Positions 1-32,000 of a DNA stretch of 32,000 bases are shown piece after piece (within the stretch, counting starts at the first letter, position 1; the number at the start of each line of letters is the position of its first letter). The notes under the pieces are model-generated. The model was not told where the DNA came from and ran no database searches. It worked only from the letters and a program-made list of their open reading frames with translations. Made by a program: the position numbers and the translations under genes. Source of the stretch: Edaphobacter aggregans (GTDB taxonomy: Bacteria > Acidobacteriota > Terriglobia > Terriglobales > Acidobacteriaceae); contig NZ_RSDW01000001.1 of the NCBI RefSeq assembly GCF_003945235.1, positions 2,760,001 through 2,792,000 of the forward strand. The letters are read 5' to 3'.

Positions 1-149
1 TCGAAAACGCAAACTCACAACAAGACCCCTTTGATCGTCAAAAAATAAGCACAACAAGACACGTGAACCATCCGCAACCATCAGCGCCACATCGTCGCGA
101 CACGCATCTTATTGACGTGGCGACAACATAGCTCGAATATTTTCTCTTT

Positions 150-1352
150 ATGGCTTCTATTCGAATCTACACTGTCTTCGCCTCCGCGATGTTAGCATTT
201 ACCTCCTCAGCAATCGCCCAGCAGGCCACCATGCCCACCAATCCCTACCTCAACCTCATGACCGCCGCCCACGACCACGCCAAAGTCCACGGCGCTCTCA
301 CTCCGGTCCTCTCGCCCGTCGACGCTACCCTCCTCACCGCCAATCCTCCCGTCGACGTCGCCCAGCTCCACAAAGCCGGCTTCCAGGTCGTTCCCTGGAC
401 CACCAACGACCCTGAAAAGATGCGCGCGCTCATCAACCTCCGCGTCGACGGCATCATCTCCGACCGCCCCGACCTCCTCCGCGCCGTCGTCAAAGAAGAA
501 GCCGCCGCCCACCCCGACGACGCCGCCTACTTCGCCACCTTCGACATCTCCGCGCATCGTGGAGGCCGCGGCCTGCGCCCCGAAAACACCCTACCCTCCT
601 TCGAGTCCGGCCTCGATCAGCTCAGCACCACCCTCGAGACCGACACCGGCGTCTCCACCGACCACGTCTCTCTCATCTGGCACGATCAGTTCTACAGCCC
701 GCAGTCCTGCCGCCGCGCCGACGGCTCCCCCTATACCCTCGAAAGCCGCGTCTACCTCCGCGACATCTCCAGCACCGAAGCCCAGCGCACCTTCATCTGC
801 GATAAGCTCCACACCCAGTTCCCCGACCAGAAGAACGACCTCGCCCTCTCGCCCGTGTCCGTGGCCTTCGCCCAACACGAGCACCTCATCAGCCCCTACG
901 TCCCCACCTACGTCGAGCAGCTCTTCCGCTTCACCGCCTTCTACGTCGACTACTACCGCAACGGCCCCGGCAAATCGCAGCCCAACGCAGCCGAGCGCGC
1001 CGCGAACGCCGAAAAGGTCCGCTTCAACATCGAAACCAAAATCCTCCCGCTCCCCAACGACGAACCCGGCAAGCCCTTGCCTACCGCAACCGGCGAGCCC
1101 ACCACCAACCACACCGTCGACCCGCAAACCTTCGTCACCACCCTAGCCGGAGCCATCGCACGCAACCACATGGAAGACCGCGCCGAAATCCAGAGCTTCG
1201 ACTTCCGCACCCTCATTCTCACCGAAGAGCAGTTCCCCAAGATCCCCACCTACTACCTCACCGCCAGCCCCAAAATGCTGAGCACGGAGTTTGTCCCCGC
1301 CGCCCTCCGCCAGACAACGCCAGCGAATCCGCAACGATCTGGAGCGAATTAA
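150..1352 (+). CDS. Secreted glycerophosphodiester phosphodiesterase (GDPD) family protein, apparently circularly permuted
   Basis: 400-aa ORF with a signal-peptide-like N-terminus (MASIRIYTVFASAMLAFTSSAIAQQ). The GDPD N-terminal catalytic motif lies mid-protein (SAHRGGRGLRPENTL...ETD...LIWHD). The motif that normally ends GDPD barrels (VVPWTTNDPEKMRALINLRVDGIISDRPDLL) sits near the N-terminus. Confidence 0.85.
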   Translation: MASIRIYTVFASAMLAFTSSAIAQQATMPTNPYLNLMTAAHDHAKVHGALTPVLSPVDATLLTANPPVDVAQLHKAGFQVVPWTTNDPEKMRALINLRVDGIISDRPDLLRAVVKEEAAAHPDDAAYFATFDISAHRGGRGLRPENTLPSFESGLDQLSTTLETDTGVSTDHVSLIWHDQFYSPQSCRRADGSPYTLESRVYLRDISSTEAQRTFICDKLHTQFPDQKNDLALSPVSVAFAQHEHLISPYVPTYVEQLFRFTAFYVDYYRNGPGKSQPNAAERAANAEKVRFNIETKILPLPNDEPGKPLPTATGEPTTNHTVDPQTFVTTLAGAIARNHMEDRAEIQSFDFRTLILTEEQFPKIPTYYLTASPKMLSTEFVPAALRQTTPANPQRSGAN

Positions 1353-1379
1353 AAGCTTCCGACCGGAGCAACAACCAAA

Positions 1380-2870
1380 CTACTTGCCGGTCTCGATCGC
1401 CAGACTATCGCGCGAGACCGGCGTTCCGTGAACCCAGACCGTGACGATGCTGTCGTACGCATCCACGCTCTCCAGCGGAGACTTCTTCAGCAGAACAAGA
1501 TTCGCAGTCTTTCCCGGCTCAATCGTTCCGAGTTGCCCATCGAGCTTGAACTCCCGCGCATTGCTGATCGTGGCCGCCTTGAAGATCTGTGCCAACGACA
1601 ATCCAGCCTTTTGCAGTTGCTGCATCTCAAGATAGCCATTCAACCCCGGAAGATTTCCATACGTCGGAGCCGACGGAGTGTCCGTGCCAAACAGAAAGTT
1701 GGCATCTTTACTGGCCAGATAAGCAACCACCTGACGCCCGTGCCGAAGCGGACCGTTGTCAAACGCCTGGGCCATGGCAGCGTCCGGTGTGTCGTCGTTC
1801 ACTAACTCTTTCTTGAACCCCTTACCTTCGGGAGTATTGAACCACGCCAGCATCGTGCCAGGCACAACCTTGGAGATAGCAGCCGTCTTCAGATATTCCG
1901 GGTCAAAATACGCGCGCAGACCCTCCAGCACCTGCAACGTGGCCTGATACCCAATCTTCTTTTCCACGATCCGATCGAGCAGCTGTTTGATCTCATCCGG
2001 CAGCTCCGTCTTTGTGTCGAGATCTCCCCAATTCCACATTCCATGCGCAATCACGTCGACATGGCCGTCGACAGCAAATCTCTGAGCCTCAAGCGAGTTG
2101 GCATGCATCATCAGCACAAGCCCGTCCTCAGTCGCATTCTTGCGAACGGCTGCAATGACATCAGCGCCCATCACGGGCAGGTTCCTGTCCCGCCCAAAGC
2201 CGCGCTCGTAAAAAGTCTTAACGCAAATCCCACCGGAACCCTTGACCCGAGCTACGTCCGCCGCAGGAGTGTGATCCTCCGGCTTATATTCGGACGGAAT
2301 ACTAGAAGCCTGCTTCGGATCGTAGATAAAGTTCGAAAACAATTTGAACCGCACATCAGGCGGCGAAAACGACATCGGATATCCATTCGCAAAAACCAAA
2401 GGCTCGCCACAGTCATACAAATCCGGATGCAGCGGCGCCTGACTGAAATCCTTCAACACCTGATGATCGAACACCGCCAGATCAACCACCGTGGTGTAAC
2501 CGTAGTAAAGGTAGGAGCGAGGGAGTTGCTGGTAATACGCCTTCACCATCTCCGCCTTGCCCGACTGATCACCCATGCCAGGAACAGACGCGAGGTGGAC
2601 ATGCGAATCAATCAGGCCCGGAATAAGATACTGTCCTTTGCCCGAAATCACCGTCGCGCCGGCAGGCGCCTTCGCCCCTTGTCTTCGTTCGACACGAACA
2701 ATGCGGCCATCCTCAATCAGCACGCTGCCCTTCTCAATATGATCGAGACTCTCCGGCGAGATGATCGTGACGTCAGCAATCCACGTTCGGCTCGCAGCCT
2801 GCTTCGAAGTCTGGCCCACAATCGCAGACACCGAGAAAAGCGACACAAATAGAATGGCGAATATTTTCAT
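1380..2870 (-). CDS. Secreted amidohydrolase-family metallohydrolase
   Basis: 496-aa ORF with an N-terminal signal-like segment (MKIFAILFVSLFSVSAIVGQ). It has the GLIDSHVHL metal-binding motif and C-terminal FGTDTP / WVHG motifs typical of the amidohydrolase superfamily. Confidence 0.85.
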   Translation of the reverse strand: MKIFAILFVSLFSVSAIVGQTSKQAASRTWIADVTIISPESLDHIEKGSVLIEDGRIVRVERRQGAKAPAGATVISGKGQYLIPGLIDSHVHLASVPGMGDQSGKAEMVKAYYQQLPRSYLYYGYTTVVDLAVFDHQVLKDFSQAPLHPDLYDCGEPLVFANGYPMSFSPPDVRFKLFSNFIYDPKQASSIPSEYKPEDHTPAADVARVKGSGGICVKTFYERGFGRDRNLPVMGADVIAAVRKNATEDGLVLMMHANSLEAQRFAVDGHVDVIAHGMWNWGDLDTKTELPDEIKQLLDRIVEKKIGYQATLQVLEGLRAYFDPEYLKTAAISKVVPGTMLAWFNTPEGKGFKKELVNDDTPDAAMAQAFDNGPLRHGRQVVAYLASKDANFLFGTDTPSAPTYGNLPGLNGYLEMQQLQKAGLSLAQIFKAATISNAREFKLDGQLGTIEPGKTANLVLLKKSPLESVDAYDSIVTVWVHGTPVSRDSLAIETGK

Positions 2871-2974
2871 CCGGTGCTGCTGCTCCTTTGTGCGTTTTGT
2901 GCCCTGCGACTAAAAGTCGATGTCATTACACATACGAACACAGCGGGGCAAAGTTCCATGAACACCCACAAACC

Positions 2975-3946
2975 TTAACCAGGAATGAGTAGAACCTTCC
3001 CAATCACCTGCCTGCTCTCGAGGAGACGGTGCGCCTCCGCACCGTCACTCAAGGCAAAGCTCTTCGCCACCTGAACCCGTAGCTTTCCCGCCGAGATCAT
3101 CGCAAACAACGCGTTCGACCTCGCGATTCGCTCCTCCGCACTCGTCAGCACATTCCAAAGATCGCCTCCGGTCAGCGACTTCGACTCATCCATCAACAAG
3201 CGCGGATCCACTGGCGCAGGATCTCCCCCAGACATCCCATAAAACACCACATGCCCACCCATCCGAGCAACACGAAGACTATCGCGAAGCGTAATCCCCA
3301 CCGAGTCATACACCACATCAAAGCCCAGTCCGCCCGGAGTAGCTGCCCGACCCACATCAACCCAATCCGAACCCGATAGCAGCACCAAATCAGCCCCCGC
3401 CTCGAGAACCGCCCGACGCTTCAACTCCGTCGAAACCAGCCCCACAACAAACGCTCCCTCACTCTTCGCCAGCTGCGTCAGGTACAAACCCACTCCCCCC
3501 GCCGCCGCATGAACAAGCACACTCTCCCCCTTCACCAGCCGATGACTATCGCGCAAAAGATACTGCGCAGTGAGCCCTTGAAGCAGAACCGCCGAGGCCG
3601 ACTCAAACGAGATGTCATCAGGCAGCCGGATCAAATGGTCGAGCGGAACCGCAACATACTCCGCGTTCGCGTGCGGAGAGTCCGCAAAAGCCACACGGTC
3701 CCCCACCTTATAGCGCGTGTCGTCTGCGTTGATCGCCACAACAACACCCGCACCCTCATACCCCAGAACGTAAGGCGGATCTCCAACCAGGTGGTAGTTT
3801 CCCCTTCGCCGATAGATATCAGCAAAGTTCAACCCAATAGCCTTCATGCGAATCAGCGCCTGCCCCACACCCAACACAGGCTCATCGATCTCCCGATACC
3901 GCAGAACGTCGGCGTCCCCAAACGAGTCAAAGACAAGCGCCTTCAT
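2975..3946 (-). CDS. NADPH:quinone oxidoreductase / zinc-type alcohol dehydrogenase-like (MDR family)
   Basis: The protein from M17 (MKALVFDSFGDADVL...) matches the Qor/zeta-crystallin pattern (GLNFADIYRRRGNY, AAAGGVGL Rossmann motif). The 16 upstream codons of the tracked ORF run into an interspersed repeat, so I prefer the ATG at 3946. Confidence 0.85.
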   Translation of the reverse strand: MKALVFDSFGDADVLRYREIDEPVLGVGQALIRMKAIGLNFADIYRRRGNYHLVGDPPYVLGYEGAGVVVAINADDTRYKVGDRVAFADSPHANAEYVAVPLDHLIRLPDDISFESASAVLLQGLTAQYLLRDSHRLVKGESVLVHAAAGGVGLYLTQLAKSEGAFVVGLVSTELKRRAVLEAGADLVLLSGSDWVDVGRAATPGGLGFDVVYDSVGITLRDSLRVARMGGHVVFYGMSGGDPAPVDPRLLMDESKSLTGGDLWNVLTSAEERIARSNALFAMISAGKLRVQVAKSFALSDGAEAHRLLESRQVIGKVLLIPG

Positions 3947-3988
3947 GGCTCTAATCTTCTCACTCGCCCCAATGCCTTGGTAAGAAAC

Positions 3989-4050
3989 CGTCATTCTGAG
4001 CGGAGCGAAGAATCCCTGTATTCGCTCGAAGCGCCAAGGTTCTACTTAGG
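3989..4050 (+). repeat. Interspersed repeat family A, copy 1 (CGTCATTCTGAGCGRAGCGAARAATCCCTGTATT...GGTTCTA)
   Basis: A near-identical copy lies at 6731-6796 in the same orientation. It contains the internal hairpin ATTCT-(11 nt)-AGAAT. It is intergenic, between the qor-like start and the stop of the next gene. Confidence 0.8.
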
Positions 4051-4053
4051 CAA

Positions 4054-4518
4054 TTACTCGCCCGTTCCCTTCGGCTGCGGCTGAGGAGCATACCGAATAT
4101 CCAGCCAATCTTTATCGCAGCACTCATGCAGAGAGTCAGCAACAGCGTTGAAGTTCACGTCTGGCTCTAAATCAATCGCAAATAATGTCTTGCCAGAACC
4201 CTCATAGGTAGCCCCAAGCTTATTGATGTGGCTGAGCACGTCGTCTTTTTGCGGCAATCCTTTCTCAAGGAACACCACGTGAATTGAGCGATGGCCGCCT
4301 CGTTTAACAACTTCTACAAATTGCGGCTTCTTATCCTCATCGGGCGGGACAGCTTTCACAATATCCATGTAATTGATTTCGAGTGTGTGCCATGGTGAAT
4401 TGTGAACCTCGTATAAATCCTCGCCAACATTGACCGCCCACAGGCCTTCTCCACCGACACCGTCTTCGGCATCCGGTAGGTCAACGACGATCTTCACATA
4501 CTTATCCTCTGACTCCAA
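4054..4518 (-). CDS. DUF4265-like hypothetical protein (possible immunity-type protein)
   Basis: 154-aa ORF with the pattern GEGLWAV..GEDLYEVHNSPWH...YMDIV...VVKRGGHRSIHVVF, which I recall from DUF4265. It starts at TTG 4518 (GGAG 7 nt upstream) or GTG 4497 (GAGGA 7 nt upstream). It is visibly more AT-rich than its neighbours. Confidence 0.6.
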   Translation of the reverse strand: MESEDKYVKIVVDLPDAEDGVGGEGLWAVNVGEDLYEVHNSPWHTLEINYMDIVKAVPPDEDKKPQFVEVVKRGGHRSIHVVFLEKGLPQKDDVLSHINKLGATYEGSGKTLFAIDLEPDVNFNAVADSLHECCDKDWLDIRYAPQPQPKGTGE

Positions 4519-4545
4519 AAAGAGACTCCGTGAAATTTTTCTTAG

Positions 4546-5688
4546 TTAAAACAGACTCAACTTCCTCGGCATCTCGATCCCCAGATGCTCATAAGCCAGC
4601 CGAGTAGCAACGCGCCCCCGCGGAGTCCGATCCAGAAACCCAATCTGAATCAGAAACGGCTCATACACCTCTTCCAACGCATCCTGCTCCTCCGCAAGTG
4701 CTGCAGCTAAAGTGTTTAGCCCCACCGGCCCGCCATCATACTTCTCAATAATCGTCCGCAGCAGCCGCCGATCCAGCTCATCGAAACCATGAGCATCCAC
4801 CTCCAGCAACGACAGCGCCGCATTCGCCGTAGGCCGATCAATCACGCCCTGCCCCCGCACCTGCGCATAGTCCCGCACGCGCCTTAGCAGCCGATTCGCA
4901 ATCCTGGGCGTCCCCCGCGACCGCATCGCAATCTCCGCCGCACCATCGCGATCAATCGGCACCCCCAACACCTCGGCCGACCGCTCCACCACAAACCGAA
5001 GCTCATCGTCCGTATAAAACTCCAGCCGCAACAAAATCCCAAACCGCGACCGCAGCGGCGACGAAAGCAACCCCGGTCGAGTCGTGGCCGCCACAAAAGT
5101 AAACGGGCGAATCTCCATCACATGCGTCCGCGCCGCCGGTCCCTGCCCAATAATGATGTCGAGCTTGTAGTCCTCCAGAGCCGTATACAGCTTCTCCTCA
5201 AGCACCGGCTGCAATCGATGAATCTCATCCAGAAACAGCACCTGCTTCTCCCGCAGGTTCGTCAGAATCGCTGTCAGATCGCCCTGAATCTGCAGCGCCG
5301 GCCCACTCGTCTGCTGATACCCCACGCCCAGCTCATTCGCAATAATCGTCGCCAGCGTAGTCTTCCCCAACCCCGGAGGCCCAAACAGCAGCACATGATC
5401 CAGCGCCTCCCCACGCGACTTCGCCGCCTCCAGCGCAATCGCCAGCTGCTCCTTGGCCTTCGTCTGCCCGATGAACTCCTGCAGCCGAGCAGGCCGTAGC
5501 TTCAGCTCAAACGCCGCATCATCGTCCACCTTGCCAGCCGAGACCAGCCGCTCCGCCTCGGCGCTCGCACCGCGGTTCAAATCAATCTTCGTCTTGTTCT
5601 TTGGGAAGTCCACTACGGCGATAGTAAGGCGAAACCAGCCGCGAAGCAAAGTGTATTGCGAGTATCCTGTCTCACCAAGAGGCTCCAT
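4546..5688 (-). CDS. ruvB: Holliday junction branch migration DNA helicase RuvB
   Basis: Strong RuvB signature: Walker [21 protein letters not shown], and the full-length pattern RLVSAG...LRP..L.EFIGQ. The N-terminus is about 40 aa longer than typical RuvB. The true start may be the in-frame GTG at 5613 or TTG at 5580. Confidence 0.93.
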
Positions 5689-6685
5689 GGCTACTCACAC
5701 AACCCTCTACACCTCAGGCGCCGATCTCTACGGCCTCGACGGTAAAAAGATTACCCTTCGCGGGGTCAATTATCCTCTCCTCGACGACTGGAACTTCCCC
5801 GGCAAAGATTCTCTTGCTGAAATCGCGAAGACCGGAGCCAACGCCGTCCGCATCCAGTGGTACGTAAACTACGGCAGCCCCAATCGGCCCAAATACTCCC
5901 TCAACGATCTCGACTCCTTCCTGCTCCGCTGCGCCACCGCCGGCATGATCCCCATCCTCATGCTCTCCGACCTCACCTGCGCATCCGACGCCGGTCTCGT
6001 CAATTCAAAGCTCATCCCCTGGTGGACCTCCGCCAGCGTCGTCAAAGTCCTCCAAAAGCATGCGAAATATATCATCCTCAACCTCGCCAATGAGGTCGGC
6101 TTCTATCGTTGGGCCGATAACCAAAAAACCGCCCTCGCCTCCTACATCGCAGCCTATAAAACCGCTGTCGCCAGCATCCGCCGGGCAGGCCTCACCGTTC
6201 CTCTCATGATCGACGCGCCTGACTGCGGAACCTCACTCGATGCCTTCCTCACCGCCGGCCCACAGCTCATCACCGCCGACCCCAATCACAATCTTCTCTT
6301 CAGCGCCCATGCCTATTGGGCAGCCTACGACGGCCTCTTGTTCATCCCCAGGTGCATCGCAGCCAAACTGCCCATCGTCTTCGGCGAAGTAGCCAACAAG
6401 CAGGACGAGCAGGTCAACGGCACCACCGCCTACTGCTACTACGATCTCGACGGCACCCACGTCGGTCCCGGAAAAACCAACGGCTTCACGTACCAGTCGC
6501 TGCTGACCCTCCTGCAGAAAGATGGGTTGAGCTGGCTCGTCTGGTCATGGGGACCGGACAACTGCGCCGCCCGTCAGTTAAGCACCAACAGCACCTTCGC
6601 CTCGCTCTCAACCTTCGGCCAAGACATCGTTCACAACCCCACCTACGGCCTCATCGCAACCGCCCACCGCTCCAAACTTCTGTGA
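5687..6685 (+). CDS. Glycoside hydrolase family 5 (endo-beta-mannanase-like), no signal peptide
   Basis: The start is taken at ATG 5687 (AAGAGG 4 nt upstream). The tracked ORF from 5453 is an antisense read-through of ruvB. Motifs are LRGVNY, the NLANEV acid/base and the FGEVA nucleophile, typical of GH5. Confidence 0.8.
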
Positions 6686-6730
6686 GCGGCGAACATTGGC
6701 TCACTAACATGTGAATCGAGAATAAAGCGC

Positions 6731-6796
6731 CGTCATTCTGAGCGAAGCGAAAAATCCCTGTATTTTGCTAATGCCAGCACGGTTCTAACTACAAGG
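6731..6796 (+). repeat. Interspersed repeat family A, copy 2
   Basis: CGTCATTCTGAGCGAAGCGAAAAATCCCTGTATTTTGCTAATGCCAGCACGGTTCTAACTACAAGG aligns with 3989-4050. It is intergenic, between convergent GH5 and GH27 genes. Confidence 0.8.
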
Positions 6797-6853
6797 AAGC
6801 CCTACATCAATACGAGCGACCAGCCAAGCATCCGTTAGTAAAATTCGCCCTTT

Positions 6854-8197
6854 CTACTTCTTCAACTCCAACAACAAAACCCCATGCGGAGCCACCACAC
6901 CCATCACCTTCCCAACCTTCCCCAAATCCTTCTTCTCCCAAACATCCCGCGCCGCATACTTCTCCGCAGCTAACCCAAACTTCGCAAACGGAGCTTCCAC
7001 CCTCACCTCCGCATCTCCCAAATTAAACAGCGCAAGATACTCCTGCCCGCGATCCCCCTTCGAAGCCCACGCGACCAAATCGCTATCCTCACTCACCAAA
7101 CGCTGCTCACGCCCCCGCTGATTCATCGCCATGACCTCAGTATTCGTCACCAGCGATTCCAGCCACCCATCCATCTGCGTCAAATTCGCCCCCAGAAACA
7201 GCGGCGACCGAGCAATCGCCCAAAGCGTCACCATCGTCCTCTGCTCATCCTTCGTCAGCCGAGTATCTCGCTCCTTACCATCCCCCGGAACCGGTCCCAG
7301 ATGCCCCAGCGGCAGCATATCCGCATCAGGCCAGTTCCCCGGCCGCACAAACTTCTGCCAGCTCGCAATCACCGGAAACTGCGCCTTCAAACTCTGCGAC
7401 CACTCCTTGCCCTTCTCCCACCTGTCCCACACATCATCCGAGATCCGCCACAGCTGCGCATTCTCTCCCACCAGCGCTGCATTCTCCAGAGCCGTCGGCC
7501 CGGGCGAAAGGCTCAGCACAACCGGCCGCCCCGTCTTCACAATCGCCCGATGAATCATCTGAATCTCCGCGCCCTTGAACGGATGCGAAGCAATGCAATC
7601 CACCTTCACATAATCCACGCCCCATCCTGCATACTGCTTCATCAGAGCGTCATACCAGGCCTGCCCCGCGGCATTATCCTTCACGCCAAAATTGTCCGGA
7701 TTCCACGGACACACATCCGCCATATCCGCCGCTTCACTCGCGCGAAACGCACTTCCTGCAATCACCGTATCCGCCGCAACCGTCTTCTTCGGAATCCCCC
7801 GAATAATATGAATCCCAAACTTCAACCCCTGCGCGTGAACCGCATCACTCAGCGGCTTGAACCCAGCATTCGCCGCCGAAGGAAATCGATTCACCGCTGG
7901 CATGTACTGCCCTTCGGCATTTGCGGTATACACCAGCGTCTCCGGCTTCCCCGCACTCTCCGGATTCCGCAGATACCAACCCTCATCCACCACCACATAC
8001 TGCCATCCAAACGCCTTCAGCTTCGCGGCCATCACATCCGCGTTCGCGCGAAACTGCGCCTCCGTCACCGTCAGCCCATACGAGTCCCAGCTATTCCACC
8101 CCATCGGCGGAGTCGGCGCCAGCACCTTCTCCTGCGCATCAACCGCCGCAACCAGACTCACCGCAAGCAAAGCCGCGAAAATCCGCTTCATCCACAT
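6854..8197 (-). CDS. Secreted alpha-galactosidase, glycoside hydrolase family 27
   Basis: Motifs PPMGWNSWDSYG, EGWY and the DYVKVDC catalytic region. The signal peptide MWMKRIFAALLAVSLVAAVDAQ begins at M34 (8197) or M36 (8191). The longer tracked start at 8296 would overrun the padR promoter region. Confidence 0.88.
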   Translation of the reverse strand: MWMKRIFAALLAVSLVAAVDAQEKVLAPTPPMGWNSWDSYGLTVTEAQFRANADVMAAKLKAFGWQYVVVDEGWYLRNPESAGKPETLVYTANAEGQYMPAVNRFPSAANAGFKPLSDAVHAQGLKFGIHIIRGIPKKTVAADTVIAGSAFRASEAADMADVCPWNPDNFGVKDNAAGQAWYDALMKQYAGWGVDYVKVDCIASHPFKGAEIQMIHRAIVKTGRPVVLSLSPGPTALENAALVGENAQLWRISDDVWDRWEKGKEWSQSLKAQFPVIASWQKFVRPGNWPDADMLPLGHLGPVPGDGKERDTRLTKDEQRTMVTLWAIARSPLFLGANLTQMDGWLESLVTNTEVMAMNQRGREQRLVSEDSDLVAWASKGDRGQEYLALFNLGDAEVRVEAPFAKFGLAAEKYAARDVWEKKDLGKVGKVMGVVAPHGVLLLELKK

Positions 8198-8245
8198 GCG
8201 GACAACAATACCACCACAAAATTCTCCCACTCCAAAGAGAACCCC

Positions 8246-8292
8246 TTGACAACTAGGTATACTCGCCATAATCTTCTTCCCTAGATATCTAG
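8246..8292 (+). promoter_or_regulatory. Candidate sigma70-type promoter plus perfect 12-bp palindrome upstream of padR
   Basis: TTGACA at 8246-8251. The -10 candidates are CATAAT at 8267-8272 (15-nt spacer) or TAATCT at 8269-8274 (17-nt spacer). The perfect palindrome CTAGATATCTAG at 8281-8292 lies 12 nt before the padR ATG. Confidence 0.4.
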
Positions 8293-8304
8293 GCATGGTG
8301 ATCT

Positions 8305-8631
8305 ATGGCGAAGAACGACCTCCAGGGAACCCTCGATCTCCTCATCCTCAAGAGCCTCGCGCAAACCAGTTCCATGCACGGCTACGGAATCGTCCTCCAC
8401 ATCGAAAAGGTCTCCGGCGAACTCCTCCGCATCGAAGAAGGCTCTCTCTATCCCGCACTACATCGCATGGAACAAAACCTCTGGATACGTTCCACATGGG
8501 CCCTCACCGAGACCAATCGTCGAGCGAAGTTCTACTCCCTCACGCCAACCGGAAGAAAGCAGCTCGCGATAGCAGAAAAAAGTTGGGAACAAACCGTAAA
8601 GGGTGTACAGGCAGTAATGCGATTCGCATGA
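8305..8631 (+). CDS. PadR-family transcriptional regulator (acidobacterial type)
   Basis: 108-aa protein with the winged-helix PadR pattern LLILKSL...MHGYGI...EGSLYPALHRME...W..TE.NRRAKFYSLTPTGRKQL. Its stop lies 8 nt before the permease gene, with GAGGTG in between. Confidence 0.9.
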   Translation: MAKNDLQGTLDLLILKSLAQTSSMHGYGIVLHIEKVSGELLRIEEGSLYPALHRMEQNLWIRSTWALTETNRRAKFYSLTPTGRKQLAIAEKSWEQTVKGVQAVMRFA

Positions 8632-8639
8632 GGTGAACG

Positions 8640-11318
8640 ATGCGTCTGCTAAGTCGACTCTGGGCATTAACCCGCCGTTCCAGCATAGATCGTGACATCG
8701 AAGAAGAGATGCAGGCCCACATGGCCATGCGCACCGAAGACAACATCGCCGCCGGAATGTCCGAAGAGAACGCCCGCCGCGACGCCCGCCTCCGCTTCGG
8801 CAACCCCGTCGCAGCAAAGGAGCACGTCGAAGGCATAGACCTCGCACTAGGCGTCGAATCGCTATGGCGCGATATCCGCTACGCCATCCGCGGCTACCGC
8901 AAAAGCCCTCTCTTCGCAGCCGTCGCCATCATCACGCTCGCGCTCGGCATCGGTGCAAACACGGCAATCTTTCAATTGCTCGACGCAGTACGCCTGCGCA
9001 GCCTTCCCATTCAGCGCCCGCACGAATTAGTAGACCTTCGCATCGTCGGCGGCAACCAGGGCTTCGGCGTCTCCGACTCCCAGTACTCGCAACTCACTCG
9101 CCCTCTCTGGCAGGAAATTCAACGCCATCACGACCCTCTCTCCGGCGTCTTCGCCTGGCGCACCAATCAGCAGATACTCGGCTCCATCAGCGATGGCCGC
9201 CGCATTCAAACCATCAACGTCACTGGCGACTTCTTCAGCGTCCTCGGCATTCAACCCTTGCAGGGAAGACTAATCGGCCCCGAAGATGAAGCAGCCGCCT
9301 GCACCGCGCCACGCGGCGTTGTCAGCTACCCTTACTGGCAGTCCCAGATGGGCGGTCGCCCCATCACTCCAGGCACCACCATCCTGATCGACAACCTGCA
9401 AGCCGAGATCATCGGCGTCGCACCACCCGAATTCTTCGGCCTTGCCGTAGGCGAGAGCTTCGATATGGCATTTCCCCTCTGCACACCCCGGACCATCTCA
9501 CGCGAATTCTTCGACGTCTCCGTCATGGGTCGCCTGAAACCAGACTGGACCCTCGACCGCGCCTCTGCCTACTTCGGCTCCATCAGCAAAGGAATGTTTG
9601 AAGCGGCGTTGCCCACGGGATACAGCTCGAAATCTACCGAGCAATTCAAAAACTTCCGCCTCGGCGCATACTCCGCATCGTCAGGCGTCAGCAACCTGCG
9701 GCAGGACTACGACAAATCTCTCTGGATCCTTCTCGCCATCACTGGCCTTGTGCTTCTCATCGCCTGCGCCAACCTGGCCAACCTCATGCTCGCTCGAGCC
9801 AGCAGCCGTCAGCGCGAAGTCGCAGTCTGCATGGCTCTCGGAGCCTCCCGAGGCCGCGTGCTGCGTCAACTTCTCATCGAAAGCAGCCTCCTCGCAGTCA
9901 CCGGAGCCGTACTCGGAATCGCCCTCGCCCAGGCCTTCAGCCGCGTCCTGCTCTTGGCCTTCGCCAACGGGAAAGATTCGATTCACCTCTCCATCGAAAC
10001 CGACTGGCGAGTCCTTCTCTTTGCCGCAACCGTGGCATCGCTCACCTGCGCCATCTTCGGAACTCTCCCGGCGTTCCGCATGTCCAAATCCGACCCCATT
10101 ACCGCACTGAAGACCGGCGACGGCCGAACCTCTGGCAGTCGCGAACGCTTCTCCGTGCAGCGTCTCATGGTCGTCACTCAAATCTCCGTCTCCATGGTCC
10201 TCCTCGTCGGCGCGCTCTTGTTCGTCCGCAGCTTTCGTAACCTCATGACTCTCAACCCCGGCATGCGCGAAAGCGGCATCACCGTCGGAACCTTCGGCTT
10301 CCCCCTATCCCATGTCGACCCCGCACACTACGAAGAGTTCAAGCGCCGCCTGTTGAATGAGGTCCACTCCGTACCAGGAGTCACCAACGCCACAACGACG
10401 ACCATGATCCCCTTGCTGGGAGGCAGTTGGGGACACCGAGTCAACGTCGGCTCCATGGAAGGCCCGTCGCAATTCACTTGGGTGAGTCCCGGTTACTTTC
10501 AGACCTTCGACATTCCCCTCATCGCCGGACGCAGCTTCAACGAGAACGACACCGACACATCGCCCCACGTAGCCATCGTCAATCAAACCTTCGTCCGCAC
10601 CTATCTCAACGATGTAAACCCCATCGGACAAACGCTACGCACCCAGGCCGAGCCGAAATATCCGTCCACGCTCTTCGAGATCGTCGGCGTAGTCCACGAC
10701 ACCAAGTACAACGAACTCCGCGGCGACACGCCCCCCATGGCCTTCGCCCCCGCAACCCAGTTCCCCCTCACCGCGCAAGGGCCATGGACCGTAGTGATCA
10801 TCGCCTCGAACCTCCCTTCCGCCACGATCACTGAAGCCATCAAGCGCAAAATCGGAGACACACACCCCGAGATACGCGTGAACTTTTTCGACTTCCAGCA
10901 GAGCATTCACGACAGGCTCCTTCGCGAACGCCTCATGGCGATCCTCTCCAGCTTCTTCGGCGCTCTAGCCGCCCTGCTCGTCATGGTCGGACTCTACGGC
11001 ATCATCTCCTACCTCGTCACCCGTCGCCGCAACGAGATCGGCATCCGCATAGCCCTCGGCGCCACACGCAGCCAGATTATCGGCCTGGTCATGCGCGACG
11101 CGGCCAGCATGTTGGCGATCGGCGCACTCATCGGCACGACATTGTCGCTGCTCGCAGGTCGCGGAGCAGGCTCCATCCTCTTCGGACTAAAGCCCTACGA
11201 CCCGGCAACACTCGCCTTCGCCGCAGCCTTCCTCGCCGTCATCGCGGCACTAGCCAGCTTCCTCCCGGCCTTCCGAGCGGCGCAGCTCAATCCAACAACA
11301 GCACTGCGTTGCGAATAA
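8640..11318 (+). CDS. ADOP-family duplicated FtsX/MacB-like permease
   Basis: 892 aa. The N-terminal 'permease prefix' reads IDRDIEEEMQAHMAMR...ARLRFGN. Two MacB-like periplasmic domains are each followed by an FtsX 4-TM module (..ACANLANLMLARAS.RQREVAVCMALGASR.. and ..RRRNEIGIRIALGATRSQI..). Pairing with PadR is typical of Acidobacteriota. Confidence 0.9.
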   Translation: MRLLSRLWALTRRSSIDRDIEEEMQAHMAMRTEDNIAAGMSEENARRDARLRFGNPVAAKEHVEGIDLALGVESLWRDIRYAIRGYRKSPLFAAVAIITLALGIGANTAIFQLLDAVRLRSLPIQRPHELVDLRIVGGNQGFGVSDSQYSQLTRPLWQEIQRHHDPLSGVFAWRTNQQILGSISDGRRIQTINVTGDFFSVLGIQPLQGRLIGPEDEAAACTAPRGVVSYPYWQSQMGGRPITPGTTILIDNLQAEIIGVAPPEFFGLAVGESFDMAFPLCTPRTISREFFDVSVMGRLKPDWTLDRASAYFGSISKGMFEAALPTGYSSKSTEQFKNFRLGAYSASSGVSNLRQDYDKSLWILLAITGLVLLIACANLANLMLARASSRQREVAVCMALGASRGRVLRQLLIESSLLAVTGAVLGIALAQAFSRVLLLAFANGKDSIHLSIETDWRVLLFAATVASLTCAIFGTLPAFRMSKSDPITALKTGDGRTSGSRERFSVQRLMVVTQISVSMVLLVGALLFVRSFRNLMTLNPGMRESGITVGTFGFPLSHVDPAHYEEFKRRLLNEVHSVPGVTNATTTTMIPLLGGSWGHRVNVGSMEGPSQFTWVSPGYFQTFDIPLIAGRSFNENDTDTSPHVAIVNQTFVRTYLNDVNPIGQTLRTQAEPKYPSTLFEIVGVVHDTKYNELRGDTPPMAFAPATQFPLTAQGPWTVVIIASNLPSATITEAIKRKIGDTHPEIRVNFFDFQQSIHDRLLRERLMAILSSFFGALAALLVMVGLYGIISYLVTRRRNEIGIRIALGATRSQIIGLVMRDAASMLAIGALIGTTLSLLAGRGAGSILFGLKPYDPATLAFAAAFLAVIAALASFLPAFRAAQLNPTTALRCE

Positions 11319-11348
11319 ACCCGGCCCAATCGATAGACCGCTAAACCA

Positions 11349-11846
11349 CTAAAGCTCCCGCTGCATCAACGTCACATCGCGCCACGCGCCAAACTTGAAC
11401 CCCACCTCGCGCAGCACCCCCACATCCGCAAACCCCTGCGAGGCATGCATCGCCACCGACGCCGGATTCTCCCCACCGATCACCGCGACCATCTGATGAC
11501 AACCCGCCGCCTTACACCGCACAATCAACTCCACCAGCAACCGTCTCCCGAGTCCCCGCCCCGCAAACTTCGCATCCAGATAAACCGAGTCCTCCACCGT
11601 AAACCGATACCCCGCGCGAGGCCGAAACGCCGTCGCATACGCATACCCCGCCACCGCACCATCCGGCGCCTCAGCGACGAGATACGGCAGTCCGGCATCC
11701 TGCACGGAACGCAACCGGCGCTCGATCTCCGCAGCATCCGGAGGCTCTAGCTCCAGCGTAGCCGTGCTGGTCAAAACGAAAAGCTCATAGATCGCCGCAA
11801 TCGCCCGCGCATCTTCCAGGCAGGCAGCTCGTACAAGAAAAGACAT
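11349..11846 (-). CDS. GNAT-family N-acetyltransferase (phosphinothricin/methionine-sulfoximine acetyltransferase-like)
   Basis: 165 aa with the PAT-like pattern R.A...DA.AIAAIY, then the GNAT motif A RGLGRRLL and GF...G.L...G.KFG.W.DV.LMQ. Confidence 0.8.
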   Translation of the reverse strand: MSFLVRAACLEDARAIAAIYELFVLTSTATLELEPPDAAEIERRLRSVQDAGLPYLVAEAPDGAVAGYAYATAFRPRAGYRFTVEDSVYLDAKFAGRGLGRRLLVELIVRCKAAGCHQMVAVIGGENPASVAMHASQGFADVGVLREVGFKFGAWRDVTLMQREL

Positions 11847-11903
11847 CTCCCCACTTTATTGCATCGTGCTGCGTGCAAAAAATAACCCGCCCCAGACAAA
11901 AAG

Positions 11904-12713
11904 CTAATGCATCCGTTGTTGCCCTTTTTGCGGCAAACCCTTCTCCGAAACCGGCCGCAGCATAGCTGCCGTAACTCCTCGATGCTTGCCGTCACGCGAG
12001 ACCATCAACGGATGCTGCAGCGTCACAATCACCGCCGTCGCCGGTTTATCACCGCAACACACATAGCTGTGGATTGTATTCGCGTCGAAGTACACGGCAT
12101 CCCCCGCCTCCAGCCTGTAGCTCCCCTCGCCATGCCGAACCTCCAGCACCCCTGTCAGCACGTAAAGAAATTCGCACCCAATATGCTGATGCGCCCGCGC
12201 CTCCTGTCCCACCTTGCCCGGAAGAAACTCCGCAAAATACGGATCAAGCTGACGGTCCGGAACCAGGTAACCCAGGCTCTCAAAGAAGTACGACGGATCA
12301 TTCGCTCCCGTCTGCGGCAGCCGCACCCGGTCCTTACGCCGGTGCACCCGGAACAGCGTCGTCGGCTCCGGCTCGAAGAAGTAGTTCAGATCTTTGGAGA
12401 AGACCATCGCAATCCGCGCCAGATTGCGCAGCGTCGGCACCACGCGCCCCGTCTCCAGCTGCGACAAAAAGCTCGCCGACAGCCCCGTATGCCGTCCCAA
12501 CTCCACCAGCCCCATCGACTTCTTCAGCCGCAAAGCCTTGATCCGTGCGCCGATGTGCTTCTCCGAGATAAACTCCTCGACCACCCCGCCATCCACCTGG
12601 AGATTCCCCGCATCAAACAAAGGGTGGGCCACTTTCTGAGCCATCGCCCCCGATGGAATCGGAGCCATCTCAACATGTGCTCTCACATGCGCTAAACCAT
12701 CTGTCTTAGACAT
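11904..12713 (-). CDS. XRE-family HTH transcriptional regulator with C-terminal cupin domain
   Basis: HTH segment IGARIKALRLKKSMGLVELGRHTGLSASFLSQLETGR. The C-terminal cupin reads GCEFLYVLTGVLEVRHGEGSYRLEAGDAVYFDANTIHSY. Several in-frame Met starts are possible. Confidence 0.85.
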   Translation of the reverse strand: MSKTDGLAHVRAHVEMAPIPSGAMAQKVAHPLFDAGNLQVDGGVVEEFISEKHIGARIKALRLKKSMGLVELGRHTGLSASFLSQLETGRVVPTLRNLARIAMVFSKDLNYFFEPEPTTLFRVHRRKDRVRLPQTGANDPSYFFESLGYLVPDRQLDPYFAEFLPGKVGQEARAHQHIGCEFLYVLTGVLEVRHGEGSYRLEAGDAVYFDANTIHSYVCCGDKPATAVIVTLQHPLMVSRDGKHRGVTAAMLRPVSEKGLPQKGQQRMH

Positions 12714-12888
12714 AAGCAGTACCTTTATTCGTTATCTAAAAAGATGTTGTGATCCAATCAAACGATGCCCGGGCGATTCCATCTTTGAATTCGATTTGTC
12801 CTCCACCCTCTCAGTACAAATGACTCACCCCAGCCTCGATGTTTCTCCATAGCGAACCCATGCTGCTGAAAATGCTAGGCTGTCAGCA

Positions 12889-14082
12889 GTGACGTTCGAA
12901 GCCAAACCCCACCGTCAACACCTCTGGCGAGCCCTCAGCACCACCCTCCTTCTGCCTCTGGCCATCGGCTGCGCCAGCCCCGGCCCGCCTCGTCCGCCAT
13001 CCCTGCACCTGCCGGAAGTCGTCACCGATCTCACCGCCCAGCGCATCGGCGACCACGTCCAGCTCCACTGGACCACCCCATCCAACACCACCGACGGCAT
13101 CAATATTACCGGCACGATGACGGCCCAGCTCTGCCGCGAGACCAAGCCCACCGCTCCCTCCCCATCCAGCGCCTGCACGCGGCTGCCCCACTTCTCCGTG
13201 CGCCCCGGCCCCTCGCAAACCATCGACCCTCTGCCTCCGTCCCTCACCATTGATCCCGTCACCCTCCTCGCCTATCACATCGAGATATTCAACGCCGCCG
13301 GCCACTCCGCAGGCCTCTCTGCACAAGCACTCACCGCGACCGGAGCCGCACCGCCACAAATCGAACACCTCCGCGCCACGCCCGCCCGCGTCGGCGCCAC
13401 GCTTGAGTGGCAATCCCCCAAAACATCCTCCCAAACATCCACTCAGACCGGCACGCCCATCCCAGCCTCCGTCGAACTCGACCGCATCCACCTCCCGAAC
13501 CCCTCAACCCCTCCGAAGCCCCCCGCCAAGACCCCACCCAGCACCGCATCGAAACCCACATCGAAGCCGGCATCCAAGCCACCCCTCCAATTCAGCGCAA
13601 ACACCCCCAACGAAGTCCACCTCACCACGAAAGACCACACCGACATCGGCGGAACCCTCGACACCACCGCCCTCAAAGGCGAGACCTACACCTACACTGC
13701 CCAACGCGTTCGCACCGTCACCCTCGACGGCCACACCCTCGAACTACGCAGCCCACTCACGCCCCCAGTAACCCTCCAGATCGCCGACATCTTCCCCCCA
13801 GCCATCCCCGCCGGCCTCGCCGCCGTCCCCTCCGCCCACTCCATCGACCTCTCCTGGCAGCCCGGCGCCGACCCCGACCTCGTCGGCTACCACGTCTACC
13901 GCCGATCACTCCCATCGCAAGAATTCGTACGCCTCACCCAAACCCCAGTCGTCGGCCCGGCCTTCAGCGACCAGACCGCCGAACCCGGCCACACCTACGC
14001 CTATCGCATCACCGCCATTGACGCCACCGGCAACCAATCCCCTCCCAGCACCGAAGTGCAGGAGACCCTAAGAGAGCCCTGA
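12889..14082 (+). CDS. Lipoprotein with fibronectin type III-like modules and a Pro/Thr/Ser/Lys-rich linker
   Basis: GTG start. Lipobox LPLAIGC follows a basic/hydrophobic leader. Three Fn3-like starts are present (DHVQLHWTTP, ATLEWQSP, HSIDLSWQPGADPDLVGYHVYRR...YAYRITAIDATGNQS). The low-complexity linker is at about 13495-13590. Confidence 0.75.
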   Translation: MTFEAKPHRQHLWRALSTTLLLPLAIGCASPGPPRPPSLHLPEVVTDLTAQRIGDHVQLHWTTPSNTTDGINITGTMTAQLCRETKPTAPSPSSACTRLPHFSVRPGPSQTIDPLPPSLTIDPVTLLAYHIEIFNAAGHSAGLSAQALTATGAAPPQIEHLRATPARVGATLEWQSPKTSSQTSTQTGTPIPASVELDRIHLPNPSTPPKPPAKTPPSTASKPTSKPASKPPLQFSANTPNEVHLTTKDHTDIGGTLDTTALKGETYTYTAQRVRTVTLDGHTLELRSPLTPPVTLQIADIFPPAIPAGLAAVPSAHSIDLSWQPGADPDLVGYHVYRRSLPSQEFVRLTQTPVVGPAFSDQTAEPGHTYAYRITAIDATGNQSPPSTEVQETLREP

Positions 14083-14083
14083 C

Positions 14084-14914
14084 ATGCGCTACTGCAAATT
14101 CCTATCCACCGAACACGGCGCCCCCACCCCCCGCTACGCCTTCGTCGAAGAGCGTAACTCCATCCTCTGGGCCGTCTCCCCCATGGAAGCCCCCGAAGAG
14201 GACCACCTCACCGGCTCCATCCCCATCCTTCCCCTGAACCCAACCCCTCTCACCGACCTTCGCCTCTTAGCCCCCGTCACGCCGTCGAAGATCCTCTGCA
14301 TCGGCCGCAACTACCGCGACCACGCCACCGAACTAGGCAACGAAGTCCCCAAAGAGCCCCTTCTCTTCCTTAAGCCCCCATCGGCCCTCCTCGCCCCCAA
14401 CGGAGTCATCCTCATGCCAGCCCTCTCGCAGCGCGTCGACTACGAGGGTGAACTAGCCATCGTCGTCGGCCGCCGCTGCCGTAACCTCGGCCCCGACGAA
14501 GACCCCCGCCCCTACATCCGCGGCTACACCATCGTCAACGACGTCACCGCCCGCGACATCCAAAAATCCGACGGCCAGTGGACCCGCGGCAAAGGCTGGG
14601 ACACCTTCTGCCCCACCGGTCCCATCGTCTCCAACGAAATCGACCTCTGCGGCTACAAAGACACCCCCGCCGCCACCGTCACCGTCACCACCCGCCTCAA
14701 CGGCACAGTCAAACAACACGGCAGCACCGCCGACCTCATCTTCCCCATCGCCGACTTACTCCGCTACATCTCCGCCACCATGACCCTCGAACCCGGCGAC
14801 CTCATCCCCACCGGAACCCCCGCCGGAGTAGGCCCAGTTCAGCCCGGCGACCACGTAGAAGTAGAGATCGACGGCCTTGGCACCCTCCAAAACACCTTCG
14901 CCCCAGAGCGTTGA
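14084..14914 (+). CDS. Fumarylacetoacetate hydrolase (FAH) family protein
   Basis: 276 aa with KILCIGRNYRDHA.E......PLLFLKP, DYEGELAIVVGR and the GDLI.TGTP.GVGP motifs of FAH-family hydratases/decarboxylases. The start lies 1 nt after the preceding stop. Confidence 0.88.
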   Translation: MRYCKFLSTEHGAPTPRYAFVEERNSILWAVSPMEAPEEDHLTGSIPILPLNPTPLTDLRLLAPVTPSKILCIGRNYRDHATELGNEVPKEPLLFLKPPSALLAPNGVILMPALSQRVDYEGELAIVVGRRCRNLGPDEDPRPYIRGYTIVNDVTARDIQKSDGQWTRGKGWDTFCPTGPIVSNEIDLCGYKDTPAATVTVTTRLNGTVKQHGSTADLIFPIADLLRYISATMTLEPGDLIPTGTPAGVGPVQPGDHVEVEIDGLGTLQNTFAPER

Positions 14915-15029
14915 CAATCAAACCCAACCAAATCAATCGCCTTCGCTCTTATCAGCCTTTATCGTTTAATTCACCGTTACGCCTTTAAGATCCGCGCCCT
15001 CCGTACAAATCTGCGGTCACCCAAAACCA

Positions 15030-15056
15030 AATCGGTGGAATCGGTGCAAATCGGTG
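15030..15056 (+). repeat. Three direct AATCGGTG repeats at 9-10 bp spacing
   Basis: AATCGGTG occurs at 15030-15037, 15039-15046 and 15049-15056, about 95-120 nt upstream of the transaldolase ATG. Related ATCYGCGG motifs lie just upstream at 14990-15018. Confidence 0.6.
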
Positions 15057-15149
15057 TTAAGCCTCTTGCCCCAGGAATTCACCCATTCTTCCAAACGCAA
15101 CCCCACAGGGCTTGATAAAATCTAACGTAAGACAGCAAGGAGCAAAACA

Positions 15150-16142
15150 ATGGCATCGTTACTAGAACAGCTTCGTGGCATGACCACAGTCGTCTCCGAC
15201 ACCGGCGACATCAACGCGATCGAGCAGTACAAGCCCCAGGATTCCACCACGAATCCCTCGCTCATCGCTGCAGCAGCCGGCATGCCTCAGTATCAGTCGA
15301 TCGTCGACGACGTCCTCAAGCATGCCCGTGAGACCGCCGGCCCCGGCGCGTCCGACAACGACGTCGCCCACCTCGCCTTCAAGTCTCTCGCCGTAGCCTT
15401 CGGCAAGAAGATCCTCGAGATCATCCCCGGCCGCGTCTCCACCGAAGTCGACGCCCGCCTCTCCTACGACACCAAGGGCTCCATCGAGACCGCCCGCGAC
15501 ATCATCGCCCAGTACGAGGCCGCCGGCATCTCCCGCAACCGCATCCTCATCAAGCTCGCCTCCACCTGGGAAGGCATCCAGGCCGCCGAGATCCTCGAGA
15601 AGGAAGGCATCCACTGCAACATGACCCTCCTCTTCGGTCTCCACCAGGCCATCGCCTGCGCCGAAGCCAAGGTCACCCTCATCTCCCCCTTCGTCGGCCG
15701 CATTCTCGACTGGTACAAGAAGGACACCGGCAAGGATTACACCGGAGCCGACGACCCCGGCGTCATCTCCGTCACCACCATCTACAACTACTACAAGCAC
15801 TTCGGCTACAAGACCGTCGTCATGGGCGCCAGCTTCCGCAACACCGGCGAGATCATCGAGCTCGCAGGCTGCGACCTCCTAACCATTGCGCCCAAGCTGC
15901 TCGGTGAACTCGAAGCCGCTGAAGGCACCCTCGTCCGCAAGCTCGACCCAGCCAAGGCCAAGGATCTCAACATCGAAAAGATCCCCATGGACAAGGCCAC
16001 CTTCGACAAGATGCACGCCGAAGACCGCATGGCGAACGACAAGCTGAAGGAAGGCATCGAAGGCTTCTCCAAGGCCCTCGAAGATCTCGAAAAGGCCCTC
16101 GAAAAGCGCCTCGCCGAGATCAGCCAGCCCGTCAACGCCTAG
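15150..16142 (+). CDS. tal: Transaldolase (TalB type)
   Basis: 330 aa. [29 protein letters not shown] and [31 protein letters not shown] match classical transaldolase. AAGGAG lies 7 nt upstream of the ATG. Confidence 0.95.
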
Positions 16143-16167
16143 TCAATCATCAAGTCCCACCAAAAGA

Positions 16168-16200
16168 GGCCGCGCCCACAAAGCGCGGTCTTTTCCTTTT
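16168..16200 (+). terminator. Rho-independent terminator after tal
   Basis: GGCCGCGC-CCACAAA-GCGCGGTC stem-loop followed by TTTTCCTTTT, starting 26 nt after the tal stop. Confidence 0.7.
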
Positions 16201-16283
16201 CCATCGCACTCAATCCGCAAACCTAGACCAGACCGACTCGACCCTCGTCTAACAAAGCAGCCTCGTCTGGAGTTTGCCTTTTG

Positions 16284-17105
16284 ATGAACTGTTCGTCTCG
16301 GAAATACCCCTCGGCCTCTCTTACTTTCACCGCGTTCAGACGAGCCGTTCTCGCCCTCTCGCTCGCCGCATCGCCCCTCGCAGCCAGCGCCCAGAACGCC
16401 GTCATCAAAGTTCCCCCGATAAAGATCCCTCTCGACGTCAAGGGCCAGCCCATCACCATCACCGCCTCGGCCATCCTGACCGTCTCGACGAAGAACCGTA
16501 CCCTCACGACCCTCCATCTCCAACTCACCGGCGATCTGTCCGATCTCCAGGCCAACCTGACCTCACTCCTCAGCTCCCAGCTCGACAAGGATGACCGCTG
16601 CGGCGACCGCATCGCGATCCAGAACGCCACCCTGACTCCCACCGATCCCGCCAGCCAGGCCCTCGTTCAGCTTCACGTCGAACGCTGGGTCTGCATCAAA
16701 GCCCTCGGCAAGCAGGTAACCAGGCGCCTCATCAACGGCGACGCCCAGCTCCCCATCACACTCACCCCCGCCATCGACGAAGACGGCACCAGTCTCCGGC
16801 TCGTCCCCGAAGTCGGCGAGATCCAGGCCGACGGCTCCCTCGGCGAACTACTCCGCTCCGGTCTGCTCGGCGACACCATCCGCGAAAAGGTCCACAACAC
16901 GATCCTCTCCGCCCTGCAGAAGGGCACAGACCTCAACGCAACCCTTCCTCCAGCGGTACAGGGTTACGTCACCATCCAGAACGCCCAGTTCAAGGATGCC
17001 GGCGACGGTCGTCTCCTCGTAGTCCTCGACGGCGAAGCCCGCATCACTCAGGACCAGATACGTCTTCTCTCCGAACAAGTGAAAGAGCGCACCGCCTCGC
17101 GCTGA
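16284..17105 (+). CDS. Secreted hypothetical protein, family not recognised
   Basis: 273-aa ORF (ATG at 16284, one codon inside the TTG-started track ORF). Signal-like leader LALSLAASPLAASAQNA. Codon usage matches the neighbours. I recognise no motif. Confidence 0.6.
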   Translation: MNCSSRKYPSASLTFTAFRRAVLALSLAASPLAASAQNAVIKVPPIKIPLDVKGQPITITASAILTVSTKNRTLTTLHLQLTGDLSDLQANLTSLLSSQLDKDDRCGDRIAIQNATLTPTDPASQALVQLHVERWVCIKALGKQVTRRLINGDAQLPITLTPAIDEDGTSLRLVPEVGEIQADGSLGELLRSGLLGDTIREKVHNTILSALQKGTDLNATLPPAVQGYVTIQNAQFKDAGDGRLLVVLDGEARITQDQIRLLSEQVKERTASR

Positions 17106-17155
17106 CAATTCTTATCTTCCAATTCAAATCTCCCATGTTCAAATAGACCTTGATT

Positions 17156-18283
17156 ATGGGAACCTCCCCTCGGCCCCTTCCCCACATCCGCGAGCTCGAC
17201 GCCGTTCGCGGCCTGGCAGCTCTCATGGTCTTCTTCCATCACCTCTGCTTCACCTCAATCGACCCCGCTGCCTGGGGCAGAGGCATAAATCTCCTCTACA
17301 ACATCTCCGGCTGGGGCGCCTACGGTGTCGACCTCTTCTTCGTCCTCTCCGGCTTCCTCATCACCTCGCTCCTCATCAAAGACCGCGTCCACACCGCCTA
17401 CTATCGCGACTTCTACTGGAAGCGCGCCCTCAGGATCCTCCCCCTCTACCTCCTCTGCCTCCTTGGCCTCCTTCTTTTTGTGCGGCACTCCGGCAGTTAT
17501 GTCCTGTTGTCGGCCCTCTTCATCTCAAACTTCGCCTGGCTCTTCCACGTCCAGGCCACAGGCCCCTTCTGGACGCTCGCCATCGAAGAGCAGTTCTATC
17601 TCCTATGGCCGACCGTCGTCCGTCGCCGCTCCGTATCCGAACTCAGGCGCTGGGCTGTAACGATCATCCTTGGCTGCATCCTCCTACGCTTCATCGCCGC
17701 CTTCTTTGGTCATCACAATTACTTCTTCACCTTCTTCCGCTGCGACGGCCTCGCCGCCGGCGCCCTCCTCGCCTGCTGGTACGAACGCAGACAGACCACC
17801 CCACCCAACACCCTCAGCGAACACATCGCCATCGGCGCCGCCATCCTGACCGGCACGCTCATCTTCGTCGTCACGTCCCTCTACTCTCCATCGCCCGACA
17901 CCAACGCGCTGTTCGCCGCCCTGAACCAGACCGCTGCCGCCCTCCTCTGCGCCGGAGCCATCGCCTTCCTCATCGCCCACTCCGGCAAGCCCTGGCTCGG
18001 ACTCTTCCGCTCCCCCCTGCTCATCTTCTTCGGCCTCATCAGCTACGCCATGTACATGACCCACATCTACATCCTGCTGGCGTACGACCACCTCCGAGGC
18101 CCACTCCTCCCCGGCAACCTCGTCTCCTTCGCCACCCGTTTCTTCGGAGTCCTCGCCCTCACCATCCTGCTCTGCCTGCTCACCCGCTACCTCATCGAGC
18201 TGCCCGCAATCTCCCTACGCCGATTCGTCCTGACCAAACCCACCCCCAAAGCCGAGATCGAATCCACACTCCTCACGCAATAG
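17156..18283 (+). CDS. Acyltransferase family 3 integral membrane protein (O-acyltransferase)
   Basis: N-terminal IRELDAVRGLAALMVFFHH motif, about 10 hydrophobic segments, and WTLAIEEQFYLLWP, typical of Acyltransferase_3. Confidence 0.85.
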   Translation: MGTSPRPLPHIRELDAVRGLAALMVFFHHLCFTSIDPAAWGRGINLLYNISGWGAYGVDLFFVLSGFLITSLLIKDRVHTAYYRDFYWKRALRILPLYLLCLLGLLLFVRHSGSYVLLSALFISNFAWLFHVQATGPFWTLAIEEQFYLLWPTVVRRRSVSELRRWAVTIILGCILLRFIAAFFGHHNYFFTFFRCDGLAAGALLACWYERRQTTPPNTLSEHIAIGAAILTGTLIFVVTSLYSPSPDTNALFAALNQTAAALLCAGAIAFLIAHSGKPWLGLFRSPLLIFFGLISYAMYMTHIYILLAYDHLRGPLLPGNLVSFATRFFGVLALTILLCLLTRYLIELPAISLRRFVLTKPTPKAEIESTLLTQ

Positions 18284-18339
18284 TGCTTCCGACAACACAC
18301 TGACCCTTCGCCCAGGACGCCGCACCTAAGCAAACAGAG

Positions 18340-18657
18340 CTACTCGCTTCCCTTTGCTGCCGACAACATCTCCGTCAGGATCTCTTCGGTCGCGCTCGCC
18401 AACGCAACGCTGGTTCCATCCGCCGACTTGATCGTAACCTGGGGAGCATCGGATCTTTTTGCCAGCTTCGCCTTGAGTTCGAGCAAAGCGCTGATCAGCT
18501 TCACCGTACCCGCCGCAAGCGCCAGAATCGTTACCGGATCCATGCGGGCGTTTTTCCATCGAGTCACCTCGACAGAAGAGAGGTTCGTTTCGACTTCCTT
18601 CACGATCGCCTCATCGCGCGAATCGATCCGAAGTTCCAGCTGCGCTTCGTCGGCCAT
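18340..18657 (-). CDS. Small partner protein of the CHAT protease, EACC1-like with a hydrophobic core helix
   Basis: 105-aa ORF from ATG 18657, with a perfect GGAGG 5 nt upstream. It starts 20 nt after the CHAT gene stop (18678). The layout is an acidic N-terminus (ADEAQLELRIDSRDE), the hydrophobic segment MDPVTILALAAGTVKLISALLEL, then the basic KAKLAKR and QVTIKSADGTSVALAS. Confidence 0.7.
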   Translation of the reverse strand: MADEAQLELRIDSRDEAIVKEVETNLSSVEVTRWKNARMDPVTILALAAGTVKLISALLELKAKLAKRSDAPQVTIKSADGTSVALASATEEILTEMLSAAKGSE

Positions 18658-18677
18658 TTTTTCCTCCACACAAAAAC

Positions 18678-21302
18678 CTAAGGAATTCCCATGTATCCGA
18701 ATGCGGCGAAGTCTTCGATCCCCTGGTCCGCCCGCATCTCGCGTTGCACCTCTGCAACATAGCGCAGAGGCTTCGAACCCTTTCCAGCCACTACCTTCTC
18801 ATAAAATCGAGACATAAAGGCCGCCGCTACCTCATCGTACACAGGCCAGCGGCTGCCGATCACGCACCGCGCACCCGCACGGAGCAAGCTGCCTGTCAGC
18901 CCGTGACAGTTATTTTGCGGACTGAGCGACATCAACGCAGTCGAGCACGCCGACATCGTAACCACAGGGTTATTGTGAAATTTCACGGTGCTCATAATAT
19001 CGCCCGCAGTGACCCGTTGGCTGTCGCTTTGCACGTCGGGCACAAAATGCAAAGCCGCATTCAGCGGCGACTCCGCATCATACGTTCCGTGACACACAAA
19101 ATGAATGTATTCGTAATCCTGCCGGAGCTGATCGAGCACGGAAAGCTTGTTGCAGTCGGCGCCCGATAAAAGCACCATCCGTTCGCCGAACAGAGTATGG
19201 AGAACCTCGACCTCCCGCGCCGCATTGGTCAGGTCGTCGCCCTGATAACCAACGACCAGCAACCTACCGCCTCTCTTGGCTTTGTTTATTTTGGTGAGAT
19301 CGTAGCCGAGCCTCAGGGACGGCACGTACGCAACCTCATAGCGATCGAGCAGAAAGCTATCGGCCTTCGGCTCATCTATCAATGCTTCAAACGCAATGCG
19401 AGTCAACCCACCTGGCAGGCAGAAAACAATTCGCTTAACGTCCCACCTCTGCAGCGTGGGTTCGATCGCCTTGAAAAATGCCTCGTACCCCACGGTATGG
19501 ATGCGTTTCAGGTTACGTTCGCGGAAGGGGCCGGGGCTAATCAGATCCACGCTCCATGCAATCGAGTCATCCCCCGCAGGCCATGTAGCGACTTCGATAT
19601 CAGGCTCCTTCGAATCGGAAGGACCGCAAATAAACGCGATCATCTCCGGTTTCTCATTTCTCTCATAAGGCTTGTACATATAGCTGATACACGCAGTTGA
19701 GATTTTGTCGCGCCTTAGATATTCGAGTAGACCCAAAACAACTGGCGCAATCGGCTCGGGCGTTTGCTGAGAGTCAGACTCGTCAAAAAATTCTTGACCT
19801 AAGTCCCGAGCCAGAATCGATACGGCCTCCTTCTCCAACCGCTCTTGGTCCGTATCATCCATGGTGTGTAGCCGCACCGTCGCGGCACGCAGAGTTTCGG
19901 CTGCCGCCAGCGCTTCGAGCGGCTGGTCTGCTTCGACGTAAGCGCGGGCCAGATTGTCGAATAGCACCAGCATGCGTTCAGACCGTTGCTGGAGGATCCA
20001 CTCCTCAGAATTCTGGCGAATTTGCAGCAGCGCAAAAGAAGCGCCTCCCTGCAACGCAACCAGTTCATGGTTTTTTGCGCCTAGCTTACGTGCGATGGTC
20101 GCCAATTGCACAAAACGTCCCCATTGGAAGCTCCGGGCGATCCGCTTCTCGTCCGCAGAGATTGAGGCGATCAAATCTTGTTCCGCCTGCAGCAGTTGCT
20201 CCTGCGTGGGGTCGTCGAGCATCGCAATCGTCTCACCACGCGATTGCATCACCCCAATCAAAAGATAGTCGGGTAGTTCAAATCCAAGTGCCTTTTCAAA
20301 CTGCTCGAGGGCTTCACGGATCTGTGCCTGGTCCGCGTTGCCGATGCGAAGCAGATCACCAACGAGATGATGCGTTCGACCTACTTGGAAGCGCGCTGTG
20401 AGGATTCTCTTATCGTCCGGCTCGGCCGGATTGCGCGGTGGTTCGGAAGCCAGTTGCTTCTCATATTCCGCCAGTACCCTCCGCGCAAGGGCAATGCCCT
20501 CCTCGCGAATCCTGGGCCGTCCCAGGGCCTCCGCTGCTTCGTCTTCCGGACATTGCGTCAGAATGCTGTAAATCAGCATCGCGCAGTTGTGTTCTATCGC
20601 AGCGCGGGTAAAAGCATCAAAGGCAAGTTCGGCGGCCTGTTCTTGGAGGGTAAGTGCTCTGGCCGCAGCCGCAAAATCTCCAGTCGTACGGAAGTAATCT
20701 TTCAGCAGCTGCCCTTGCAAGGAGACAAGCCAGCAGAATTCTTCGAGGTTCTCGTACCCATCGCTTGAACAGAGCGTGCTGCAGAACAGCACCTCGCAAA
20801 GAATGTGCAGGTGCGAGTCCGGGAACAGCTGTACAGCCCATGCCACCTCTTCATTAATTTGCTCGCCATCCTTCAGCGGATTCACGCCCCAAAGTTCTTC
20901 CTGGTCTGTCCCAAGGAGCGATAGACCAGCCTTACCGAAACGCTTCGGATACGGCGGCGAGATCGTTATACCTTTCAGGTTGATACGATGCGAGCCGCAT
21001 TGACCACACTTCAAATCGAGCCACGGAGCGGTGACTGTATCCGATAAGTCGTGCCCACAGTCCAGACACTCCCCCTCAACCTGCTCCCAATGCCGAATTA
21101 CGGCTCTCTTCTTCGATCCGCAATTGCGGCAAGGTGTAGCCAGGGCTGACTTCGAAGAAGTCCAACGCGCCGGGTTCGCGCGATCTTCCCAACCGCATTG
21201 ACTACAAGCAACGTAAATCTGGGCATTTGCGGATAACAGCGGAAGAACACGTTCCTGACGGAACGCAACCGGTAACTGGAAGAACATTTGATCGCGAGGC
21301 AT
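18678..21302 (-). CDS. Zinc-ribbon / helical-repeat / CHAT-domain (caspase-like) protease
   Basis: 874 aa. C-terminal CHAT signature: YIHFVCHGTYD (His738, codon 19089-19091), VVTMSACSTAL (Cys786, codon 18945-18947), then GLTGSLLRAGARCVIGSRWPVYDEVAAAFMSRFY. The N-terminus carries two CxxC...CxxC zinc ribbons (C33/36/58/61 and C79/82/99/102). The middle ~400 aa are helix-rich and TPR-like. Confidence 0.88.
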   Translation of the reverse strand: MPRDQMFFQLPVAFRQERVLPLLSANAQIYVACSQCGWEDRANPARWTSSKSALATPCRNCGSKKRAVIRHWEQVEGECLDCGHDLSDTVTAPWLDLKCGQCGSHRINLKGITISPPYPKRFGKAGLSLLGTDQEELWGVNPLKDGEQINEEVAWAVQLFPDSHLHILCEVLFCSTLCSSDGYENLEEFCWLVSLQGQLLKDYFRTTGDFAAAARALTLQEQAAELAFDAFTRAAIEHNCAMLIYSILTQCPEDEAAEALGRPRIREEGIALARRVLAEYEKQLASEPPRNPAEPDDKRILTARFQVGRTHHLVGDLLRIGNADQAQIREALEQFEKALGFELPDYLLIGVMQSRGETIAMLDDPTQEQLLQAEQDLIASISADEKRIARSFQWGRFVQLATIARKLGAKNHELVALQGGASFALLQIRQNSEEWILQQRSERMLVLFDNLARAYVEADQPLEALAAAETLRAATVRLHTMDDTDQERLEKEAVSILARDLGQEFFDESDSQQTPEPIAPVVLGLLEYLRRDKISTACISYMYKPYERNEKPEMIAFICGPSDSKEPDIEVATWPAGDDSIAWSVDLISPGPFRERNLKRIHTVGYEAFFKAIEPTLQRWDVKRIVFCLPGGLTRIAFEALIDEPKADSFLLDRYEVAYVPSLRLGYDLTKINKAKRGGRLLVVGYQGDDLTNAAREVEVLHTLFGERMVLLSGADCNKLSVLDQLRQDYEYIHFVCHGTYDAESPLNAALHFVPDVQSDSQRVTAGDIMSTVKFHNNPVVTMSACSTALMSLSPQNNCHGLTGSLLRAGARCVIGSRWPVYDEVAAAFMSRFYEKVVAGKGSKPLRYVAEVQREMRADQGIEDFAAFGYMGIP

Positions 21303-21493
21303 GCAATCGTCCTTTTGATTCCGCTATCGTCCCGGCTCTCGGGAATAGTAGCCGAATCAAAGCAGTTTCTGCTAGCGGTGAAAACGTAGTCTTCGTCTTT
21401 GTCGCCATCCCAACCCTGGGGCCCCGACCGGAAAGAATCCCCGCATTTCGCTTCTACCGCCTAACCACACCCCAGAAGCAGCTTTTGTTTTTC

Positions 21494-21711
21494 CTGCCAT
21501 CCCCGCAGGGAAATGCTGTTGTCATTGTCGCTGCTGTTGCTGTTGCTGTTGTATTTGCAGTTGCAGTTGCTTTTCTTGCTTGTCATCCCCGAAGGGGACC
21601 TGCTGTTGTCGTTGCTGTTGTCGTTGCTGTTGCTGTTGCTGTTGCCTTTTGGTTGTCATCCCGCAGGGATCTGCTGTTGTATTTGCTGTTGTATTTGCAT
21701 TTGCCCTTGCC
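21494..21711. repeat. Tandem array of three GYCATCCC-hairpin units, each followed by a (GCTGTT)n-like microsatellite
   Basis: Units start near 21494 (CTGCCATCCCCGCAGGGAAATGCTGTTG), 21580 (TTGTCATCCCCGAAGGGGACCTGCTGTTG) and 21653 (TTGTCATCCCGCAGGGATCTGCTGTTG). Each is followed by 40-60 nt of GTTGCT/GTATTT low-complexity repeats. Confidence 0.85.
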
Positions 21712-21786
21712 TCAAGGTACCCCAAGGCTTCAGCCTTGGGTCTCTTTCGCCACGAGCAAAAGGGGCTTTAGCCCCTGGGGTATGCC
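21712..21786. repeat. Twin-hairpin repeat module
   Basis: CCCAAGGCTTCAGCCTTGGG (8-bp stem) and GGGGCTTTAGCCCC (5-bp stem), separated by TCTCTTTCGCCACGAGCAAAA. I recall this motif as an acidobacterial interspersed element, but that is not verified. Confidence 0.55.
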
Positions 21787-22012
21787 TTCTGTATTTTCGC
21801 TTTACGCTGCCGTTGTTCTTCTCTACACCGCTGCAATCGGGCCATCAAAAAAAGTCCAAAAAAGTGCCGATTTTCCATCGTCGAAAAAGCAGCCACCCGC
21901 TGACCACAATTCACCACGAAGCTTCCACACTAGCCACACTTTTTACCACGTTCTGGCACACGAATTCGCCAAAACCTCAGCAAAAATGCCACTCCACCAC
22001 GTCGAAAAAACG

Positions 22013-23596
22013 CTACAAAATGTACCGCGAAAGATCCTGGTCCTTCACAATCGAAGCCACCTGCTGCTTCACATACTCCGGATCGACCACGATCACCTTC
22101 TCCACACCCGTAGCCGTCTGCCGCTCAATCACCGGCAGCGGAGGCGAAGGCTTCTGCGGCTCTCCCGTCAGCGAAGCCGACACCGGAACCTCAGCAACCA
22201 CGCCCTCTTCCGTCACCTCGGCCCGCGGACTCTTGAACAGATCCGGTGCCTGGAAGCTGATCTCATCCAGCACCCGTTCCAGAATCGTATGCAGCCTTCT
22301 AGCCCCAATGTTTTCAGTGGTTTCGTTCACCCGGAAAGCAAACTGCGCCATCTCCGCAATCGCCTCCTTCGTGAACTCCAGCTTCAACCCCTCCGTCTCC
22401 AGAAGCGCCGTAGACTGCTTCACCAGCGAAGACTTAGGCTCTGTCAAAATCCGTACAAAGTCATTCACCGTAAGTGATTGCAATTCAACACGAATCGGGA
22501 ACCGCCCCTGCAACTCCGGAATCAAATCCGAGGGCTTCGAAACATGAAAAGCCCCGGCCGCAATGAACAAAATATGATCGGTCGAAACCATCCCATACTT
22601 CGTATTAACCGTAGTCCCCTCAACAATCGGCAAAATATCCCGCTGCACACCTTCTCGCGAAACATCCGGCCCATGACCACCCTCACGCCCGGCAATCTTG
22701 TCGATCTCATCGAGAAAAACCATCCCCGAATCCTCAACCCGCTCCACCGCCAAACGCGTCACCTGATCCATATCGATCAGCCGATTTTCCTCTTCCTGCA
22801 CCAAATAATCGAACGCCTCAACAACCTTCATCTTCCGCTTCTTCGTGCGCTGGCCAAACAATCCCGGCAACATATCCTTCAGGTTGATGTCCATCTCTTC
22901 CGTGCCCTGATTCGTAATCACCTCAAAGCTCGGCGTATTACGATCCCGCACATCCAACTCAACAACGCGCTCATCCAGCTTGCCCTCGCGAAACTGCTGT
23001 CGCAGCTTCTCCCGAGTCCGCTGCTCGCGATCACCCGGCTTCTCTTCGCCGCTATCCACAGCTGTAGCCGCAGGCAGTTGAATCACGTTGCTCCCCGGCT
23101 CATGCGTCGCCGCAGCCGCAGTGACAGCAGCAGGCGTAGGAGGCAGCAGCAGATCAATCAGACGGTCTTCGGCCGCCATTTCCGCCTTGTCCTCGACATC
23201 CTCCATCTTCTCTTCGCGAACCATGTCGATCGCAATCTCCACCAGATCGCGCACAATCGACTCGACATCGCGGCCAACATACCCTACCTCAGTAAACTTC
23301 GAGGCCTCGACCTTCAAAAACGGCGAATTCGTCAGCTTAGCCAGCCGCCGCGCAATCTCTGTCTTACCCACGCCCGTCGGCCCGATCATGATGATGTTCT
23401 TCGGCATGATCTCGTCTGCCAACTCAGGCGAAAGCTTCTGCCGTCGCATCCGGTTGCGAAGCGCAATCGCCACGGCCCGCTTCGCCGCATGCTGCCCTAC
23501 AACGTACTTATCCAACTCCGCGACGATCTCGCGCGGCGTCATCTCATCCAGCGCCAACGCCTGATCGTCAGCCGTTCCCGGTAAAAAAATAGCCAT
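22013..23596 (-). CDS. hslU: ATP-dependent protease ATPase subunit HslU
   Basis: 527 aa. [31 protein letters not shown], Walker [24 protein letters not shown], and the C-terminal DLSRYIL. It is longer than the 443-aa E. coli HslU I recall, because of insertions in the I-domain and near the C-terminus. Confidence 0.95.
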
Positions 23597-23656
23597 AATG
23601 CGGTACTCCTAAATTAAAAAACGATACGACACAGAGTGATGTACGAAGCCACGCCG

Positions 23657-24301
23657 TTACGGGTTCGCAGGTTCTGCCTTCAACTCTTCAATCGTCATCT
23701 GATCATTCGTATAGATACAAATCTGTCCAGCGATCTTTAGACTCTTCTCCGCGATCTCACGCGCGCTCAAATTCGTATTCTCCATCAGAGCCCGCGCACT
23801 AGCCAGTGCATAGCTACCGCCTGAGCCAATCGTCGCAATCCCCTCATCCGGATCGATCACATCACCAGTACCTGACAGCAGAAACGTCTGCTTCGCATCA
23901 GTCACAATCAGCAGAGCCTCAAGCTGACGCAGCATCTTATCCGTCCGCCAGTCCTTGGCCAACTCCACCGCAGCGCGCCCCAGATTCCCGGCATACTGCT
24001 CCAGCTTCGTCTCAAACCGCGCAAACAGACTGAAAGCATCCGCCGTCGATCCAGCGAAACCCGCCAACACTTTGTCGTTATAGAGCTTGCGAATCTTCTT
24101 CGCCGACCCCTTCATCACCGTGGCGCCAATCGACACCTGCCCATCGGCAGCCATCACCACCGAGTCCCCCCGGCGCACGCAGATCACAGTAGTTGAACGA
24201 ATCCGCCGCCCCTCACCCAGATCCAGAGGATGCGCGAGATTCAGCAGAGAAGACTTATTTGGGCGAACAGACGGCTTGGTAGAGGAAGAAAGACGAGACA
24301 T
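23657..24301 (-). CDS. hslV: ATP-dependent protease subunit HslV with a 36-residue N-terminal leader
   Basis: HslV core [21 protein letters not shown]...GSGG.YA is present. The start is taken at ATG 24301 (GAGGAG 5 nt upstream). The conserved catalytic Thr-Thr occupies codons 24193-24188, i.e. residues 37-38 rather than 2-3. Confidence 0.9.
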
Positions 24302-24353
24302 TGGCACTCCTCAGTATATCGCCAACTCCTCGCATCCCTCGCCTAACGTCAAT

Positions 24354-25940
24354 CTACCGGCAAACCGAGTTCCCCGCATCCTGAATCGCCAGAAACGTAA
24401 TACTTACCGGCGCAAGGCTGACATTCCCGGCCTTGGTCAATTCGCCCTTCATCTGAGGAAGCGCATCATCCGCTCCAAGCATCAGTTCCCGCCCGTTGAG
24501 GCTCACCCTGTTGTCCAGCAGATCCTTTGCCGTCAGCGTAAAACGCTCTGACTTCACCGGCACTGCAAACTCATGAGAAGCACTTCGGTCAGCATTGATC
24601 GCCAGCAAAGCCACCCCACCTTGACGTCCCCGCAGACAATGCGCATACAGAAACACGTTCGGAGCAGGAGATGGCCCAGCATCCAGCACCGTCGTCCCCA
24701 TCAAATTCCGCCACAGCAGCGCAGCCCAGTAATTCGGTCTAGGCTCCAGCGTGCTCTCATCGATCAGCCCGTAGTCGCTCGCCGCCAGCGTATTGTGAAT
24801 CACCACCTGCACGCCGCGCTTTGCCAGAGTGCCAAGCTGGTTCAGATACCGGAAGCTATCGATGAAACTCGAAGCCCACGGATCTCCCCCGCAAGCCGTC
24901 TCTCCCGTCTCGGTCAGCCACATCGGCCTACCTGCTTCATACTTGTCCCGAAGAGCGGCATAAAAAGCCTCGTCTTTGTTCGTTCGGGCCAGCCAATCCT
25001 CCGATAACGCCGCCTCAGCCGTCACCTGAGAACCCATCCCCGGCCGGTAACAACGCTTCGACACCCCTCCATAAAAATGATACGAGAACGCATCCACCTC
25101 CGACCCCGGCTGGGACAACATGTCCTCCGTCTTAACCAGAGCGAACCCGGTAGCCAGTCCATTCTCTCCCACCGACCCCGGCCCAAGAATCACCATCCCT
25201 GGCGCGTTCGCCTTGGCAAAAGTGTGAAATACCTTGTAATCGCGTCCATACGCCGTACCGTCATAGCCCTTTGGAGCGCCGCCAATCGTCGCGAATGTCG
25301 GCTCATTGAAGAACTCCGCAGCAGCAACATCTCCACCAATATTCTTGCTATACGCCAAAAACTTCGCCGCCTCATCCGGAGTCCACACGCCATCCGCATT
25401 GCGAACGCCACCACTTACAGCAAATGACGTAACGATCTTCGCATCCACCGCGTGCGCAAAATCAACCACGCCCTTCCACTCTTTCCTCGTCAACACACTG
25501 CCAAAACCCGTCGGCGGAGCAGCCGGCGCCGCCTCATCCGAATCCTGAAAGTACGTCGAGTTCGCCCATGTCCCGCTCACCCGCACATAGGCAGGCCCCA
25601 ACGCCGCCGCCAGTTTGCGCAACCTCGGATTCGTCAGATCAATCGGAGACCTGTAACGGTACAGCGATGGATCCATCCCCGCAGGCACGGAAAGCTTCGC
25701 CGCCGACGGCTCTACCGCAGCGTTCGCACTCTTCTTATATGGAGCCCAGAACCTTCCACCCGTCACTTCCACCATCTCAATATTGAACGACTGGAACCTC
25801 TCATCAATCGTTCCCACTCGCGGCATTTTCGCTGGCGTTACCGGAGCCGGTGAAGCCCCAAAAAGACTCGGCGTAACCACCACGCCGGCAAACACAACCA
25901 GGGCCGCCCATACGCCGCCTTCAGAACGCATCTTCCTCAT
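24354..25940 (-). CDS. Secreted glycoside hydrolase, GH79-like (beta-glucuronidase/heparanase family)
   Basis: 528 aa with a signal-like leader (VWAALVVFAGVVVTPSLFGA). FFNEPTF is a candidate acid/base motif and PMWLTETGETACGG a candidate nucleophile motif. They resemble heparanase/GH79 GNEPN and WLGETS. Confidence 0.7.
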   Translation of the reverse strand: MRKMRSEGGVWAALVVFAGVVVTPSLFGASPAPVTPAKMPRVGTIDERFQSFNIEMVEVTGGRFWAPYKKSANAAVEPSAAKLSVPAGMDPSLYRYRSPIDLTNPRLRKLAAALGPAYVRVSGTWANSTYFQDSDEAAPAAPPTGFGSVLTRKEWKGVVDFAHAVDAKIVTSFAVSGGVRNADGVWTPDEAAKFLAYSKNIGGDVAAAEFFNEPTFATIGGAPKGYDGTAYGRDYKVFHTFAKANAPGMVILGPGSVGENGLATGFALVKTEDMLSQPGSEVDAFSYHFYGGVSKRCYRPGMGSQVTAEAALSEDWLARTNKDEAFYAALRDKYEAGRPMWLTETGETACGGDPWASSFIDSFRYLNQLGTLAKRGVQVVIHNTLAASDYGLIDESTLEPRPNYWAALLWRNLMGTTVLDAGPSPAPNVFLYAHCLRGRQGGVALLAINADRSASHEFAVPVKSERFTLTAKDLLDNRVSLNGRELMLGADDALPQMKGELTKAGNVSLAPVSITFLAIQDAGNSVCR

Positions 25941-26071
25941 TCAGCCACCCCGAGTTATTTAGTTTGAACTTCGCCGGAATTCTATACCTCGAACACAAGC
26001 TTTGTACCTTAATAAAAATTTTAGTCACGAATCCGGGTCCTACCCCCGCGATCGGAAACTACGGAAAAGCC

Positions 26072-26842
26072 TCACCGATGCCGCATTCGCAGACTCTGCC
26101 AGCTTCCATCCGCAGTCCAGCCGCCATCCACCGCCAACGCCTGCCCGTTGATAAAGCCGCTCTTAGCCGGGTCAGCCAAAAACAAAATCGCCTGAGCAAT
26201 ATCGTCCGGCGAAGCAAACCGTCCCATCGGATTGACTCCAATAATGTCGTCATCCGTATAGCCGCCACCAGCCTGATCTGCGACATCCATCGCCGTCTTC
26301 ACCCATCCCGGACACACCGCATTGCAACGAACCCCACGCCCACCCCACTCCGCCGCCAGCGTGCGCGTCAACCCAACCAGCCCATGCTTCGAAGCGTTGT
26401 AAGCCGTCCGATCGCCAATCCCCACCAACCCGGCAATCGACGCAACATTCACAATGCTGCCCTCACCCTGCTCCAGCATCAAGGCTCCAAACTCCTTCGC
26501 CAGAACAAACGGCGCCACCAGATTCACCTCCAGCACCCGCCGAAACGCCCGAGCCTCCACCTTCTCTGCAGGAGAGATAAAGCTGATCCCAGCGTTATTC
26601 ACCAGCACATCCACCCGATTCCACCGCCCCCGAACCGTCTCCACCGCCCGCGCCACCACATCTTCATCGCAGATATCGCCGATCAGCTCCTCCGCCTCAA
26701 CGCCATACCCGCGAACCGCCGCCAGCGTCGCAGCGCAGCTCTGGATATCCATTAACGCTACCGAATAACCAACCATGGCGAGAGTTTCTGCCGTCCTTCG
26801 CCCGATCCCCTGCGCCGCTCCTGTAACAATCGCAACTCGCAT
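26072..26842 (-). CDS. Short-chain dehydrogenase/reductase (SDR) family oxidoreductase
   Basis: 256 aa. TGAAQGIGR cofactor motif, NNAG, and the catalytic YNASKHG. Confidence 0.9.
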   Translation of the reverse strand: MRVAIVTGAAQGIGRRTAETLAMVGYSVALMDIQSCAATLAAVRGYGVEAEELIGDICDEDVVARAVETVRGRWNRVDVLVNNAGISFISPAEKVEARAFRRVLEVNLVAPFVLAKEFGALMLEQGEGSIVNVASIAGLVGIGDRTAYNASKHGLVGLTRTLAAEWGGRGVRCNAVCPGWVKTAMDVADQAGGGYTDDDIIGVNPMGRFASPDDIAQAILFLADPAKSGFINGQALAVDGGWTADGSWQSLRMRHR

Positions 26843-26932
26843 ACGTTCAATCTAATTGAGAATAGAGGTTCTTATGCAGGTTCCTCTTCTCCTGCATCAA
26901 ACGCCAATAGACTATCCTTTGGCCAGACTCCT

Positions 26933-27403
26933 GTGCTTCCACATCTTCCAACCCATCTGCCTTTCGCTCTCCGAACCCCGCGAGGAATCGCCGCAATCTC
27001 CGTCGGCGCGGCAACCCTGTTGAGCATCGTCTGGTACATCGTCCGCCGCCCCCGCCCGACCCCGGAAGAGATCGAACGCGCCCGCCGCGACCTCCTCGCC
27101 ACCATGGGCCGCATCACCGACGGCACCATCACCGACGCCCCTTTCGCACCCGACGACCCCACCCACACACCCCACCTCCTCATGTACGACTACCGCATCG
27201 CCGGCGTCACCTACGAGTGCGCCCAGGACGTCACCACCCTTGCCGACCACGTCCGCGACATCCGCACCGACCTCCCCATCCAGGTCCGCTACGACCTCCA
27301 CAACCCCGCCAACAGCATCGTCGTCTCCGAATCCTGGAGTGGCCTCCGCCTCACCACCCACCACCCCCACCCAAACGAATCCGACATCGAAGCACAACAA
27401 TAG
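26933..27403 (+). CDS. DUF3592-like membrane-anchored hypothetical protein
   Basis: GTG start. One N-terminal TM segment (IAAISVGAATLLSIVWYIV), then YDYRIAGVTYECAQ...PIQVRYDLHNPANSIV, which resembles the DUF3592 pattern as I recall it. Confidence 0.55.
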   Translation: MLPHLPTHLPFALRTPRGIAAISVGAATLLSIVWYIVRRPRPTPEEIERARRDLLATMGRITDGTITDAPFAPDDPTHTPHLLMYDYRIAGVTYECAQDVTTLADHVRDIRTDLPIQVRYDLHNPANSIVVSESWSGLRLTTHHPHPNESDIEAQQ

Positions 27404-27501
27404 ATAACGCAGTCGGAACCCCACGATTGCTTCCGATGGATGGCAAAATGCCTCTTTTTAAATAAACCCTACTGCTGACGCGACACATCTTTACCTATGT
27501 C

Positions 27502-28056
27502 ATGTCCGCTTCCATATCCGACAACCCTTCCATTCGTAGCCGTGCGATGAACGCCACAACCTTGAACACGCTCGCAAACTTTCCCCAGGAACTTGAGGCC
27601 CACTACGCCGCCATTCCAGCGGAGTTCAAGAATTGGGCTCCGGCCTCATGGGAAGGCGTCCCCAGTGAACCCTTCACCGCCATTGAGCAAATCTGTCACA
27701 TACGCGACATCGAAATCGACGGATATCACGTGCGTTTTCATCGCATTCTGAACGAATCCAGCCCAACGCTCGCGTCAATCGACAGCGAGACACTCGCCAA
27801 AGAAAAATCCTATGCCACGTCAAGCGCACCCGAAGTATTCGCCGCGTTTCGCGAGGCGCGCAGCAAGACAGTCGAGCTGATCTCGGAGCTAACCCCGGAA
27901 CAACTCGCGCGAACCGCGATATTTGAAGGCTATGGCGCATTATCACTGCGCAGTTTGGTTCATTACCTGTGCAGTCATGATCAGCAACATCTAGCTGGCC
28001 TCCAGTGGCTACTAGGCAAGATCGAGGCCTCTCGGCCCCTCAAAGCGACTGATTGA
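27502..28056 (+). CDS. DinB-superfamily (DinB_2-like) protein
   Basis: 184 aa. His-containing helices ICHIRDIEIDGYHVRFHRIL and HYLCSHDQQHLAGL are typical of the DinB four-helix metal-binding fold. An alternative start is M16 (27547). Confidence 0.7.
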   Translation: MSASISDNPSIRSRAMNATTLNTLANFPQELEAHYAAIPAEFKNWAPASWEGVPSEPFTAIEQICHIRDIEIDGYHVRFHRILNESSPTLASIDSETLAKEKSYATSSAPEVFAAFREARSKTVELISELTPEQLARTAIFEGYGALSLRSLVHYLCSHDQQHLAGLQWLLGKIEASRPLKATD

Positions 28057-28057
28057 A

Positions 28058-28073
28058 CCCTACCCCGGTAGGG
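28058..28073. promoter_or_regulatory. Inverted repeat CCCTACC-CC-GGTAGGG upstream of the CDF transporter
   Basis: The 7-bp arms lie between the DinB stop (28056) and the CDF ATG (28088). No T-tract follows, so it is either an operator candidate or a weak stem-loop. Confidence 0.35.
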
Positions 28074-28087
28074 ACTACACTTAAATC

Positions 28088-29044
28088 ATGCACATGGTCG
28101 CCACTCCGAACCGCAAGATGCAGCGCGTCCTGCAGTTCTCCATGGCGCTGACATTCGCCTACGTCGTCGCCACCTTCGTCTTCGGTCTCCGCGCCCGCTC
28201 CCTGGCCCTCATCTCCGAGGCCGGCCACAACCTCAGCGATCTCTTCGCCATCCTCCTCTCCTTCGTCGCCGTCTACTTCCAGGCCCGCCCTGCAAACGAA
28301 CAGAAAACCTTCGGTTACCAGCGCGCCGGAGTCCTCGCAGCCTTCGTCAACGCCGCCACGCTCGTCGTCCTCTCGGCCTGGATCGCCTTCGAAGCCATTC
28401 ACCGCCTCGCCATCCCTGTCCCCGTCCAGCCGCGCATCATGATGGTCGTCGCCGCCGCCGGAGTCCTGATGAACGGCACCGTCGCCACCCTGCTCTGGCG
28501 TTTCTCCGGAGACGTCAACATCCGCAGCGTCTTCCTCCACATGCTCGGCGACACCCTCTCTACCGCCGCCGTCATCGTCGGAGGCGCGGCCATCCTCTTC
28601 ACCGGCATGACCTGGATCGATCCCATCCTCTCCATCATCATCGCCGCCATGATCCTCTGGAGCTCCATCGGCATCATCCGCGAGACCCTCAACATCCTCC
28701 TCGAAGGAACCCCGCGCAACCTCAAGCTGGCCTCCGTCCGCGACGCCATGCAGTCCGTCTCCGGCGTCCTCGACGTCCACGACCTCCACGTCTGGAGCCT
28801 CGGCTCAAACTCGCACGCCCTCGCCAGCCACGTCACCATCGCCGAGATGCCCATGTCCGAGTGCAGCGGGATCCTCGACGGCATCAACTGCACCCTACGC
28901 GACCGCTTCAAGATCACCCACACAACCATCCAGTTCGAAACCACCGGCTGCGAGACCACCCACGGCTGCAGCGCCCCACCCGAACTAGAAGCCGTAGGCG
29001 CCCACGACCACCATCATCACCACGGCCATTCCCACACCCACTAG
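28088..29044 (+). CDS. Cation diffusion facilitator (CDF) family divalent-metal efflux transporter (CzcD/ZitB-like)
   Basis: 318 aa with six TM segments. Motifs are SEAGHNLSDL and HMLGDTLST, a C-terminal cytoplasmic domain with VHDLHVW, and the His-rich tail HDHHHHHGHSHTH. Confidence 0.9.
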   Translation: MHMVATPNRKMQRVLQFSMALTFAYVVATFVFGLRARSLALISEAGHNLSDLFAILLSFVAVYFQARPANEQKTFGYQRAGVLAAFVNAATLVVLSAWIAFEAIHRLAIPVPVQPRIMMVVAAAGVLMNGTVATLLWRFSGDVNIRSVFLHMLGDTLSTAAVIVGGAAILFTGMTWIDPILSIIIAAMILWSSIGIIRETLNILLEGTPRNLKLASVRDAMQSVSGVLDVHDLHVWSLGSNSHALASHVTIAEMPMSECSGILDGINCTLRDRFKITHTTIQFETTGCETTHGCSAPPELEAVGAHDHHHHHGHSHTH

Positions 29045-29085
29045 CCTCCTTGCTGTGCGCCATTTGGCGATTTGAATATGCTAAA

Positions 29086-29529
29086 ATGGCGACCATGACA
29101 GTAGTGGCCATCGCCGAAGTCCTTGGCGGCAAAAAAGTCCTCAAGAAGAGAGTCGGGACTCCAGCCCAGCTGATGACGCTCATCCGTGAGGGCCTGCCCG
29201 CGGATATCCTTCCCAGCATCGCCGCCGAGCTCTCCATGGATCGCAGCGCCGTCGCCAAAGTAGTTGGCATCTCCGGCAGAACCCTCAGCCGGCGTCTTGC
29301 CTCCCGCTCCCGCCTCTCCGCCGAAGAGTCCGATCGAATGGTTCGTCTCGCCCGCGTCCTCGCGCTGGCAAACGACACCCTCGGCGATCGAACCAAAGCC
29401 TCCCGCTGGCTGCAAACTCCAAACCGAGCCCTTCAGGGCAGTACACCATTCGAGCTCCTCGACACGGATGCAGGTGTCCAATCGGTAGAAACCATTCTCG
29501 GCCGCATCGCCTACGGCATCTATAGCTGA
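29086..29529 (+). CDS. Type II antitoxin, Xre/MbcA/ParS-like (DUF2384 toxin-binding domain)
   Basis: 147 aa from ATG 29086; the tracked ORF from 28861 overlaps the CDF gene. It has an HTH-like segment (AAELSMDRSAVAKVVGISGRTLSRR) and the C-terminal A.RWL..PN.AL.G.TP.ELL.T..G...V...L.RI..G.. motif. Confidence 0.85.
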   Translation: MATMTVVAIAEVLGGKKVLKKRVGTPAQLMTLIREGLPADILPSIAAELSMDRSAVAKVVGISGRTLSRRLASRSRLSAEESDRMVRLARVLALANDTLGDRTKASRWLQTPNRALQGSTPFELLDTDAGVQSVETILGRIAYGIYS

Positions 29530-29999
29530 TGCATCTCTGGAGAATCTGCAAATCCCGCTTTGCAGCCTCAGCATTCACCGGCGAAGGAGCGCGGCTCTAT
29601 CCAGGACGCTGGAATCCCGCAGGTGTTCGCATGGTCTACACGTCCCCATCTTTGTCCTTGGCAGCCATCGAGTTCTTTGTCCATCTCGACCCCAGCGTAG
29701 CGCCCGACGACCTCGTCTCCTGCCGAGCCACCCTTCCCATCGACGAAAAGACTTTGCCTCGACTCAATTTAGGAAACCTCCCCGCCGATTGGCACACCAC
29801 CGACAACCCCACTCTCCAGTCCATTGGAGCAAACTGGACCGCCACTCAAAGCTCCGTCGCGCTTGAAGTTCCTTCGGTTGCCGTCGAAGGCGAATGGAAC
29901 GTCCTGCTGAACCCAACCCATCCAGACTTTGCAAAGATCAAGCTCGCCCCACCCAACCCCTTCCACTTCGACAAGCGAATGTTCAAACCCCTTCCTTAA
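29529..29999 (+). CDS. RES-domain toxin (NAD+-targeting, MbcT/ParT-like)
   Basis: 156 aa. GARLYPGRWNPAGVRMVYTS.SLSLAAIE...EVPSVAV..EWNVLLNP.HPDF matches the RES domain (Arg-Glu-Ser). Its ATG overlaps the antitoxin stop by 1 nt (TGATG). Confidence 0.88.
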   Translation: MHLWRICKSRFAASAFTGEGARLYPGRWNPAGVRMVYTSPSLSLAAIEFFVHLDPSVAPDDLVSCRATLPIDEKTLPRLNLGNLPADWHTTDNPTLQSIGANWTATQSSVALEVPSVAVEGEWNVLLNPTHPDFAKIKLAPPNPFHFDKRMFKPLP

Positions 30000-30036
30000 A
30001 AAGGGACAGGGAACAAGCATCCGCGCCTGTTCCCTG
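29998..30036 (-). terminator. Rho-independent terminator for the OsmC gene (minus strand)
   Basis: On the minus strand, CAGGGAACA-(12 nt)-TGTTCCCTG forms a 9-bp stem (30007-30036), followed by TCCC and TTTTT (30002-29998). It lies between the convergent RES and OsmC genes. Confidence 0.65.
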
Positions 30037-30059
30037 GTTCCTACTTCCTGTTCCCTGCT

Positions 30060-30485
30060 TTACAGCAGCGTCGCATCCAGCGTAATCTCAGCCGCCTTCA
30101 GCACCCGCGACACCGGACATCCGATCTCGGCATTGTGGGCCAGTTCATCGAACTTCGCCTTATCGAGATTCGGCACCTTCGCCTTGGTCGTCAGATGAAT
30201 CTTCGTAATCGTCGGAGCCTCTCCGTGCAGATCGAGCGTCAACAGCGCCGTCGTCTCAATCGAGTCCGCCGTGAAGCCCGCCTGGGTGAACTGAGCGCTC
30301 AGCGCCATCGTGAAGCAACCCGCATGAGCCGCCGCAATCAACTCCTCAGGGTTCGTTCCCACGCCATCGGCAAACCGCGAGCTGAAGCCATACTGCGTCT
30401 CCTTCAACGTCCCGCTCTGCGTCGAAATCGTGCCCTTGCCTTCTTTCAAACTGCCATGCCACACTGCGCTAGCGCTGCGATCCAT
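30060..30485 (-). CDS. osmC: OsmC-family peroxiredoxin
   Basis: 141 aa from ATG 30485 (AAGGAG 7 nt upstream). WHGSLKEGKGTIS..SG....YGFSSRF......NPEELIAAAHAGCFTMAL matches OsmC. The tracked 29-codon N-terminal extension is unlikely to be real. Confidence 0.9.
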   Translation of the reverse strand: MDRSASAVWHGSLKEGKGTISTQSGTLKETQYGFSSRFADGVGTNPEELIAAAHAGCFTMALSAQFTQAGFTADSIETTALLTLDLHGEAPTITKIHLTTKAKVPNLDKAKFDELAHNAEIGCPVSRVLKAAEITLDATLL

Positions 30486-30591
30486 CGTAGTTCTCCTTCG
30501 TAATTTATCTACTATCAAACCGTACATCATTCGATGCATTCCAGCCCGCAACAGCAGTTGAAAAAATCGCAAACTGCGCTACGCTATCGAA

Positions 30592-30783
30592 ATGCAGTCC
30601 CGCTCCCCCGAAGCCGTCGCCGAACCCACACCAGCCCAACCCGCCGTCACCGAGTGCCCCATAACCTCCGGCGAGCACCACTCCGTCTTCTGCCCCACCT
30701 GCTCCTCCCGCCTCCAGGACAGCCGCTGCAAACTCATCTGCAAAACCTGCGGCTACTTCCTCAGCTGCGCCGACTTTTACTAG
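30592..30783 (+). CDS. Small Cys-rich (zinc-ribbon-like) hypothetical protein
   Basis: 63-aa ORF with seven Cys: C22, C34-x2-C37, C46-x3-C50-x2-C53 and C59. Its third positions are C-rich like the neighbouring genes. It is divergent from osmC. No family recognised. Confidence 0.45.
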   Translation: MQSRSPEAVAEPTPAQPAVTECPITSGEHHSVFCPTCSSRLQDSRCKLICKTCGYFLSCADFY

Positions 30784-30863
30784 AGCCAAACCCCCACCCA
30801 TCCGCTACAATTCCGCACATCGCACACGGGTCTGAATTCACTCTCAGCAGTCGGAAAGGCGCC

Positions 30864-31286
30864 ATGCACCCCATCCGTCACAACCCCATCGCCATCCTCC
30901 TCGCAACTCTCCTCTACTTCGTGCTCGGAGCCTTCTGGTTCACGGCCTTCCGCCAAGCCTGGCTCGACGGCATCGGCCGCACCATGCAGCAGCTCGCCGC
31001 CACCGGCAACAGCCCCTTCTTCATCTACGCCATCGCTCTGGTCGGAACCTTCATTCTGGCGCTCTTCCTCTCCTGGCTCATCCAGACCACCGGCCACCAG
31101 ACGACAAAGGGCGGAATCCTCATCGCCGTCGTCACCTGGATCGGCGTCGTTCTCCCAACCTGGTCAACCGAGTACGCCTTCGAAGCCCGCGGCCTAAGGA
31201 TCCTCGTCATCAACACCGGCTACATCCTCACGGGCACGATCATCATGGGAGCCGTCCTCGGCGGCTGGAAAAAGAAGAGTACCTAG
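30864..31286 (+). CDS. DUF1761-like integral membrane protein
   Basis: 140 aa from ATG 30864. It has four hydrophobic segments, and the N-terminal NPIAILLATLLYFVLGAFWF...AW pattern resembles DUF1761. The tracked ORF from 30534 is an over-extension. Confidence 0.6.
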   Translation: MHPIRHNPIAILLATLLYFVLGAFWFTAFRQAWLDGIGRTMQQLAATGNSPFFIYAIALVGTFILALFLSWLIQTTGHQTTKGGILIAVVTWIGVVLPTWSTEYAFEARGLRILVINTGYILTGTIIMGAVLGGWKKKST

Positions 31287-31338
31287 GGAGTCTCTCGTTG
31301 CTCGCAGCTGCCCGATGCCGCCTTGCTAAAATCCCTCC

Positions 31339-31710
31339 ATGCCTACAAGCTTGATCGAACACGCTCTCCATCACGATTGGCTGGAGATAGAAGCAGAGGT
31401 ATGCGACTGCAGGTTCATCCGGGCAAAGATTGGTAGCCGCTCCAGCGTTGGCGAGGCTGCTCACTACGCAGTAGGTTTCAAATATGAAGTCAACGGGATC
31501 ACCTACCAGGGCGTCCTCAGCTCTCCCGTCGAAGTGCGGGCCCACGACAAGTTCTCTATCCGCTACAACCCCGAGTACCCCGAAGAAAACAACTCTCTCG
31601 CCTCCGAATGCGATAGAGGCTGGTTTAGGTATTACATCTACATCTTAGCCACCCTGGTCATCGGATTCGTTGTTTACGACATCGCTCGCAGCCTCGTCTT
31701 CAACCGCTGA
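31339..31710 (+). CDS. DUF3592-like hypothetical protein with a C-terminal TM segment
   Basis: 123 aa. GFKYEVNGITYQGV...FSIRYNPEYPEENN, plus the C-terminal TM YYIYILATLVIGFVVY. It is a second member of the same motif class as 26933-27403. Confidence 0.5.
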   Translation: MPTSLIEHALHHDWLEIEAEVCDCRFIRAKIGSRSSVGEAAHYAVGFKYEVNGITYQGVLSSPVEVRAHDKFSIRYNPEYPEENNSLASECDRGWFRYYIYILATLVIGFVVYDIARSLVFNR

Positions 31711-31733
31711 CCGCAGATAGTCGCGACTCGTCT

Positions 31734-31991
31734 CTAACCACCAGCAAGCCCCGCCAATATCTCCGCCGTCGACCGCACCCGAGCCACGCGCCGCAGCACC
31801 TTCTCCACCGAAAACTGGTGCACATCCGCGCCAAAGGTCGTGCAAGCGTCCTCCGCAATCACAACAGAATAGTTATGTTGCCAGGCATCCCGCGCCGTGG
31901 ACTCAACCCCTATGTGCGTCGCCACTCCAGCCAGCACAATGGTCTTGCTCCCGCGCCTGCGCAGCTGAAGATCCAGCTCCGTCCCATAAAA
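31734..31991 (-). CDS. Isochorismatase/cysteine-hydrolase family protein, C-terminal part (truncated or interrupted at the window edge)
   Basis: The minus-strand frame reads FYGTELDLQLRRRGSKTIVLAGVATHIGVESTARDA...VIAEDAC, typical of the isochorismatase family. An in-frame TAG at 31992-31994 sits immediately upstream. The N-terminal half lies outside the window. Confidence 0.6.
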   Translation of the reverse strand, partial: FYGTELDLQLRRRGSKTIVLAGVATHIGVESTARDAWQHNYSVVIAEDACTTFGADVHQFSVEKVLRRVARVRSTAEILAGLAGG

Positions 31992-32000
31992 CTATACGGA

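Follow-up and report, generated by a model that had tools for sequence, protein, structure and literature searches.

A zinc-ribbon/TPR-like/CHAT protease gene and its small downstream neighbour in Edaphobacter aggregans: a conserved pair with remote likeness to EACC1 systems

The locus raises the question of whether a large CHAT protease gene and the short ORF that follows it work together, and if so as what kind of system. Both lie on the reverse strand of the window, by which we mean the whole 32,000-nucleotide stretch of Edaphobacter aggregans DNA that was analysed (Table 1). An earlier note on this DNA had read them as a protease with a small protein that is cleaved or recruited, and below we examine each gene, their linkage and the systems they resemble.

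Table 1. Features of the two-gene locus (positions are those of the window).
Feature	Position	Strand	Identity or basis
874-aa zinc-ribbon/TPR-like/CHAT protease gene	18678..21302	(-)	Edaphobacter aggregans WP_125485394.1, exact look-up
N-terminal beta-rich region, aa 29-124, double zinc ribbon; putative sensor/interaction head	20931..21218	(-)	Cys positions, AF2 strands
TPR-like all-helical solenoid, aa 142-530	19713..20879	(-)	AF2 secondary structure, Foldseek
CHAT caspase-like protease domain, aa 607-862, catalytic His738/Cys786	18717..19484	(-)	Pfam, codon positions
Intercistronic spacer, 20 nt, with GGAGG ribosome-binding site	18658..18677	(-)	sequence
105-aa EACC1-like small protein gene	18340..18657	(-)	WP_125485393.1, annotated hypothetical
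Codons for Arg38-Met39-Asp40, predicted exposed loop, candidate cleavage site	18538..18546	(-)	alignment, AF2 model
Hydrophobic small-residue-rich segment, aa 41-66 (PVTILALAAGTVKLISALLELKAKLA), start of predicted toxic C-terminal fragment	18460..18537	(-)	hydropathy

The first gene had been described as ending in a CHAT domain with an intact dyad, and both parts of this description were confirmed. Pfam CHAT (PF12770) matched the C-terminal domain with E=5.2e-43 and 148 bits, well above the gathering score of 24, and His738 (within HFVCHG; codon 19089-19091) and Cys786 (within MSACST; codon 18945-18947) are invariant across the 8 full-length homologues, at 42-99% identity, in alignment A6. The dyad-equivalent motifs HxxCHG and SACS are also present in two further full-length relatives at 27% identity (L013 and L014). 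Near the N-terminus are two CxxC...CxxC zinc ribbons (C33/C36/C58/C61 and C79/C82/C99/C102), whose cysteines are kept among the full-length homologues in A6; Pfam zinc-ribbon/HypA matches to this region are weak, its AF2 model contains strands, and we regard it as a putative sensor or interaction head. No Pfam TPR model matched the protein, and the solenoid of its AF2 model (pLDDT 74.8 for the whole protein) matched in Foldseek the TPR part of Csx29 as well as the TPR proteins CTPR, LGN, SPY and OGT. The overall fold of the model is closest to TPR-CHAT Csx29 (E=2.7e-14), separase and DdvA. PADLOC and NCBIfam returned only weak CHAT-domain echoes (BovA, Csx29) for this protein, and PDB sequence searches yielded nothing useful for it or for the small protein.

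The placement of the second gene was likewise as described. Between the CHAT stop codon TAG and the ATG of the small ORF at 18657 lie exactly 20 nt, GTTTTTGTGTGGAGGAAAAA, with GGAGG at 18663-18667, 5 nt ahead of this ATG. No terminator-like site was found in the spacer, and Rfam and promoter scans of the locus gave nothing meaningful. The program-made ORF list starts the gene at an upstream GTG (109 aa), but its homologues begin at the ATG position. Spurious ORFs are common in high-GC sequence, several lying opposite the CHAT gene on the complementary strand, and no family model scores the small protein above threshold; it could therefore be argued that the small ORF arose by chance, or is unrelated to the CHAT gene, and that its position beside that gene has no functional meaning. 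Against this, the small-protein family profile collects 97 representatives at E<1e-3, of which 48 reach E<1e-10 and almost all are about 100 aa long, the AF2 model reaches a pLDDT of 90.3, and dN/dS against orthologues is 0.12-0.31, a sign of purifying selection.

Conserved linkage was one of the checks proposed in the earlier note, and the small gene has kept its place beside this CHAT family across phyla. The small gene lies directly downstream of a full-length zinc-ribbon/TPR-like/CHAT gene in 8 of 9 distinct loci (the window, equivalent to L008/9/10/15, together with L003, L004/L017, L016, L007, L011/L012, L013 and L014), with Acidobacteriota, Actinomycetota and metagenomes as sources; for distant members, linkage was sampled on the contigs that encode them. 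Among the linked loci, the lowest identities are 27% for CHAT and about 30% for the small protein, and the genes flanking the pair differ in every locus. Family profile, dN/dS and retained linkage thus effectively refute the chance-ORF reading, to which we attach almost no probability, and the CHAT gene and the small gene are a real conserved module that is co-diverging. The remaining locus (L005/L006) carries a CHAT orthologue, P0014, without the small gene. No third conserved gene was found beside the pair in the inspected loci. A scan of genome contigs with the CHAT protein returned only distant CHAT-only relatives (L001 and L002), while a metagenome scan with alignment A6 added one full-length locus, L016. 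Plasmid tblastn with the CHAT protein gave matches to the CHAT domain only, and no small-protein relatives were found in plasmids and viral contigs.

The immediate surroundings of the pair in the window comprise hslVU, an acyltransferase gene and a transaldolase gene. The earlier note had held that the usual partners of immune CHAT proteases are missing nearby, which is right for cas, cyclase, SAVED/CARF and gasdermin genes (none called within +/-10 kb on the near-identical contig L008) but not for AAA+ genes, since hslU (22013-23596) lies directly upstream of the CHAT gene. Because hslU is paired with hslV (23657-24307), this AAA+ gene belongs to the housekeeping HslUV protease and is no STAND or defence NTPase. 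In a close relative the corresponding hslU junction lacks the pair, and so the module is not part of a conserved housekeeping synteny, the arrangement that the note had named as telling against its reading.

What kind of protein the small partner is can be approached through its fold and its family. The AF2 model has the topology beta-alpha-beta, loop, beta-alpha-beta-beta-alpha, for which Foldseek returned only generic ferredoxin/ACT-like folds (E>0.009) and no significant PDB match. PADLOC and NCBIfam gave nothing, and a Pfam scan at E<=10 gave EACC1 and RMI1_C only. The likeness to EACC1 that the earlier note pointed out holds in part. Pfam EACC1 (PF19953) is the only recurrent family match, found in 6 of 12 close members and 10 of 81 distant members, always on model positions ~45-104 and with a best E-value of 4.2e-5, but the window protein reaches only 16.0 bits (E=0.012, aa 44-96) against a gathering score of 23.6 bits; the highest bit score among individually scanned members (two batches of ten) was 19.7. 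The bona fide KrEACC1 itself scores just 28.2 bits, on the same model region (44-104) and in the same register. In hhalign, the small-protein family (A2) aligned to the KrEACC1 family over 67 columns with P=1.4e-4 and a probability of 52%, whereas the close-family profile A1 alone gave nothing (P=0.22); a search with the family HMM gave KrEACC1 15 bits (E=7e-6 among 8 targets). As the window protein falls below the Pfam gathering score, these comparisons point to a remote relative of EACC1 rather than to an established member.

The profile alignment also bears on where such a protein might be cut. It places R38-M-D40/PVTIL of the small protein on R46-T-Q-D49/WGTIL of KrEACC1, so that a motif R-x(0-2)-D-x-x-T-[IV]-L is common to the two at the mapped KrEACC1 cleavage site, D49 (Evans et al. 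2025, bioRxiv 10.1101/2025.11.14.688446). Cutting after D49 gives calculated KrEACC1 fragments of 5.7 and 7.2 kDa, in agreement with the 5.7/7.1 kDa reported in the same study, and in both proteins the C-terminal product of a cut at the shared motif would be hydrophobic and 65 aa long. The hydrophobic segment of the small protein, PVTILALAAGTVKLISALL, has a maximum Kyte-Doolittle value (19-residue window) of 1.87, versus 1.71 for KrEACC1. Arg38 is the sole invariant residue among 81 family representatives (81/81), D40 is present in 64 of the 81, and the R38-D40 loop is exposed and has the lowest pLDDT inside the AF2 model, making Arg38-Asp40 a candidate cleavage site. Proline, an unfavourable P1' residue for most proteases, follows Asp40 in about half of the family, and the exact scissile bond is therefore uncertain.

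The EACC1-caspase pair is 'System 4' of Kaur, Burroughs, Iyer & Aravind 2020 (PMC7159879). The earlier note knew of no experimental characterisation of this class, a statement now overtaken by work on KrEACC1-KrAvs12, in which the caspase-like protease KrAvs12 cuts EACC1, toxicity is confined to the C-terminal fragment, and liposomes become permeable when treated with cleaved EACC1 (Evans et al. 2025). The pair described here shares with that system a small alpha+beta protein of ~105-115 aa with one conserved, central hydrophobic helix bearing a patch of small residues (AF2, hydropathy), a feature described for EACC1 (Kaur et al. 2020); the position of its gene beside that of a caspase-superfamily (Peptidase_CD-clan) cysteine protease fused to a variable sensor, again in 8 of 9 distinct loci; and the cleavage-site motif, fragment length and Pfam register of KrEACC1. 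Canonical systems place EACC1 5' of a gene whose product has an N-terminal caspase domain and variable C-terminal domains (Kaur et al. 2020), whereas at the window locus the protease is encoded ahead of the small protein and carries its CHAT domain at the C-terminus, behind an N-terminal variable or sensor part. The protease type also differs: here a TPR-like solenoid precedes a PF12770 CHAT domain, while KrAvs12 has a short caspase-like domain that matches no Pfam protease model. Further differences are the putative sensor, which is a double zinc ribbon plus TPR and not a STAND NTPase, DGR target, DnaK or EccC, the hosts, which include Acidobacteriota, and the sub-threshold Pfam score of the small protein.

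Weighing these likenesses and differences, we consider it reasonably probable that the pair is a two-gene protease-gated cell-death module of EACC1 type, probably antiviral, and that it is a new variant rather than a new kind of system. We infer cleavage, pore formation, a trigger and an antiviral role as follows. The first gene would encode a latent Csx29/separase-like TPR-CHAT cysteine protease, held inactive by the double zinc ribbon and the TPR-like solenoid until a trigger binds, presumably a macromolecule that stems from infection or stress. The second gene would be translated from its own GGAGG as an autoinhibited 105-aa alpha+beta protein. Once activated, the CHAT domain would cut the exposed Arg38-Asp40 loop through His738/Cys786, removing a 40-aa N-terminal beta-alpha-beta cap and freeing the 65-aa C-terminal fragment, which starts with the hydrophobic small-residue-rich segment and may oligomerise into membrane pores that kill or arrest the cell, following an abortive-infection logic. 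Of the two roles proposed in the earlier note for the small protein, the work of Evans et al. 2025 makes that of a cleaved effector more likely than that of an adaptor. The KrAvs12/EACC1 precedent, the conserved linkage, the shared cleavage motif and the invariant dyad speak for this mechanism, as do the Csx29-like fold of the protease, the low dN/dS, the recurrent Pfam EACC1 matches, the profile alignment with the KrEACC1 family and the invariant Arg38 in its exposed loop. Speaking against it are the Pfam score of 16 bits versus 23.6, the hhalign probability of 52% and the empty result with A1 alone, the reversed gene order and protease position, the CHAT/TPR protease type, the proline after Asp40 in about half of the family, the one orthologue without a small gene, the lack of a defence-island context and the lack of viral-contig or plasmid relatives.

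The structural neighbours of the CHAT protein suggest another role for its partner. Csx29, from the type III-E CRISPR 'Craspase', is the best whole-protein structural match, has the same order of TPR solenoid and CHAT protease, and once activated cleaves a protein encoded nearby, a logic that we propose for the window pair as well. Its substrate Csx30, however, is a sigma-factor regulator and no pore former, in contrast to the 105-aa EACC1-like partner here. Separase also combines a helical solenoid with a CHAT-like caspase fold (Foldseek E ~1e-11 to 1e-8), and is held inactive by a small protein, securin. That pair belongs to the eukaryotic cell cycle, however, its inhibitor is unstructured, and no sequence similarity was detected. 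On the model of Csx29 and separase, the small protein could regulate the protease instead of acting as a death effector, whether as a pseudosubstrate inhibitor like securin, as an adaptor or as a signalling substrate like Csx30, and the true targets would then be other cellular or invader proteins. The sub-threshold EACC1 homology fits such a role, and so does orthologue P0014, which, occurring without the small gene, indicates that the protease may act alone. We nevertheless judge it unlikely, given that conservation in the small protein lies in its hydrophobic C-terminal half, the counterpart of the toxic EACC1 fragment, that cleavage motif and 65-aa fragment length agree with KrEACC1, and that its peak hydropathy of 1.87 is what membrane-active segments typically show.

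The pair is also distinct from Csx29/Csx30 in its composition: no Cas7-11/gRAMP, CRISPR array or Csx30 lies near it, the NCBIfam Csx29 model (NF041237) scores the 874-aa protein at 27.4 bits against a cut-off of 300, and the protein has an extra N-terminal double zinc ribbon. A more far-reaching reading is that of a free-standing, CRISPR-independent, 'Craspase-like' ZnR-TPR-CHAT sensor protease, whose zinc ribbons would bind invader nucleic acid or protein directly and whose partner, only convergently EACC1-like, would belong to a separate class, so far unnamed, of membrane toxins released by proteolysis or of securin-like regulators. We assign this a low probability; if it were true, the family of about 100 clusters (at 50% identity) would represent a new defence or cell-death system and no branch of EACC1.

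Other small partners of caspase-like proteases were compared as well. Operons of bacterial gasdermins with caspase-like or CHAT proteases follow a similar logic, in that an adjacent protease removes an inhibitory segment of a pore former, but the window partner has 105 aa and a ferredoxin-like alpha+beta fold, and its proposed inhibitory piece is N-terminal rather than C-terminal. A gasdermin identity for the small protein was rejected (no gasdermin match in Pfam or PADLOC), as was a Csx30 identity (no match); a CATASP identity, which likewise had no match, was provisionally set aside. The CATRA/CATASP caspase-TPR ternary system, reportedly defined by Burroughs and Aravind in 2020, resembles the pair, as far as its description goes, in joining a caspase-type protease with TPR repeats to a small protein; it would differ, on the same description, from a pair with no conserved third gene and a small protein that matches only EACC1 and RMI1_C in Pfam.

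Returning to the EACC1-type mechanism, its purpose need not be phage defence. The earlier note had proposed checking whether the loci lie in defence islands, and the outcome was negative: no island was found at the window locus or at four related loci, and PADLOC called nothing convincing beside the four. The same proteolytic pore mechanism might instead serve stress-triggered or developmental cell death, or kin control, and the setting envisaged for this is aggregate-forming or filamentous bacteria. Consistent with this are the lack of flanking defence genes in the five inspected contexts and the named hosts, Edaphobacter aggregans and a Dactylosporangium (L014), as well as the strong association of EACC1 systems with a multicellular habit (Kaur et al. 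2020, PMC7159879) and EACC1-DnaK fusions that suggest stress sensing (Evans et al. 2025). We hold such a purpose to be improbable, as the one EACC1 module with experimental data has a phage tail-connector protein as its trigger (Evans et al. 2025) and as a patchy distribution, variable flanks and absence at the hslU junction of a close relative are typical of defence cassettes.

If the proposed EACC1-type mechanism is correct, protease-licensed EACC1 pore formation would extend to a Csx29/separase-like TPR-CHAT scaffold, gain a new sensor head in the double zinc ribbon and reach the Acidobacteriota. To our knowledge, this abundant soil phylum has almost no characterised immune systems. The invariant Arg38 loop offers a directly testable candidate cleavage site, and the compact pair a simple model for TPR-CHAT protease switching without a CRISPR effector. 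Because Pfam EACC1 at threshold, PADLOC and NCBIfam all miss the small-protein family, censuses of defence systems under-count it. All named members whose source annotation was checked are labelled 'hypothetical protein'.

The 874-aa protein is a CHAT protease in both sequence and predicted fold. Pfam CHAT (PF12770) matches residues 607-862 (E=5.2e-43), and the intact dyad pointed out in the earlier note, His738 (HFVCHG) and Cys786 (MSACST), is invariant across 8 full-length homologues; close full-length relatives number only eight. Two CxxC...CxxC zinc ribbons (C33/C36/C58/C61 and C79/C82/C99/C102) lie at the N-terminus, and the AlphaFold2 model (pLDDT 74.8, pTM 0.72) divides into four parts. 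In a Foldseek search the top PDB match of this model was TPR-CHAT Csx29 of the type III-E Craspase (E=2.7e-14); after it came separase, DdvA (a CHAT anti-sigma factor) and generic TPR proteins. Identity with Csx29 itself was rejected by sequence (27 bits versus a cut-off of 300), and no cas genes were found near the CHAT gene in the window or in L008, a near-identical copy of the locus.

Features of the two-gene module in the window and in related loci
Feature	Location	Strand	Description
CHAT gene	18678..21302	minus	874-aa ORF; WP_125485394.1, labelled 'CHAT domain-containing protein'
Zinc-ribbon head, beta-rich	aa 29-124 of large protein		AF2 model
All-helical solenoid	aa 142-530 of large protein		AF2 model
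Small beta module	aa 536-575 of large protein		AF2 model
CHAT fold	aa 592-872 of large protein		AF2 model
Small gene	ATG at 18657, end at 18340	minus	105-aa ORF; WP_125485393.1, 'hypothetical protein'
Small-protein topology	b1(4-12), a1(16-25), b2(30-33), loop (34-42), b3(43-50), a2(51-66), b4(73-77), b5(83-85), a3(91-103)		AF2 model
Full-length relative + small gene	L013		low-GC metagenome contig
Full-length relative + small gene	L014		Dactylosporangium sp. CA-233914
Split relative + small gene downstream	L011 2381-4983		378-aa ZnR/helical ORF + 489-aa CHAT ORF, 4-nt overlap

The small ORF downstream is a real gene. Its ATG lies, as had been noted, exactly 20 nt past the TAG stop of the CHAT gene, and 5 nt past a GGAGG. 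A profile built from its 11 close homologues recovered 97 representatives of 50%-identity clusters (E<1e-3), nearly all of about 100 aa; dN/dS against orthologues is 0.12-0.31, with synonymous sites saturated, and the AlphaFold2 model from an 81-sequence alignment reaches a pLDDT of 90.3. A chance ORF is excluded. The small protein has no significant PDB match, either by fold or by sequence. Two relatives, judged by eye, depart from the common form, perhaps through disruption or fusion: in P0062 only the C-terminal half is present, behind an unrelated N-terminal segment, while P0046 (236 aa) has 130 extra residues at its N-terminus.

Searching outward from the small family led to zinc-ribbon/helical/CHAT relatives at 27% identity, encoded directly upstream of a small gene. 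The split at locus L011 reflects a frameshift or else a protease that naturally has two subunits. When all retrieved loci were scanned by HMM, the small gene lay immediately downstream in 8 of 9 distinct loci with a full-length protein, bearing out the linkage proposed in the earlier note, and beside none of the CHAT-only relatives. The exception is the P0014 orthologue (62% identity; L005/L006), where a convergent gene for another CHAT-like C-terminus overlaps the 3' end of the CHAT gene (L005 5637-5759; L006 3363-3779). This orthologue without a small gene, together with the separase and Csx29 fold matches, would suit a regulatory role of the small protein, like that of securin or Csx30, in place of an effector role; the conservation of its hydrophobic C-terminal half argues against this. 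A CATRA/CATASP identity was also considered; the small protein has no such Pfam match, and no third conserved gene was seen beside the pair.

Rather than sitting in conserved housekeeping synteny, the alternative that the earlier note had set against its own proposal, the pair is an accessory, mobile two-gene unit, as follows from its variable flanks and its absence beside hslU in a relative. The genes flanking the module differ from locus to locus without exception. The relative at locus L023 keeps the OsmC/cation-efflux/adh_short/GH79/hslV/hslU order up to hslU, after which D-Ala-D-Ala ligase and aromatic amino-acid genes stand where the window has the CHAT module, acyltransferase and transaldolase, which puts the module at a synteny breakpoint. 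The comparison set L023 8001-11279 against window 21303-23596; the HslU of this relative shares at least 90% identity, and the module is missing from it. The GC content of the CHAT gene (0.554) is lower than that of its neighbours and its GC skew (-0.087) much weaker, consistent with more recent acquisition. The window as a whole (1-32000) is strongly strand-asymmetric (C 11901 versus G 6828, GC skew about -0.27), an asymmetry that holds in genes of either orientation.

The EACC1-like assignment of the small protein stood in part. EACC1 (PF19953) is the best Pfam match of the window protein, with a score of 16 bits that lies under the gathering score of 23.6. It is also the sole Pfam family to recur among the relatives (6 of 12 close and 10 of 81 distant members, best E 4.2e-5), always on model positions of about 45-104. 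Even KrEACC1, a verified member (WP_007905045.1, sequence taken from the Evans et al. 2025 supplement), scores just 28.2 bits over that part of the model, so the Pfam model itself is weak. By hhalign, the 81-member family matched the KrEACC1 family with a probability of 52% (P=1.4e-4, 67 columns), and the small-family HMM scored 15 bits against KrEACC1 (E=7e-6 for 8 targets); used by itself, the shallow profile of the close family gave no match to the KrEACC1 family. The alignment superposes R38-M-D40|PVTIL of the window protein on R46-T-Q-D49|WGTIL of KrEACC1. For KrEACC1 cleaved after D49, the calculated fragment masses are 5.73 and 7.17 kDa, in agreement with the reported 5.7 and 7.1 kDa (Evans et al. 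2025, bioRxiv 10.1101/2025.11.14.688446); the corresponding cut in the window protein would yield a C-terminal fragment of 65 aa, as in KrEACC1. R38 is the sole invariant residue among the 81 representatives; D40 occurs in 64, the two forming the motif R-x(0-2)-D-x-x-T-[IV]-L. Next to it comes a hydrophobic segment (hydropathy 1.87 versus 1.71 in KrEACC1) with many small residues (LALAAGTV), fitting EACC1 as described by Kaur et al. 2020 (PMC7159879). On this evidence, the small protein is a probable, but not proven, member of a divergent branch of the EACC1 superfamily.

The EACC1 class, of which the earlier note knew no experimental study, was predicted in 2020 as a constant partner of caspase-domain proteins (PMC7159879) and characterised in November 2025: the caspase-like domain of KrAvs12 cuts EACC1, toxicity comes from the C-terminal fragment only, the N-terminal fragment is autoinhibitory, and cleaved EACC1 permeabilises liposomes (bioRxiv 10.1101/2025.11.14.688446). 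Ring assemblies have also been reported for EACC1. By analogy, the mechanism we infer at every step as most likely is that binding of a trigger would release the CHAT protease from a latent state imposed by the zinc-ribbon/TPR region, the active protease would cut in the R38-D40 loop, and the 65-aa C-terminal fragment of the small protein would assemble into membrane pores. The exact scissile bond is uncertain because Pro directly follows D40 in half of the family. Separase cleaves after Arg, and the invariant Arg could likewise be the P1 residue.

The earlier interpretation was largely right in outline, and the pair is probably a variant of an already known EACC1-type system that differs in gene order, protease type and sensor. 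The gene order is reversed; the protease domain lies at the C-terminus and is a CHAT/TPR type (PF12770), whereas that of KrAvs12 matches no Pfam protease model; and a double zinc ribbon plus solenoid forms the putative sensor, in place of STAND, DGR-target, DnaK or EccC modules.

The expected location in defence islands was not borne out: the window neighbours are housekeeping genes, PADLOC gave nothing convincing beside four related loci, and searches of viral contigs and plasmids returned no copies. Instead of phage defence, the module may act in cell death linked to stress or development. An AAA+ gene does lie directly upstream, contrary to the earlier reading of the neighbourhood, and it is hslU, which adjoins hslV in a housekeeping HslUV pair. 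A 274-aa ORF with an apparent signal peptide (window 16281-17105, plus strand), between transaldolase and acyltransferase, is kept in L008 and in L009, another near-identical copy; no Pfam match to it is meaningful, the one to Borealin (E=0.0015) being presumably spurious. Between the CHAT gene and hslU, a 710-bp gap (window 21303-22012) contains (CAACAG)n-type 6/12-nt tandem repeats at 21514-21698 (7 pattern matches versus 0.02 expected), interspersed with short GC-rich hairpins (CCCTGCGGG, CCCCTTCGGGG, CCCAAGGCTGAAGCCTTGGG). The gap has an RNA fold z-score of -2.1 and no Rfam match, and a 416-aa plus-strand ORF across it looks spurious; the gap could serve the module as a 5' leader or regulatory region, or represent a repeat element that sits at an insertion junction. 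A MacB_PCD/FtsX permease of about 900 aa, next to a PadR regulator, is encoded a few kb away from the module in the genome of the window (window 8640-11318, plus strand; annotation of L008) and again in the 62%-identity locus L003 (14298-17358), which could reflect residual synteny or, because Acidobacteria have many such paralogues, coincidence.
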